Assembly (NCBI GenBank): GCA_020860205.1 | Contig: JAJBUU010000024.1 | Span: 18,646-82,645, forward strand | Direction of reading: 5' to 3' | Length of the DNA: 64,000 nucleotides | From: Oscillospiraceae bacterium | GTDB lineage: Bacteria; Bacillota; Clostridia; Oscillospirales; Oscillospiraceae | Part shown: positions 1 through 64,000 of the stretch, in pieces | Layout of the letters: each line of letters starts with the position of its first letter | Numbering within the stretch: the first letter of the stretch is position 1 | The notes under the pieces: generated by a model | Seen by the model: the letters and a program-made list of their open reading frames with translations, nothing else | Databases searched by the model: none | What the model was told of the DNA's origin: nothing | Position numbers and translations under genes: made by a program

Positions 1-8617: not shown

Positions 8618-11017
8618 ATGTACCAGGTTCTAAAGCGCGACGGGACCGTCGTGGAATTTGAAATCAATAAAATCAGCGCTGCCATCACAAAGGCGTTCGT
8701 GGCGCTGGAAAAGGAATATCACCCCAGCGTGATCGACATGATTGCGCTGCGCGTCACTGCGGACTTTGAGAGCAAGGTCAAAAACGGCCTGATCTCCGTG
8801 GAGGACATTCAGGACAGTGCGGAAAAGGTGCTGTCCGAAACGGGCTATGCCGATGTCAGCAAGGCCTATATCCTCTACCGCAAGCAGCGGGAAAAGGTGC
8901 GCAATGTCAACTCCGCGCTCCTGAACTACAAGGATTTGGTGGACAACTATCTGCAAATCAATGACTGGCGCGTCAAGGAAAACTCCACCGTGACCTATTC
9001 CGTCGGCGGACTGATCCTCAGCAACTCCGGCGCAATCACCGCGAACTATTGGCTGAGCGAAATCTACGACGCGGAGGTCGCGGAGGCGCACCGCAGCGCG
9101 GCCATTCATCTGCATGACCTGAGTATGCTGACCGGCTACTGCGCGGGATGGAGCCTGAAGCAGCTCATTCAGGAAGGACTGGGCGGCATCCCCGGAAAAA
9201 TCACTTCCTCGCCCGCCAGCCATCTTTCCACGCTCTGCAACCAGATGGTGAATTTTCTTGGCATTATGCAAAACGAGTGGGCGGGCGCGCAGGCGTTCTC
9301 CTCCTTTGACACCTATCTTGCCCCCTTTGTCCGGGTGGATGACCTCAGCCAGAAGGAGGTCAAGCAGTGCATCCAGTCCTTCATCTATGGCGTCAACACG
9401 CCGTCCCGCTGGGGAACACAGGCGCCGTTCAGCAACATCACGCTGGACTGGACCTGCCCGAAGGATCTGGCGGAGCAGCCCGCCATCGTTGGCGGCCGGG
9501 AGATGGACTTTACCTATGGCGACTGTAAGCGCGAAATGGATATGGTGAACCGTGCGTTCATCGAGATCATGATCGAGGGCGACGCGAACGGCCGCGGCTT
9601 CCAGTATCCCATCCCGACCTATTCCATCACGCGCGACTTTGACTGGAGCGAAACGGAGAACAACCGGCTGCTCTTTGAGATGACAGCCAAATATGGCACG
9701 CCCTATTTTTCCAACTATATCAACTCCGACATGGAGCCGAGCGACGTACGCAGTATGTGCTGCCGTCTGCGGCTGGATCTGCGCGAGCTGCGCAAAAAAA
9801 GCGGCGGCTTCTTTGGCTCCGGCGAATCCACCGGCTCCATCGGCGTTGTCACCATCAACCTGCCGCGCATTGCCTATCTTGCCACGGACGAGCAGGACTT
9901 CTATCAGCGGCTTGACCGCCTGATGGACATCGCGGCACGCAGCCTGAAAACCAAGCGCACGGTCGTCACCAAGCTGCTGAACGCGGGACTTTATCCCTAT
10001 ACCAAACGCTATCTCGGCACATTTGATAACCATTTTTCCACCATCGGTCTGGTCGGCATGAACGAGGCCGGACTGAACGCGAAGTGGCTCCGCGCCGGAC
10101 TAACCGATCTGCGCACACAGCAGTTTGCAAAGGACGTGCTGAACCATATGCGGGAGCGCCTGAGCGACTATCAGGAGCAGTACGGCGACCTCTACAATCT
10201 GGAGGCCACCCCCGCCGAGTCCACGGCCTATCGTTTTGCCAGGCACGACAAGGCGGAGTTTCCGGACATCATCACCGCAAACGAGAACGGTACCCCGTAC
10301 TACACCAATTCCTCCCATCTGCCCGTGGGCTATACGGAGGATGTGTTCTCCGCGCTGGACATTCAGGACGAGCTTCAGACGCTTTATACCTCCGGCACCG
10401 TGTTTCACGCCTTTTTGGGCGAAAAGCTGCCGGACTGGAAGGCGGCGGCCAATCTGGTGCGCAAGATCGCGGAAAACTACAAGCTCCCGTATTACACGAT
10501 GAGTCCGACCTATTCCATCTGCGCCGACCACGGTTATCTGAGCGGCGAGCAGCACACCTGCCCCCACTGTGGCCGCCCTGCGGAAATTTACAGCCGCATC
10601 ACCGGTTACTATCGGCCGGTGCAGAACTGGAACGACGGCAAGGCGCAGGAATTTAAGGATCGCGTCGTTTATGACATCGGACGCTCCCATCTGACCCACA
10701 CCGGACCGCTGAATATGCCAGCCCGGACGGACGGCGCGCAGACAGACGCAGCGGAGCCTGCGGCGGAGGCGGAGCCGATGCTGTTCGCCACGCGCACCTG
10801 CCCGAACTGCCGCCAGGCAGAGAAGCTGCTGGAGGAGAGCGGCGTCGCTTACCAAAAGATCCTGGTGGAGGAAAACCCGGATATGGCACGCCGCTACGAT
10901 GTGCGCCAGGCGCCGACCCTCGTCTTTGACAATGGAGACGGTACGCAGCCCGCAAAATCCGTCGGACTGACCGGTGTGCGGAGCTTCATCGCCGCCCACA
11001 GCGCCGCGCGTGTATAA
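8618..11017 (+). CDS. nrdD: Anaerobic (class III) ribonucleoside-triphosphate reductase fused to a C-terminal thioredoxin/glutaredoxin-fold domain
   Basis: 799 aa. ATP-cone N-terminus (VLKRDGTVVEFEINKI), SMCCRLRL loop, Zn-ribbon CPHCG, glycyl-radical motif RITGYYRPVQNWN. An Ala/Glu linker is followed by residues 721-799, MLFATRTCPNCRQAEKLL...APTLVF (CPxC redoxin fold). Confidence 0.9.
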   Translation: MYQVLKRDGTVVEFEINKISAAITKAFVALEKEYHPSVIDMIALRVTADFESKVKNGLISVEDIQDSAEKVLSETGYADVSKAYILYRKQREKVRNVNSALLNYKDLVDNYLQINDWRVKENSTVTYSVGGLILSNSGAITANYWLSEIYDAEVAEAHRSAAIHLHDLSMLTGYCAGWSLKQLIQEGLGGIPGKITSSPASHLSTLCNQMVNFLGIMQNEWAGAQAFSSFDTYLAPFVRVDDLSQKEVKQCIQSFIYGVNTPSRWGTQAPFSNITLDWTCPKDLAEQPAIVGGREMDFTYGDCKREMDMVNRAFIEIMIEGDANGRGFQYPIPTYSITRDFDWSETENNRLLFEMTAKYGTPYFSNYINSDMEPSDVRSMCCRLRLDLRELRKKSGGFFGSGESTGSIGVVTINLPRIAYLATDEQDFYQRLDRLMDIAARSLKTKRTVVTKLLNAGLYPYTKRYLGTFDNHFSTIGLVGMNEAGLNAKWLRAGLTDLRTQQFAKDVLNHMRERLSDYQEQYGDLYNLEATPAESTAYRFARHDKAEFPDIITANENGTPYYTNSSHLPVGYTEDVFSALDIQDELQTLYTSGTVFHAFLGEKLPDWKAAANLVRKIAENYKLPYYTMSPTYSICADHGYLSGEQHTCPHCGRPAEIYSRITGYYRPVQNWNDGKAQEFKDRVVYDIGRSHLTHTGPLNMPARTDGAQTDAAEPAAEAEPMLFATRTCPNCRQAEKLLEESGVAYQKILVEENPDMARRYDVRQAPTLVFDNGDGTQPAKSVGLTGVRSFIAAHSAARV

Positions 11018-11043
11018 CGCATAAACATAAGCATATGACAATA

Positions 11044-11078
11044 TTCCCCCGTTAAAAAGATACTTTTTAACGGGGGAA
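11044..11078 (+). terminator. 16-bp perfect hairpin after nrdD
   Basis: ttcccccgttaaaaag-ata-ctttttaacgggggaa. No strong downstream T-run, so termination efficiency is uncertain. Confidence 0.5.
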
Positions 11079-11405
11079 TATATCAGGGGATCCATGTGGA
11101 TTTTCTTAATGAAACCGGCGGCGTTGTTCTGGTATTGGAGGAACGGGTGTCCATGGAGGCATACCGCAGCGAGGTGCTTCGGTTTGCGGACCAAATCGAG
11201 GATTTTACCGCCGGAGTAAATCGAAAATACTTCCGGCGGATGTGAATGTGCGGAACGGTTATACTGCGTTTTGGAACGAATGACACAGGCGGCGGGGATC
11301 AGCGCAGGAACGCGGCGCAGGGATATTTTCCACCGGATTCCACATCCTATCTGCGAATGCAGCAGACCAAATGCAGGGGCATGGCCCGAAAGGAGTATTT
11401 TTCCA

Positions 11406-12317
11406 ATGACACATGATATTCTGGTGGTGGGCGGCGGCCCTGCGGGACTGACCGCCGCGCTTTATGCCGCCCGCGCGGGCAAGACCGTCGCCGTGCTGGA
11501 GCGCGCCGTTCCGGGCGGACAGATTGTTTATTCCCCGCTGGTGGAAAATTATCCCGCGCTTCCCGGCGTCAGCGGCGCGGACTTCGCCGCCGCGCTTGCC
11601 GGACAGACGGAGGCGCTGGGTGTGGAGATCATCACAGCGGAGGCTGTGTCCGCCGTGCGCACGGAAGGCGGTTTCCGGTTGGAAACCGACGAGGGCGCGA
11701 TGGACTGCCGCACGCTGATTTTGGCCACCGGTGTGCAGCACCGCGCGCTGGGACTGCCCGGTGAAGCGGAGCTGGTGGGCGCCGGCATATCCTATTGTGC
11801 GGTTTGCGACGGCGCGTTTTATGCCGGACGGGATGTCGCTGTGGTCGGCGGCGGCGATACCGCAGTGCAGGACGCGCTGTTCCTCGCCAACCTCTGCCGC
11901 CGCGTCACGCTGCTTGTGCGCCGTGACCGGCTGCGCGCTTCCGATGCCGCCAAAGCGGAGACGCTGCGGCAGCGGGACAACGTGGAGCTCCGCTTTTCCA
12001 CCACTGTGGAGGCGCTTTGCAGCGCGGATGGCGCGCTGACCGGCGTGACCGTTCGGGAACGCGGAGAAACGGCGGCGCTTGCCATAGACGGGCTGTTCCT
12101 TGCGGTGGGTCAGGAACCGTCCGGCAGCGCGTTCGCCGCGCTCGCCCCTGTGGACGCACAGGGTTATTTTGCCGCCGGGGAGAACTGTATCGCCGCGCCG
12201 GGCGTGTTTGTTGCGGGCGACTGCCGCGCAAAGACCGTCCGACAGCTTGCCACCGCTGTTGGTGACGGCGCCTGCGCCGCGCTTTCCGCCTGTGCCTGTC
12301 TGGAACGGAACGGCTGA
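11406..12317 (+). CDS. trxB: Thioredoxin-disulfide reductase
   Basis: Start moved to the ATG at 11406 (AGGAG 10 nt upstream). MTHDILVVGGGPAGLTAALYAAR (FAD GxGxxG), redox CAVCDG, second Rossmann VVGGGDTAV. Confidence 0.9.
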   Translation: MTHDILVVGGGPAGLTAALYAARAGKTVAVLERAVPGGQIVYSPLVENYPALPGVSGADFAAALAGQTEALGVEIITAEAVSAVRTEGGFRLETDEGAMDCRTLILATGVQHRALGLPGEAELVGAGISYCAVCDGAFYAGRDVAVVGGGDTAVQDALFLANLCRRVTLLVRRDRLRASDAAKAETLRQRDNVELRFSTTVEALCSADGALTGVTVRERGETAALAIDGLFLAVGQEPSGSAFAALAPVDAQGYFAAGENCIAAPGVFVAGDCRAKTVRQLATAVGDGACAALSACACLERNG

Positions 12318-12323
12318 CGCGGC

Positions 12324-14153
12324 ATGAATGGGTTGAGGTATGTATTTCCTGCGGCGACTGTCGCGTTCCTGCTGCTGATTTTCTCCGAATATGTCCCGCT
12401 GCTGCGCCATGAACCGCTCGGCCCGCCGCGTCCGCCTTCGCGCTGGCATTGGCGGGATAGTGTCTGCGTCCTGCTGCTGACCGTCGCCTATGCCGCTGTT
12501 GCCTTTCCCGGTCTGGGGGATAGGAGCGGCGTGGAGCGCTTCTGCAAATTTGACACGCGCGGGGAATATGCGGAGATCACGCTGCGCGCGCCGACAAACA
12601 TCGGCGCAGTGCGCTATTATTCCGGGCTTTACATGGGCAGCTATTCTCTCCAGTTTTCCACAGACGGCGAAACATATACCGAGTACGCCGTCATGACGCA
12701 GGGTCATGCGGACGTGTTCAAATGGAACGATGCGGAGCTGGCGGAAACGGGTTTGGACGTGGTTTCCATCCGCATCATCGCGGACGATACCCTTTGGCTG
12801 GGCGAGCTGGCCATTTATGACACGGACGGGACGCTGCTGCTGGCGGGAACGGATTTCTCCTGTCCCGCAGGCTGTGCCGCGCTTTTTGACGAGCAGGAAA
12901 AGATACCGGATGCCTATCATTACAGCAACAGCACCTATTTTGACGAAATTTATCACGCGCGCACGGCTTATGAACACATTGAGAACATCTATCCCTATGA
13001 AATCACGCATCCGCCGCTGGGCAAGCTGATTTTGAGCATCGGTATCCGGCTGTTTGGCATGGTGCCGTTTGGCTGGCGCTTTATGGGGACGCTGCTGGGC
13101 GTTCTGATGCTGCCTGCACTCTATGTTTTCCTGAAAAAGATGTTCGGCGGCACGGCGGCGCCGTTCTGCTGCACCGCGATTTTCGCCTTTGACTTCATGC
13201 ACTATGTTCAGACGCGCATCGCCACGATCGACACTTACGCAGTATTCTTCACCATCCTGATGTACCTGTTTTTCTGGCTCTATCTCCGGGCGGATCGCAC
13301 AAGATATCGGAGCTGGCTGCCGCCGCTGGCGCTCTCCGGGCTGTGCTTCGGTCTGGGCGCGGCGAGCAAATGGACGTGTCTTTACGCCGGAGGCGGTCTC
13401 GCGGTGCTTTGGCTCTGTGACCGCGTATCGCGCGGTGTGGCGCTCTGCCGCGCAGGGCAGACGCGCGCCTGCCTCCGGGAAACGGCGCGCAATATCCTCT
13501 GCTGTCTGCTCTTTTTCCTGCTCATCCCCGCTGCGGTTTACTATGTCAGCTATTGGTCTTATGGAACGGCGCGCGGACTGAGCGGCTTTGGGATGCTTTT
13601 TTCCAAAGACTATCTTCAAATCGTGCTGGACAACCAAAAGTATATGCTCAGCTACCACAGCGGCGTCACGGCCACGCACCCCTATTCTTCGGTCTGGTGG
13701 CAGTGGGTGCTGGACATCCGCCCGATCCTGTACTATCTGGAATATCTGGACGACGGGATGCACGTCTCCTTCGGTGCATGGGTCAACCCGATGCTCTGCT
13801 GGGGCGGGCTTCTGGCCATGCTCGCCATGTTTTATCTGACCGTCCGCCGCCGGGACAGGACCGCGCTGTTCATCGCGGTCGGCTATCTGGCGCAGCTTTT
13901 GCCGTGGGTGCTGGTGGAGCGCGTGATATTTGAATACCACTATTTTCCCAGCACGGTTTTTCTGCTTCTGGCGCTTGGCCATGTGTTCCGCACCCTTCAG
14001 CTCCGGCACCCTCAATGGCGGCGCATCGTGGGGTCATTTACCGCTGTTTCGCTGCTGCTGTTTGCCGTATTTTATCCCGCGCTGCGCGGACTTGCGATTC
14101 CGGGCTGGTATGGGAGCAATTTCCTGAAATGGTTCCCGACGTGGCCGTTCTGA
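12324..14153 (+). CDS. GT39/PMT-family glycosyltransferase (polyprenyl-phosphate-sugar dependent) with an extra N-terminal beta-sandwich (discoidin-like) domain
   Basis: 609 aa. Loop-1 motif YFDEIYHARTAYEH..HPPLGK and many TM helices. Residues ~60-170 (YAEITLRAPTNIGAVRYYSG...LWLGELAIYD) resemble an F5/8-type-C carbohydrate-binding module. Confidence 0.75.
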   Translation: MNGLRYVFPAATVAFLLLIFSEYVPLLRHEPLGPPRPPSRWHWRDSVCVLLLTVAYAAVAFPGLGDRSGVERFCKFDTRGEYAEITLRAPTNIGAVRYYSGLYMGSYSLQFSTDGETYTEYAVMTQGHADVFKWNDAELAETGLDVVSIRIIADDTLWLGELAIYDTDGTLLLAGTDFSCPAGCAALFDEQEKIPDAYHYSNSTYFDEIYHARTAYEHIENIYPYEITHPPLGKLILSIGIRLFGMVPFGWRFMGTLLGVLMLPALYVFLKKMFGGTAAPFCCTAIFAFDFMHYVQTRIATIDTYAVFFTILMYLFFWLYLRADRTRYRSWLPPLALSGLCFGLGAASKWTCLYAGGGLAVLWLCDRVSRGVALCRAGQTRACLRETARNILCCLLFFLLIPAAVYYVSYWSYGTARGLSGFGMLFSKDYLQIVLDNQKYMLSYHSGVTATHPYSSVWWQWVLDIRPILYYLEYLDDGMHVSFGAWVNPMLCWGGLLAMLAMFYLTVRRRDRTALFIAVGYLAQLLPWVLVERVIFEYHYFPSTVFLLLALGHVFRTLQLRHPQWRRIVGSFTAVSLLLFAVFYPALRGLAIPGWYGSNFLKWFPTWPF

Positions 14154-14154
14154 C

Positions 14155-14174
14155 GGCGGCGGGATACCGCTGCG
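14155..14174. repeat. 20-bp perfect direct repeat, copy 1
   Basis: GGCGGCGGGATACCGCTGCG; identical copy at 14243-14262. Confidence 0.85.
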
Positions 14175-14194
14175 ATGAAAACAAAAAAACTGGC

Positions 14195-14221
14195 ATAGAC
14201 CCGAATCCTGTCGAATAGACT
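14195..14221 (+). promoter_or_regulatory. Candidate mother-cell (sigma-E/K-type) promoter of sigK
   Basis: ATA (14195-14197), 16 nt spacer, AATAGACT (14214-14221), compared with the B. subtilis sigma-E consensus ATA-N16-18-cATAcanT. Match judged by eye only. Confidence 0.3.
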
Positions 14222-14242
14222 GTATCAACGCTTCCGCAGAAA

Positions 14243-14262
14243 GGCGGCGGGATACCGCTGCG
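14243..14262. repeat. 20-bp perfect direct repeat, copy 2
   Basis: Identical to 14155-14174. The two copies bracket the putative sigK promoter. Confidence 0.85.
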
Positions 14263-14295
14263 CAAAGCGCGGATGAAACAGGAGGTAGGGTCCTT

Positions 14296-14982
14296 ATGTT
14301 ATATTCTGCGCTTTTGCTGTTGCTCTCCGGCGTATTTCTGACTCTCCGATTGGGGACGGGCGGGTCCTTTCCCAAACCGCTCAGCCCGGAGGAGGAACGC
14401 GCGGCTGTGGAGGCATGGGTGGAGCGCGGGGATTTGGCGGCGCGGAATACCCTCGTGGAGCACAATCTGCGGCTTGTGGCGCATATTATCAAAAAATACT
14501 TCTCCCAGAAGGCCGATCAGGAGGACTTGATTTCCATTGGTACGATCGGCCTGATCAAAGGCGTTTCCACCTATCGACCGGATCGGAACGTCCGGCTGGC
14601 CACCTATGCCAGCCGCTGCATTGAAAATGAGATTCTGATGCACTTTCGGAGCCAGAAAAAGTCGGCTGGGGATGTCAGCCTGTCGGAGCGCATCGATACG
14701 GACGGCGACGGGAACGATCTGTCTCTGATGGATGTGCTTGCGGAGGAAGCCGATCTGGCGGAGGACGTCAGCATGGCGGAGTTGTGCGGGCAGGCGCGCC
14801 GCTGCGTGGATACGGTGCTGGAACCGAGAGAGGCGGAGATCATCTCTCTGCGCTATGGCCTTGACGGGAAGAAGCCGCTGACGCAGCGCGAGACCGCCGA
14901 AATCGCCGGGATCAGCCGCAGCTATGTTTCCCGCATTGAGAAAAAGGCGTTGGAAAAGCTGCGCCGCGCGATTGACGGATAA
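14296..14982 (+). CDS. sigK: Sporulation sigma factor SigK (pro-sigma-K, uninterrupted)
   Basis: 228 aa. Hydrophobic pro-sequence then FPKPLSPEEE..LVEHNLRLVAHIIKKY..DLISIGTIGLIKG..ATYASRCIENEILMHFR, closest to the SigK pattern rather than SigE. Confidence 0.8.
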   Translation: MLYSALLLLLSGVFLTLRLGTGGSFPKPLSPEEERAAVEAWVERGDLAARNTLVEHNLRLVAHIIKKYFSQKADQEDLISIGTIGLIKGVSTYRPDRNVRLATYASRCIENEILMHFRSQKKSAGDVSLSERIDTDGDGNDLSLMDVLAEEADLAEDVSMAELCGQARRCVDTVLEPREAEIISLRYGLDGKKPLTQRETAEIAGISRSYVSRIEKKALEKLRRAIDG

Positions 14983-15112
14983 GGGAATCCTTTGACATTC
15001 CGATGCAAAGGTGCTATGATGGGGTGCAGCAAAGCGCTTCCGCTCACGGCGGGCGGAAGGCACACCTTTTTTGTTGGGATGGATACGCGCATACCGCGGG
15101 GAGGCGGAGCGG

Positions 15113-15769
15113 ATGGATATAAAAATTCTGGTCGTGGAGGATGAAAAACCGATCAACGATTTGATCGAGATGAATCTGATAGAAGCGGGGTATCACTGCA
15201 CCTGCGTCTATGACGGCATCGCCGCCTGCGACGCGGTGGAAAAAGAGCGCTTTGACCTTGTGCTGCTGGATATTATGCTGCCGGGCGCGGACGGGTACGA
15301 GGTGCTGGACTATATCAAGCCGATGGAGATCCCGGTGATTTTCCTGACCGCAAAGGGTTCGACGAACGACAAGGTCAAAGGACTGAAGCTCGGTGCGGAC
15401 GACTATCTGACCAAACCGTTTGAAATCGTGGAGCTGCTGGCGCGGGTGGAGAGCGTCCTGCGGCGCGCCGGGAAAACGCAGACAGAAATCACGGTCGGGG
15501 ATGTGGTGATCGACACGCGCTCCCGCAGCGTACACCGCGCGGGGAAGGAAGTGCAGCTCACGATGAAGGAATTTGAGCTTCTGCTGCTGTTCGCCCGCAA
15601 CCGGAACGTCGCGCTGTTTCGGGAAACGCTTTATGAACACGTCTGGGGCAGCGATTATATGGGCGATTCGCGCACGGTGGATCTGCACGTCCAGCGGCTG
15701 CGGAAAAAGCTGCACTGGGAAGATAAAATCAAGGCGATTTACAAGGTGGGCTACCGTCTGGAGGACTAA
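15113..15769 (+). CDS. OmpR/PhoB-family response regulator
   Basis: Start at MDIKILVVEDE (RBS GGGAGG). Receiver domain plus winged-helix (YKVGYRLE). Confidence 0.9.
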   Translation: MDIKILVVEDEKPINDLIEMNLIEAGYHCTCVYDGIAACDAVEKERFDLVLLDIMLPGADGYEVLDYIKPMEIPVIFLTAKGSTNDKVKGLKLGADDYLTKPFEIVELLARVESVLRRAGKTQTEITVGDVVIDTRSRSVHRAGKEVQLTMKEFELLLLFARNRNVALFRETLYEHVWGSDYMGDSRTVDLHVQRLRKKLHWEDKIKAIYKVGYRLED

Positions 15770-15775
15770 ACGGGG

Positions 15776-16741
15776 ATGAATCTGCGATTTACAAGGCCGC
15801 TGAAGAGCTTTTTCGCGGCGGCGATCGTGCTGGAGCTTGCGCTGGGCATTGGAGAGTGTATCCTGCTCTCCAAAGTTCCGGAAACCGCTGCGTATTACGG
15901 AAGCTATGTTCTGTTTCTGGTCCTTTCCGTGCTGCTTGGCGGTTTTTTGGTCTATGTGGTCACATGGTTCATCACCTCGGCGGAGACAAAGGAAATGCGG
16001 CTGCAAAAGGTGCGGATCTCCGAGCTTGAGCGCGGTGTGGACAATCTGGAAAACGTTGCCTCCCGCCGGGAGGAATTTATCGCCTCCTTTGCCCATGAGC
16101 TGAAAACACCGCTGACCGCCATCATCGGCTATGCGGATATGCTGCGAAGCAAGGACATGACGCCAAAATCCCGATTTACGGCGGCGGGCTATATTTTTTC
16201 GGAGGGGAAACGTCTGGAAGCGCTTTTCCTGAAGCTGATGGACATCATTGTTGCCGGACGACAGGAGTTTGAGCTGAAACGCTTTGAAGTGGGCTATTTT
16301 ATTCGCAGCATCGCTGCGGTGACGGTGCCGAGCCTGAGCGAGGACGGCATCACGCTGGATATGCGCTGGGAGCCGGGCGTCATTGAAGTGGAACCGGATC
16401 TTTTTAAAACGCTGCTGATCAATCTCGTGGACAACGCGCGCAAGGCCAGCCGCAGGAACAGCGCCATAGAGCTGTTTGGCAAGGTGGAGGACGACGGCTA
16501 TGCCATCTATGTCCGCGACCACGGCAGGGGTATGCCGCAGGAGGAGCTGAGCCGCATTACGGAGCCTTTTTACATGATCGATAAGTCGCGCTCCCGCGCG
16601 CAGAATGGCGCGGGGCTTGGTCTTGCGTTGTGCCAGCGCATTGCGGAGCTGCACGCGACAAAGCTGGAATACGAGAGCGAGGAAGGGAAGGGGACGACAG
16701 TGCGCATACTTGTGAACGGAGGCGCTGCCGATGCAGAATAA
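15776..16741 (+). CDS. Sensor histidine kinase (two TM helices, HisKA + HATPase)
   Basis: H-box FAHELKTPLTAIIGYADML, N-box LINLVDNARKAS, G-boxes DHGRGM / GAGLGL. Confidence 0.9.
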   Translation: MNLRFTRPLKSFFAAAIVLELALGIGECILLSKVPETAAYYGSYVLFLVLSVLLGGFLVYVVTWFITSAETKEMRLQKVRISELERGVDNLENVASRREEFIASFAHELKTPLTAIIGYADMLRSKDMTPKSRFTAAGYIFSEGKRLEALFLKLMDIIVAGRQEFELKRFEVGYFIRSIAAVTVPSLSEDGITLDMRWEPGVIEVEPDLFKTLLINLVDNARKASRRNSAIELFGKVEDDGYAIYVRDHGRGMPQEELSRITEPFYMIDKSRSRAQNGAGLGLALCQRIAELHATKLEYESEEGKGTTVRILVNGGAADAE

Positions 16742-17447
16742 GCTGAAGCCCCTGACCGGACAGCGCGATCTGCTGACCGCTATCTGCGTGACCGGCGGCC
16801 TGCTGGTTCTGGCGATCGTTGTGCCGCTTTTTTTTCGCCAATCCGGGACTGCGACCACACAACTGACGGCGGACAACGCGGAGGCGCGCGCGGCGCTGTT
16901 TCATATCTATTGGTATTCCGGCGAAACGGGAAGCGAGACGCACCCGCTGCAAACGGAACGTCTGGACGCGCCCGATGAGAAAACCGCCGCGTTTTGCGAG
17001 GATGTGATGCGCGAGCTGGTGGCTCGCATCATTGACGACGCGGCGCTGGAATACGAAGCGCCGACAGGCAGCGAGTATCTGCGCGTGACCGACGCGCAGG
17101 ACGAGGTGCAGCTTTGCCGGATGTGGCTCCAGGCGCAGGGCGACTGGCAGAACTGGCTGGACGTCTGCTTTGACGCGGAAACCGGCGCGGTATATTATTT
17201 TTATCTGAGCCGGGAATGCCTGACCAACCAAAGCCGTTATGTATATCCGGATGACGCGCGCCCCACCGCAGAGTACATTGCGGAACGCATGGCGGAGGAG
17301 CGCGGCTGGCGGGAAATTACAACCATGTCCTCTGAGGAGGAGGGCGGTCTCGTCGCGGTTTTCAGCGGTGCGGACGGCGTGTTTTGTTATGAAATCTTCT
17401 GCGCCTGCTATGATGCGCTCATCGACATTCATTTTAGCCTGAAATAA
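16731..17447 (+). CDS. Hypothetical single-pass membrane protein, translationally coupled to the kinase
   Basis: Start overlaps the kinase stop by 11 nt. One TM helix (LLTAICVTGGLLVLAIVVPLFF) followed by a soluble domain I do not recognise. Confidence 0.55.
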   Translation: MQNKLKPLTGQRDLLTAICVTGGLLVLAIVVPLFFRQSGTATTQLTADNAEARAALFHIYWYSGETGSETHPLQTERLDAPDEKTAAFCEDVMRELVARIIDDAALEYEAPTGSEYLRVTDAQDEVQLCRMWLQAQGDWQNWLDVCFDAETGAVYYFYLSRECLTNQSRYVYPDDARPTAEYIAERMAEERGWREITTMSSEEEGGLVAVFSGADGVFCYEIFCACYDALIDIHFSLK

Positions 17448-17661
17448 AGGCAACATTTCTATCCTTTTCGACAACAAAGGCGCCGTTTCCCACAAATCTG
17501 ACTGTGCAAGTGGGGGAGTTTTCTAAAAAAGCGCCTGTTTTTTCGACCTGCGTGGAGAACTCGGTCTTGCGCTGTGTGGAAAAGTGTGCTATACTTTAAG
17601 ACAGCATTGCATAATCGAAGTTGTGGCGGATTGCGGAAAGTTCGCGCCACGACTTTGCTGC

Positions 17662-17750
17662 AAAAAAACACAGGCATTACCGCGCGAATGCGTCGAACGG
17701 CTGCTTTTCGCCAGCCGCTCCTGCTGAACGACGCGGCGTCACCTGATCGA
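17662..17750. repeat. REP-like palindromic element, upstream flank of the vanY-like gene
   Basis: aaaaaacacaggcattaccgcgcgaatgcgtc...cctgctgaacgacgcggcgtcacctga. Colinear with 18692-18790. Ends are mutually complementary (long imperfect hairpin). Confidence 0.6.
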
Positions 17751-17822
17751 AAAGGAAAATTTTCTCTTTTCGCGCTTTCCCGCTGCCAGTCGGCGGAACG
17801 CGCGGCAAAAGAGGAGGTAGAA

Positions 17823-18629
17823 ATGAAAGTCAAACGCACGAGCTTCCTGCTCTTCGGGCTTTGCATTCTGCTGCTGCTCGTCGTCAGTGCGCGTGTTTCG
17901 CCGGACGAGAGCCGTATCGCGTCGGAAACCGCGCTCTCCGGCGACGGTACGGAGGATGCCGTTCCGGTGGACGCGCTTCCGCAGGAATCATATGCGGCGG
18001 ATGCAGGGACGGAGGAGCCGGAGGAAACGGAACCCGCGCTGCCCACGCCGCCGGAGCTGAATATCGGGAGCTGGCAGCTGACGCTGGTCGATTCTCTCCA
18101 CGTTCTATCCAGCAGCTTTGCGCCCGACGTGACAGAGGTGCGCGACGGACAGTATTTTGACAGCCGCGCCGCAGAGGAGCTGCTGGAAATGATTTCCGGC
18201 GCGGAGGAAGCCGGTTATACCGTCACAATCCGGACAGGCTATCGCCCATATGCGACCCAGGCCTACATCTTCTTTGGCAAGGCCAGCCAAATCGCGTGGG
18301 ACGGCACGGTGGAATATGCGGATGCAGAGGAGCTGGCAAGGAAAACCGTCGCCTATCCCGGTACCAGCGAACATCAGCTGGGGCTGGCGGTGGATTTGAT
18401 GGACAGCGCGAGCACGGCGATGGTCGCTGAGGATGTGGAGGAGCTGCCTGTGCTGCTCTGGCTTCAGGAGCATTGCGCCGAATACGGCTTTATCTATCGC
18501 TATCCGAAGGAGAAGCAGGAGATCACCGGCTGGTATGAGCCGTGGCATTTTCGCTATGTGGGCAAAGATGCGGCGACATATATCATGGAAAACGATCTTT
18601 GCCTGGAGGAATTTATCGAGCTGTATTAA
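17823..18629 (+). CDS. VanY/M15B-family D-alanyl-D-alanine carboxypeptidase, secreted or membrane-anchored
   Basis: Start moved to MKVKRTSFLLFGLCILLLLV (RBS GAGGAGG). Motifs YRPYATQ, PGTSEHQLGLAVDL, WHFRYVG. Confidence 0.85.
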   Translation: MKVKRTSFLLFGLCILLLLVVSARVSPDESRIASETALSGDGTEDAVPVDALPQESYAADAGTEEPEETEPALPTPPELNIGSWQLTLVDSLHVLSSSFAPDVTEVRDGQYFDSRAAEELLEMISGAEEAGYTVTIRTGYRPYATQAYIFFGKASQIAWDGTVEYADAEELARKTVAYPGTSEHQLGLAVDLMDSASTAMVAEDVEELPVLLWLQEHCAEYGFIYRYPKEKQEITGWYEPWHFRYVGKDAATYIMENDLCLEEFIELY

Positions 18630-18691
18630 GGCGACCCTGCATCATGAGGGCAGCGGCGCCTTGCGGAAAGGTTCTGCCAGAGCTGCGTTAT

Positions 18692-18790
18692 AAAAAACAC
18701 GGGCAACACCGCATGAATGCGTCTGCACCGTCCGGTGCAGCAGTTCCCACCGTCCGCGCCTGCTGACTGACGCGGTGTTACCCGAAACGA
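18692..18790. repeat. REP-like palindromic element, downstream flank of the vanY-like gene
   Basis: aaaaaacacgggcaacaccgcatgaatgcgtc...cctgctgactgacgcggtgttacccga. Same orientation as 17662-17750. Confidence 0.6.
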
Positions 18791-18800
18791 TACTGCAAAA

Positions 18801-18838
18801 GCGTTCTTTCGCAAAGACGGGAAGGAACGCTTTTTTTT
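18801..18838 (+). terminator. Intrinsic terminator
   Basis: gcgttc ... gaacgc stem followed by TTTTTTTT. Confidence 0.55.
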
Positions 18839-18880
18839 GCTGTGCAGCGGTTTCATCTCGTGGCGGCTGCAATTTGGGGC

Positions 18881-18908
18881 TTGAAAAAAGCGGGCGGTTT
18901 GGTATAAA
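18881..18908 (+). promoter_or_regulatory. Sigma-A promoter for glmM-glmS
   Basis: TTGAAA (18881-18886), 16 nt spacer, TG-extended TATAAA (18903-18908). Confidence 0.5.
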
Positions 18909-19034
18909 ATAAAACCGGAACAGTTGTTCCGGCGATCAAAATCATTTTTATGTATTCTGGGGCAGTGCCACACGACCCGATGCATATGGCCTTGCCGCAT
19001 CCGGGCGATTGCCCCAAAAAATTTGGAGAAGTAA

Positions 19035-20423
19035 ATGGGAAAATATTTCGGTACAGACGGATTTCGCGGGGAGGCGAATTGCAGCCTGACCGCAGAGCGG
19101 GCGTTTCAGGTCGGGCGCTTTCTCGGCTGGTACTACACCAGACAGAAGGAGACACAGGGCGAAGCGCTTCCCGCGCGCATTGTGATCGGGAAGGACACCA
19201 GAAAGTCCTCCTATATGTTGGAATATGCGCTGGTCAGCGGCGCGGTTGCCTCCGGCGCGGACGTGTATATGCTCCATGTCACCACCACGCCGTCCGTCGC
19301 TTACGTGACGCGGGTGGACAGCTTTGACTGCGGTATCATGATCTCCGCCTCGCACAATCCATATTATGATAACGGCATCAAGCTCATCAACAGCGCCGGC
19401 GAAAAGATGGACGATGAAACCATCGGGCTGATCGAGGCGTTTCTGGATGGCAGCTGCACGGCGTTTGGACAGACGTGGACGGAACTGCCGCTTGCGCGGC
19501 GGGAACACGTCGGGCGCACCGTGGATTATGTCAGCGGACGGAACCGCTATATCGGTTACCTGATCTCGCTGGGACTTTACAGCTTTCGCGGGATGCGCAT
19601 CGGTCTGGACTGCGCCAACGGCAGCAGCTGGAACATCGCAAAATCCGTGTTTGACGCGCTGGGCGCAAAGACCTTTGTCATCAACGCGGAGCCGGACGGG
19701 TTCAATATCAATCAGGACGCCGGTTCCACGCACATAGAGGGGCTGCGCCGCTATGTCGTAGAAAACCAGCTGGATGTCGGCTTCGCCTATGACGGAGATG
19801 CGGATCGCTGCCTTTGCGTGGATGAAAAGGGGAATGTCCTCAGCGGAGATCACATACTCTATATCTGCGGCAAATATATGAAAGAGCGCGGCCGCCTTTT
19901 GACTAACACCATCGTTACCACAGTGATGAGCAATTTCGGACTTTACAAGGCGCTGGACGCGGCGGGCATCGGCTATGTCAAAACCGCAGTAGGGGATAAG
20001 TACGTTTACGAATACATGACGCAAAACGGCTGCCGTCTTGGCGGGGAACAGAGCGGCCACATCATTTTCAGCGAATATGCCACCACCGGCGACGGGATTT
20101 TGACAAGTCTGAAGCTGATGGAGGTCATGCTGGCGCGGAAGCAGCGCTGCTCCGAGCTTTGCGAGGGCCTTTCTATTTATCCGCAGGTGCTGGAAAATAT
20201 ACGGGTGAAGGATCGGGACGCCGCGCAGGCCGACGCCGATGTGCAGGCGGCTGTGCAGTCCGCGTCGGAAAAGCTGGGCGAAGGCGGGCGGATTCTCGTG
20301 CGTCCGTCCGGTACGGAGCCGCTGATCCGCGTGATGGCGGAGGCGGAAAGCGAGGAGGTCTGCCGTTCGCTGGTGGACGGGATCATTGCGGTCATCCGTG
20401 CAAAAGGTCACGCGGCGCAATAA
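19035..20423 (+). CDS. glmM: Phosphoglucosamine mutase
   Basis: MGKYFGTDGFRGEAN, active-site SASHNPYYDNGIK, 462 aa. Confidence 0.95.
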   Translation: MGKYFGTDGFRGEANCSLTAERAFQVGRFLGWYYTRQKETQGEALPARIVIGKDTRKSSYMLEYALVSGAVASGADVYMLHVTTTPSVAYVTRVDSFDCGIMISASHNPYYDNGIKLINSAGEKMDDETIGLIEAFLDGSCTAFGQTWTELPLARREHVGRTVDYVSGRNRYIGYLISLGLYSFRGMRIGLDCANGSSWNIAKSVFDALGAKTFVINAEPDGFNINQDAGSTHIEGLRRYVVENQLDVGFAYDGDADRCLCVDEKGNVLSGDHILYICGKYMKERGRLLTNTIVTTVMSNFGLYKALDAAGIGYVKTAVGDKYVYEYMTQNGCRLGGEQSGHIIFSEYATTGDGILTSLKLMEVMLARKQRCSELCEGLSIYPQVLENIRVKDRDAAQADADVQAAVQSASEKLGEGGRILVRPSGTEPLIRVMAEAESEEVCRSLVDGIIAVIRAKGHAAQ

Positions 20424-20462
20424 AAAAACAGAAACCGGAACAGGAAAGGAAGCGGTCAGGTT

Positions 20463-22331
20463 ATGTGTGGAATCGTTGGATTTACCGGCGGGCGGCAGGC
20501 AGCGCCCGTCCTTCTGAAATGCCTTTCACGGCTGGAATATCGGGGCTATGACTCCGCGGGACTTGCCGTGCGAGACGGCGACGCGCCTGCCGAAGTTGTA
20601 AAAACCAAAGGGCGGCTGAAGGTGCTGGCGGAAAAAACGGACGACGGTCTTGCCCTGCCGGGCTGCTGCGGCATCGGTCATACCCGCTGGGCGACACATG
20701 GCGAGCCGAACCGCATCAACGCCCATCCGCACGTCAGCGGCAACTGCACCGGTTCCGGTTCCGGTCCGGTGGAGTCTGAGGTCGTCGGCGTACATAACGG
20801 TATCATTGAAAATTTTCAGGAAATTCGGGAAAAGCTCCAGCGCCACGGATACAGCTTTTACAGCCAGACCGATACGGAGGCTGTCATCAAGCTGGTGGAT
20901 TATTATTACAAAAAATACAAAATCGGCCCCATTGATGCGCTGACACGGACGATGGTGCGTGTGCGCGGTTCTTATGCGCTGGCCGTCATGTTCCGGGACT
21001 ATCCGGGAGAGATTTATGTTGCGCGGAAGGACAGCCCGCTGATCATCGGCATCGCGGACGGCGAAAGCTATATCGCCTCCGATGTTCCGGCGATTTTGGA
21101 TTATACACGGAGCATCTATTATATTGACAACCTGGAAGCGGCGCAAATCAAACCGGGCGAGGTACATTTTTTCGATTTGAACGGCGACGAGGTTGAAAAA
21201 CAGCCGACCGAGATCCAGTGGGACGCGGAATGCGCCGAAAAGGGCGGCTTTGAACACTTCATGATGAAGGAGATCCATGAGCAGCCGAAAGCGATTCAGG
21301 ATACGCTCAACAGTGTGCTGAAGGACGGCACGATCGATTTAAGCGCCGTCGGGCTCTCGGATACCGACATACGGGGAATTTCACAGGTTTATATCGTCGC
21401 CTGCGGCTCTGCATGGCACGTTGGAATGGTCGCACAGTATGTGATCGAGGAGCTTGCGCAGCTTCCGGTTCGGGTGGAGCTGGCCTCCGAGTTCCGTTAC
21501 CGGAACCCGCTGCTGGATCAAAACGGTCTGGTGATCGTCATCAGCCAAAGCGGGGAAACGGCGGATTCTCTGGCCGCGCTCCGTTTGGCAAAGGAGCGCG
21601 GCGTCCGGACGCTTGCCATTGTAAACGTAATGGGCAGCAGCATCGCGCGCGAAGCGGACAACACGTTTTTCACGCTGGCCGGACCGGAAATCGCCGTGGC
21701 TACGACAAAAGCATATAGCGCGCAGCTTGCCGCCTGCTATTGCCTTGCTCTCCGCTTTGCGTTGGCACGCGGCGCCATTCAGGAGTCGCGCTGCGCCGAG
21801 CTGGTTGCTGATTTGCAGACTATTCCCGCCAAAATTGAACAGATTCTTGCGGACAAGGAACGCCTTCAGTGGTTTGCCAGCAAATTTTCCAATGCGCGCG
21901 ACGTATTCTTTATCGGGCGCGGCATCGACTACGCCATCTGTCTGGAAGGCAGCCTGAAGATGAAGGAAATTTCCTATGTCCACAGCGAGGCTTACGCGGC
22001 GGGCGAGCTAAAGCACGGGACCATCAGCCTGATTGAAAACGGTACGCTGGTCATCAGCGCGCTGACGCAGCCCACGCTGTATGAAAAAACTGTCAGCAAC
22101 ATGGTGGAGGTGAAAAGCCGCGGCGCTTACCTGATGGGCTTGACCAGCTATGGCAACTATGCCATTGAGGATACGGCGGATTTCACCGTTTATGTTCCCA
22201 AAATCGCACCCTATTTTGCTGCAAGCCTTGCGGTGATCCCCTTGCAGCTTTTGGGTTACTATTCCAGCGTCGCCCGTGGGCTGGACGTGGACAAACCGCG
22301 CAATCTGGCCAAAAGCGTTACCGTGGAATAA
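20463..22331 (+). CDS. glmS: Glutamine--fructose-6-phosphate aminotransferase
   Basis: MCGIVGF N-terminal nucleophile, two SIS domains, C-terminal KSVTVE, 622 aa. Confidence 0.95.
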   Translation: MCGIVGFTGGRQAAPVLLKCLSRLEYRGYDSAGLAVRDGDAPAEVVKTKGRLKVLAEKTDDGLALPGCCGIGHTRWATHGEPNRINAHPHVSGNCTGSGSGPVESEVVGVHNGIIENFQEIREKLQRHGYSFYSQTDTEAVIKLVDYYYKKYKIGPIDALTRTMVRVRGSYALAVMFRDYPGEIYVARKDSPLIIGIADGESYIASDVPAILDYTRSIYYIDNLEAAQIKPGEVHFFDLNGDEVEKQPTEIQWDAECAEKGGFEHFMMKEIHEQPKAIQDTLNSVLKDGTIDLSAVGLSDTDIRGISQVYIVACGSAWHVGMVAQYVIEELAQLPVRVELASEFRYRNPLLDQNGLVIVISQSGETADSLAALRLAKERGVRTLAIVNVMGSSIAREADNTFFTLAGPEIAVATTKAYSAQLAACYCLALRFALARGAIQESRCAELVADLQTIPAKIEQILADKERLQWFASKFSNARDVFFIGRGIDYAICLEGSLKMKEISYVHSEAYAAGELKHGTISLIENGTLVISALTQPTLYEKTVSNMVEVKSRGAYLMGLTSYGNYAIEDTADFTVYVPKIAPYFAASLAVIPLQLLGYYSSVARGLDVDKPRNLAKSVTVE

Positions 22332-22418
22332 CGTGGGGCGTGCCCGCCGCGTTACGCGGCTGTTTCCCGCGATGCTTTGGAAAAACCGCTGAAAAGCCTG
22401 CAATACCGATCAGTTTGC

Positions 22419-22459
22419 AAAAAAATCCGTGCTGCAAGATATATGCAGCACGGATTTTT
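22419..22459. terminator. Bidirectional terminator between convergent glmS and the ATPase gene
   Basis: aaaaatccgtgctgca-agatata-tgcagcacggattttt, with A/T runs on both sides. Confidence 0.65.
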
Positions 22460-22656
22460 CCATTCAGGGCGGCGCGCATCATCCGGCGGGAGCGGGGCGC
22501 GCGGAAAGGCTTCGGCAGAACAGGGCGCGCAGGCGCAGGAGCGGAAGCAGGAGCGCCGCAGGGCGCGGCATATCCTTTGTGGGGAGGAACCTTTGTGTTT
22601 GCAGCGTACTTCCGGCAGAAAACAGCCGTCACAGCCGCCGCCTTCGGTTCCCTGCG

Positions 22657-24765
22657 CTATGCGTTGCAGGGCGTGTCCGCAGTCGGAGCGCCGCGCTCGA
22701 TCAGATTGCTCATGCTCTGGAGGGTGATGAGCAGGGTGGATGTGTTGTGCAGCAGCGCGGAGGTCGTCGGCTGAATGACGCCGGCCACGCCGAGCGCGAT
22801 CAATGCGCCGTTGATGCCAAGGATCAGCCGATAGTTCCGGTTGATCCGCTGCATCATCGCCTGGCTCAGCGTCCGCAGATTGACAAGCTCCCGCAGGTCG
22901 TCCGCTGCGATCATGATGTCGGCGATCTCCCGCGCGATTTGCGCGCCGTCGCTGATTGCGATTCCGACATTGGCGGCGGAGAGGGCAGGGGAATCATTGA
23001 TGCCGTCCCCGACCATCACGACCACGCCGCCGCGCGCCTGTTCACGCCGCACAAAGCTGGCTTTGTCTTCCGGAAGCACCTCCGCATGGTATTCGTCCAC
23101 GCCGATTTTTGCGGCGATTGCGGCGGCTGTGCGTTCGCTGTCGCCGGTCATCATCACGATTTTTCGGAATCCGGCTGCCCGCAGCGCGCGAATCACATCC
23201 GGCGCCTCCGGACGGATCGGGTCCTCGATGCAGATGACAGCCGCCAGAACGCCGTCTATCGCCATGTAAAGATGGGAATATTGGAGCGGCAGCGATTCAA
23301 ACCTGTCATGATATTGCGACTGAATCGTGCAGCCCTCGTCCTCAAATACGAAATGGTGACTGCCGATCACCACACGCTTGTCCTCCACATAGGAAGCAAT
23401 CCCATGGGCAACGATGTAATCCACCTTTGAGTGCATTTCGCTGTGCTGTATGCTGCGGTCACTGGCCGCTTTAACGACTGCATTTGCCATAGAATGTGGG
23501 AAATGCTCCTCCAGACAGGCCGCAATGCGCAGCAGCTCCTCCTCGCTGCTGTCGCAGAACGGGATGATTTCGCGCACAGTTGGGGTCGCCTTTGTCAGCG
23601 TGCCGGTCTTGTCGAACACAATCGTGTCGGCCACCGCCATTGCTTCCAGAAATTTCCCGCCCTTCGCTGTAATCTGTCCGGCGCTTGCCTCACGGATCGC
23701 GGAGAGCACCGTGACCGGCATCGCCAGCTTCAGCGCGCAGGAGAAGTCAACCATCAGTACGGAAAGCGTTTTTGTCACGTTGCGGGTGAGCAGCCAGACG
23801 AGCACCGTTCCCGCAAGGGTATAGGGAACGAGCCGGTCAGCCAGATGCTCCGCGCGGCTTTCCACTGCCGATTTCAGCTTTTCCGTATCCTCGATCATGC
23901 GCACGATTTTTTCATATTTCGTAGCGCCGGAGACACTTTTTACCCGGAAAGTCAGCTCGCCTTCCTCCACAACAGTACCTGCGTAGACTTCTCCGCCAAT
24001 GTGCTTTGCAACGGGCAGGCTCTCGCCGGTCAGCGACGCCTGATTGACTGTGGCCTCACCTGCCGTGACCGTGCCGTCAAACGGAATCATGCTGCCTGCG
24101 CCGACAACGGCCAGATCGCCCGCCTGAACCTGCGCGCTGTTGACCAGAACGCGCTGGGGCCCCGCCTGAATCCAGACCTTTTCGATGTTGAGCGACATAC
24201 TCCGCGCCAGATCGCCGACGGATTTTTTGTGCGTCCAGTCCTCCAGCGTTTCACCGATCTCCAGCAGGAACATGACCGAGCCTGCGGTTTCAAAGTCCCC
24301 GCGAAGGAGGGAAACCGTGATTGCCGTCGCGTCGAGAACCGGAACCTCCAGCCTGCGATCTCGCAGACAGCGCAGTCCGGCGCGGACATAGCCGAGCGCC
24401 TTGTAGATGCGGATGGCGATGCGCAACGGATAGGGGAGGAGCTTCGTTGCAAAATGTATCAGAACTTTTGTCGTCAGCTTTTCCCGAAATTCCGCGCTCA
24501 GCGCCCGCCCGGAATGCTCCATGACGTGCTCCGGCACGGAAATGCTGTCCAGGGAAGCTGTCCGCAGCGCCTCGATCACATCCGCGCCGTCTCCGGAAAA
24601 CTCGATTGCGGCGTCTGCGGTTTGTTCATAGACCTTGACCTTTTTGACGCTGGGACTGGTCTTGAGGTAATATTCCAGCGTATCCGCTTCCTGAAAGCTG
24701 AGCGCGTTCCGCGCAAGATGTACGCGGATTCTGCCCTCAATGCAGTGTTTAATATAAAATTTCAT
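22657..24765 (-). CDS. P1B-type heavy-metal ATPase with non-canonical SCA TM motif
   Basis: 702 aa. DKTGTLT, MTGD, GDGINDSPAL. The TM4 position reads VDFSCALKLAMP (S342-C343-A344 = nt 23734-23742) instead of CPC. The N-terminal ferredoxin-like domain has no CxxC. Confidence 0.9.
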   Translation of the reverse strand: MKFYIKHCIEGRIRVHLARNALSFQEADTLEYYLKTSPSVKKVKVYEQTADAAIEFSGDGADVIEALRTASLDSISVPEHVMEHSGRALSAEFREKLTTKVLIHFATKLLPYPLRIAIRIYKALGYVRAGLRCLRDRRLEVPVLDATAITVSLLRGDFETAGSVMFLLEIGETLEDWTHKKSVGDLARSMSLNIEKVWIQAGPQRVLVNSAQVQAGDLAVVGAGSMIPFDGTVTAGEATVNQASLTGESLPVAKHIGGEVYAGTVVEEGELTFRVKSVSGATKYEKIVRMIEDTEKLKSAVESRAEHLADRLVPYTLAGTVLVWLLTRNVTKTLSVLMVDFSCALKLAMPVTVLSAIREASAGQITAKGGKFLEAMAVADTIVFDKTGTLTKATPTVREIIPFCDSSEEELLRIAACLEEHFPHSMANAVVKAASDRSIQHSEMHSKVDYIVAHGIASYVEDKRVVIGSHHFVFEDEGCTIQSQYHDRFESLPLQYSHLYMAIDGVLAAVICIEDPIRPEAPDVIRALRAAGFRKIVMMTGDSERTAAAIAAKIGVDEYHAEVLPEDKASFVRREQARGGVVVMVGDGINDSPALSAANVGIAISDGAQIAREIADIMIAADDLRELVNLRTLSQAMMQRINRNYRLILGINGALIALGVAGVIQPTTSALLHNTSTLLITLQSMSNLIERGAPTADTPCNA

Positions 24766-24828
24766 GCGTTTTCAAACCCTCTATACAAAAACAGGATAAC
24801 TGCAAAGAACGGGATCTGTCTTATTCGA

Positions 24829-24857
24829 TAAAAAAAGCGGAGCCGGGCGGCTCCGCT
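24829..24857 (-). terminator. Intrinsic terminator between the 84-aa gene and the ATPase
   Basis: On the minus strand: agcggagcc-gccc-ggctccgct (9-bp stem) followed by TTTTTTT, about 65 nt before the ATPase start. Confidence 0.6.
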
Positions 24858-24914
24858 TCGCTTGAGACAACACCGTTCTTATGATGCGGTGAAGCCCGAA
24901 CCGTCAGGTTCGAA

Positions 24915-25169
24915 TCATTCGCCGTCCACAATCTGCGCCGCTGCCGCGTCATCCCGCTTTTGGTTGATCGACTTTGCCTCCGCCAGAATATCCTCGCAGT
25001 TCTCCTGCAGCGTGGTAGATGTCTTTGTCACGCAGTCCTTTGCGCGCAAAACCGCGGCGGTGCAGTGTGCATAGGTTTTCTTTGCGTCGTTGCTCGCAAG
25101 CAGCTTGATCCCTGCGGTTCCGAACAAAACGCCGCCTGCAAAGAGTGCGGCTTTTTCCCAGTTTGTCAT
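24915..25169 (-). CDS. Small membrane-anchored helical protein with 3 Cys (DUF1490-like architecture)
   Basis: 84 aa, GGAGG RBS. N-terminal TM helix (AALFAGGVLFGTAGIKLL) then a charged helix carrying C36, C46, C58. Lies immediately upstream of the P1B ATPase. Confidence 0.65.
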   Translation of the reverse strand: MTNWEKAALFAGGVLFGTAGIKLLASNDAKKTYAHCTAAVLRAKDCVTKTSTTLQENCEDILAEAKSINQKRDDAAAAQIVDGE

Positions 25170-25184
25170 ATGATAATGTCCTCC

Positions 25185-25265
25185 TTATTTGTGCCTGTAG
25201 CCTGTGTAGAACAGCATCGCAAAACAAAACAGCGCTGCCATTGCCCAAAATCTGTGTTGCTTCAT
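25185..25265 (-). CDS. Possible 26-aa hydrophobic micro-ORF
   Basis: MKQHRFWAMAALFCFAMLFYTGYRHK, ending 15 nt before the 84-aa gene start. RBS is weak or too close, so it may be only leader RNA. Confidence 0.2.
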   Translation of the reverse strand: MKQHRFWAMAALFCFAMLFYTGYRHK

Positions 25266-25338
25266 TGCTCCGATTCGCACACCTTCACATAAAATTCAAA
25301 ATGAAAGCTCCCGCTGTTGGGCGGGTTCATTTTCCAGC

Positions 25339-25367
25339 ATTTTAGCACCTGAAACCGGCATTGTCAA
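25339..25367 (-). promoter_or_regulatory. Sigma-A promoter for the small-protein transcript
   Basis: Minus strand: TTGACA (25362-25367), 17 nt spacer, TAAAAT (25339-25344). A second identical GTTGACAATGC lies 13 bp upstream. Confidence 0.5.
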
Positions 25368-25419
25368 CTTGCATTGTCAACAGTTTTCGCCAGTTTTTGC
25401 TGCGCCCGTTTTTCCATGC

Positions 25420-25448
25420 TTGACAAACGGGGAGCGCGTCGGTATAAT
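25420..25448 (+). promoter_or_regulatory. Consensus sigma-A promoter for the valS T-box leader
   Basis: TTGACA (25420-25425), 17 nt spacer, TATAAT (25443-25448). Confidence 0.7.
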
Positions 25449-25454
25449 AATCTG

Positions 25455-25735
25455 GCAATTCGGCTTTGATGAGCAGGAGTAGTCGCGTTTTCCGGCGCGC
25501 AGAGAGGACACGGGTGGTGCAAGTGTCCGCCGGGACGGAATGAAGGTCGGCTCGGAGCCGCATCGGAATCTGCGCAGACAGGGGCTTTCCCGCTGCCGGT
25601 TCCGGCGTTCGCCCGCGTTAAGGGTATGAGCGTCCCTGCGCGTTTCGCGGCGGGGAAATTCAGGTGGTACCGCGCAAAAGAAGGTCGTTTTGCGTCCTGA
25701 AGCAGTCAAAGCTGACGCTTCAGGGCGCTTTTTTT
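25455..25735 (+). promoter_or_regulatory. T-box riboswitch (Val specifier) controlling valS
   Basis: Stem I elements (AGTA, AGAGA, GGTGGTGCAAG). Candidate specifier GUC at 25546-25548 in gaaGGUCg. T-box core AAATTCAGGTGGTACCGCG (25656-25674). Terminator 25692-25735 (12-bp stem plus TTTTTTT). Confidence 0.85.
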
Positions 25736-25762
25736 GATGCAAAGCGAAAAGGAGAAACCAGC

Positions 25763-28393
25763 ATGAAAGAATTGCCAAAAGTCTATGAACCGCAGCGCGT
25801 GGAGCGCAGCATTTATGAGATGTGGGAGCAGGGCGGCTATTTCCACGCCAAAATCGACCCGGATAAGAAGCCGTTTTCCATCGTGATGCCGCCGCCGAAC
25901 GTGACCGGTCAGCTCCACATGGGTCACGCGCTGGACTGCACCTTGCAGGACATCCTGACCCGCTATAAACGGATGCAGGGCTATGCCGCACTCTGGCTGC
26001 CTGGCACCGACCATGCGGGCATTGCCACACAGATCAAGGTAGAGGAGGACCTGCGCGTCAACGAGGGGCTGACCCGCTACGATCTTGGCCGGGACGAGTT
26101 CCTGGCACGTGTCTGGAAGTGGAAGGACAAATACGGCAACCGCATCGTGGAGCAGCAGAAGCAGATGGGCGCCTCCTGCGACTGGGAACGCAGCCGTTTT
26201 ACGATGGACGAGGTCTGTGCCCGTGCGGTGCGGGAAACATTCTGCAATCTGTATGAAAAGGGCCTGATTTATAAGGGCAGCCGCATCATCAACTGGTGTC
26301 CCCACTGCCTGACCGCCCTGAGCGACGCAGAGGTGGAATATATAGATAAGCCCGGTCATCTCTGGTATATCCGCTACCCGCTCAGCGACGGCAGCGGCGA
26401 GATCACCGTTGCCACCACGCGCCCGGAGACGATGCTGGGCGATACCGGTGTTGCCGTAAACCCGGAGGATACGCGCTTCAGTCACCTGATCGGCAGGACC
26501 TGCATCCTTCCCCTTGTCGGACGGGAGATCCCCATCGTCGGGGACGCCTATTGCGAAATCGGCTTTGGTACCGGCGCGGTGAAGATGACCCCCGCCCATG
26601 ACCCCAACGACTTTGAGGTCGGGCAGCGACACGGGCTGGAGGTGATCCGCGTCATCGCGGACGACGGCAGCATCAACGAAAACGGCGGAAAGTATGAAGG
26701 TCTGGATCGCTACGAGTGCCGCCGGCAGATCGTGGCCGATTTGGATGCGGCGGGTTACCTGGTCAAGATCGAGGATTACAGCCACAACGTCGGCACCTGC
26801 TACCGCTGCCACAACGACGTGGAGCCGCTGATCTCCGCACAATGGTTCGTGAAGATGGAGCCGCTGGCAAAGGAAGCGATCCGGGTCGTGAAGGACGGCA
26901 CTGTAAAATTCGTGCCGGAGCGCTTTTCCAAAACCTATATCAACTGGATGGAAAACGTCCATGACTGGTGCATCTCGCGTCAGCTCTGGTGGGGACATCA
27001 GATCCCCGCATGGTACTGCGACGACTGCGGTCACATCAATGTCAGCCGCGAGGACCCGACGGTCTGCGAAAAATGTGGCAGCACGCACCTGACGCGGGAG
27101 GAGGATGTGCTGGACACATGGTTCTCCTCTGCGCTCTGGCCGTTTTCCACGATGGGCTGGCCAGAGAAAACGCCGGAGCTGGATTACTGGTATCCGACCA
27201 GCGTGATGGTCACGGGCTATGACATCATCTTTTTCTGGGTGGCGCGCATGATTTTTTCCGGTATGGAGCAGATGCAGGAACACCCGTTCGATACCGTGTT
27301 TATCCACGGCCTTGTGCGCGACGCGCAGGGACGCAAGATGAGCAAGAGTCTCGGCAACGGCATAGACCCGTTGGAGATGGTGGAAAAATACGGCGCGGAC
27401 GCGCTGCGCTTCAACCTGATCACCGGCAACTCGCCCGGAAACGATATGCGCTTTTATGTGGAAAAGTGCGAGGCAATGCGCAATTTCTGCAACAAGATAT
27501 GGAATGCCAGCCGCTTTGTCCTGATGAATCTGCAAATTGAGGATAACGCGCTGCCGGATACGCTGGAACTGCCTGACCGCTGGATACTCAGCACGCTGAA
27601 CGATACCGTGCGCGAGGTCTGCGAGAACATGGATCGCTTCGAGCTGGGCGTAGCCGCGTCCAAGCTCTATGACTTCATCTGGGACAGCTTCTGCGACTGG
27701 TATATCGAGCTGACAAAGCCGCGCCTGAACGGGACGGATGCGGCGGCTTCGGAGTGCGCGCAGCGGGTACTGCTCTATGTGCTGACGGAAATCCTGAAGC
27801 TGCTTCACCCGTTTATGCCCTTCATCACGGAGGAAATCTGGCAGGCCATTCCGCATGAGGGAGATGCGCTGATCGTTGCGGACTATCCGGTTTACCGTCC
27901 GGAGCTCTGCTTTGCGGAGGATGCGGCGAGCTTCAGCCTTGTGATGGAGGCGATCCGCGCCGTGCGCGCGCGCCGTGCGGAGATGAATGTGCCGCCATCC
28001 CGCAAAAGCCACCTGATCATCGTTGCGGAAGCGGCGCAGCGCGCAGCATTTGAACAGGGGCGGGACTACATCTGCAAGCTGGCCTATGCCGCAGAGCTGA
28101 CCGTTGCCGCCGAACCGCCGGAGGATGCGGCGGGCATGGTTTCCGTTGTCACCGGAAGCGCGCGGATGTTTATGCCGATGGCCGACCTCGTGGATATCGC
28201 GGCGGAGCGCGCCCGGCTGCAAAAGAACCTTGCCAATGCGGAAAAGCAGCTTGCCGCGCAGAACGCGAAGCTCTCCAATGAGAAATTCGTTTCCCGTGCG
28301 CCGGAGGCCGTCGTCAACACGGAGCGGGAGAAAAAGGCTTCGCTGGAGGCACTGATCGAAAATCTGAACGAGAGCCTGCGAAATCTGGGATAA
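25763..28393 (+). CDS. valS: Valine--tRNA ligase
   Basis: Start moved to [10 protein letters not shown] (RBS AAAGGAG); the track start at 25664 lies inside the T-box. [13 protein letters not shown] (HIGH), KMSKS, C-terminal coiled coil. Confidence 0.95.
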
Positions 28394-28403
28394 CGCAAAA
28401 AAT

Positions 28404-28445
28404 CACCGCACAGATCGACAGGCGCTGCCGTCGATTTGTGCGGTG
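28404..28445. terminator. Long hairpin between convergent valS and cvpA; compact member of the REP-like family
   Basis: caccgcacagatcgac..gtcgatttgtgcggtg (~16 bp stem). The T-run is on the minus-strand side (after cvpA). Confidence 0.6.
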
Positions 28446-28450
28446 GTTCC

Positions 28451-29131
28451 TTAAAGCGTGGAGGAAGCGAGCCGGGCGAGGATACGGCTTTGCGCCGCAA
28501 GATGCAGCAGCCCCTCGATTTGCAGCAGATTTGCCAGCCAGAGCAGCGCGTAGAGCGCAAGCGCGCATTCCGCGATCCCAAACGCCGCGCCGCCCAGACG
28601 ATCCGCAAAATGAATGACCGGAAGGCGGGTTGTCAGTCCAAGCGCGTTCTTGAGCAGCGTGAGCAGGAACAGCAGCAGCAAAAAGGACAGGAGAAAGAGC
28701 CCTGCGCGTACCAGCGTCCGTGTGGCCTGCAACAGCATCTCCGCTGCGGCGGATTCCACAATTTCCTGCGCGGTGGTCGTTGGGGATCCCATTGCGCGGG
28801 CGATGAAATCCTGTGTCTCCATGCCAAGATTCCGCATAAAGCGCAGCAGCGCGTCCGGGAACGACTGCTCCACAAGACCCGTCATGACCGCCGCGTCCGT
28901 TGTCTGCAATGCGGCTGCTTCCGGTGCAGCGGGCGAAATATGCGCCTGCACCCACGGATAGACCAGCGCCGTCACCGTGTCCGCCAGCGCGCGGGAGAGC
29001 AGATAAGCGCCGAGCATGGCGGCGAGGAACACCAGCAGCGACATCAGGCTCCGGTAAAGCCCCCTGCGTCCTTTGACGAGCGCGCAGATGCAAAATATGG
29101 CGGCAACCGCCGCATCCACGGCATGATCCAT
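28451..29131 (-). CDS. cvpA: CvpA-family membrane protein
   Basis: Start at MDHAVDAAVAAIF (RBS AAAGGAG). Four TM helices typical of the colicin V production protein family. Confidence 0.75.
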   Translation of the reverse strand: MDHAVDAAVAAIFCICALVKGRRGLYRSLMSLLVFLAAMLGAYLLSRALADTVTALVYPWVQAHISPAAPEAAALQTTDAAVMTGLVEQSFPDALLRFMRNLGMETQDFIARAMGSPTTTAQEIVESAAAEMLLQATRTLVRAGLFLLSFLLLLFLLTLLKNALGLTTRLPVIHFADRLGGAAFGIAECALALYALLWLANLLQIEGLLHLAAQSRILARLASSTL

Positions 29132-29226
29132 ATGCGCGTTTCTCCTTTCTGCCTGCTTTTCCTTATACAATACCGCTTTCTCTGCGGTCTTTCAAGCAAA
29201 ACTTTTTGTTTTGCAGGGAAAAAAGC

Positions 29227-29255
29227 TTGACTTCATTGCCGGAACGTGTTAAATT
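29227..29255 (+). promoter_or_regulatory. Sigma-A promoter for the aromatic amino acid operon leader
   Basis: TTGACT (29227-29232), 17 nt spacer, TG-extended TAAATT (29250-29255). Confidence 0.5.
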
Positions 29256-29301
29256 GAAAGTATCTTTTGATGTTTTATCGACAGAGAGGAGCCGGACTGC
29301 C

Positions 29302-29412
29302 ATGCACTGCGCCGCCGTCACTGGTTCTTATGGTTATTATTATTTTACACCGGCCCGCTATTTTGGGGGCTTTTATTATGGTGCTTCAAAATCGCAAGCT
29401 GTCCGGGTGTAA
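29302..29412 (+). CDS. Candidate Tyr/Phe-rich leader peptide (36 aa)
   Basis: GAGGAG (29286-29291) lies 10 nt before the ATG. MHCAAVTGSYGYYYFTPARYFGGFYYGASKSQAVRV has 7 Tyr and 3 Phe, all encoded by TAT/TTT. Followed by a terminator and the Phe/Tyr biosynthesis genes. Confidence 0.5.
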   Translation: MHCAAVTGSYGYYYFTPARYFGGFYYGASKSQAVRV

Positions 29413-29439
29413 AATAGTGCTTTTTTGTGGAATGCAAGC

Positions 29440-29471
29440 GGCCCTGTTTTCGGACAGGGTCGTTCTTTTTT
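29440..29471 (+). terminator. Intrinsic terminator inside the 5' leader (attenuator)
   Basis: ggccctgt-tttcgg-acagggtc followed by gttcTTTTTT, 70 nt upstream of the DUF554 start. No upstream same-strand gene needs it. Confidence 0.6.
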
Positions 29472-29541
29472 GTGCTCCGGCGCAAAAATCGCCGCAGATA
29501 CATTCATGCGTAAACTATTATATGAAAAGGGCAGAGAAACT

Positions 29542-30240
29542 ATGAACGGAGTTATTTTCAATACGCTCACCGTGCTGCTTGGCAGCGCCGTGGGACTGCT
29601 GCTGAAGAAAAACATCCCCAGACGTCTGAGCGAGGCCGTGATGATTGCAATCGGGCTTTGTACCCTCTATATCGGTGTGGACGGTGCGCTGGAGGGGAGC
29701 AACACCATCGTTTTGATCGTTTCCCTCGTCTGCGGCACTGCGGTCGGCACCGCGCTGGACATCGACGGACGGCTGAATCGACTGGGACTGCTGGTCGGCG
29801 ATCGCCTGAAGCGCGGCGGCGAGGAGAGCGGCGTTGCGGAAGGGTTCGTGACAGGCAGCCTGCTGTTCTGCATCGGCGCCATGACCATCGTCGGCTGCAT
29901 CAACGCCGGACTGACCGGCGACAATAAGCTGCTTTATACCAAGTCCATCATGGATTTGATTTCCTCCTGTATGCTTGCCGGAACGCTGGGCGTGGGCGTT
30001 ATGTGCGCTGCGGTTTTTGTGCTGCTGTTTCAGGGGCTGCTGGTGCTCTGCGCCGGCCTGCTGCAGGGACTTTTGACTGATACCGCACTGGTTGCGGAAA
30101 TCACCTGCGCAGGCAGCGTGATGATCATTGGACTCGGCCTGAACATACTCGGCATCACAAAGCTCAAGGTCGCGGATATGCTGCCCGCCATCGTACTGGT
30201 GCCGCCGATTTATCTGGCTGCACAGTACCTGCCGGTCTGA
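29542..30240 (+). CDS. DUF554-family membrane protein
   Basis: Start at MNGVIFNTLTVLLGSAVGLLLKK. Polytopic, Gly-rich helices typical of the YdfK/YqgA (DUF554) family. Confidence 0.8.
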   Translation: MNGVIFNTLTVLLGSAVGLLLKKNIPRRLSEAVMIAIGLCTLYIGVDGALEGSNTIVLIVSLVCGTAVGTALDIDGRLNRLGLLVGDRLKRGGEESGVAEGFVTGSLLFCIGAMTIVGCINAGLTGDNKLLYTKSIMDLISSCMLAGTLGVGVMCAAVFVLLFQGLLVLCAGLLQGLLTDTALVAEITCAGSVMIIGLGLNILGITKLKVADMLPAIVLVPPIYLAAQYLPV

Positions 30241-30322
30241 CTGCGGCGGGCACTGCAAGGAAAACAAGGGCGGCGCGTGATCTGGTGAAACGCGGCCTTG
30301 CCCAAGAAAGGAACCCCTGTTT

Positions 30323-31438
30323 ATGAATCTGGAAGAAGCAAGAAATGAAATTCGCGCCGCAGACGCGGAGATGGCTGCACAGTTTTTGCGGCGGATGCAC
30401 GCGGTCAAAGAGGTCGCGGCCTATAAGCGGGAGCACGGCCTGCCCGTGTTTGACAGGGAGCAGGAGGAACGGGTGGTGCATCGGAGTCTGGAATGGATCG
30501 ACGACCCCGAACTGCGCGACTATTTTGTGGAGTTTTTGCAGAACACCATGACCGTTTCCCGCCGCTACCAGCACCGGCTGATGGACGGAATGCGCATCGC
30601 CTACAGCGGCGTGGAAGGCGCGTTTGCCCACATCGCGGCAAAACGCATCTTTCCGGGCGGTACGCCGATGTCTTATCCCTCCTTTGAGGAGGCTTACAAC
30701 GCGGTTTCCTGCGGGGACTGTGACTGCGCGGTGCTGCCGATGGAAAACAGCTATGCCGGCGAGGTCGGGCAGGTGATGGACCTGATGTTCAGCGGAAGCC
30801 TCTCTGTCAACGGCATTTATGACCTGCGCATTTCGCAGAACCTGCTCGGCATACCGGGCGCGGCGCTTTCCGATATTCAGACCGTGGTCAGCCACCCGCA
30901 GGCGCTTGGCCAGTGCCAGCCCTATCTGCGGCGGCACAATCTGACCGAGAAGGAAAGCTCCAATACGGCGCGCGCCGCAAAGCTCGTGATGGAGCGGCAG
31001 GACGTGCATCTGGCCGCCATCGCGAGTGCGGAAACCGCCGCGCTCTATGGACTGCAAATTTTGGACCGTGACATCAACGAGAGCAAATTCAACACCACGC
31101 GCTTTGCGGTGTTCTCCCGTGCGGAGAATGCCAGCCCCGGCCGACGGGATTCCAGCGTGTTCCTGCTGATGTTCACCGTCCGAGAGAACGTAGCGGGCGC
31201 GCTGGCAAAGGCCATCAACGTCATCGGTACATACGGCTTTAATATGCGGGTGCTGCGCTCCCGTCCGCTGCGCACGCTGCCGTGGCAGTATTACTTTTAT
31301 GTGGAAGCGGAGGGGGACGATACCTCCGAAAACGGGCGGCACATGGTGGAGGCGCTCCGACAGGAATGCGTTATGCTGAAGGTCGTTGGACGGTTCCACG
31401 CGGGCGCGCTGGAGGAAGGCAGGGAGGAAACGCCATGA
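30323..31438 (+). CDS. pheA: Bifunctional chorismate mutase / prephenate dehydratase
   Basis: N-terminal CM_2 helix bundle (EIRAADAEMAAQFLRRMHAVKEVAAYK), PDT domain (MRIAYSGVEGAFAH...ENSYAGEV), C-terminal ACT domain. Confidence 0.9.
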   Translation: MNLEEARNEIRAADAEMAAQFLRRMHAVKEVAAYKREHGLPVFDREQEERVVHRSLEWIDDPELRDYFVEFLQNTMTVSRRYQHRLMDGMRIAYSGVEGAFAHIAAKRIFPGGTPMSYPSFEEAYNAVSCGDCDCAVLPMENSYAGEVGQVMDLMFSGSLSVNGIYDLRISQNLLGIPGAALSDIQTVVSHPQALGQCQPYLRRHNLTEKESSNTARAAKLVMERQDVHLAAIASAETAALYGLQILDRDINESKFNTTRFAVFSRAENASPGRRDSSVFLLMFTVRENVAGALAKAINVIGTYGFNMRVLRSRPLRTLPWQYYFYVEAEGDDTSENGRHMVEALRQECVMLKVVGRFHAGALEEGREETP

Positions 31439-32457
31439 TGATACCGGTCAGGCTTGGAGCGGACAGCTATGAGATTTTATTGCAGCGCGGCGGACTGCTC
31501 CGCGCCGGAGAATCCCTGAACCTGAACCGTCGCGTGCTGATCGTAACGGACGACGGCGTGCCGGACTCCTATGCGCAGACGGTTGCGGCACAGTGCAAAA
31601 CGCCGCTGATCCGCGCGGTTCCAGGCGGAGAGGGGAGCAAGTCCATGGAAACGCTGACGGAGCTGCTCTCCGCCATGCTCCGCGCGGGATTTACGCGCGG
31701 GGACTGCGTGGTCGCCGTTGGCGGCGGCGTGGTAGGCGACCTTGCCGGTTTTGCCGCAGCCTGCTATATGCGCGGCGTGGATTTTTACAACATCCCGACC
31801 ACGGTGCTTTCACAGGTGGACTCCTCCATTGGCGGAAAGACCGCCGTGAATCTGGACGGGATCAAGAACATCGTCGGCGCGTTCTATCAGCCAAAGGCAG
31901 TGCTGATCGACATGGACACGCTGGACACCCTTCCGCAAAGGCAGATCTCCGCCGGACTGGCGGAGGCGGTGAAAATGGCGCTTATCTTTGACGCGGCGCT
32001 GTTCGCGCGGATGGAAACGGAGGGGTTTACGCAGGAGAATGCGGAGGCGATCATCGCACGTTCCCTGGAGCTGAAGGCGGCGGTGGTGGAGGCCGACGAG
32101 AAGGAGCAGGGGCTGCGGAAAACGCTGAACTTTGGTCACACAATCGGTCACGGGATCGAGAGCGTGTCCTCCGCGACGCTCTATCATGGCGAGTGCGTTG
32201 CATTGGGAATGCTTCCCATGTGCGCGCCGGATGTGCGCGCGCGACTGGTTCCGGTGCTGCAAAAGCTCTCCCTGCCGCTGCGTTGCGCTGCCGACCCGGA
32301 GCGGGTCTATGCGGCCATGCTGCACGACAAAAAGAGCGCGGAGGGGCGTCTGAGCGTCATCCGCTGCCCGCGACCCGGCGCTTATGAGATGGAATGCGTG
32401 GAACCCGCCGCGCTGCGGGATGGCATCAACATGATTTGCAGGGGGGCAACGGAATGA
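31435..32457 (+). CDS. aroB: 3-dehydroquinate synthase
   Basis: ATGA overlap with the pheA stop. GGGVVGDLAGFAAA, metal-binding HGE/HTIGH motifs. Confidence 0.9.
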   Translation: MMIPVRLGADSYEILLQRGGLLRAGESLNLNRRVLIVTDDGVPDSYAQTVAAQCKTPLIRAVPGGEGSKSMETLTELLSAMLRAGFTRGDCVVAVGGGVVGDLAGFAAACYMRGVDFYNIPTTVLSQVDSSIGGKTAVNLDGIKNIVGAFYQPKAVLIDMDTLDTLPQRQISAGLAEAVKMALIFDAALFARMETEGFTQENAEAIIARSLELKAAVVEADEKEQGLRKTLNFGHTIGHGIESVSSATLYHGECVALGMLPMCAPDVRARLVPVLQKLSLPLRCAADPERVYAAMLHDKKSAEGRLSVIRCPRPGAYEMECVEPAALRDGINMICRGATE

Positions 32458-33554
32458 AAAACAGCTTTGGAACCTCCGTCTGTGTCACGCTGTTTGGCGA
32501 GAGCCACGGCGAGGCCATCGGCGCGGTGCTGGACGGTCTTGCGCCCGGTATCCCGGTGGATACGGACTATATCGCTGCGCAGCTCGCGCTGCGGCGGCCA
32601 TATGGCAGCATTTCCACCGCGCGGCAGGAGCCTGACCGGTTCCAAATCGTCAGCGGAGTATTCGAGGGACGCACCACGGGAACGCCGCTTTGCATCCTGA
32701 TCCCAAATGTGAGCGCCCGCAGCAGGGACTATGCCGCGACGCGCGCGCTGGCGAGGCCGGGTCATGCGGATTATACGGCTTACTGCAAGTACCACGGATT
32801 TGAGGACTATCGCGGCGGCGGACACTTCAGCGGGCGCATCACGGCGGCGCTGACGGCGGTCGGCGCGGTCGCGCTGACCGCGCTGCGCGGAAAGGGTATC
32901 GTAATCGGGACGCACATTGCCCGCTGCGGCGGCGTGGCTGACCGCCCCTTTTCCGACGACATTGCATCGGACATCACGCAGCTTGCTGCACTGCGGTTCG
33001 CCGTGCTGGACGAAGCGCGGGCGGACGAGATGCAGCAGGCCATCGCAGTTGCCGCTGCGGAGGGCGACAGCGTGGGCGGCGAGCTGGAAACAGCGGTTTG
33101 CGGACTGCCGAACGGCGTGGGCGAACCGTGGTTCGATACGCTGGAGGGACTGCTTTCCCACGCGCTGTTTTCCGTTCCCGGCGTAAAGGGCGTAGCCTTT
33201 GGCGACGCGCCGGAGCTGCTGGATGCGCGCGGCAGCGAATATAACGATCCCTTTTATCTGGATGCCGGTACGGTGAAAACCAGAACCAACCACAACGGCG
33301 GCGTCAACGGCGGCATCAGCAACGGAATGCCCCTGCGTTTCCGCTGCGCGGTGAAGCCGACGCCGTCCATCTATAAGCCGCAGCAGACGGTGGACTTTCT
33401 GCATGGCGCGGATGCAGCGCTTCAAATAGAGGGGCGGCACGACCCCGCGATTATTCACCGCGCGCGCGTGGTGGTGGACAGCGTGACCGCGCTGGCGCTG
33501 TGCGACGCGCTTGCCATGCGCTTTGGCACGGATTATCTGGGAGGGCAGCCATGA
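32454..33554 (+). CDS. aroC: Chorismate synthase
   Basis: ATGA overlap with the aroB stop. FGESHG, RPGHAD, GGGHFSGR signature motifs. Confidence 0.95.
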   Translation: MKNSFGTSVCVTLFGESHGEAIGAVLDGLAPGIPVDTDYIAAQLALRRPYGSISTARQEPDRFQIVSGVFEGRTTGTPLCILIPNVSARSRDYAATRALARPGHADYTAYCKYHGFEDYRGGGHFSGRITAALTAVGAVALTALRGKGIVIGTHIARCGGVADRPFSDDIASDITQLAALRFAVLDEARADEMQQAIAVAAAEGDSVGGELETAVCGLPNGVGEPWFDTLEGLLSHALFSVPGVKGVAFGDAPELLDARGSEYNDPFYLDAGTVKTRTNHNGGVNGGISNGMPLRFRCAVKPTPSIYKPQQTVDFLHGADAALQIEGRHDPAIIHRARVVVDSVTALALCDALAMRFGTDYLGGQP

Positions 33555-34795
33555 AATACGGACTTTTGGGCGAACACCTGACGCACAGCTTTTCCGCAGA
33601 GATACACCGGAAGTTGGGACGTTATTCCTATGAGCTGCGGGAGATTTCCCCGGAGGCGTTGCCGGAGTTTTTGACACGGCGGGATTTTTGCGGTCTGAAC
33701 ATCACCATCCCCTACAAGGAAACGGTGATCCCTTATCTGGATGAGATCACGCCGCGCGCCGCGTCCATCGGCGCGGTCAATACGATCGTGAACCGGGACG
33801 GGCGGCTTTGCGGCGACAACACGGACTATGGTGGGATGCAGCTTTTGGTGGAGCGCATGGGGCTTTCCCTCGCGGGAAAAAGGGTGCTGATCGCCGGAAC
33901 CGGCGGCACCAGCAAAACGGCGTTGGCTCTCTGCCATGCGCTTGGCGCGGGAGAAGTATACCGTCTCAGCCGCAGCGGACGGGAGGACGCGATTTCTTAC
34001 GATGCGGCGCGGGAAGCCCATGCGGATGCGGACATCCTGTTCAATACCACGCCCAGCGGAATGTTTCCCAAATCGGATGCGGCGCCGGTCGATCTGGCGG
34101 ACTTCCCGGCGCTCACCGGCGTGGTGGACGTGATTTATAACCCGCTGACGACCCGTCTGGTGCGTCAGGCCCGCGCGCGGGGAATTCCAGCGGAAAACGG
34201 ACTATATATGCTCGTGGCGCAGGCTGTGCTGGCCGCAGAGCAGTTCACTGGCGCGGACTTTGGCGCGGAGACTGTGGAACGGATTTACGCTTCGCTTACG
34301 TTTGAAAAGCGCAGCATCGTCCTGATCGGGATGCCCGGCAGCGGCAAGTCCACGCTGGGGGAGATATTGGCGCGGCGGCTGAACCGCCCGCTTCTGGATA
34401 CGGACGCGGAGGTCGTTGCCCGCGCCGGAGCGCCCGTTACGGAGATTTTCGCCCGGCAGGGCGAGGCGGCGTTCCGCGCGCTGGAAACGGAAACGGTTCG
34501 GGCGCTGGGTGAGCGCGGCGGCGCGGTGATTGCAACAGGCGGCGGCGTACCGCTGCGGCCGGAGAACGTGGATGCGCTGCGCGCCAACGGTACGCTGGTA
34601 TTTTTAGACCGCGCGCTGGAAACGCTGCTGCCGACGGACGACCGCCCGCTGGCGAACAGCGCGGAGAAGATACGCGCGCTTTATACGCAGCGGCGCCCCA
34701 TTTACCAGGCCGCTGCGGACGTTACAGTGGAGGTTTCAGGTACGCCGGAGGAAACTGCGGAACGGATTTTATCGGCGCTCTCCGCCGGAGAATAG
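33551..34795 (+). CDS. aroE: Fused shikimate dehydrogenase / shikimate kinase
   Basis: ATGA overlap with the aroC stop. N-terminal AroE (GLNITIPYKE, NTDYGG, GTGGTSK); C-terminal AroK (IGMPGSGKSTLG, ATGGG). Confidence 0.9.
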   Translation: MKYGLLGEHLTHSFSAEIHRKLGRYSYELREISPEALPEFLTRRDFCGLNITIPYKETVIPYLDEITPRAASIGAVNTIVNRDGRLCGDNTDYGGMQLLVERMGLSLAGKRVLIAGTGGTSKTALALCHALGAGEVYRLSRSGREDAISYDAAREAHADADILFNTTPSGMFPKSDAAPVDLADFPALTGVVDVIYNPLTTRLVRQARARGIPAENGLYMLVAQAVLAAEQFTGADFGAETVERIYASLTFEKRSIVLIGMPGSGKSTLGEILARRLNRPLLDTDAEVVARAGAPVTEIFARQGEAAFRALETETVRALGERGGAVIATGGGVPLRPENVDALRANGTLVFLDRALETLLPTDDRPLANSAEKIRALYTQRRPIYQAAADVTVEVSGTPEETAERILSALSAGE

Positions 34796-34867
34796 GATAT
34801 TTCAAAGCCGCTGTTGCGCGCACGGGCGGACAGGCTCCGTCCCGGCGCACGGCAAGCGCTTTATCAG

Positions 34868-34951
34868 ATGCATCACCGCGCAAATGCGCCTGCGGCGGCC
34901 TGACGGCAATTTCCCGGCAGCCGCGCCTGTCGATTTATGCGGCGAAGGCTC
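34868..34951. repeat. REP-like palindromic element inside the aro operon
   Basis: gatgcatcaccgcgcaaatgcgcctgcggcggcctgacggc...ccgcgcctgtcgatttatgcggcgaaggctc. The 5' and 3' arms are imperfectly complementary. Very similar to 52178-52338. Confidence 0.6.
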
Positions 34952-35010
34952 AAAATAAAATCCGCCCGCCGCCGAACCGGCGGAACGGGGCGGCAATCAG
35001 GAGGATTTCC

Positions 35011-35448
35011 ATGCAGCTACTTGTCATAAACGGTCCCAACATCAATATGCTGGGCATCCGGGAGCCGGATATTTACGGCGCGGAGAATTATCAGACGCTT
35101 TGCCGCCGCGTGGAGGACTACGCAAAGGCCGCAGGCGTCGGCGTGGAGATTTACCAGTCCAATCACGAGGGCGATCTGGTGGACAAAATACAGGCGGCCT
35201 ATGGCCACGTGGACGGGATCGTTATCAATCCCGGCGCTTATACCCATACGAGCGTCGCGCTGCTCGATGCGGTGAAGGCCGTGTCTATCCCAACGGTGGA
35301 GGTGCATATTTCCGATGTGGCCGCGCGGGAGGACTTCCGGCAGATCAGCTATATCCGTGCCGCCTGTGTCGCCACCATCGCCGGACGCGGCATACAGGGT
35401 TATCTGGACGCGATGCAGCTTTTGATGGAACAGGGGGCAGGGAAATGA
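35011..35448 (+). CDS. aroQ: Type II 3-dehydroquinate dehydratase
   Basis: MQLLVINGPNINMLGIREPDIYG, HISD motif, 145 aa. Confidence 0.95.
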   Translation: MQLLVINGPNINMLGIREPDIYGAENYQTLCRRVEDYAKAAGVGVEIYQSNHEGDLVDKIQAAYGHVDGIVINPGAYTHTSVALLDAVKAVSIPTVEVHISDVAAREDFRQISYIRAACVATIAGRGIQGYLDAMQLLMEQGAGK

Positions 35449-53689: not shown

Positions 53690-55026
53690 TCCTCGTGCCG
53701 CCGTTCTACGGAAACATACGTCGTGTAATCCGCCAGCCACATCAGGTTCACCGTGCCGGTGCGCCCCTTGCGGTTCTTGAGTACGATGGCCTCCGCATCG
53801 TTGGGGTTTTCGCACTCGCGGTTATAGTACCCTTCGCGGTAAAGACCGATCACCACGTCCGCGTCCTGCTCGATCGCGCCGGATTCGCGCAGGTCGGAGA
53901 GAACCGGGCGCTTGTCCTGCCGCGTTTCGCTGGCGCGGGAGAGCTGACTGAGGCAGAGCACAGGAACGGCCAGCTCCTTTGCCATGATTTTCAGCATACG
54001 GGACATATCTGCAACGATCTGCTGGCGGTTCTCCCCGCTGCTCTGACGCCCGCCGGCGGACTGCATCAGCTGCAAATAATCCACCACCACAAGCCCCAAG
54101 TCCCGCACACGGCGGCACTGGGCGTTCATATCCGCGACGGAGAGCGAGGGGTTGTCGTCAATGAGCAGCCGGGTGCTGCTGATTTTTCCCGCGGCGGAGA
54201 CCAGACGGCTCCATTCCCCGGCACTGAGCGACCCGCGCATCAGCTTCTGGGAATCCACCAGCGCCTCGCCGGAGAGCAGCCGTATGGCAAGCTGCTCGCG
54301 GGACATTTCCAGCGAAAAATAGGCCACAGCCTTGTTGCTGGAGCGCGCCGCGCTCATCGCGATATTCATGGCGATGGAGGTCTTTCCCATGCCGGGGCGG
54401 GACGCGACTAAAATCAGCTCGCCGGGATTCATGCCAAGGATCTGGCTGTCCAAATCCGGCAGCCCGGTGGAAATGCCGGGGATGCGCGCGCCCTCCTCCG
54501 CAATGCGGTTCAGGTCGTCATAAACGGCCTGTATCGCCTCGCCGACGGGCTTCAGCCCGCCGATGGAACGGTCACGCCGGAGGGCATAGATGCTCCGCTC
54601 TGCGGCCTCCAGCATCTCGTCCGCGCCGCCCAGTCCGGCGTTCACCATTTCGGTGATCTCTCCCGCGACCTTGCCAAGATCGCGCTGCAGCGCCTTGTCC
54701 CGCAAAATCGCGGCGTATTCCCCGACGTTGGCCGCCGTTGGCGTCACCTTCATCAGCTCCAGAATATAATCTCTGGTGCTCTCCTCGTGGTAAACGCCGT
54801 GTTCCTTCATCTGTTCAATGACCGTGACCGGGTCGATGGTCAGGCCATAATTGAACATGGTGAAGATCGTTTCAAAAATTTCGCGGTTGACCCGCTGGTA
54901 GAAATGCTCCGCGCGCACGTCCTTCAGTACGTCCGGAACGCATTCCGGGTCGATCAGCATGGAGCCGATCACCGCCTGTTCCGCCTGAGGGCTTTGCGGA
55001 ACGCGCGCGCCCAGCAGTTCTTCCAT
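53686..55026 (-). CDS. dnaB: Replicative DNA helicase
   Basis: Start at MEELLGARVPQSPQAEQAVIGSML (RBS GAGGAG). Walker A RPGMGKTS. Confidence 0.95.
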   Translation of the reverse strand: MEELLGARVPQSPQAEQAVIGSMLIDPECVPDVLKDVRAEHFYQRVNREIFETIFTMFNYGLTIDPVTVIEQMKEHGVYHEESTRDYILELMKVTPTAANVGEYAAILRDKALQRDLGKVAGEITEMVNAGLGGADEMLEAAERSIYALRRDRSIGGLKPVGEAIQAVYDDLNRIAEEGARIPGISTGLPDLDSQILGMNPGELILVASRPGMGKTSIAMNIAMSAARSSNKAVAYFSLEMSREQLAIRLLSGEALVDSQKLMRGSLSAGEWSRLVSAAGKISSTRLLIDDNPSLSVADMNAQCRRVRDLGLVVVDYLQLMQSAGGRQSSGENRQQIVADMSRMLKIMAKELAVPVLCLSQLSRASETRQDKRPVLSDLRESGAIEQDADVVIGLYREGYYNRECENPNDAEAIVLKNRKGRTGTVNLMWLADYTTYVSVERRHEE

Positions 55027-55031
55027 CGGCT

Positions 55032-55481
55032 TTATTTCTCCTCTACTACCAGCACATGGACGGTCCCACTGACCTCGTAGCCAAATTTGCACTTGACCTC
55101 AAAGCTGCCGAAGCCCTTGATTGGTTCCGGCAGGACCAGCTTCTGACGGTCAATCTCAATGCCGTGCTGCTTTTGCAGCGCCTCGCTGATCTCGCGCGTG
55201 GTGACGGAGCCGAACAGCTTTCCGGCGGAACCGGCCTTCGCGCTGATTTTTACGACGATCTGTTCCAGCCGCGCAGCGTTCTCCTCTGCCTTCGCCTTCT
55301 CCGCCGCAAGCTGGGCGGCTCTGGCCTTTTCCTTCAGGCGCAGCGTGTTCAGATTGTCGGCGTTGGCCTCCACTGCCAGTTTGCGGGGCAGCAGGTAGTT
55401 CCTGCCGTAGCCCTCGGCGACCTCTTTCAGCTCGCCTTTCTTGCCCTGACCCTTTACGTCGGCGGTAAAAATAACCTTCAT
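55032..55481 (-). CDS. rplI: 50S ribosomal protein L9
   Basis: [32 protein letters not shown]. Confidence 0.95.
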
Positions 55482-55615
55482 GTTTTTCCTCCTGTTTCTG
55501 AAACGGCAAAGCGGAGCCCTGCGTTTCCGGTACGGTACCCGATTATGATAAATGTAGTATCAGCATGATGTGAACAGATGATCGCATTGCGCCGTGTGTC
55601 CCGGCGGAGAGCGTG

Positions 55616-57634
55616 TCAGCTCATATATTCGTCTACCGCCGCGCAGACGGTGTTCACGGCGTCGCGCAGGGTGATCCTTTCCACCTGCGCACCCGCGACG
55701 GATTTGTTGCCGCCGCCGCCCAGCTTTTCCAGCACAAGCTGCACGTTCAGCTCACCGATGCTGCGCGCGGAAATCACAACGCCGCCCGCTCGTGTGGCAA
55801 CCAGCACAAAGGACGCCTCCACGCCGGAGATATTCAGCAGCTCATCTGCGGCCTGCGCGCCGACCACGCGCTCAACCTCCGTTTCGCTGACGGCGACCGC
55901 CACGCCGGGACGATAGATTTTTGCACTCTGGAGCAGGGCGTATTTTTTCACCGTATGCGCCATGTCGTTTTGCAGCAGGCGCTTTACCTCCTCCGTGTCC
56001 GCACCCATGCGGCGCAGGAACGCTGCGGCGTCAAACGTGCGCTCTCCGGTGCGGATGGTGAAGTTTTTCGTATCCAGCACGATGCCGGAGAGCAGCGCCT
56101 CCGCCTCTGTGTGCGTGATGTCGCCGGGGTCTATCAGCTCCTGCAGCAGCTCGGCCAGCAGCTCGCAGGTAGAGGATGCGTAAGGCTCGTGGAATGTGAG
56201 TACCGCGTTCTGGATATAGCTTGCGGCGCGGCGGTGGTGATCTACCACGGCGATGTGGGTGCAGCTTTCCAGCAGCGGACGGCTTTCCACCTGTTCCGGA
56301 CGGTTGGTGTCCACCACGATCAGCAGCGTGCGGCTGTCTGCGCAGAGCATGGCGTCCTCCGGCGTGATGAACACATCCTGATACTCGGCGGTGTCCTTCA
56401 GCAGACCGATCAGCCGTCCGGCGGCGGTGCTGCTCTCGTCGGCGACAATGTGCGCCTTCCGCCCCAGACGGCGGCAAATGCAAATCATTCCGGCTGCCGC
56501 GCCGATCGCGTCCATATCGCTGTAACGGTGCCCCATCACCAGCACCTGACTGCTCAGACGGATCAGCTCCGCCAGCTCGTTGGCCGCCACGCGGCTGCGC
56601 ACCTTGCTGCGCGTCTCCACCTCGCTGCCGCGTCCGCCAAAGAACTCAAAGCTGCGGCGGTTCTTGATGACCGCCTGGTCGCCGCCGCGGGAGAGCGCTG
56701 TTTCCACCGAGAGGTTGGCGAAGGAGAAATTCTCCTCAAAGCCGTCGCCCTCCAGCCCGACGCCGATGCTCAGCGTCGCGTGGATACCGGCGGGGCTGAC
56801 GATTTCGTGGATCTGCTCCAGAATGTCGAACTTGGTGTCGCTCATCTCCCTGAGATAGCGGTTTTCAAAAATAAAGAAATAGCGGTCGCGGTCGTACATA
56901 TGGACAAAACCGTGCTTCCCGTCGCACCATTGGGTGATTTTGTCCTCCACGCGGCTGCGCAGCTCCGTTTTGCTGCGGTCCGGCAGGTTTTTCATCAGCT
57001 CGTCGTAATTATCCACGACCAGGATCATCGTCACCGGACGGGAATTTTCATATTCCTGCCGGATATCGTCATAATCCGTCACATCCACCCAATAGGTGAT
57101 GCCCATAAAGCCGCTGCCGACCTTGTTTTCCGCGTGCTCTGCTTCGGCTGTGTGTTCGCTGCGGGAGCTGACGATGTTGCCATGCACCTGATAGCGCCGT
57201 CCGCCCAGCTCCACCAGCCCCGGATGCTGGTTTTTGCCCTCCAGCAGCCATTTTGCGCTGAATTCCGGCACCAGCTCTCCCATCCGCTGCTCAAAGGTGG
57301 GGCGCTGCGCGCCGAACAGGCCGAAAAATATCTGATTGCCCCATATGATTTGTCCATCGCTCATCCGGAATACGACGATGGGCAGCGGAAAATGCGTCAG
57401 CGTATTATTCTTGGCGGATTCCGCGTCATATGTCACGCCTTCGATGTATTCCAGCAACTCCCGCTGGCGGTGGCGCGCGTCGATGAAATAGTAGGCCACG
57501 AGCAGTACGATGATGCCGCCCTCCACGATGGCCAGCGTCTGGTTGAAAAACAGCGTCACCGCAGCAAAGGCCAGCATGACCAGCAGATACAGCCGTGTGC
57601 CGGGCACGATTATTTTTTGCAGTTTTTTATTCAT
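55616..57634 (-). CDS. gdpP: GdpP/YybT-type DHH/DHHA1 phosphodiesterase (c-di-AMP phosphodiesterase)
   Basis: Start at MNKKLQKIIVPG. Two TM helices, PAS-like and degenerate GGDEF region, DHH motifs (GHRYSDMDAIGAA, VVDHHRR), DHHA1 GGGGN. Confidence 0.85.
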   Translation of the reverse strand: MNKKLQKIIVPGTRLYLLVMLAFAAVTLFFNQTLAIVEGGIIVLLVAYYFIDARHRQRELLEYIEGVTYDAESAKNNTLTHFPLPIVVFRMSDGQIIWGNQIFFGLFGAQRPTFEQRMGELVPEFSAKWLLEGKNQHPGLVELGGRRYQVHGNIVSSRSEHTAEAEHAENKVGSGFMGITYWVDVTDYDDIRQEYENSRPVTMILVVDNYDELMKNLPDRSKTELRSRVEDKITQWCDGKHGFVHMYDRDRYFFIFENRYLREMSDTKFDILEQIHEIVSPAGIHATLSIGVGLEGDGFEENFSFANLSVETALSRGGDQAVIKNRRSFEFFGGRGSEVETRSKVRSRVAANELAELIRLSSQVLVMGHRYSDMDAIGAAAGMICICRRLGRKAHIVADESSTAAGRLIGLLKDTAEYQDVFITPEDAMLCADSRTLLIVVDTNRPEQVESRPLLESCTHIAVVDHHRRAASYIQNAVLTFHEPYASSTCELLAELLQELIDPGDITHTEAEALLSGIVLDTKNFTIRTGERTFDAAAFLRRMGADTEEVKRLLQNDMAHTVKKYALLQSAKIYRPGVAVAVSETEVERVVGAQAADELLNISGVEASFVLVATRAGGVVISARSIGELNVQLVLEKLGGGGNKSVAGAQVERITLRDAVNTVCAAVDEYMS

Positions 57635-57807
57635 GTCCTCCCCGACACCCCCATCGTTGCACGGATGCGGCGCGCGCAGCCGCAGCTTCAAAGACAGTTA
57701 ATCATAATACCACAAAAGATGCAAGAAGGAAATACCAAAAATGGAAGAAATTTTTCTTTCTCTGCGTGTCCTCCCTGCGTTTTGCGGCGCAAACCGGACG
57801 CGGCAAG

Positions 57808-57837
57808 GTATCAAATCCGCCCTGCAGGGAAATACTA
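57808..57837 (+). promoter_or_regulatory. Candidate forespore (sigma-F/G-type) promoter of sigG
   Basis: GTATC (57808-57812), 18 nt spacer, AATACTA (57831-57837), embedded in GGGAAATACTA. Resembles the B. subtilis GnATR-N18-CATnnTA pattern. Match judged by eye. Confidence 0.35.
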
Positions 57838-57860
57838 CCGACGAAAGAGAGGTAGGTTCC

Positions 57861-58637
57861 ATGCAGGGAAAGGTGGAGATCAGCTGCGTCAACACGGCCA
57901 AACTGCCGCTGCTGAGCAGCCAGGAAACGGAAACGCTGCTGCGTCAGGCCAGAGACGGCGACCACGCTGCGCGGGAGCGGCTGATTCACGGAAATCTGCG
58001 TCTGGTACTCTCCGTCATCCAGCGCTTTCTGGGACGCGGAGAAAACGCGGACGACCTGTTTCAGGTCGGCTGCATCGGACTGATGAAGGCCATCGACAAT
58101 TTTGACCCCGCGCACGCGGTCAAATTTTCCACCTATGGCGTGCCGATGATCGCCGGGGAAATCCGACGCTACCTGCGCGACAACAGCGCCATGCGCATTT
58201 CCCGCGGGATGCGCGACGTTGCTTACCGGGCGCTGCAAACGCGGGAAAAGCTGACGGCGGAACGGGGACGGGAGCCGGACGTGGACGAGATCGCCGCCGC
58301 GCTGGGCGTTCCCCGCAGCGAGGTGGTTTTTGCCATGGACGCGATCTGCGAGCCGGTCAGCCTTTATGAGCCGGTCTATACCGAAAGCGGCGAGAACGTG
58401 ACCATGATGGATCAGGTGGGCGATACAAAAAATACGGACGAGCATTGGCTGATCCGTCTGGCGCTCTCCGAAGCGCTGGACGCGCTCTCCGAACGCGAAA
58501 AGCGCATCCTTTCCCTGCGCTTTCTGGACGGCCGGACGCAAATGGAGGTCGCCGGGGAGATCGGCATCTCGCAGGCGCAGGTCTCCCGTCTGGAAAAAGG
58601 CGCGGTGGAACGCATCAAAAAACAAATCACGAGCTGA
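57861..58637 (+). CDS. sigG: Sporulation sigma factor SigG
   Basis: Start at MQGKVEISCVNTAKLPLL. Near-colinear with B. subtilis SigG (GNLRLVLSVIQRF, DLFQVGCIGLMKAIDNFD, KFSTYGVPMIAGEIRRYLRDN, GISQAQVSRLEK). Confidence 0.9.
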   Translation: MQGKVEISCVNTAKLPLLSSQETETLLRQARDGDHAARERLIHGNLRLVLSVIQRFLGRGENADDLFQVGCIGLMKAIDNFDPAHAVKFSTYGVPMIAGEIRRYLRDNSAMRISRGMRDVAYRALQTREKLTAERGREPDVDEIAAALGVPRSEVVFAMDAICEPVSLYEPVYTESGENVTMMDQVGDTKNTDEHWLIRLALSEALDALSEREKRILSLRFLDGRTQMEVAGEIGISQAQVSRLEKGAVERIKKQITS

Positions 58638-58710
58638 ACGGGCGCGGAAGGGGAAACGCGTCGCATTTTTCCCCTTCCGCGCGCATACGCTTTTTGCAGA
58701 GGTGAACGCC

Positions 58711-58983
58711 ATGCGTTTTTCGGAGCTTCGCTGCAAGGAGATCATCAACATCAGCAACGGCCACCGTCTGGGCTATGTCTGCGACGCGGAAATCGAGTTC
58801 CCGGAGGGGCGGCTGAAAGCGCTTATCGTGCCGGGCCCGTGCCGCTTTTTTGGCCTGTTTGGGCGGGAGCCGGATTTTTTGATCCCGCTGGACTGTGTCA
58901 CCCGCACTGGCGAGGACATCATTCTGGTGGAAATACAGGGCAGCTATGGCCGCAGCAAGCGGAAACGGAAAAATTATTTCTGA
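58711..58983 (+). CDS. ylmC: YlmC/YmxH-family sporulation protein (PRC-barrel)
   Basis: MRFSELRCKEIINISNGHRLGYVCDAEI..ALIVPG. ATG preferred over the upstream GTG. Confidence 0.8.
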   Translation: MRFSELRCKEIINISNGHRLGYVCDAEIEFPEGRLKALIVPGPCRFFGLFGREPDFLIPLDCVTRTGEDIILVEIQGSYGRSKRKRKNYF

Positions 58984-59022
58984 CCGCCGCAAAAAAAGCC
59001 CCGTTTTCCGAAAAAATTTTGC

Positions 59023-59051
59023 TTGCAATCGGAGGCGGATTTTGGTATAAT
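59023..59051 (+). promoter_or_regulatory. Sigma-A promoter for rpsB-tsf
   Basis: TTGCAA (59023-59028), 17 nt spacer, TG-extended TATAAT (59046-59051). Confidence 0.65.
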
Positions 59052-59159
59052 ACTTCGGCATTACGCATGGGAGCGGATCTGCCGTCGGTGACACAGGCTG
59101 TCTGGCGGCGGAGCGGAAGCTCCCAGAGGTAAAAACTGAATTTGGAGGAAAAAATCGTA

Positions 59160-59903
59160 ATGGCAGTCGTTTCTATGAAACAGCTTCTGGAGGCCGGCGT
59201 ACACTTTGGCCACCAGACCCGCCGCTGGAACCCCAAGATGGCGGAGTACATCTACACGGAGCGGAACGGGATCTATATCATCGACCTGCAAAAGACCGTG
59301 AAAAAGCTGGAGGAGGCTTATAACTTCGTCCGCACCCTGGCCGAGAACGGACAGTCCGTCCTGTTTGTCGGCACCAAGAAGCAGGCGCAGGACTCCGTCC
59401 GCGAGGAAGCCACCCGCGTCGGACAGTTTTATATCAACGCCCGCTGGCTGGGCGGTATGCTGACCAACTTCAAGACGATGCGCACCCGCGTGGATCGTAT
59501 GGCGCAGCTCAGGAAGATGCAGGAGGACGGCACCTTTGATATGCTGCCGAAGAAAGAGGTCGTCAAGCTGATGCACGAGATGGAGAAGCTGGACAAGTAT
59601 CTCGGCGGCGTGAAGGAGATGAAGAAGCTCCCCGGCGCGCTGTTCGTTGTCGATCCCCGCAAGGAGCATAACGCCATTTCCGAGGCGCGCAAGCTGAATA
59701 TCCCCATCATCGCCATTGTGGACACCAACTGCGACCCGGACGAGGTGGACTATGTCATCCCCGGCAACGACGACGCGATCCGCGCCATCCGCCTGATTTC
59801 CGCAACGATGGCAAACGCCATCCAGGAAGGCCGTCAGGGCGAGGACGCGGCAGAGGAAGCGGCGGAGGACGCTGAGGACGCCGCTGTGTCCGCCGCGGAA
59901 TAA
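59160..59903 (+). CDS. rpsB: 30S ribosomal protein S2
   Basis: [27 protein letters not shown]. Acidic C-terminal tail. Confidence 0.95.
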
Positions 59904-59918
59904 AGGAGGAGAACTGTC

Positions 59919-60842
59919 ATGGCATTTACCGCACAGGATGTAAAAACACTCCGCGAAATGACCAACGTTGGCATGATGGACTGCAAGAAGGCCCTCGTGG
60001 AAACGGACGGCGATATGGATAAGGCAGTCGAATGGCTGCGTGAAAAGGGGCTGGCAAAGGCCGCAAAAAAGGCCGGTCGCATTGCGGCTGAGGGCATGGC
60101 TTACGCCGCCGTGGAAAACGGGGTTGGCGCCGTTGTGGAGGTCAACTGCGAGACGGACTTCTGCGCAGGCAGCGCACCGTTCGTCGCCTTTGTCAAGGAC
60201 ATTGCAACGGCCGTTATCGAAAATAATCCCGCCGATGTGGACGCGCTGCTTGCCAGCAAGTATCCCGGCTCTGACCTGACCGTGGCGGAGATTCTGCCGG
60301 AGAAGGTCATGTCTATCGGAGAAAATCTGCAGATCCGCCGCTTCGCCCGCTTTGCGGAGAACACCAGCGTCGCCTATGTGCACGCGGGCGGCAAAATCGG
60401 TGTTCTGGTCAATCTGGCCGTGGAGGGCGGCATCGACGCCACTGAAATCGGCAAGGACGTCGCCATGCAGATCGCGGCGCTGAATCCCCGCTTCTGGGAC
60501 AAGTCCCAGGTGACGGAGGACGTGCTGGAGGAAGAGAAAAAGATCGCCCTTGCGCTGATGGAGCAGGACCCCAAGATGGCCGGAAAACCCGCCGCCGTCA
60601 AGGAAAAAATCGTCGTTGGCAAGATGAACAAGTTCTACGAGGAAAACTGCCTGCTGCAGCAGGAGTTCGTCAAGGACGGTTCCATGACTGTGGAGACCTA
60701 CATCGCCCGCGCTGCAAAGGCGCTCGGCGGCTCTGTCCGTTTTGTGGACGCCGTTCGCTACATGAAGGGCGAGGGCATTGAGAAAAAAGAGGAGAACTTT
60801 GCTGAGGAAGTCGCTGCCCAGATGAACATGGGCAAGAAATAA
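59919..60842 (+). CDS. tsf: Elongation factor Ts
   Basis: VKTLREMTNVGMMDCKKAL UBA-like N-terminus, 307 aa. Confidence 0.95.
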   Translation: MAFTAQDVKTLREMTNVGMMDCKKALVETDGDMDKAVEWLREKGLAKAAKKAGRIAAEGMAYAAVENGVGAVVEVNCETDFCAGSAPFVAFVKDIATAVIENNPADVDALLASKYPGSDLTVAEILPEKVMSIGENLQIRRFARFAENTSVAYVHAGGKIGVLVNLAVEGGIDATEIGKDVAMQIAALNPRFWDKSQVTEDVLEEEKKIALALMEQDPKMAGKPAAVKEKIVVGKMNKFYEENCLLQQEFVKDGSMTVETYIARAAKALGGSVRFVDAVRYMKGEGIEKKEENFAEEVAAQMNMGKK

Positions 60843-60898
60843 GCGAAACCGGTCATTGCCTCTCCCGCGCGGAACGTATGTTCTGCAAAATCCATTTG

Positions 60899-60932
60899 AA
60901 AAAGCAGCCATTTTTTCAAATGGCTGCTTTTT
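60899..60932 (+). terminator. Intrinsic terminator after tsf
   Basis: aaaaagcagccattt-tttc-aaatggctgcttttt. Confidence 0.75.
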
Positions 60933-61055
60933 ATTGTTTATGCCATCACGAATCCCGCACTCCGATAAAACGGAGCGGGGTGACAGAGTTTCCTGTGGCG
61001 ACGCCGCTCCCGGCAAATGATGCGGCGCCGTACAAATGATTCGAGGAGAAAACCC

Positions 61056-61748
61056 ATGTCAACTACAATTCCACAGTGTCGGATGTCCGCCGCAGAGGTT
61101 CTCAAGCGTGGAACGGTCATGATCGTTGGTATGTTTGCACTTGGGTTTGGCATTGCGCTCTGTGTACAGGCCGACTTGGGCATCTCGCCCATTTCCACCA
61201 TCGCTTATACCATGCACCAGATCGTGCCGTCCGTTTCGCTCGGCATCTCTGTATTTTTGCAAAACACCATGTTTTTTGTGCTGACCCTTGTGCTGCTGCG
61301 CCGCGATTTCCGGCTCTATCAGTGGCTCCTGCTCCCGTTTTCCCTGGTATTCGGGCTGATCGTGGATCTCAGCGAATACCTGCTGCGCAACCTGAATCCT
61401 TCCGCTTATGGGGTGCGCATCCTGCTTGTGCTGATCAGCTGCGTCGTCATTGGCTTTGGCTTCAGCCTGATCGTCACCTCCGGCGTATCTATGGACACCA
61501 ATACCGCTTTTGTGAACGCCGCAGTGCTGCGTACCGGCAAGCCTTATCACCGCCTGAAGCTGCTTACGGACGTTGCGCTCGTCGTCCTGGCCTCCTGTAT
61601 CGGGCTGATTTTCCTGCATCGCGTGGCGGGTGTGCGTGAAGGCACCGTGATTTCCGCGCTGCTCATTGGCCCAATCGCCGGTTTCTTTAACAGACGCTTC
61701 CGCTGGATGGAACGCCTGTTCCTTCCGCGCGGGGAAACGGGGACATAA
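61056..61748 (+). CDS. YczE/DUF6198-like polytopic membrane protein
   Basis: Start at MSTTIPQ (RBS GAGGAG). GMFALGFGIALCVQADLGISPIST pattern as in the YczE/YitT-related family. Confidence 0.6.
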   Translation: MSTTIPQCRMSAAEVLKRGTVMIVGMFALGFGIALCVQADLGISPISTIAYTMHQIVPSVSLGISVFLQNTMFFVLTLVLLRRDFRLYQWLLLPFSLVFGLIVDLSEYLLRNLNPSAYGVRILLVLISCVVIGFGFSLIVTSGVSMDTNTAFVNAAVLRTGKPYHRLKLLTDVALVVLASCIGLIFLHRVAGVREGTVISALLIGPIAGFFNRRFRWMERLFLPRGETGT

Positions 61749-61809
61749 GGCGCGGTTCCACTGTTATGCACGCGCCGTCAAGCGCGCTGTGCTTTGATTA
61801 TTGCGATAG

Positions 61810-61859
61810 AAAGCACGACAGGGTTCGCTCCCGCAGGAGCGGACCCTGTCGTGCTTTTC
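61810..61859 (+). terminator. Intrinsic terminator (15-bp stem)
   Basis: aaagcacgacagggt...accctgtcgtgcttt, then TC. The loop holds tcgctcccgcaggagcgg, the same ctcccgcaggagcg core as the 1394/46773 repeats. Confidence 0.7.
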
Positions 61860-61896
61860 ACAACTGTTGTTGTACAGGAAAATATGAATTTTCCGC

Positions 61897-61925
61897 TTGA
61901 CAGGAGAAGGGGAAGCGTGTATACT
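61897..61925 (+). promoter_or_regulatory. Sigma-A promoter for the arsR-HMA(-cadA) operon
   Basis: TTGACA (61897-61902), 17 nt spacer, TATACT (61920-61925). Followed by the inverted repeat TCAAATAAA (61927-61935) / TTTATTTGA (61958-61966), a possible operator. Confidence 0.55.
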
Positions 61926-61999
61926 GTCAAATAAAGGAGCATTTATATTTTTATCTGTTTATTTGAAGGAGGGCGATTTACATCGACAACGAGGAAACC

Positions 62000-62350
62000 G
62001 TGGTGGAGCTTTGCACCGTACAGCACCGCCATGAGGCGGCGGTCAGCGAAATTCTGGGCAGTATGCCGGACGAGCCGGAGCTTTCGGAGATGGCAGAGCT
62101 GTTCAAGACCTTCGGAGATTCCACCCGCATCCGTATCCTTTACATTTTGTCCCACAGTGAACTATGCGTCTGTGACATCGCCGCAGTGCTGAAGCTGAGC
62201 CAGCCGGCCATCAGCTATCAGCTCAAGGCGCTCAAGCAGGCGCGGCTTGTCAAAAGCCGCCGGGACGGAAAAACGGTCTATTATTCCCTTGCGGACGACC
62301 ATGTTGGAATCATCATCGGCATGGCAAAAGAACATTTGGAGGAGAGGTAA
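62000..62350 (+). CDS. ArsR/SmtB-family metalloregulator (CadC-like)
   Basis: GTG start. ELFKTFGDSTRIRILYIL..ELCVCDIAAVL..SQPAISYQLKALK wHTH with the alpha3 CVC metal site. Confidence 0.85.
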   Translation: MVELCTVQHRHEAAVSEILGSMPDEPELSEMAELFKTFGDSTRIRILYILSHSELCVCDIAAVLKLSQPAISYQLKALKQARLVKSRRDGKTVYYSLADDHVGIIIGMAKEHLEER

Positions 62351-62357
62351 GCATCCC

Positions 62358-62576
62358 ATGAAAAAGACTTATAAGATCGAAGTGGACTGCGCGAACTGCG
62401 CAAATCTGATGGAGGCTGAAACAAAAAAAATTTCCGGCGTGGCAAATGCAGTCGTCAACTTCATGACGCAGAAAATGACTGTGGAATTTGCGGATGGAGA
62501 GGACGAAAAGGCCGTGATGAAAAGCGTACGAAAAGCCTGCAAACGGGTGGAGCCGGACTGCGAAATAGAGCTTTGA
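62358..62576 (+). CDS. Stand-alone heavy-metal-associated (HMA) domain protein
   Basis: 72 aa. MKKTYKIEVDCANCANLME...VNFMTQKMTVEF, with a CxxC in a ferredoxin-like fold resembling the N-terminal domain of CadA-type ATPases. Confidence 0.85.
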   Translation: MKKTYKIEVDCANCANLMEAETKKISGVANAVVNFMTQKMTVEFADGEDEKAVMKSVRKACKRVEPDCEIEL

Positions 62577-62634
62577 TACGCACCGCCGCCCCGGACGTCA
62601 TGCAAACGGAAGGGGCGCGCGTTTTACGCAAATA

Positions 62635-62652
62635 TATAAATCATGATTTATA
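62635..62652. promoter_or_regulatory. 18-bp perfect palindrome (candidate operator or cassette boundary)
   Basis: TATAAATCATGATTTATA, 23 nt upstream of the AT-rich ORF start. Function unknown. Confidence 0.3.
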
Positions 62653-62674
62653 TTTGAAGAAGGAGAGTAGAGTT

Positions 62675-63019
62675 GTGAATAAAGTTTTAGATACAATAAA
62701 TAACCAAAAGAACAACCATCAAAAACAAAAGATTACAAAAAGAAAAGAAAAAATAGAAGCAGAATCTGAAATAATACGAAAAAGGAAAGAAAATATACTA
62801 AAAAAGCAGGAAGATATGCAAGCAGAAAGGATGAGATTGCTTGCGCTTGATGATAAAGAGTTACTGGTTGAATTGATTTTTTCAATAAGAGGAATGTATG
62901 CACAGATTAAGGAATTGGAAACTCAACAACAACTTTTGGATGAAAGACTGGAAAAAATGGAATTTGATATTGCTTTGTTAGAAGATGAGATTGCCACACT
63001 GAATCAAAAAAATAATTGA
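62675..63019 (+). CDS. Orphan AT-rich coiled-coil protein (114 aa), function unknown
   Basis: GTG start after AAGGAGAG. VNKVLDTINNQKNNHQKQKITKRKEKIEAESEIIRKRKEN...LLDERLEKMEFDIALLEDEIATLNQKNN has a basic N-terminus and heptad-like C-terminus. Composition is about a quarter to a third G+C against GC-rich flanks. Confidence 0.5.
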   Translation: MNKVLDTINNQKNNHQKQKITKRKEKIEAESEIIRKRKENILKKQEDMQAERMRLLALDDKELLVELIFSIRGMYAQIKELETQQQLLDERLEKMEFDIALLEDEIATLNQKNN

Positions 63020-63053
63020 ATTATAATGTTCTGCCAGTAAGGAGCTGTTTTGC

Positions 63054-64000: not shown

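What the first reader, a model, noticed from the sequence alone, without database searches (positions are those of the whole stretch)
8618..12317. Class III RNR fused to a thioredoxin-fold domain, adjacent to trxB, with no nrdG nearby
NrdD normally ends just after the glycyl-radical motif (here RITGYYRPVQNWN). This ORF continues in frame through an Ala/Glu/Thr linker into a ~79-aa CPxC redoxin domain (MLFATRTCPNCRQAEKLL...QAPTLVFDNGDG, nt 10778-11014). The next conserved gene is thioredoxin reductase. Published biochemistry shows that some NrdD subclasses use thioredoxin or NrdH-like redoxins instead of formate as reductant (Neisseria bacilliformis and Methanosarcina barkeri enzymes). A covalent NrdD-redoxin fusion with TrxB next door would be a self-contained version of that system. 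There is also a GGAGG (10765-10769) 8 nt before the in-frame ATG at 10778, so the redoxin might additionally be made as a separate protein. The activase gene nrdG is not present near nrdD in this window. The active-site loop carries adjacent cysteines (SMCCRLRL).
Basis: partly seen in the sequence, partly recalled or inferred. Interest (0 to 1): 0.65.

Follow-up and report, generated by a model that had tools for sequence, protein, structure and literature searches.

The report
Anaerobic RNR with built-in thioredoxin-like domain
This gene encodes an oxygen-sensitive ribonucleotide reductase with a small thioredoxin-like domain tethered to its tail and a thioredoxin reductase gene next door, an arrangement conserved across many gut Clostridia that probably lets the enzyme carry its own electron donor, although nobody has tested this.

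Summary
One ORF (8618-11017, 799 aa) encodes an ATP-cone, a class III RNR core with glycyl-radical motif, a roughly 33-aa linker predicted to be disordered, and a 79-aa CPNC thioredoxin-fold domain. A low-Mr thioredoxin reductase gene (11406-12317) follows. No nrdG lies in the 64-kb window.

It is not an assembly error. At least 600 stretches in the collection of species-representative genomes encode relatives. All 79 of the best 80 loci that could be analysed carry the same fusion, with invariant CP[N/K]C and cis-Pro. trxB lies directly downstream in 56 of 72 assessable loci, and nrdG directly upstream in 56 of 73.

The active site is the thiol-reductant type (NrdD2): beta-A Cys175, finger-loop M380-C381-C382-R383 and Glu529, all invariant in the 80 sequences. 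The retained Met leaves formate chemistry possible.

The suggested internal start is not supported. Met721 is present in only 15 of 80 sequences, and GGAGG occurs 9 times inside the ORF.

The most likely mechanism is that TrxB reduces the tethered redoxin, which re-reduces the active-site disulfide after each turnover. This is inferred, not shown.

One paper (2018) lists a single grx::nrdD fusion, in a supplementary table. I found no biochemical study. I rate it a new member of a known kind, of moderate interest.

The parts
8503..8531 (+). Promoter-like site TTGACA-17-TATAGT with a TG extension, upstream of nrdD
   Evidence: Matches 11 of 12 consensus positions. This is a consensus match only.
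8618..11017 (+). nrdD::redoxin fusion ORF, 799 aa plus stop
   Evidence: AGGAGG Shine-Dalgarno sequence at 8607-8612.
8624..8893 (+). ATP-cone allosteric domain (residues 3-92)
   Evidence: PF03477, 78.2 bits.
8978..10672 (+). Class III RNR catalytic barrel plus glycyl-radical domain (residues 121-685)
   Evidence: PF13597, 637 bits. PRK08270 equivalog, 1143 bits. Foldseek top hits are all class III RNRs.
9140..9142 (+). Cys175 on strand beta-A (aligns with T. maritima C125)
   Evidence: Alignment. Invariant in 80/80.
9755..9766 (+). Finger-loop motif M380-C381-C382-R383 (aligns with T. maritima SCCR 328-331)
   Evidence: Invariant in 80/80. pLDDT below 50 in the AF2 model.
10202..10204 (+). 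Glu529 (aligns with T. maritima E495), the proposed active-site base of thiol-dependent NrdD
   Evidence: Invariant in 80/80.
10520..10570 (+). Zn-ribbon cysteines C635, C648 and C651
   Evidence: Invariant in 80/80. Aligns with the T. maritima Zn site.
10604..10606 (+). Gly663, the glycyl-radical site in RITGYY
   Evidence: Read from the sequence. Invariant in 80/80.
10679..10777 (+). Flexible Ala/Glu/Thr/Pro linker (residues 688-720)
   Evidence: pLDDT below 50 for residues 700-717. Linker length (as delimited) is 27-101 aa in relatives, with no sequence conservation.
10778..11014 (+). 79-aa thioredoxin-fold redoxin domain. CPNC at 10799-10810, cis-Pro766 at 10913-10915.
   Evidence: PF00462 above cut-off. 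Predicted beta-alpha-beta-alpha-beta-beta-alpha fold, block-mean pLDDT mostly 87-91. Profile hits to PfPDO, MJ0307 thioredoxin and NrdH.
11041..11081 (+). 19-bp perfect hairpin just after the nrdD stop codon; a possible terminator or processing site
   Evidence: The 93-nt segment folds at -36.6 kcal/mol, z = -7.5. Unique in the window. No U-tract, so the terminator scan did not call it.
11406..12317 (+). trxB, low-Mr thioredoxin reductase (303 aa). CAVC at 11796-11807, VRRDRLR at 11916-11936.

Best explanation
The gene encodes a thiol-dependent (NrdD2-type) class III ribonucleotide reductase that carries its own reductant. In each turnover the 2'-OH is removed at the expense of a disulfide between Cys175 (strand beta-A) and one of the finger-loop cysteines (C381 or C382), with Glu529 acting as the base. 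The 79-aa CPNC thioredoxin-fold domain hangs on a roughly 33-residue linker predicted to be disordered, after the glycyl-radical domain. It re-reduces that disulfide, in its own subunit or in the dimer partner. The TrxB flavoenzyme encoded downstream then re-reduces the domain. In this organism TrxB probably uses NADPH, because two of the three basic residues of the 2'-phosphate-binding HRR motif are kept (VRRDRLRA; His to Val).

Glycyl-radical installation still needs an NrdG activase, which must be encoded outside this window.

Shown here: the domain architecture, the active-site residue set, conservation of the fusion, and synteny with trxB and nrdG. Inferred: the direction of electron flow, which disulfide is the target, and the pyridine-nucleotide preference.
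For: 1. Architecture. ATP-cone, NRDD and Grx-like domain lie in one frame. The NrdD equivalog profile ends at residue 687.
2. Active site. Cys175, MCCR 380-383 and Glu529 align with T. maritima C125, SCCR 328-331 and E495 and are invariant in 80/80 sequences. A third Cys plus a Glu defines NrdD2 (PMC4493059), and N. bacilliformis NrdD2 uses thioredoxin (cited in PMC9669993 and PMC4390871).
3. The fusion is maintained by selection. At least 600 stretches in the species-representative genome collection encode relatives. All 79 of the best 80 loci that could be analysed are fused, across assemblies labelled as several Clostridia families (Oscillospiraceae, Acutalibacteraceae, Lachnospiraceae/Butyrivibrio, Christensenellaceae), Acidaminococcus and Gordonibacter. 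CP[N/K]C and the cis-Pro are invariant, while the rest of the domain is only about 40% identical and the linker is hypervariable.
4. Synteny. trxB is on the same strand directly downstream in 56 of 72 assessable loci, with a median gap of 100 nt. nrdG is directly upstream in 56 of 73.
5. Structure prediction. The domain folds confidently as a thioredoxin fold, and the linker is predicted disordered, as expected for a tether.
6. Domain relatives. The nearest characterised relatives by profile are small redoxins that, to my knowledge, are reduced by TrxR-type enzymes rather than glutathione: PfPDO, MJ0307 thioredoxin, NrdH and the YruB family. The domain also has the thioredoxin-like Y-x-[VI]-[RK]-x-A-P-T-L motif.
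7. Precedent. A Grx domain fused to NrdB works as the RNR reductant in Facklamia ignava (PMC6187632).
Against: - There is no biochemical evidence for any member of this clade.
- The finger loop is MCCR with an invariant Met. That residue is used in formate-dependent chemistry in E. coli NrdD. The two enzymes for which a protein reductant has been shown or implicated have SCCR (PMC9669993).
- How any redoxin reaches the buried class III active-site disulfide is unknown. AF2 gives low confidence for the finger loop, and I could not inspect the model coordinates for docking.
- In this window trxB is 388 nt downstream, behind a strong hairpin, so operon coupling here is weaker than in relatives.
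- trxB is not directly downstream in 16 of 72 relatives.
- TrxB scores below the TIGR01292 cut-off.
Confidence: 0.68

Rival explanations
1. Formate remains the turnover reductant, through the Met380/Cys175 thiosulfuranyl route. The tethered redoxin serves maintenance instead. It would keep the Zn-ribbon or glycyl-radical-domain cysteines, or the CC pair, reduced so that NrdG can install the radical, or it would repair the enzyme after transient O2 or disulfide stress.
For: - Met380 is invariant in 80/80 sequences.
- Burnim et al. note that MCCR enzymes carry the components for either reductant (PMC9669993).
- Thioredoxin was reported to activate E. coli NrdD (Padovani 2001, cited in PMC4390871).
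- The domain is attached right after the Zn-ribbon and glycyl-radical domain.
Against: - Glu529 and the extra Cys are also invariant, and formate-type NrdD1 enzymes lack them (PMC4493059).
- A stoichiometric in-cis redoxin plus a usually adjacent dedicated TrxR is a heavy investment for occasional repair.
- The Met is described as an ancestral residue retained in 83% of double-Cys enzymes (PMC9669993).
Confidence: 0.2
2. The redoxin is also, or mainly, made as a free 79-aa protein from the internal ATG at 10778, using the GGAGG at 10765. It would then act in trans like NrdH.
For: GGAGG lies 8 nt before an in-frame ATG. A few hits of about 78 aa appear in the database, but on contigs of 0.5-1.2 kb, so they are probably truncated gene calls.
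Against: - Met at this position occurs in only 15/80 relatives. The others have L, I, Y, V or K.
- GGAGG occurs 9 times within the ORF and 193 times on the + strand.
- All 79 relatives analysed keep the domain in frame with no stop.
Confidence: 0.05
3. The fusion is an artefact: a lost stop codon or a chimeric assembly has joined nrdD to a separate nrdH-like gene.
For: None, beyond the rarity of such fusions in the literature. One database entry (P0002, 950 aa) is a clear internal-duplication assembly artefact.
Against: The same in-frame architecture occurs in independent isolate genomes and MAGs from 79 species-level groups, including a complete genome (AP018533.1) and cultured Pseudoflavonifractor and Butyrivibrio strains.
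Confidence: 0.01

Closest known systems
Neisseria bacilliformis / Thermotoga maritima NrdD (NrdD2 subtype, thioredoxin-dependent class III RNR; Wei et al. 2014, as summarised in PMC4493059, PMC9669993 and PMC4390871)
   Same: - Class III fold, glycyl-radical domain and Zn ribbon.
- Beta-A Cys, a double-Cys finger loop and an active-site Glu.
- The implied disulfide chemistry, re-reduced by a thioredoxin-fold protein and a TrxR.
   Different: - Here the redoxin is covalently attached to the C-terminus, and a TrxR gene is usually the next gene. N. bacilliformis was shown to use the free thioredoxin/TrxR/NADPH system.
- The finger loop is MCCR, not SCCR.
- Sequence identity to T. maritima NrdD is only about 22%.
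Methanosarcina barkeri NrdD3 with operon-encoded NrdH-like redoxin and ferredoxin:disulfide reductase (Wei et al. 2015; cited in PMC5704485 and PMC9176816)
   Same: A small Grx/NrdH-like redoxin and a dedicated disulfide reductase are genetically linked to a class III RNR.
   Different: - In M. barkeri the redoxin is a separate protein, the reductase is a [4Fe-4S] ferredoxin:disulfide reductase, and the active site lacks the Glu.
- Here the redoxin is fused, the reductase is a flavoprotein TrxR, and the Glu is present.
Facklamia ignava Grx::ATP-cone::NrdB, and other Grx-RNR fusions (Rozman Grinberg et al. 2018, PMC6187632)
   Same: A Grx-family domain is fused in cis to an RNR polypeptide. In F. 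ignava it was shown to act as the RNR reductant. The same paper lists one grx::nrdD fusion (Lachnospiraceae bacterium TWA4, subclass NrdDd, WP_082039398.1).
   Different: - The characterised case is N-terminal on the class I radical subunit and depends on glutathione.
- The NrdD case was only listed in Table S1. It is shown without an ATP-cone, and with no domain order, context or assay.
- The architecture ATP-cone, NrdD, redoxin, and its trxB and nrdG synteny, are not described there.
C-terminal shuttle cysteine pair of class I and class II RNRs
   Same: A flexible C-terminal appendage carries a redox-active dithiol that can visit the active site.
   Different: - Here the appendage is a whole folded redoxin domain placed after the glycyl-radical domain.
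- Lundin et al. state that class III RNRs have no such external dithiol (PMC4390871).
- The window's own linker has no Cys, although 28 of the 80 sequences analysed have CxC or CC in the linker.

Membership tests
Class III ribonucleotide reductase (NrdD) | NRDD catalytic barrel recognised by curated models above their cut-offs | tested here: met
   PF13597 scores 637 bits (cut-off 26). NCBIfam PRK08270 scores 1143 bits (cut-off 548) and TIGR02487 520 bits (cut-off 326). Foldseek top 36 hits are all class III RNRs.
Class III ribonucleotide reductase (NrdD) | C-terminal glycyl-radical motif RxxGY preceded by a Cys-rich Zn ribbon | tested here: met
   RITGYY with Gly663, plus C635, C648 and C651. 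All are invariant in 80/80 sequences.
Class III ribonucleotide reductase (NrdD) | Partner radical-SAM activase NrdG | tested here: inconclusive
   Absent from the 64-kb window. Present directly upstream in 56 of 73 relatives. The rest of this genome is not available.
NrdD2 subtype (thiol-redoxin-dependent class III RNR) | Third active-site Cys (double-Cys finger loop) plus a conserved Glu | tested here: met
   C381-C382 and E529 align with T. maritima C329-C330 and E495 and are invariant. The definition is from PMC4493059 and PMC9669993.
NrdD2 subtype (thiol-redoxin-dependent class III RNR) | Nucleotide reduction driven by a thioredoxin-type protein plus TrxR, not by formate | not testable with these tools
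   This needs an anaerobic enzyme assay. The Met in MCCR leaves formate possible (PMC9669993).
Thioredoxin-fold small redoxin (Pfam Glutaredoxin PF00462) | CxxC at the N-terminus of helix 1, a cis-Pro before strand 3, and the beta-alpha-beta-alpha-beta-beta-alpha fold | tested here: met
   PF00462 scores 30.3 bits in the fusion and 34.2 bits alone (cut-off 22.9). CPNC 728-731 and Pro766 are invariant. The DSSP topology of the AF2 model is E721-724, H729-741, E746-749, H754-759, E767-770, E779-782, H783-798.
Named small-redoxin subfamilies (YruB-type Grx-like, NrdH, MJ0307 thioredoxin, Grx3) | Score above the NCBIfam family cut-off | tested here: not met
   The best hit is TIGR02196 (YruB) at 31 bits against a cut-off of 88.6. 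NrdH scores 21 against 85.8 and MJ0307 22 against 92.8. 78 of 80 domains hit YruB (best E 3.9e-11; per-member scores not listed). The domain looks like a separate subfamily.
Low-Mr thioredoxin reductase (TrxB) | Two-domain FAD/NAD(P)H fold with a CAxC redox centre | tested here: met
   PF07992 scores 147 bits. CAVCDG is invariant in 61/61 neighbours. The best PDB hits are TrxRs at E 5.5e-62.
Low-Mr thioredoxin reductase (TrxB) | Equivalog score (TIGR01292) and the NADPH 2'-phosphate motif HRRxxxR | tested here: inconclusive
   TIGR01292 scores 275.9 bits, below the 343.45 cut-off. The motif here is VRRDRLR, with the Arg residues kept and His changed to Val. In 48 of 61 neighbouring TrxBs it is replaced by a consensus Q-[N/D]-L-x-x-F-T.
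Grx-fused RNR components (Rozman Grinberg 2018) | Grx-family domain in the same polypeptide as an RNR subunit | tested here: met
   The literature lists one NrdD case.

The most novel reading that the evidence does not exclude
This species-rich clade of MCCR-plus-Glu class III RNRs has evolved an in-cis electron-delivery arm, made of a tethered redoxin that in about a third of the lineages sampled has an extra CxC or CC dithiol in the linker. That would be the class III counterpart of the class I/II C-terminal shuttle, which reviews say class III lacks. It would show that the large, biochemically untested MCCR group runs on thiol chemistry rather than formate chemistry. Most partner TrxRs lack the NADPH motif, so they may draw on NADH or another donor and tie dNTP supply to the fermentative redox state.
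Probability: 0.3. Interest if true: 0.65.

Novelty: new member of a known kind. Interest (0 to 1): 0.45.

Why it matters
Two questions about class III RNRs are still open:
- How a protein reductant reaches the buried active-site disulfide.
- Which reductant the majority "MCCR" double-cysteine enzymes use.

A natural enzyme with the redoxin tethered in cis and a dedicated reductase next door is a convenient system for answering both. It is a single polypeptide with fixed stoichiometry, and mutants and truncations are obvious to design.

The architecture is also very common in gut and rumen Clostridia (Oscillospiraceae, Acutalibacteraceae, Lachnospiraceae). It is therefore likely to be a major route of anaerobic dNTP synthesis in the gut microbiome, yet it is annotated only as "ribonucleoside triphosphate reductase". 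Apart from one line in a supplementary table, the searchable literature does not describe it.

Tried and rejected
1. Domain-only database search. Searching with residues 712-799 returned only 17 hits, mostly fragments on contigs under 2.2 kb. It gave no information on free-standing homologues or on the origin of the domain.
2. Gene neighbourhoods of unfused relatives at about 50% identity (P0139, P0145, P0160). I was looking for a split redoxin gene as a Rosetta-stone partner. The contexts were short or unrelated (phage-like in one case, and nrdG but no redoxin in another), so they were uninformative.
3. Regulatory elements. A scan for NrdR boxes upstream of nrdD found one weak match (11 of 16, at 8493, overlapping the -35 hexamer) and no pair, so I rejected it. 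An Rfam scan of 8000-12500 found no riboswitch or other family; the only hits were spurious.
4. Flanking-gene synteny. There is none. Only nrdG, nrdD and trxB are conserved together.
5. Primary papers. Wei et al. 2014 and 2015 are not held in the library, so the NrdD1-3 definitions come from papers that cite them.
6. Representative search. Clustering at 50% identity collapses the fused clade into a few clusters, and many representatives contain inteins. It shows that the fusion is confined to one clade but gives no species count.
7. Model coordinates. I could not read them, so no distance between the redoxin domain and the active site could be measured.
8. I did not establish whether the published TWA4 protein belongs to this same clade.


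Full report
**1. Observation**

The window contains one uninterrupted ORF at 8618-11017 (+), 799 aa.
- Pfam finds an ATP-cone (residues 3-92), the NRDD class III RNR domain (121-685, 637 bits) and a Glutaredoxin-family domain (721-769). The last scores 30.3 bits in context and 34.2 bits alone, against a gathering score of 22.9.
- The NCBIfam equivalog PRK08270 matches residues 1-687 over its whole 684-position profile at 1143 bits. The protein is therefore a complete NrdD plus a 112-residue extension.
- The quoted motifs are all present: RITGYY (Gly663), CPNC (728-731), SMCCRLRL (379-386), and GGAGG at 10765 followed by ATG at 10778.
- The next gene is a low-Mr thioredoxin reductase. Its real start is ATG 11406 (AAGGAG upstream; alignment to solved TrxRs begins at residue 3), and it ends at 12317.
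- No NrdG-like gene exists anywhere in the 64 kb. No coding ORF carries CxxxCxxC, and tblastn with three NrdG proteins from relatives gives nothing better than E 0.005.
- No other thioredoxin or glycyl-radical enzyme is encoded in the window.

**2. The fusion is real and widespread**

I analysed 79 of the 80 best loci, and every one of them continues in frame from the glycyl-radical domain through a linker into a CPxC domain.
- The loci are labelled Oscillospiraceae, Acutalibacteraceae, Lachnospiraceae/Butyrivibrio, Christensenellaceae, Acidaminococcus and Gordonibacter, among others (MAG labels may be unreliable). They include a complete genome (AP018533.1) and cultured strains.
- In the protein database the 120 best clusters are nearly all 789-822 aa (one is a 950-aa assembly artefact, see section 8). 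The few entries that carry a source name are called only "ribonucleoside triphosphate reductase".
- In an alignment of the window plus 79 relatives, CP[N/K]C, the cis-Pro (Pro766) and the following Thr are invariant or nearly so. The domain as a whole is only 29-62% identical to the window's copy.
- The linker varies from 27 to 101 residues (median 34) and has no conserved sequence. This is the pattern expected for a functional domain on a flexible tether.
- The representative search at 50% identity shows that unfused NrdDs of 688-711 aa start at about 50% identity to the query. The fusion therefore marks one clade.

**3. Active-site type**

- Alignment to T. maritima NrdD places Cys175 on C125 (strand beta-A), M380-C381-C382-R383 on S328-C329-C330-R331, and Glu529 on E495.
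- All are invariant in the 80 sequences.
- As summarised by Aurelius et al., NrdD2 is defined by the third Cys plus the Glu, NrdD1 (formate) lacks both, and NrdD3 lacks the Glu (PMC4493059).
- Burnim et al. describe two finger-loop types, MGCR (formate) and MCCR/SCCR (double Cys). They point out that the N. bacilliformis enzyme shown to use thioredoxin has SCCR. [quoted passage not shown]
- The window's enzyme is therefore NrdD2 by definition, but it belongs to the MCCR group, for which I found no biochemical study in the papers I could read.

**4. The redoxin domain**

- The AF2 model (mean pLDDT 84.3) gives the domain a canonical beta-alpha-beta-alpha-beta-beta-alpha fold, with block-mean pLDDT mostly 87-91. 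CPNC sits at the N-terminus of helix 1.
- Residues 700-717 of the linker and the finger loop 379-401 have pLDDT below 50.
- A profile of the 80 domains hits the C-terminal unit of Pyrococcus protein disulfide oxidoreductase (1J08, 1A8L), the 85-residue MJ0307 thioredoxin (1FO5), thioredoxins, and NrdH (4F2I, 1R7H).
- Among NCBIfam models the YruB Grx-like family is matched by 78 of 80 domains, but where scores were reported they are far below the cut-offs (window domain 31 bits against 88.6).
- The motif Y-x-[VI]-[RK]-x-A-P-T-L resembles the region around the cis-Pro in thioredoxin (my own knowledge of E. coli Trx: YGIRGIPTL).
- These relatives are, to my knowledge, reduced by TrxR-type enzymes rather than by glutathione. 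That fits the neighbouring gene.

**5. Gene neighbourhood**

- trxB lies on the same strand directly downstream in 56 of 72 loci with enough sequence to judge, with a median gap of 100 nt. In one locus it overlaps the nrdD stop codon.
- An NrdG-type radical-SAM activase lies directly upstream in 56 of 73 loci, with a median gap of 179 nt.
- No other flanking gene is conserved.
- The ancestral unit is therefore nrdG, then nrdD::redoxin, then trxB. The window's lineage, like its closest relatives L001, L003 and L004, has lost the adjacent nrdG. Because the enzyme cannot work without it, nrdG is presumably elsewhere in the genome (inference).
- In the window the nrdD-trxB spacer is unusually long at 388 nt. 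It begins with a 19-bp perfect hairpin (93-nt segment -36.6 kcal/mol, z = -7.5), so co-transcription here is uncertain.

**6. TrxB**

- It has the CAVC redox centre and the GGGDTA dinucleotide motif. At the position of the NADPH 2'-phosphate motif HRRxxxR it has VRRDRLR.
- Its best solved relatives are ordinary NADPH-dependent TrxRs (E 5.5e-62). Ferredoxin-linked FFTR structures (entries 6GNA and 6GND, identified from my own knowledge) are far weaker, at about 1e-25.
- Among 61 neighbouring TrxBs only 13 keep the RR...R pattern. In the other 48 the consensus is Q-[N/D]-L-x-x-F-T.
- According to Valette et al., the HRR residues select for NADPH and are missing in NADH-, ferredoxin- and F420-linked TRs (PMC5627308).
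- NADPH is therefore plausible here, but not for most of the clade.

**7. Internal start**

- The Met is present at this position in 15 of 80 sequences. The others have L, I, Y, V or K.
- GGAGG occurs 9 times within the nrdD ORF and 193 times on the + strand.
- The SD-ATG pair is therefore most simply a by-product of Ala-Glu-Ala-Glu-Pro-Met codons. A separate product cannot be excluded, but there is no comparative support for it.

**8. What is known, and verdict**

- Rozman Grinberg et al. searched RefSeq (March 2018) for Grx-RNR fusions. They list one NrdD case (Lachnospiraceae bacterium TWA4, subclass NrdDd) in Table S1 and did not study it. The table gives composition, not domain order, and has no ATP-cone plus Grx plus NrdD entry.
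- Lundin et al. state that class III RNRs have no external dithiol (PMC4390871).
- Four further full-text searches found no description of this architecture.
- None of the solved class III structures matched has a C-terminal redoxin domain.
- The kinds are known: thiol-dependent NrdD, and Grx fused to RNR subunits, including one listed NrdD. I therefore call this a new member of a known kind, uncharacterised and much more common than the literature suggests.
- The most likely mechanism is in-cis re-reduction of the active-site disulfide by the tethered redoxin, recharged by TrxB (confidence about 0.68).
- The main rival is formate-driven turnover with the redoxin serving activation or repair (about 0.2).
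- The database entry P0002 (950 aa) is an internal-duplication assembly artefact and has no bearing on the fusion.

Noticed in passing
Linker region of relatives, for example L001 10149 upstream, L009, L013, L015, L027, L050, L064 and L075 (tails printed). The window's linker (10679-10777) has none.: 28 of the 80 sequences analysed carry CxC or CC clusters in the otherwise low-complexity linker (for example CTCT, ACACTCGC, ERGCCEP, GGGCCCG, CGCGC), and 32 have at least 2 Cys there. This is far more than expected for Ala/Glu/Pro-rich spacers. It recalls the C-terminal shuttle cysteines of class I/II RNRs, although a metal site is also possible.
   Followed up: partly
trxB genes downstream of nrdD in loci L001-L080. 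Window trxB motif at 11916-11936.: In 48 of 61 neighbouring TrxBs the NADPH 2'-phosphate motif HRRxxxR is replaced by a consensus Q-[N/D]-L-x-x-F-T, while GGGxxA and CAxC are kept. Only 13, including the window (VRRDRLR), keep the arginines. Most partner reductases may therefore use NADH or another donor.
   Followed up: partly
window 11041-11081: A 19-bp perfect inverted repeat (AATATTCCCCCGTTAAAAAG-ATA-CTTTTTAACGGGGGAATAT) lies 24 nt after the nrdD stop codon. It is unique in the window and has no U-tract. A second, weaker hairpin follows at about 11085-11106. Rfam's only hit there is a spurious miRNA match.
   Followed up: partly
Proteins P0122-P0270: Many representative NrdD relatives are 1000-1879 aa and match the query in 2-4 separate stretches, which suggests intein insertions in the NrdD core at recurring positions (near query residues 267, 380 and 400).
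   Followed up: no
Protein P0146 (782 aa): This is a divergent homologue from an apparently AT-rich organism. It keeps the overall NrdD-plus-tail layout but has lost the beta-A Cys, the CCR finger loop, the glycyl-radical motif and the CxxC. It looks like a pseudoenzyme or a decaying gene.
   Followed up: no
Protein P0002 (950 aa): This database entry contains an exact internal duplication of about 150 residues (WGTQAPFTNITLDW...PRIAYL, repeated). It is an assembly artefact in a public metagenome record.
   Followed up: yes
window 7004-8395 (+): The gene upstream of nrdD, where relatives have nrdG, encodes a 463-aa putative lipoprotein (signal peptide with a Cys lipobox-like LCGCGS). Its C-terminus is a Pro/Thr/Glu-rich repeat (PTETPAPTESPVPTETPVPTGTPTPTETPAPTESPVPTETPAP).
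   Followed up: no
window 8503-8531: A near-consensus extended -10 promoter (TTGACA-17-TATAGT, with TG) lies 87 nt upstream of the nrdD start. No paired NrdR boxes and no riboswitch were detected.
   Followed up: partly

Follow-up and report, generated by a model that had tools for sequence, protein, structure and literature searches.

The window, by which we mean the whole stretch of 64,000 nucleotides that was analyzed, contains on its minus strand a gene for a 702-residue P-type ATPase of the P1B class, preceded by a small gene of the DUF6110 family. Read in the direction of transcription the unit consists of a consensus promoter, a membrane micro-ORF of 26 codons, fezA, a terminator-like hairpin, fezB and a terminator. 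A second P1B ATPase near the end of the window serves for comparison only.

25339..25367, minus strand: promoter-like site TTGACA-17-TAAAAT with a TG before the -10 hexamer (11/12 consensus matches)
about 25355-25385, minus strand: direct repeat GTTGACAATGC in two copies, with the -35 element in the second (sequence read)
25298..25333, minus strand: hairpin at the leader's 5' end, AAAATGAA-CCCGC...GCGGG-TTCATTTT (-13.8 kcal/mol, z = -2.2)
25185..25265, minus strand: micro-ORF of 26 codons, MKQHRFWAMAALFCFAMLFYTGYRHK, a single hydrophobic helix, conserved ahead of fezA at related loci as well
24915..25169, minus strand: fezA-like gene for an 84-residue DUF6110 protein (Pfam PF19605, E 3e-32, 110.9 bits against 26)
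24827..24859, minus strand: intercistronic terminator-like hairpin with an 11-bp GC-rich stem and a T7 tract (-20.6 kcal/mol, z = -3.45)
22657..24765, minus strand: fezB-like gene for a 702-residue P1B-6 P-type ATPase (ORF, profile, alignment, tree)
24724..24735, minus strand: R-rich motif G11-R-I-R14 near the N-terminus, part of a beta-hairpin in the N-terminal domain (conservation)
24361..24510, minus strand: two amphipathic, highly charged helices, residues 86-135, at the place of MA/MB (AF2 model, hydropathy, charge count)
24019..24030, minus strand: TGES, the dephosphorylation motif of the actuator domain, from T246 (translation)
23734..23748, minus strand: M4 signature D340-F-S-C-A344, with F-S-C in the position of C-P-C (alignments and translation)
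23599..23613, minus strand: DKTGT with the phosphorylated Asp385 (translation)
22981..23010, minus strand: GDGINDSPAL, the P-domain hinge motif, from G586 (translation)
22810..22812, minus strand: Asn652 in M5, invariant (alignments)
22735..22749, minus strand: M6 signature H673-N-T-S-T677, HNxxT (alignments and translation)
22419..22456, no strand assigned: terminator hairpin flanked on either side by A and T tracts, between the convergent genes fezB and glmS (sequence read)
63054..64000, plus strand: second P1B ATPase, cut at the window end (630 residues in the genome)

As evidenced by the translation, the fezB product retains the complete set of P1B hallmarks, including MMTGD at residues 538-542 and the TGES, DKTGT and GDGINDSPAL motifs named in the original prediction, and it scores 490 bits against the NCBIfam profile TIGR01525 for P1B heavy-metal ATPases (cut-off 346.25). 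The Ser342-Cys343-Ala344 stretch that had been singled out in place of CPC is indeed encoded at nt 23734-23742. In a phmmer alignment with LpCopA (3rfu), 'MVDFSCALKLAMPV' of the fezB product pairs with 'IIACPCALGLATPM', and a MAFFT alignment of 111 sequences returned the same register, with D340, F341, S342, C343 and A344 opposite [A/S], C, P, C and A. In this register Cys343 is the second cysteine of CPC, while Ser342 replaces the proline and Phe341 the first cysteine, and the label 'SCA' sits one residue off relative to CPC. The P1B motif (C/S/T)P(C/H/S), with its conserved M4 proline, is thus replaced by F341-S342-C343, and it is by departure from this proline motif that the P1B-6 subgroup is defined. 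Of the 72 non-FezB P1B sequences in the alignment, 65 have the M4 proline, which the fezB product lacks. Residues D340, S342, C343, A344, N652, H673, N674 and T677 are all invariant in an alignment of 45 sequences with members down to 33% identity, in which R14 of the GRIR motif is also invariant and R12 is conserved to at least 90%; the DFSCA motif is no chance variant. A library search yielded 13,450 matches at E <= 1e-30, with D[YF]SCA in almost all of the best 150.

The N-terminal domain was correctly described as lacking a CxxC motif, C8 being its single cysteine within residues 1-80 and likewise within residues 1-90, and it has no His-rich metal-binding domain either. No Pfam HMA match was obtained for the fezB product, with HMA_2 appearing only below threshold (E 0.0045, 17 bits, cut-off 30); the AF2 model folds the N-terminus as a beta-beta-alpha-beta-beta-alpha domain. 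In the same model, helices 86-108 and 112-135 have mean Kyte-Doolittle values of -0.13 and 0.34 and carry 7 and 6 charged residues. With amphipathic helices in the place of MA/MB, six true transmembrane segments would be left rather than eight, and the model thus predicts the topology of P1B-6/FezB. The alignment further points to family-specific charged residues in transmembrane segments, D145 and K346, and to a cluster of histidines in the N-domain. The ATPase at 63054, which reads ...LVISCPCALVISIP, combines SCPCA in M4 with a lysine in M5 and an aspartate in M6, the pattern of the Zn/Cd type, and lies downstream of genes for an ArsR-type regulator and an HMA protein with CxxC. Alignment and tree both set it apart as a separate paralogue, so that the two pumps are not redundant, as had been proposed.

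Work by Grant and Komeili in 2020-22 and by Pi et al. in 2023 is said to have identified P1B-6 with FezB, the ATPase of ferrosomes. The published signatures of FezB comprise D[Y/F]SCA, HNxxT, an N-terminal R-rich motif (RxR) and six transmembrane segments (bioRxiv 10.1101/2020.01.10.902569), and the SCA motif is given as the defining mark of P1B-6 (PMC13460109). The window pump shows all three sequence signatures, as DFSCA, HNTST and GRIR, and the comparison of TM4, TM5 and TM6 with other P1B members that had been suggested as a check (DFSCA, N652, HNTST) likewise yields P1B-6. In a maximum-likelihood tree, all 26 rows with D340 and HN, i.e. the FezB-like ones, fall on one side of a branch with support of 93/83, and the window and Clostridioides difficile proteins share one clade of nine rows with support of 100/100. 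Note that the matches of a genome-collection scan were dominated by generic P1B pumps, as two of its three patterns are universal motifs; these were reused as the outgroup. The window pump is therefore an unexceptional FezB (P1B-6) family member, and its class is already explained. The original prediction was right in calling P1B-6, but to describe the subgroup as one with no known substrate is no longer up to date, since P1B-6 corresponds to FezB, which is needed for ferrosome formation. With 54% full-length identity to the C. difficile P1B-6 pump the protein belongs to a characterized subfamily, an outcome that the original prediction had itself named as refuting it, and the class is an orphan no more.

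Ferrosomes are membrane-bound granules of iron phosphate. FezB is required for their formation in Desulfovibrio magneticus, Shewanella putrefaciens and Rhodopseudomonas palustris (bioRxiv 10.1101/2020.01.10.902569) as well as in C. difficile (PMC12574912, PMC13463818), where FezA is required in addition (PMC12574912), and the C. difficile FezA/FezB pair alone gives rise to ferrosome foci in E. coli (10.1101/2025.09.22.677801). The iron is present as ferrous phosphate, and deletion of fezB in a fur mutant lowers cell iron to about a quarter of that of the fur mutant (10.64898/2026.06.16.732667). Searches of the PDB by sequence and by fold retrieved no P1B-6 structure, the best matches being CopA, ZntA and CoaT at 25-29% identity.

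The fezA gene lies directly upstream of fezB on the same strand, separated by 149 nt, and a DUF6110 gene occupies this position, on the same strand, in every relative examined from Clostridia and Collinsella. The window FezA has an N-terminal hydrophobic helix with a GxxxG motif (GGVLFG; hydrophobic peak at residues 7-25), followed by a long polar helix and a C-terminus, ...AAAAQIVDGE, that is devoid of a metal-binding motif. Preceding it, the micro-ORF is constant at 26 codons in five related loci (L112, L019, L020, L021 and L100) and its substitutions are mostly synonymous, with 13 synonymous and 4 non-synonymous codons between the window and L112 and 12 and 2 between L100 and L021. Its conserved pattern is K-x-H-R-F-W-A-W ... 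T-G-Y-K-H-K, and it gives a sub-threshold match to Pfam DUF6219, the only one of its kind in the genome. An identification with fezX of C. difficile gained no support, as no similar ORF was seen within 960 bp upstream of fezA in that organism. The hairpin with its U-tract between fezA and fezB recurs, in unrelated sequence, in six other loci (L112, L098, L099, L100, L021 and L025), so that the structure is kept in seven loci with z between -2.2 and -5.7. The terminator at 22419..22456 would mark the end of the fez operon, and an Rfam scan of the locus gave no match other than the T-box of valS, which lies on the opposite strand.

The near-consensus fez promoter could be constitutive, and the leader's 5' hairpin could serve as an mRNA 5' stabilizer or as an operator. 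Neither a Fur-like box nor another recognizable iron operator was found at this promoter. The genome encodes FeoAB for ferrous iron uptake, and tandem TTAGAGRARCCTAA boxes, a DtxR-type operator, precede feoA; they are absent at the fez promoter. An operator common to the fez, feoA and dtxR promoters was accordingly rejected, the boxes at feoA being unique in the genome. A single DtxR-family protein is encoded, at C24:21433-21810. In the 99%-complete assembly we found neither a ferritin nor a Fur-family gene. Distribution of fez is patchy: it is absent from all six congeners and present in 3 of the 24 genomes from this family, which marks it as accessory rather than core; the congeners have a true ferritin in four cases and a Fur-like gene in five. 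Ferritin matches (E <= 1e-16) occurred in 0 of 4 fez-positive and 6 of 21 fez-negative genomes of the family, numbers too small to carry meaning, and the idea of a complementarity between ferritin and fez was dropped. Comparison with the empty site in the congeners gave no clean insertion junction: the neighbors upstream differ (purA/purB in G001), even though valS is conserved along with its T-box.

We consider it likely that the locus is a compact ferrosome (fez) operon, in which one promoter drives a membrane micro-protein of 26 residues, FezA and FezB. FezB would run through a normal P-type cycle, with Asp385 phosphorylated and TGES mediating dephosphorylation, and would carry Fe2+ from the cytosol by way of a transmembrane site with Asp340, Ser342 and Cys343 from M4, Asn652 from M5 and His673, Asn674 and Thr677 from M6 as putative ligands. 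Such a site would be of mixed O/N/S character, with neither the thiolate pair of CPC nor the proline of M4. Together with FezA the pump would reside in the membrane of an intracellular vesicle, in whose lumen the iron may build up as an iron phosphate granule, the iron store of the anaerobe. Homology to the studied systems is what suggests iron as the substrate, the formation of vesicles and the role in storage. The structure of the hairpin between fezA and fezB in turn suggests attenuation: it probably ends a part of the transcripts, and partial termination at this point would provide the structural component FezA in excess over the catalytic FezB.

An arrangement of this kind might also serve detoxification, with the DUF6110 protein acting as a PacL-like (DUF1490) scaffold that stabilizes and clusters the ATPase in the cell membrane, and with excess Fe2+, Zn2+ or Mn2+ being exported rather than stored in an organelle. 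The PacL papers do relate DUF6110 to DUF1490, describe it as typically encoded with P1B6 pumps and propose assembly into microdomains. Pump topology is the same under export and storage, as the direction of transport in P1B pumps is always away from the cytosol, and a strong promoter lacking an iron-limitation operator fits the one as well as the other. We nevertheless consider such an efflux platform improbable, since the closest characterized orthologues, FezA and FezB of C. difficile (54% identity each), make intracellular granules and do so in E. coli as well (10.1101/2025.09.22.677801). Moreover, the window FezA lacks the His-rich metal-binding tail of PacL1, the PacL1 partner CtpC keeps the CPC motif in M4 that the window pump has lost, and the genome already holds dedicated exporters of the CopA and Zn/Cd types.

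The same machinery might in this lineage load vesicles with, or export, another metal such as Mn2+, Co2+ or Zn2+. For P1B-6 pumps the assignment of Fe2+ derives from genetics and from granule composition and chemistry rather than from transport biochemistry, and our search of the literature turned up no direct assay of Fe2+ transport by any of them; a review raises the question whether ferrosome-like structures exist for other metals (PMC13463818), and Zn or Mn has been named as the substrate of related pumps with the HN motif (CtpC). The putative ligands, however, match C. difficile FezB residue for residue (DFSCA; N652; HN-ST) and are invariant across the family, so that there is no reason in the sequence for a different specificity, and a change of cargo appears quite improbable. 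That the ATPase has degenerated, with transport inactivated because the CPC cysteine pair is missing along with the M4 proline so common among other P1B pumps (65 of 72), is hardly credible in view of an intact reading frame, complete catalytic motifs, replacement residues that are invariant in a large family (the 13,450 library matches at E <= 1e-30) and the genetic phenotypes of orthologues (10.1101/2020.01.10.902569, PMC12574912).

Within the preferred reading as a ferrosome operon, we tentatively raise the possibility, itself rather doubtful, that the Oscillospiraceae-type unit is a three-gene operon with two features undescribed in the studied systems, a conserved membrane micro-protein of 26 residues ahead of fezA and a conserved attenuator resembling an intrinsic terminator between fezA and fezB that sets, or conditionally tunes, the ratio of scaffold to pump. 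In the present genome it would also operate with no Fur-family regulator and, standing in for ferritin, be the only dedicated iron store. Both features can be tested at little cost and could sharpen the list of minimal parts used in engineered ferrosomes. A gut anaerobe with a small genome of 1.9 Mb that has fez and neither ferritin nor Fur is a natural case in which to ask whether ferrosomes may take over from ferritin and how they might be controlled without Fur. At present the window gene and thousands of homologues from gut Clostridia are annotated merely as "heavy metal translocating P-type ATPase", and one gene pair is treated in two literatures without cross-reference, as PacL-like/P1B-6, a pair still termed "poorly understood" in a 2026 review, and as FezA/FezB of ferrosomes. 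Joining the two leads to a concrete and testable function.

With the canonical P1B-1 and P1B-2 pumps (LpCopA 3rfu, ZntA 4umv and the two paralogues in the genome) the window pump shares the A, P and N domains and the M1-M6 core, at 25-29% identity (best PDB sequence match E 8e-71, best Foldseek match E 1e-41). It differs in having FSC for CPC, HNxxT for the MxxSS or D of M6 and amphipathic helices for MA/MB, in the absence of a CxxC domain and in the additional D145, K346 and N-domain His cluster. In PacL1-CtpC, the effluxosome of Mycobacterium tuberculosis, the gene for the P1B pump likewise follows that of a small membrane protein with a single pass, a member of DUF1490, which is related to DUF6110. 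CtpC resembles the window pump in the HN motif of M6 and the R-rich N-terminus, but its M4 retains CPC and it acts at the cell membrane as a Zn exporter. FezABC of D. magneticus and the six-gene fez operons of S. putrefaciens and R. palustris have the FezB signatures in common with the window pump and, as here, encode a small hydrophobic GxxxG partner alongside (10.1101/2020.01.10.902569). Their clusters add FezC (HMA and two transmembrane segments) and other R-rich or GxxxG proteins, none of which is present at the window locus, and the proteobacterial relatives examined show 34-36% identity to the window pump and lack DUF6110.

The closest counterpart is fezXAB of C. difficile, which we reached through the FezA sequence in Supplementary Data 1 of PMC9374683. 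There the gap between fezA and fezB measures 42 nt and is free of a hairpin, as opposed to 149 nt with a terminator-like hairpin in the window, the acidic C-terminal tail of FezA is 55 residues longer, and no DUF6219-like micro-ORF is found within 960 bp upstream of fezA. The C. difficile operon is repressed by Fur (PMC12574912), whereas no Fur gene was found in the window genome. Both loci have the same pair in the same order on one strand, DUF6110 followed by the P1B-6 ATPase, and the two pairs are orthologous: the DUF6110 protein of strain 630, Q189E0, is 54% identical to the window FezA over 70 residues, and the pump encoded next to it shows 54% identity and 74% positives with a single gap over 692 aligned residues and carries the same DFSCA, HN-ST and GRIR motifs.

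The minus-strand open reading frame at 22657-24765 encodes a protein of 702 aa (P0001) that matches Pfam E1-E2_ATPase and Hydrolase and scores 490 bits against NCBIfam TIGR01525, the heavy-metal P1B ATPases (cut-off 346). Translation of the exact coordinates confirmed the P-type hallmarks of the original prediction and the motif in transmembrane helix M4:

24019-24030, minus strand: TGES
23734-23748, minus strand: D340-F-S-C-A344
23599-23613, minus strand: DKTGT
22981-23010, minus strand: GDGINDSPAL

The claim that SCA replaces the CPC metal site was borne out, but its register had to be refined, as both a HMMER alignment to LpCopA and a MAFFT alignment of 111 sequences match F341-S342-C343 with C-P-C. 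By alignment the lone cysteine of the motif is the second Cys of CPC, and a serine occupies the site of the near-universal M4 proline. Translated residues 1-90 contain one cysteine and, as had been stated, no CxxC.

The assignment to subgroup P1B-6 was likewise right, while the supposed mystery of a class with no known substrate is resolved in the literature: P1B-6 is FezB, an ATPase enriched on ferrosomes and needed to form them. These membrane-bound iron granules were described by Grant, Komeili and colleagues in Desulfovibrio magneticus, Shewanella putrefaciens and Rhodopseudomonas palustris, and the defining features of the pump are D[Y/F]SCA in TM4, HNxxT in TM6, an N-terminal RxR and six TMs (bioRxiv 10.1101/2020.01.10.902569). 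P0001 carries VDFSCA, LLHNTST and GRIRVHL, and the same three motifs recur in nearly all of the best 150 50%-cluster representatives. In an alignment of 45 sequences, extending to 33% identity, residues R14, V339, D340, S342, C343, A344, N652, H673, N674 and T677 are invariant. The AlphaFold2 model (pLDDT 81) does place two helices where CopA or ZntA have MA and MB; because these are highly charged (6-7 charged residues each) with a hydropathy near zero, we discount them, and the model then predicts six real transmembrane helices.

Further residues set the family apart. D145 in M1 (24332-24334) is I, V or M in other pumps and K346 in M4 (23728-23730) is Gly there; these charged residues within the membrane helices may provide an additional ligand and an internal counter-ion. 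The nucleotide-binding domain carries a family-specific set of conserved histidines, H421, H441, H445, H454 and H471 (window 23350-23511, residues 419-472): each occurs in 35-37 of 39 FezB-like rows and is rare or gapped among 72 other P1B pumps, and the set could form a cytosolic metal-sensing or metal-binding site. Note that H424 is the universal SEHP histidine, the motif reading EEHFPHS in P0001.

The genome (1.93 Mb, 70 contigs, 99% complete) encodes three P1B pumps. The second ATPase, correctly described as having a canonical CPC, reads SCPCA, is whole at 630 aa and belongs to the Zn/Cd type, M5 carrying a Lys and M6 an Asp. The third, on another contig, is CopA-like and groups with Oscillospiraceae MAG sequences in a tree. 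As motifs, N-terminus and second ATPase all checked out, the first description was accurate; the observation is real and the class correctly assigned, and that class is already explained in the literature. The second pump lies in a Cd/Zn-type resistance unit (62000-64000, plus strand):

62000-62350, plus strand: ArsR/SmtB-type regulator, ahead of the second ATPase
62364-62576, plus strand: small HMA protein with a CANC (CxxC) motif, ahead of the second ATPase
62573-63019, plus strand: 148-aa coiled-coil ORF
63054 onward, plus strand: CPC P1B-2-type ATPase

Around P0001, the window holds an operon:

25339-25367, minus strand: near-consensus fez promoter TTGACA-17-TAAAAT with TG extension, operon start
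25185-25265, minus strand: micro-ORF MKQHRFWAMAALFCFAMLFYTGYRHK, 26 codons, upstream of fezA
24915-25169, minus strand: fezA, 84 aa (DUF6110, E 3e-32), directly upstream of fezB
24827-24859, minus strand: intercistronic hairpin GAAGCGGAGCC-GCCC-GGCTCCGCTTC followed by T7 (-20.6 kcal/mol, z = -3.45)
about 22419-22456: two-way terminator common to the fez operon and glmS, operon end

[quoted passage not shown] All ten loci retrieved from Clostridia and Collinsella have a DUF6110 gene immediately ahead of the pump; the retrieved proteobacterial loci lack it. The micro-ORF keeps its length ahead of fezA in the nearest relative (L112, FezB 71% identical), Blautia (L019), Paralachnospira (L020), Flavonifractor porci (L021) and locus L100. 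Codon changes lie mainly at third positions and are mostly synonymous (13 against 4 non-synonymous between window and L112, 12 against 2 between L100 and L021), so that selection acts on the encoded protein. Its match to Pfam DUF6219 is sub-threshold and the sole one in the genome, and a similar match adjoins DUF6110 in two of the four further genomes where this could be tested. We do not equate it with fezX, since no similar ORF was found in the 960 bp upstream of C. difficile fezA.

A hairpin with a U-tract, unrelated in sequence, occupies the same position in loci L112, L098, L099, L100, L021 and L025; the z values range from -2.2 to -5.7 across loci. A direct repeat, GTTGACAATGC twice, 13 bp apart (25355-25385, minus strand), overlaps the -35 hexamer and may represent either a duplicated -35 or a binding site for a regulator; L112 does not conserve it. 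Divergently, a perfect TTGACA-17-TATAAT promoter (25420-25448, plus strand) drives the valS T-box leader (25457-25702, plus strand; Rfam RF00230, 97.7 bits).

DUF6110 and the DtxR family of regulators are each represented by a single gene in the genome, which also has a feoA-feoA-feoB cluster; neither a Fur-family gene nor a ferritin was found by HMM search and tblastn with the congeners' proteins. A divergent Fur-like gene is present in five of six congeners and a true ferritin in four (E about 1e-36), a fifth having a weaker match (E 9e-17), and none has fezB; the operon thus occurs in one of these seven genomes, and one fez-positive species makes a pattern rather than a test. Outside the window, a consensus promoter precedes feoA, followed by two tandem TTAGAGRARCCTAA boxes (C39:10528-10600), unique in the genome and absent from the fez promoter; they are likely the operator of the DtxR-family regulator (C24:21433-21810), and this protein would take the iron-sensing role in a genome that yielded no Fur. 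Within the family, 3 of 24 genomes carry FezB; among sampled Clostridia, 17 of 200 have DUF6110. Given this patchiness, and as the closest FezB sequences (66-71% identical) include Dorea of the Lachnospiraceae while same-family ones reach only 56-59%, the operon is an accessory one and may stem from lateral transfer.

[quoted passage not shown] In strain 630 the DUF6110 protein Q189E0 is listed beside the P1B6 ATPase Q189D2 (PMC9374683 Supplementary Data 1). As a query, Q189E0 led to protein P0294 on a C. difficile contig (L110), where the DUF6110 gene is followed 42 nt on by a 699-aa ATPase; we infer that this pair is FezA/FezB, since fezA and fezB are published as adjacent and FezB as a P1B6 ATPase. 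The ATPase shares 54% identity and 74% positives with P0001 over 692 residues with one gap, as well as DFSCA, HN-ST and GRIR, and the DUF6110 proteins are 54% identical. In an IQ-TREE analysis of 58 P1B pumps both ATPases fall in one 9-row clade (support 100/100), and all 26 rows with D340 and HN lie on one side of a single branch (UFboot 93, SH-aLRT 83, 91% of bootstrap trees). Two pumps, from a Eubacteriales MAG (L029) and Faecalimicrobium dakarense (L047), combine FCPC[A/S] in M4 with N652 and the M6 HN, resembling the mycobacterial 'P1B-6-like' CtpC; a separate tree places them among CPC pumps, away from FezB. Upstream of C. difficile fezA, L110 carries a long AT-rich tract with tandem 'ATATATAAACTAG'-like repeats (3690-3830) and, about 440 bp upstream, a Fur-box-like 7-1-7 palindrome, TAATAAC-A-ATTATTA.

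A ferrosome operon is the best-supported reading of the window locus; the sequence data show its family membership and its anatomy, and from these the substrate, the organelle and the attenuation are inferred. The main rival, a PacL-like efflux platform at the cell membrane, would use the same pump topology, but is disfavoured by the closer orthology of the window pair to C. difficile FezAB and by a FezA without a metal-binding tail. As a ferrosome pump, FezB would follow the standard P-type cycle and move Fe2+ out of the cytosol through a site formed by D340, S342 and C343 (M4), N652 (M5) and H673, N674 and T677 (M6), with the charged D145 and K346 nearby; the role of FezA would be to anchor the vesicle membrane or give it its shape, and the lumen would collect iron precipitated with phosphate. 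Some transcripts probably stop at the conserved hairpin, so that FezA would exceed FezB. Modestly new are the conserved micro-ORF, the conserved hairpin and a host in which Fur and ferritin were not found. In C. difficile and Lachnospiraceae loci the fezA-fezB gap is 0-43 nt and without a hairpin, whereas in the window it spans 149 nt and holds one.

Follow-up and report, generated by a model that had tools for sequence, protein, structure and literature searches.

In E. coli, tyrA and aroF are controlled by TyrR, and we know of no attenuator in a model organism that senses Tyr. Leader-peptide attenuators of Firmicutes include the His leaders of the B. cereus group, Peptostreptococcaceae and Erysipelotrichales and the Leu/BCAA leaders of S. 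aureus and Listeria, and the Lactococcus leu/phe leader, which is in Rfam, is a further example. Across phyla, the most relevant earlier survey of attenuators is reportedly that of Lopatovskaya et al. 2010. The pheL leader of pheA has been reported only for gamma-proteobacteria, with Bacteroides and Desulfobacterium as candidates (PMC3082878). In Firmicutes, descriptions of such attenuators exist both for leaders that sense His (PMC2965389, PMC9413887) and for those that sense branched-chain amino acids (PMC5794164, PMC5864092), so this phylum is not restricted to T-boxes and TRAP. An earlier reading of the locus studied here, made from its letters alone (the sequence-only reading), had set such an attenuator against the T-box or TRAP control that it considered normal for Firmicute aromatic operons; these two modes are indeed common there, but the His and branched-chain leaders already provide precedents in the phylum. 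In the literature searched, we found no published Tyr/Phe leader for pheA/aro operons of Clostridia, although the survey by Lopatovskaya and colleagues may describe a Clostridial Phe leader.

Here we examine the leader of an aromatic amino acid operon in a gut Oscillospiraceae bacterium. The window is the whole 64,000-nt stretch analysed (positions 18,646 to 82,645 of contig JAJBUU010000024.1). Judged from sequence comparison and predicted folding, the leader is very probably a classical ribosome-mediated transcription attenuator that senses charged tRNA-Tyr and tRNA-Phe. The sequence-only reading had proposed an attenuator of the pheL/trpL type, and all defining sequence features of that type are present and are conserved in 18 homologous leaders.

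Layout of the leader and its operon

The upstream gene cvpA is divergent, and the promoter of the operon must therefore lie in the intergenic region between cvpA and a DUF554 gene. A consensus scan identified a promoter-like site on the forward strand at 29227-29255, with the −35 element TTGACT (29227-29232), a 17-nt spacer and a TG-extended −10 element TAAATT (29250-29255), from which transcription is predicted to start near 29262. The Shine-Dalgarno sequence GAGGAG (29286-29291, forward strand) is positioned 10 nt 5' of the ATG at 29302, which opens a forward-strand leader ORF of 36 codons followed by TAA (ORF 29302-29412, stop codon 29410-29412; peptide MHCAAVTGSYGYYYFTPARYFGGFYYGASKSQAVRV). 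Seven of its codons encode Tyr (codons 10, 12-14, 20, 25 and 26) and three encode Phe (codons 15, 21 and 24), every one of them TAT or TTT, and these putative regulatory codons fall into two clusters at 29329-29346 (cluster 1) and 29359-29379 (cluster 2). When the leader was shuffled by mononucleotides, an ATG-initiated ORF with at least 10 Tyr/Phe codons arose in 0.45% of the shuffles (P = 0.0045). An intrinsic terminator is predicted on the same strand at 29437-29471, with a 12-pair stem (29437-29448:29453-29464), the loop UUCG and then CUUUUUU at 29465-29471 (CTTTTTTG); the energy of the hairpin is −18 to −23 kcal/mol. The promoter, the ORF with its ten Tyr/Phe codons 10 nt from GAGGAG, and the terminator that follows a divergent gene had all been noted at this place by the sequence-only reading.

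Pfam and gene calls assign the downstream genes, all on the forward strand, to DUF554 (29542-30240), which is the first gene after the leader, pheA (CM+PDT, 30323-31438), aroB (31435-32457), aroC (32454-33554), an aroE-aroK fusion ending at 34795, aroQ (35011-35448), aroA ending at 36662, tyrA (36646-37497) and aroF (37557-38588), which bears out the earlier listing of aromatic genes from pheA to aroF. From the terminator to the last position of aroF (38588), the consensus scan detected no promoter-like site on the forward strand, and the genes from DUF554 to aroF (29542-38588) are likely to be co-transcribed as one regulated operon. A gap of 215 nt precedes aroQ, and the dependence of the distal genes on the leader is less certain there.

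Searches of the leader (29130-29600) against Rfam families, T-box included, gave no leader-family match even at E ≤ 10; at the gathering score and at E ≤ 10, the only matches were chance-level sRNA matches on the terminator. No covariance-model match to the catalogued amino acid leaders (Phe_leader/pheL, leu-phe leader and others) was present in the leader, and 20 related loci produced no Rfam matches at the gathering score. The leader likewise has no match to the T-box model (RF00230) at E ≤ 10 and contains neither a specifier loop nor a T-box sequence, as the sequence-only reading had noted when it saw no T-box core. The sole T-box that this search detected in the window lies upstream of valS at 25457-25702 (97.7 bits), 4 kb upstream of the leader. 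By these searches, the leader RNA family is absent from Rfam 15 and thus uncatalogued.

Conservation of the element in relatives

When DUF554 was used as anchor, neither synteny with pheA or cvpA nor an upstream Tyr/Phe ORF was found in 80 GTDB loci (≤69% identity); DUF554 lies between the leader and pheA only in this species. Because DUF554 is linked to the aro genes in this species only, PheA was chosen as the search anchor, and a metagenome scan anchored on it supplied the comparative sample of 80 related loci. About 30 of these 80 carry a Tyr/Phe-rich small ORF and a terminator upstream of pheA. With nhmmer and a covariance model, we identified 18 homologous leaders including that of the window (E from 1e-27 to 1e-12); where these loci were anchored on PheA, their PheA identity is only 52-65%. 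All 18 are situated 80-400 nt upstream of pheA (here, of DUF554-pheA), and the element is always linked to pheA; in one case (L171) it precedes pheA-aroB-aroC-aroEK-aroQ-aroA, the same operon as in the window. On this comparative evidence, many Clostridia of the gut and rumen have conserved this leader RNA family.

All 16 complete leaders have a Shine-Dalgarno sequence and an ATG (GTG once) followed by the same open frame of 26-42 amino acids, 6-12 of them aromatic (Y/F/W). The Shine-Dalgarno sequence is of the (G)GAAAGGAG type in most complete members and weaker in L093 and L111, and in every complete member the distance of the stop codon from the antiterminator core (see below) is between −9 and +17 nt. 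The alignment of orthologous leaders that the sequence-only reading had suggested thus revealed both a conserved Y/F-rich frame, kept in 16 of 16 complete leaders, and compensatory changes in the stems. Upstream of pheA in further loci, a Tyr/Phe-rich ORF combined with a terminator recurs in no fewer than three additional classes that are unrelated in sequence, which suggests that the attenuation logic has been selected repeatedly. At the protein level, a profile of the leader peptide run against 5.8 billion proteins returned only 13 matches, with 3 new loci, because gene callers rarely call leader ORFs; occasionally, these ORFs are annotated as hypothetical proteins. Within the species, SNPs are depleted in the element: among 10 conspecific contigs, one of 245 sites is polymorphic in 29227-29471, compared with 9 such sites among 162 in the flanking sequence (Fisher P = 0.0014).

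The consensus structure of the 18 sequences, made up of the terminator, the hairpin inside the ORF and helix 1:2, has 89% of its cells paired and 18 of 25 pairs changed on both sides, a result reached by 0 of 500 shuffles, although all shuffle and permutation statistics in this analysis are inflated by the relatedness of the sequences; slid controls had only 29-51% of cells paired. In the terminator, paired cells amount to 96.8% and 9 of 12 pairs show compensatory changes (18 sequences), and when partners were swapped among members, own arms paired at −19.7 kcal/mol versus −15.9 for permuted ones. Helix 1:2, the anti-antiterminator, would form on the forward strand between segment 1 (29338-29353, within Tyr/Phe cluster 1) and segment 2 (29403-29419, spanning the stop codon TAA at 29410-29412), and in the MFE fold it comprises 14 bp (29338-29351:29406-29419). 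The complementarity between 29343-29353 and 29403-29414 spotted by the sequence-only reading is real and is part of this longer helix. Codons 13-15 lie wholly, and codon 12 partly, in its 5' strand. Helix 1:2 shows double changes in 7 of 8 pairs, appears in the per-sequence MFE folds of most family members, and pairs better with its own partner strand than with permuted ones (P1 partner-swap, −10.0 versus −6.6 ± 0.64 kcal/mol).

This helix also bears on codon choice. The sequence-only reading considered TAT and TTT to be disfavoured in this genome, which proved incorrect: in 11 neighbouring genes TAT accounts for 66% of Tyr and TTT for 57% of Phe codons, and a rare-codon hypothesis was rejected because these are the majority codons there. 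That the leader ORF uses TAT and TTT exclusively departs only mildly from expectation (P about 0.01) and is better explained by RNA pairing, segment 1 being U-rich and its partner, segment 2, A-rich.

A further hairpin, P2, lies inside the ORF on the forward strand (29352-29371, GGCCC-GCUAUUUUG-GGGCU in the RNAalifold consensus) and is directly followed by a U-rich tract (29371-29379) that corresponds to Tyr/Phe cluster 2. P2 has 94% of cells paired with compensatory changes present, and its stem is kept despite changes of the encoded residues (R to C in L091b, YF to RN in L099). In L091b, the change CGC to UGC (Arg to Cys) is offset by a synonymous change from GCG to GCA. The conserved 'RYFAG' core of the peptide therefore appears to be explained by constraint at the level of the RNA rather than of the peptide.

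This pattern is relevant to the possibility that the ORF is a gene in its own right, with a functional aromatic-rich micropeptide as its product and a terminator of its own, and that the downstream operon is transcribed independently. Many members do share a recognisable peptide core, [YF]FT[FP]xRYFAGF, and gene callers sometimes annotate the ORF as a hypothetical protein. However, the N-terminus, the C-terminus and the length are unconstrained, the only conspecific SNP in 29227-29471 changes an amino acid (Cys3Arg), and conservation of the peptide core tracks RNA pairing, with amino acid changes compensated in the RNA. The linkage to the operon also argues against independence. The element is always found with pheA, no promoter-like site occurs on the forward strand between the terminator and DUF554, and in relatives the terminator abuts the pheA Shine-Dalgarno sequence; in several members it ends only ~20-40 nt before pheA, which leaves no space for a separate promoter. 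We regard a free-standing micropeptide as extremely unlikely.

A related idea is that the nascent peptide itself arrests the ribosome from within the tunnel, in the style of TnaC, SecM or the Erm leaders, and reports free Tyr/Phe or another signal instead of tRNA charging. Conservation of the core over at least 10 residues would fit this, and the attenuator geometry would relay any stall at the core position. Nonetheless, the core coincides with paired RNA and varies in step with the pairing, some members (L099, L114 and L093 among them) lack the core yet keep the RNA architecture, and the peptides of the other leader classes are quite different and have only Tyr/Phe runs in common. Moreover, sensing abundant Tyr/Phe would have the wrong polarity for a biosynthetic operon, and we consider this explanation highly improbable. 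A combined version, in which the core (F-T-F/P-x-R-Y-F-A/G-G-F) together with P2 and its U-tract acts as a programmed arrest or pause module that integrates a nascent-chain or polymerase-pausing signal with the charging of tRNA-Tyr and tRNA-Phe, in which Tyr sensing would be the first of a dedicated kind and in which DUF554 would be a transporter of aromatic amino acids or their precursors recruited into the regulon, is speculative and in our view very improbable; if true, it would make the element a mechanistically distinct, dual-input attenuator.

It is also conceivable that a trans-acting factor (uncharged tRNA, a TRAP- or PyrR-like RNA-binding protein or a small ligand) switches between terminator and antiterminator and that the ORF just happens to lie in a structured RNA rich in U. 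The helices are conserved in the RNA, one of them as a hairpin inside the ORF, and aromatic genes of Firmicutes are commonly regulated by T-boxes or TRAP (PMC2494555). But such a factor would not lead one to expect unrelated leader classes that have only a Tyr/Phe-rich ORF and a terminator in common, and the Shine-Dalgarno sequence, start, frame, aromatic enrichment and stop position are conserved in all complete members. Rfam matches are missing in the window leader (E ≤ 10) and in the 20 related loci (gathering score), and the RNA has no conserved unpaired loops of the kind expected of a ligand pocket. A trans-acting switch is thus very unlikely.

Competing pairings and the proposed mechanism

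The sequence-only reading could not find an antiterminator by eye. Folding of truncated transcripts revealed one, in which segment 2' (CUGUCCGG, 29399-29406 on the forward strand, codons 33-35) pairs with 29450-29457, that is, with the terminator loop and the top of the terminator 3' arm. Segments 2' and 2 overlap at 29403-29406, and formation of the antiterminator is predicted to preclude helix 1:2 as well as the terminator. The interior of the antiterminator hairpin (29412-29449, forward strand) contains inner helices (29412-29417:29444-29449, 29419-29421:29440-29442 and 29424-29428:29434-29438), which sequester the terminator 5' arm in truncated folds, also when a ribosome mask is placed on codons 12-21.

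Covariation of the antiterminator was examined in two ways. The fixed-column count was not significant (45 of 500 shuffles reached the observed value), and this weakness is attributable to register shifts; a per-sequence duplex and partner-swap test was substituted for it. In that test, own partners paired at −10.9 kcal/mol versus −8.65 ± 0.51 for permuted ones, and 0 of 20,000 permutations reached the observed value. Compensatory variants were found in L099, L100, L107, L111, L114, L171 and L172. A structure that competes with the terminator thus exists and covaries in the swap test. Comparable nested inner pairings are present in about 13 of 15 members; covariation of the inner helices is not significant (P = 0.06), and a conserved inner helix to the terminator 5' arm, which occurs in most MFE folds yet has only this covariation value, was dropped as a candidate.

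The antiterminator fold of the window sequence by itself is no better than that of shuffles (z = +0.44), and when the full-length leader is folded, no ribosome mask removes the terminator, not even a mask on the regulatory codons. The antiterminator appears only in transcripts truncated before the 3' arm is complete, with or without a ribosome mask; the folding energy of the truncated transcript with the antiterminator is −21.4 kcal/mol, and that of the terminator hairpin by itself −18 to −23. The masked folding suggested by the sequence-only reading was therefore uninformative for complete leaders and became productive once truncated transcripts were used. Because the terminator wins all full-length folds, the attenuator model relies on co-transcriptional kinetics.

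According to the mechanism that we favour, transcription would begin near 29262, and a ribosome would load at GAGGAG and the ATG at 29302 and translate the 36-codon leader. Three mutually exclusive pairings would then decide the outcome: helix 1:2 (29338-29353:29403-29419), the antiterminator (29399-29406:29450-29457 plus the inner pairings to the terminator 5' arm) and the terminator. If Tyr and Phe are both ample, the ribosome would reach the stop codon at 29410-29412 and cover 29399-29419, thereby blocking the antiterminator, so that the terminator would fold and transcription would end at ~29471. If the leader is not translated, helix 1:2 would sequester the CCGG of the antiterminator strand and transcription would likewise terminate. 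When Tyr-tRNA or Phe-tRNA is scarce, the ribosome would stall within cluster 1, or near the start of cluster 2, and would hold segment 1, leaving segments 2' and 2 free; the antiterminator could then nucleate on the emerging terminator loop and zip into the 3' arm, allowing RNA polymerase to read through into the operon. We infer the response to tRNA charging from this architecture. P2 is a candidate RNA polymerase pause hairpin and, with its U-tract, probably provides a pause that keeps polymerase and ribosome in step. Two features do not sit easily with the model: segment 1 would lie behind a ribosome that stalls as late as codons 25-26, the last regulatory ones, and textbook attenuators have an antiterminator strand that pairs with the 5' arm of the terminator, whereas the partner of the conserved strand here is the loop and the 3' arm.

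Significance and comparison with known attenuators

The proposed mechanism is ordinary and classical, and the RNA family is new to catalogues. If the model holds, these uncultured, abundant gut and rumen Clostridia have the whole shikimate/Phe/Tyr pathway under translation-coupled attenuation and not under the expected T-box or TRAP control, with Tyr as a major regulatory residue in the window leader. At least one well-supported family (18 members with a covariance model and no Rfam 15 match) is added to the catalogue of cis-regulatory RNAs, and several analogous Tyr/Phe leader classes were also seen. Since leader ORFs are sporadically mis-annotated as hypothetical proteins, recognising them improves MAG annotation. 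The element may also be useful as a part responsive to Tyr/Phe starvation for engineering anaerobes, and its location upstream of DUF554 in this species offers a hint on the function of this uncharacterised membrane protein family.

T-box leaders (RF00230) resemble the element in that they sense tRNA charging and switch between terminator and antiterminator upstream of Firmicute amino acid genes, as presumably at valS in the same window. Unlike the window leader, which lacks a specifier loop and T-box sequence, they bind uncharged tRNA directly and need no translation. The His, branched-chain and Lactococcus leu/phe leaders of Firmicutes share both the proposed mechanism and the phylum but serve other amino acids and operons with unrelated RNAs, none of which matches the window leader in Rfam 15.

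In the trp operon of E. coli, pairings 1:2 and 2:3 have energies of about −11 kcal/mol and 3:4 of about −20. The window leader resembles trpL in its four-segment logic, in the balance between a moderately stable antiterminator and a very stable terminator and in a hairpin 1:2 that may double as a pause signal, whereas it senses other amino acids, has no homology to trpL and forms a much longer helix 1:2 (14 bp). A close counterpart is E. coli pheL-pheA (Phe_leader, RF01859), which likewise has an ORF rich in the end product directly before the chorismate mutase/prephenate dehydratase gene, alternative 1:2, 2:3 and 3:4 pairings with an intrinsic terminator, and an antiterminator that is blocked by the ribosome terminating at the stop codon. 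Homology in sequence or structure is absent (no Rfam match at E ≤ 10). While pheL contains a run of Phe codons, the window leader mixes Tyr and Phe (7+3) and is predicted to control a whole aromatic supraoperon including tyrA and aroF. It further differs from pheL in its additional conserved hairpin inside the ORF, in an antiterminator strand whose conserved pairing is to the loop and 3' arm of the terminator, and in its host, which belongs to a lineage of Clostridia.

Leader elements and their genomic setting

The promoter, SD, leader ORF and terminator proposed in the sequence-only reading were all recovered at their predicted places on the forward strand by sequence inspection and consensus scan. 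The promoter-like site (TTGACT-17-TAAATT, with TG before the −10; 29227-29255) is followed by the SD GAGGAG (29286-91), 10 nt 5' of the ATG of an ORF (ATG 29302 to TAA 29410-12) encoding MHCAAVTGSYGYYYFTPARYFGGFYYGASKSQAVRV, and by a terminator-like hairpin of 12 pairs (29437-29464) that runs into CTTTTTTG. In the MFE fold of 29262-29480, the complementarity noticed between 29343-53 and 29403-14 is part of a 14-bp helix (helix 1:2, 29338-29351:29406-29419, + strand) that encloses a small hairpin (29352-56:29367-71) and has the terminator 3' of it. Pfam likewise agrees with the gene content described, placing cvpA divergently 5' of the leader and DUF554, pheA (CM+PDT), aroB, aroC, aroE-aroK, aroQ, aroA, tyrA and aroF downstream.

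The leader ORF contains 7 Tyr and 3 Phe, encoded exclusively by TAT or TTT, and an equally Tyr/Phe-rich ORF arose in only 0.45% of leader shuffles. These codons had been thought disfavoured but are instead preferred in 11 neighbouring genes (TAT 66%, TTT 57%), and thus the regulatory codons are not rare. A TTG-initiated 92-aa ORF in another frame (29267-29545, +), in which the Tyr codons would read Ile, also covers the entire leader; it lacks an SD and is most likely an artefact of U-rich sequence. Two public gene calls are probable mis-annotations: a 46-aa minus-strand call over the promoter region (29163-29303; 2622-2762 in locus L081) and NCBI 'hypothetical protein LUE95_05885, partial' (P0123; 29200-29412, +), which extends the leader ORF upstream through the promoter. 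Within the operon, a GC-rich non-coding gap of 215 nt with inverted repeats separates aroE-aroK from aroQ (34796-35010); its minus strand carries a terminator-like hairpin (34984-34965), and it contains no leader-like ORF.

As the sequence-only reading had it, the leader lacks a T-box core, and the Rfam covariance scan gave no credible match to it even at E≤10. The only T-box that Rfam detected in the window (RF00230, 25457-25702, +, 97.7 bits) lies directly 5' of valS (about 25763-28393), so that a T-box and, 4 kb off at the aromatic operon, a leader peptide would bring both control types into one genome.

The DUF554 protein of the window is identical on contigs of several Oscillospiraceae MAGs, and its nearest further relatives are at most 74% identical. 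Among ten conspecific contigs, the 245-nt stretch from promoter to terminator carries a single SNP (Cys3Arg, at the peptide's variable N-terminus), versus nine variable sites in 162 flanking intergenic bases (Fisher P=0.0014). Among 80 GTDB genomes, DUF554 never adjoined pheA or cvpA and had no Tyr/Phe ORF 5' of it, which makes it a poor ortholog anchor and its place in the aromatic operon lineage-specific; in these genomes it showed no linkage to aro genes, and no known RNA element was found 5' of it on the same strand. Among the loci compared, only this species has DUF554 (29542-30240) between leader and pheA, and such recruitment into a Tyr/Phe-starvation regulon hints that DUF554 might transport aromatic amino acids or their precursors. 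In an Acutalibacteraceae MAG, a Gut-1 RNA (RF01706, 59.5 bits; L007 2300-2375, +) lies immediately 3' of a DUF554 homologue.

Homologous leaders and conserved pairing

Scanning metagenome contigs with PheA yielded 80 loci (PheA 52-65% identical), about 30 of which have an aromatic-rich small ORF (≥5 aromatic residues per 10-residue window) and then a terminator 80-500 nt 5' of pheA. One group of these is homologous to the window leader in nucleotides (nhmmer E 1e-30 to 1e-5; E 1e-27 to 1e-12 with R1, a covariance model of the family). A leader-peptide profile matched 13 database proteins, three of which gave new loci, and after all searches the family had 18 members. The aromatic-rich frame, SD and start codon are retained in all 16 complete members: the ORF stays in the same frame (26-42 aa, 6-12 Tyr/Phe/Trp), the SD is mostly (G)GAAAGGAG-like and the start is ATG, or GTG in one. 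In L171 (3805-8921) the leader directly precedes pheA-aroB-aroC-aroEK-aroQ-aroA, the operon of the window minus DUF554. Two loci (L091 161-540 and L092 2501-2880) carry a tandem pair of complete homologous leaders 5' of pheA, each with its own SD, terminator and Tyr/Phe-rich ORF (peptides MNIAASTCANTMMNSYYFTFVRYFAGWFFGAKK and MKSADIIRSAKFYYFT[LP]ACYFAGFYWYALLDKMSG), a doubling that resembles tandem riboswitches or T-boxes.

The RNAalifold consensus contains the terminator and an in-ORF hairpin, P2 (29352-29371), and helix 1:2 is present in the per-sequence MFE of most members. When helix 1:2, P2 and the terminator were pooled in the model-based alignment of 18 sequences, 89% of cells were paired (29-51% with slid partners; by helix, terminator 96.8%, P2 94%, helix 1:2 74%), both sides had changed in 18 of 25 pairs and none of 500 shuffles reached any observed pairing measure, figures that are supportive rather than formal probabilities because the alignments are model-fitted and the sequences related. 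With its own partner, helix 1:2 has −10.0 kcal/mol versus −6.6±0.64 when partners are permuted. The conserved peptide core 'RYFAG' coincides with P2 (CGC UAU UUU GCG GGC). An Arg→Cys change (CGC→UGC) in L091b is offset by a synonymous GCG→GCA, and L099 retains the P2 stem despite YF→RN; that the core tracks RNA pairing counts against peptide-level function. P2 with the U-tract looks like a putative pause signal.

Antiterminator and proposed mechanism

In masked folding, suggested as a check, the terminator persisted in full-length constrained folds under every ribosome mask, but a competing structure appears in truncated transcripts. A window transcript that includes no more than the first 7 nt of the terminator 3' arm adopts a nested hairpin: CUGUCCGG (29399-29406) is paired with UCGGACAG (29450-29457), and the terminator 5' arm is taken up by inner helices (29412-17:29444-49 and others). 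The energy of this truncated transcript, −21.4 kcal/mol, is comparable to that of the terminator hairpin alone (−18 to −23), and about 13 of 15 family members share the nested architecture. The closing helix shares 29403-06 with helix 1:2 and also overlaps the terminator loop and upper 3' arm, making helix 1:2, antiterminator and terminator mutually exclusive.

The antiterminator 5' strand covaries with the terminator of the same sequence: U:A is replaced by C:G in L099, L100, L130 and L098, G:C is replaced by U:A in L114, and the strands read GCUCGG:CUGAGC in L172 versus ACUCGG:CUGAGU in L171, and UCCGAUA:UAUCGGA in L111. The duplex with its own partner has −10.9 kcal/mol versus −8.65±0.51 for permuted partners (0/20000 as low) and −6.0±0.5 for shuffled strands. 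Covariation was not significant by fixed-column count or for the inner helices, and the window antiterminator fold alone was no better than shuffles.

Judged from sequence, the geometry of the leader is that of a classical attenuator, and we consider it very probable that the leader is a ribosome-mediated one. A ribosome is assumed to cover roughly 12-15 nt each side of the decoding site. Stalled at codons 10-21, it would cover segment 1 (29338-29353) and expose 29399-29419, permitting the antiterminator, which could nucleate on the terminator loop ahead of 3' arm emergence. A ribosome at the stop codon would cover 29399-29419 and let the terminator fold; in all 16 complete members the stop codon falls between −9 and +17 nt relative to the antiterminator core. 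Absent translation, helix 1:2 would block the antiterminator.

Other leader classes and known systems

At least three more leader classes, unrelated in sequence, combine a Tyr/Phe-rich ORF and their own terminator 80-460 nt 5' of pheA (L096, L101, L103, L117, L119, L122, L123; L136, L142, L165, L166; L127, L129, L133, L164), with peptides such as MFNTAFYYYYFTQAMDTCVVQELD, ..YFYFYFNNAMDL.. and ..TTYWFYFYFY... Scanned members matched no Rfam 15 family, and no T-box was found 5' of pheA in leaderless loci.

Neither the window leader nor its scanned relatives belong to a catalogued Rfam family. In the literature searched, the survey of Lopatovskaya et al. 2010 aside, a Clostridia Tyr/Phe leader for pheA/aro operons is undescribed; pheL-type leaders are reported from gamma-proteobacteria, the sole outside candidates being in Bacteroides and Desulfobacterium (PMC3082878). 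Firmicutes already have documented leader-peptide attenuators, both for His (PMC2965389, PMC9413887) and for branched-chain amino acids (PMC5794164, PMC5864092), so the mechanism is not new to the phylum. The pheL/trpL-type reading holds up well, with classical geometry, covarying conserved parts and an antiterminator, and the functional logic is like that of pheL or trpL. The mechanism is ordinary and the RNA family new. It is unusual in its predicted mixed sensing of Tyr and Phe, the hairpin inside the ORF, the invasion of the terminator loop by the antiterminator, the tandem leaders of certain genomes and the predicted control of an entire aromatic supraoperon.

Follow-up and report, generated by a model that had tools for sequence, protein, structure and literature searches.

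The right-hand end of the window (the whole stretch of DNA that was analysed, 64,000 nucleotides) carries a metal-efflux operon with the gene order arsR-HMA-ATPase and, between the HMA and ATPase genes, one additional small gene. The operon and the features within it are as follows.

61897-61925, + strand: predicted promoter-like site of the arsR-HMA-(insert)-ATPase operon (TTGACA, 17 nt, TATACT; 11/12 in a consensus scan)
62000-62350, + strand: gene for an ArsR/SmtB-family metalloregulator, 116 aa from a GTG (Pfam HTH_5, E 2.2e-19; NCBIfam HTH_metalloreg, E 1.1e-29)
62358-62576, + strand: gene for a stand-alone HMA (CxxC) metal-binding protein, 72 aa, CANC (Pfam HMA, E 1.3e-8)
62584-62625, + strand: G+C-rich native hairpin followed by TTTT, in the HMA-ATPase spacer (RNA fold)
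62626-62650, + strand: native AT-rich part of the spacer, outside the insert (present in 10/10 empty-site loci; unbroken identity stops at 62650)
62651-63038, + strand: strain-specific foreign insert, 388 bp replacing ~11 bp (alignment against empty sites)
62660-62665, + strand: AAGGAG, ribosome-binding site of the small ORF and left copy of the junction repeat (read from sequence)
62675-63019, + strand: gene for a two-helix coiled-coil protein, 114 aa, GTG start (intact ORF, MCC8077394.1)
63022-63027, + strand: perfect TATAAT within the insert, with the ATPase start 26 nt downstream (read from sequence; speculative weak promoter)
63039-63044, + strand: AAGGAG, ribosome-binding site of the ATPase and right copy of the junction repeat, where native sequence restarts (empty-site comparison)
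63054-64000, + strand: P1B-type (Cd/Zn family) heavy-metal ATPase, N-terminal 315 codons (Pfam E1-E2_ATPase, E 2.1e-44; NCBIfam ATPase-IB2_Cd, ZntA-type)

The host operon is an ordinary member of the two-gene Firmicute metal modules, in which an HMA "cation transporter" is paired with a P1B-2 ATPase that has no N-terminal metal-binding domain, and it differs from them by the extra gene in the spacer, which occurs only in the window and in a second locus, L001 (metagenome assembly GCA_965299515.1). The module of ArsR, 72-aa HMA protein and 630-aa ATPase is found in 80 Clostridia genomes at 73-80% identity. An earlier note on this DNA had described a 72-aa HMA/CxxC protein upstream, which Pfam confirms, with an ArsR-family gene ahead of it, and a downstream ATPase beginning with a GTG at its first transmembrane region, in agreement with the P1B ATPase that starts at GTG 63054. 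Its coding sequence runs past the end of the window, and its full length is 630 aa in L001 and in L100-L109. In NCBI versions of the ArsR-family gene, the product is given as 95-116 aa. The hairpin at 62584-62625 is identical in the empty-site strains, and a similar hairpin with a T-run is present in the spacers of L002 and L009; folding of 62574-62660 gives -25.3 kcal/mol (z -1.9), weakly better than shuffled sequences. Rfam 15 covariance models run over 61500-63400 returned no match up to E = 1.

The spacer from the HMA gene to the ATPase gene (62577-63053) has the lowest G+C of the whole 64-kb window. Windowed G+C bears out the abrupt drop that had been placed at about 62625-63045, with 29.5% over that interval (29.3% over the ORF, 62675-63019, and 29.6% over the insert, 62651-63038) against a window mean of 58.3% (sd 5.4%, 300-bp windows), and a two-change-point fit sets the borders of the AT-rich tract at 62622 and 63030. 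In all 10 conspecific loci that encode an identical HMA protein, the spacer is 100 bp long and the ORF is absent; their flanks are 98.1-99.1% identical to those of the window, and their synteny (rpsB-tsf-DUF6198-arsR-HMA-ATPase-VanY) is the same. The feature is therefore a strain-specific insertion. The proposal that this is inserted foreign DNA is thus supported by 10 empty spacers between 98-99% identical flanks, and of the foreign cassette of ~420 bp described in the note the foreign origin stands but the size does not, the insert being ~388 bp and the left ~25 bp of the tract native. The net gain is +377 bp (a spacer of 477 bp in the window versus 100 bp in the empty sites), based on an alignment of the window and L001 with 8 of the 10 empty sites and on junction strings compared for all 10.

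Carriers of the insert were found only as the window's own contig and L001. The exact 114-aa protein occurs on one contig among ~15 billion proteins, while the identical HMA protein is present in 45 collection blocks, and when this one sequence was run through a word-indexed protein search, the broken L001 copy was the sole match. Downstream of the operon, L001 has the synteny (VanY, hexapeptide-repeat gene) common to conspecific loci. The insert is present on both upstream variants of the locus, that of the window and that of L001, which implies either within-species recombination or persistence long enough to spread; such spread might perhaps go beyond what is expected of a purely deleterious passenger. 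That the entire operon had recently moved between the window and L001 was considered, on the basis of 98% identity in the operon against ~80% elsewhere, and rejected, as the 80% matches are to paralogues elsewhere in the window. Two long AT-rich spacers that fill the HMA-ATPase gap in other taxa, 265 bp in L004 and 440 bp in L016, were likewise set aside: they are ordinary intergenic DNA of low-G+C genomes and contain no relative of the ORF.

The insert is bounded by a direct repeat of AAGGAG (62660-62665 and 63039-63044), with the junction strings GAAGGAGAGTAGAGTTGTGAAT and CTGCCAGTAAGGAGCTG. The empty site holds one GAAGG(G)AG, in the context GAAGG(G)AGCTG. The insertion point is the Shine-Dalgarno sequence of the ATPase, and the small ORF and the ATPase each keep an AAGGAG ~9 nt before their GTG, that of the small ORF ending 9 nt before its start. 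The left junction falls somewhere within 62651-62665, a stretch with small indels relative to the empty allele, so that a single simple microhomology event is not proven. A different junction model, in which 8 bp were duplicated (TAATTGAA, a string that the empty site shares with the ORF stop codon region), was discarded as less parsimonious because the sequence past the right-hand copy does not continue like the empty site.

The earlier note had seen neither terminal inverted repeats nor a target duplication. The first observation holds, since the repeat finder reports no terminal pair and the ends (AGTAGAG... and ...GCCAGT) are not inverted repeats; the second has to be amended in that a short AAGGAG direct repeat flanks the insert, although this repeat is itself a ribosome-binding site and the left flank also carries the small indels mentioned above. 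There is likewise no transposase, as had been stated, the sole ORF of the insert being that of the coiled-coil protein, and neither an integrase nor a transposase is present among the genes neighbouring the insert. The 19 bp from the stop codon to the right junction contain no imperfect palindrome of the kind expected of an integron attC site, and the insert has no further copy within the 64-kb window. BLASTN of the 477-bp stretch against plasmid and phage collections gave no DNA match, scans of viral contigs with the 114-aa protein and with the family alignment gave no relative of the ORF, and TBLASTN of a family member against phages found nothing. A promoter scan and a terminator check of the insert called no promoter and no terminator; the TATAAT at 63022-63027 goes unreported in the promoter scan because its -35 (CTGAAT, 3/6) is weak.

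At NCBI the 114-aa product has the accession MCC8077394.1 and is listed as hypothetical, from an Oscillospiraceae MAG. The ORF is intact, with AAGGAG 9 nt ahead of it, in line with the earlier description of a single 114-aa ORF (62675-63019) with a strong ribosome-binding site, and the basic N-terminus and heptad-like acidic C-terminus described with it would both fit the AlphaFold2 model, which predicts two long helices (residues 2-57 and 60-113; mean pLDDT 90). The C-terminal helix produces generic coiled-coil matches, and a profile search of the PDB returns GCN4-like coiled coils only; a Foldseek search of the model against the PDB gave zero matches. No metal-binding motif is present in the protein, which lacks Cys and His pairs. 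Searches of Pfam, NCBIfam, PHROGs and PADLOC yielded nothing above sub-threshold coiled-coil noise, and the window protein matches no defence model in PADLOC-DB 2.0, while a few of its relatives weakly match LmuB and JetC (coiled-coil).

The earlier impression that the protein belongs to no recognisable family is consequently correct for curated libraries but not for a HMMER search: an exhaustive phmmer search returned 61 relatives, with E values from 4e-16 (the best distant one, full length) to 1e-9 over residues 2-114, and a profile search recovers 60 family members. The sequence and structure searches that had been suggested for this protein thus yield an unnamed family and a two-helix model with no fold match in the PDB. 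Members of the family are two-helix proteins of ~80-125 aa that are 30-40% identical and have the core motif RLLxLDDKELMVELIFAxRGFY. E51, L55, E66 and G73 are invariant in the family alignment, and the window protein also keeps V65 and R72. The nearest relative outside the window locus is 38% identical.

Of 12 other contexts, 8 place the family gene within a Type I R-M operon and/or immediately ahead of a DUF262 (GmrSD-N/ParB-like) gene. Six Type I R-M loci have GmrSD_N or fragments of it downstream of the family member or contain an integrase shufflon, a seventh has a shufflon, and on a Levilactobacillus plasmid the DUF262 gene follows the family member directly. Other contexts are a conjugative element and an ArdC-like/primase neighbourhood, and some members have no DUF262 neighbour. 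A metagenome scan with a 6-sequence family alignment found 3 loci. The DUF262 neighbours match the PADLOC models PDC-M55C, HEC-05 and NsnA. DUF262 defence proteins include GmrSD, the NsnA of Menshen (PMC12065111) and HEC-05 and PDC-M55C of PADLOC; the Menshen paper (PMC12065111) describes no role for such a small protein. Unlike the usual neighbourhood of the family, that of the window copy consists of the HMA and P1B ATPase genes, with no R-M and no DUF262 gene; in the contexts examined, metal genes are never found beside the relatives.

In the relatives' loci, the G+C of the family gene equals the local G+C. It follows that AT-richness is not intrinsic to the family and that the window copy comes from a low-G+C donor. 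At three DUF262 loci (L088, L090 and L092), the stop codon of the small gene is followed by AAGGAG-N8-GTG, and tgAAGGAGgcgcagacGTG comes after the stop codon of relatives. In L092 the small gene and its DUF262 neighbour span 592-960 and 974-2797. No flanking DNA is common to the window and the relatives. We tentatively propose, as a possibility that falls well short of even odds, that the two-helix family is an unrecognised partner (e.g., an adaptor or regulator) of DUF262 (ParB-like) defence proteins encoded within Type I R-M operons on mobile elements of gut Firmicutes, and that the window might be a snapshot of single defence-island genes scattering into housekeeping operons via recombination at Shine-Dalgarno hexamers.

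When the window ORF is set against its L001 counterpart, 12 nonsynonymous and 2 synonymous changes are counted (pN/pS 1.34), compared to pN/pS values of 0.15 for arsR, 0 for HMA and 0.23 for the ATPase (Fisher p = 0.003). The chance of a 12:2 split is 0.004 at omega 0.2 and 0.52 at omega 1, in a test that is based on 14 substitutions and one pairwise comparison. Substitutions are denser in the cassette (4.4%) than in the flanks (~1.3%; p = 1.6e-4). Furthermore, the L001 copy of the ORF contains two frameshifting indels (+2 and +1). They sit in A-/T-rich runs of a metagenome assembly, where assembly errors are possible; one of them is accompanied by a substitution, and the L001 flanks are gap-free. 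Judged from these 14 substitutions, the ORF is apparently evolving neutrally between its only two carriers.

We favour, with a probability of roughly two in three, the reading that the insert is a partnerless passenger, derived from a mobile defence context through short-homology recombination, and is not a part of the metal pump. A low-G+C foreign piece of ~380 bp with one gene entered the 100-bp HMA-ATPase spacer in a minority lineage of a gut Oscillospiraceae species. The donor segment may have had the structure Shine-Dalgarno, small gene, Shine-Dalgarno of the next gene, which we infer from distant relatives since the closest outside relative is only 38% identical. The 6-bp AAGGAG microhomology would have mediated its entry, through illegitimate recombination or template switching, presumably with no dedicated mobility enzyme. 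At its new site, the small gene is probably transcribed together with the metal operon; it lacks a DUF262 partner and presumably plays no role in metal efflux. Since the two carriers separated it would have been neutral, and one of them already has a broken copy, which would make the gene a tolerated passenger comparable to a chromosomal moron.

The earlier note offered two readings of the small gene. According to one, the insertion split a CadA-type gene in which HMA and ATPase had been fused, and the partial NCBIfam matches do show that the HMA protein resembles ZntA/CadA N-terminal metal-binding domains, a domain that the ATPase lacks. The comparison with orthologous loci that the note had proposed makes this reading practically untenable: the cassette is absent there, but HMA and ATPase are never fused, an outcome that the note itself had named as refuting. 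In all 79 more distant relatives with usable upstream sequence (ATPase 73-80% identical), a complete 72-aa HMA gene ends at its own stop codon and is immediately followed, after a median gap of 82 bp, by an ATPase gene that has its own start codon; the two genes are also separate at 10/10 empty sites, and the insert lies wholly inside the 100-bp, hairpin-bearing spacer. According to the other, the metal-efflux operon has in the small protein a new accessory component. The ORF does lie inside the operon, on the same strand and with its own ribosome-binding site, and co-transcription from the predicted ArsR-controlled promoter would be expected, but it is missing at all 10 conspecific empty sites and at 80/80 other loci of this ATPase family in which it was looked for. 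The pN/pS of 1.34, the frameshifted L001 copy, the lack of a metal-binding motif and the relatives that never stand beside metal genes make such a role extremely improbable. The premise of a foreign insert therefore survives from that note, whereas the split-cadA and accessory-component readings do not. A self-propagating mini-cassette aimed at Shine-Dalgarno sequences and moved in trans by some enzyme would explain the precise single-gene insertion, the 6-bp direct repeat that coincides with the ribosome-binding site and the spread of family members across many unrelated gene neighbourhoods. It is nevertheless very unlikely, given one copy in the window, no plasmid or phage DNA match, no protein relative on viral contigs, no inverted repeats and no attC-like structure, as well as relatives that share no flanking DNA with the window and have local G+C, as resident genes do.

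Somewhat less improbable, yet still doubtful, is that the insert has been kept for an effect in cis on the ATPase, namely ArsR-independent or altered expression of the pump. It changes the ribosome-binding region of the ATPase from GAAGGGAG to TAAGGAG and places a TATAAT 26 nt upstream of the start; both carriers retain TATAAT (63022-63027) and AAGGAG (63039-63044) even as the ORF decays, and the two different upstream backgrounds are compatible with spread by recombination. The promoter scan makes no call, however, with a -35 match of 3/6, chance TATAAT-like hexamers occur in AT-rich DNA, and carriers are rare. There is a small but real chance that the small protein functions by itself, for example as a defence or anti-defence factor from a mobile element, the L001 copy then being a lineage-specific loss or an artefact. 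The window ORF is unbroken and is preceded by a good ribosome-binding site; it can be aligned with the family over its entire length and retains the conserved residues E51, L55, V65, E66, R72 and G73, so it may still be functional there. Several L001-specific changes strike family-conserved positions (R52N in the EKxRLL core and an E to G change in the C-terminal helix), and therefore the damage, or most of it, may be confined to the L001 branch. Furthermore, a DUF262 neighbour is missing for some other family members too. What counts against a standalone function is that the insert is present in 2 assemblies only and absent from 10 other conspecific loci, that a purifying signal is absent in the only available comparison, that the usual neighbour of the family is missing at this locus and that no family member has an assigned function.

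The passenger reading has partial parallels among known systems. Morons, a term attributed to Hendrix, Juhala and colleagues in about 2000, are reportedly extra phage genes lying between genes that are adjacent in related genomes. The window gene is like them in being a single extra gene between neighbours, of deviant composition, without a mobility gene and dispensable to its surroundings. It differs in that it resides in a chromosomal metal-resistance operon, with rpsB, tsf and genes for a DUF6198 protein and VanY as neighbours, and in that the insert lacks a terminator and has at best a doubtful promoter, with no phage or viral relatives found. Restriction-linked ORFs and defence genes are embedded in Type I R-M operons, e.g., prrC or rlo between hsd genes. 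The relatives of the ORF resemble these in being found within hsdM-hsdS-...-hsdR operons and/or just ahead of DUF262 genes that match PADLOC defence models, whereas the window copy has no R-M or DUF262 neighbour and matches no PADLOC model. With miniature transposable elements and integron cassettes the insert shares small size, intergenic insertion and a short flanking direct repeat; unlike them, it has no terminal inverted repeats, attC-like site, integrase or transposase, and it is single copy.

For metal resistance the insertion has little bearing, as the operon is an ordinary ArsR/HMA/P1B ATPase module and the extra gene a rare, apparently dispensable polymorphism. With filled and empty alleles at 98-99% identity, the locus provides a population-level example of a foreign gene inserted at a ribosome-binding site without mobility machinery, and it documents one route by which orphan genes get into operons. 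The small family, which is missing from Pfam, NCBIfam, PHROGs and PADLOC and recurs beside DUF262, is a candidate component for defence-island research.

The most AT-rich DNA in the window is the spacer between the HMA and ATPase genes of a metal-efflux operon (62577-63053). G+C is 29.5% over 62625-63045 against a window mean of 58.3% (sd 5.4%, 300-bp windows), and only this spacer drops below 37%. A low-G+C tract with one ORF between these genes, reported in an earlier note from the sequence, is confirmed, and the neighbors are as described there:

62000-62350, ArsR/SmtB regulator gene
62358-62576, gene for a 72-aa HMA protein with a CxxC motif
62675-63019, + strand, small ORF (114 aa), sole ORF in the spacer, GTG start with AAGGAG nine bases 5′
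63054 to past the window end, P1B heavy-metal ATPase gene, GTG start

The NCBI pipeline calls exactly the same 114-aa product (MCC8077394.1, hypothetical protein, Oscillospiraceae MAG). Because rpsB, tsf, and a membrane protein gene lie 5′ of the operon, the locus is chromosomal DNA. Between the promoter −10 and the start of arsR is a perfect 9-bp inverted repeat (61927-61935/61958-61966; TCAAATAAA ... TTTATTTGA), which recalls operators of the CadC/ArsR type and is a candidate ArsR operator. AT content is next highest at 47017-48126 (G+C locally down to 38%), where a gene encodes a secreted protein with leucine-rich repeats and a dockerin-like C-terminal tail; comparable LRR_5/dockerin genes are found downstream of the metal operon in three conspecific loci (L100, L102, L109).

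Ten conspecific loci (L100-L109), gathered through contigs encoding the identical HMA protein, have the window's gene order where their flanks suffice (sigma factor, PRC, rpsB, tsf, DUF6198, arsR, HMA, ATPase, VanY) and are 98.1-99.1% identical to it on both sides. All ten have an HMA-ATPase spacer of 100 bp, versus 477 bp in the window, and the insert occurs at identical junctions in only one other assembly, GCA_965299515.1 (L001, 98% identical); the feature is a strain-specific insertion. The empty site reads ...CATGATTTAATTGAAAAAGAAGGGAGCTGTTTTGCGTG (single-strain variant, ...GAAAAAAGAAGGAGCTG) and the filled site ...CATGATTTA|TATTTGAAGAAGGAGAGTAGAGTTGTG-ORF-...CTGCCAGT|AAGGAGCTGTTTTGCGTG. 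In the alignment, identity to the empty sites is unbroken up to 62650 and resumes at 63039-63041, so the insert is at most 62651-63038: 388 bp (G+C 29.6%) in place of 11 bp, which lengthens the site by a net 377 bp. The foreign cassette proposed earlier stands with revised limits, the AT-rich bases at 62626-62650 being native spacer. The insertion point is the ATPase ribosome-binding site; AAGGAG flanks the insert (62660-62665 and 63039-63044), leaving the small ORF and the ATPase each with this hexamer about nine bases 5′ of GTG, and the left junction carries extra small differences from the empty allele. The insert has no transposase, as the earlier note held, nor inverted-repeat ends or an attC-like site, and no second copy occurs in the 64-kb window. 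Plasmid and phage collections gave no DNA match to the spacer stretch, and no relative of the product was found in phage and viral collections or in protein-level scans of viral contigs.

Just 5′ of the small ORF is a perfect 20-bp palindrome (62634-62653, ATATAAATCATGATTTATAT), whose 12-bp core (AAATCATGATTT) is native and also present in empty sites; the extension is confined to the window, L001 having C at 62633 and the empty sites TAATTG on the right. Window homology to L001, L107, and L109 ends sharply at 61879, just left of the arsR promoter, where another upstream sequence (L001 1-746, L107 1-720, L109 1-143; 98-99% mutual identity) replaces the DUF6198 gene. The insert is present with both variants upstream of arsR, which points to spread within the species by recombination or to persistence for some time; all four combinations of variant and insert occur, which implies either intraspecific recombination or another rearrangement.

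Scanning one genome per species for ATPase relatives gave 80 loci (73-80% identity). Upstream sequence is available for 79, and every one of these has a complete 72-aa HMA gene, ending in its own stop, directly 5′ of an ATPase with its own start; the gap between the two varies widely (−1 to 440 bp, median 82 bp). None of the loci holds a relative of the small ORF. The conspecific empty sites likewise keep the two genes separate. The proposal that the insertion split a fused cadA is refuted, HMA and ATPase being separate in relatives regardless of the cassette, the observation that its proposer had named as counting against it. Two relatives, L004 (3736-4000) and L016 (3561-4000), have long AT-rich spacers (265 and 440 bp, ~30% G+C), in which no relative of the small ORF was found. 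The HMA-ATPase spacer of the window's species also contains a G+C-rich hairpin with a T-run after it (window 62584-62625), and similar structures occur in the spacers of distant relatives L002 and L009. In the window this hairpin folds only weakly better than shuffles (z −1.9); it may be an internal attenuator setting the HMA-to-ATPase expression ratio. In most of the more distant relatives (L002-L081), an arsR-like gene (~40% identical) lies 5′ of HMA on the opposite strand, whereas arsR is co-directional in the window; the regulator arrangement of the metal module thus varies between lineages.

Curated libraries do not recognize the small ORF product, in line with the earlier report of no family, but an exhaustive HMMER search of 1.8 billion representatives finds 61 relatives, many of 105-125 aa and aligning end to end (30-40% identity, E down to 4e-16). 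Aligned, they share a charged, basic helix at the N terminus, a core that is conserved (E-K-x-R-L-L-x-L-D-D-K-E-L-M-V-E-L-I-F-A-x-R-G-F-Y), and a C-terminal helix with a heptad pattern; the N terminus of the family agrees with the window's GTG start. With this alignment as input, the AlphaFold2 model has two long helices, at 2-57 and 60-113, with the break at the LDDK turn (mean pLDDT 90). Foldseek matched this model to no PDB structure, and profile searching of the PDB aligned the C-terminal helix with GCN4-type coiled coils and gave nothing else. The small ORF is thus a genuine coding gene from a family not yet described, rather than an open frame that arose by chance in AT-rich sequence.

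We obtained twelve other independent contexts of relatives. Seven lie inside Type I R-M operons (HsdM, HsdS, HsdR, often with a tyrosine recombinase and extra hsdS copies); in four of these the small gene is 13-40 bp upstream of a GmrSD_N/DUF262 gene, and in a fifth (L091) a 276-bp gap precedes fragmented DUF262 ORFs. A relaxase gene immediately precedes two of the Type I R-M loci. One further family member (hhalign probability 98.6%), carried by a Levilactobacillus brevis plasmid, is directly upstream of a DUF262-annotated gene. The most abundant member (213 contigs) sits in a conjugative element between RadC/HTH_17 and PC4/Toprim/relaxase/coupling-protein genes, one adjoins ArdC-like and primase genes, and two are in apparently chromosomal settings (radical SAM/AraC; RemA/gyrB). 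The DUF262 neighbors match the PADLOC defense models PDC-M55C, HEC-05, and NsnA. In R-M/DUF262 loci the relatives share the G+C of their surroundings (e.g., 46% in 46%), so the 29% of the window copy reflects a low-G+C donor and not a family property. The two-helix gene followed by DUF262/GmrSD_N is a recurrent pair in Type I R-M operons, which often include a tyrosine recombinase as well as additional copies of hsdS (phase-variable specificity):

L088, 6001-8213, two-helix + DUF262/GmrSD_N unit
L090, 6001-6635, same unit
L092, 592-2797, same unit, flanked by DUF4365 and NYN-domain genes
L096, 1466-2361, same unit
L110, 5001-7207, same unit

The only two carriers, the window and L001, were compared gene by gene.

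Substitutions between the window and L001 (nonsynonymous:synonymous; pN/pS)
arsR, 1:2; 0.15
HMA, 0:4; 0
ATPase, 4:6; 0.23
small ORF, 12:2; 1.34

Counts are small and come from one carrier pair. A 12:2 split has a probability of 0.004 under constraint like that of the neighbor genes and of 0.52 under neutrality. Substitution density is 4.4% in the cassette versus ~1.3% in the flanks (p = 1.6e-4). In L001, +2 and +1 insertions, located in homopolymer-rich sequence of a metagenome assembly, break the ORF into 76- and 57-aa ORFs. At the level of sequence, the small ORF thus shows no constraint in the one available comparison. The idea of an accessory metal-efflux protein finds no support, the ORF being absent from other operons, frameshifted in L001, and at a pN/pS of 1.34 versus 0-0.23.

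In three of the DUF262-linked relatives (L088, L090, L092), AAGGAG begins 0-27 bases after the stop of the small gene and is separated by eight bases from the next gene's GTG; in the recipient, GAAGG(G)AG stood nine bases before GTG. If the donor piece, like these relatives, ran SD-small gene-SD, the hexamer AAGGAG would match the target at each end. The observed arrangement, target...AAGGAG-ORF-...-AAGGAG...target, is the product expected if this microhomology served illegitimate recombination or template switching. At its present site the small gene is presumably co-transcribed from the predicted ArsR-controlled promoter (61897-61925).

Beside the window ORF there is no DUF262 or R-M partner such as its relatives have; this, with the lack of constraint in the only comparison, suggests, with a probability of about two thirds, a passenger that the strain tolerates, comparable to a phage moron. 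Alternatively, the protein might still work alone in the window's strain, where the copy is intact and several changes, at conserved positions, look L001-specific. The insert could also matter in cis, through a TATAAT (63022-63027) and the changed ATPase ribosome-binding site; both the TATAAT and the right-junction AAGGAG are kept in the two carriers.

The event is ordinary in kind, a strain-specific gain of one foreign gene, documented here unusually cleanly, and the gene belongs to an unnamed family whose members are tied to DUF262 and Type I R-M defense loci. Of the leads, the connection between this family and DUF262 most deserves pursuit.
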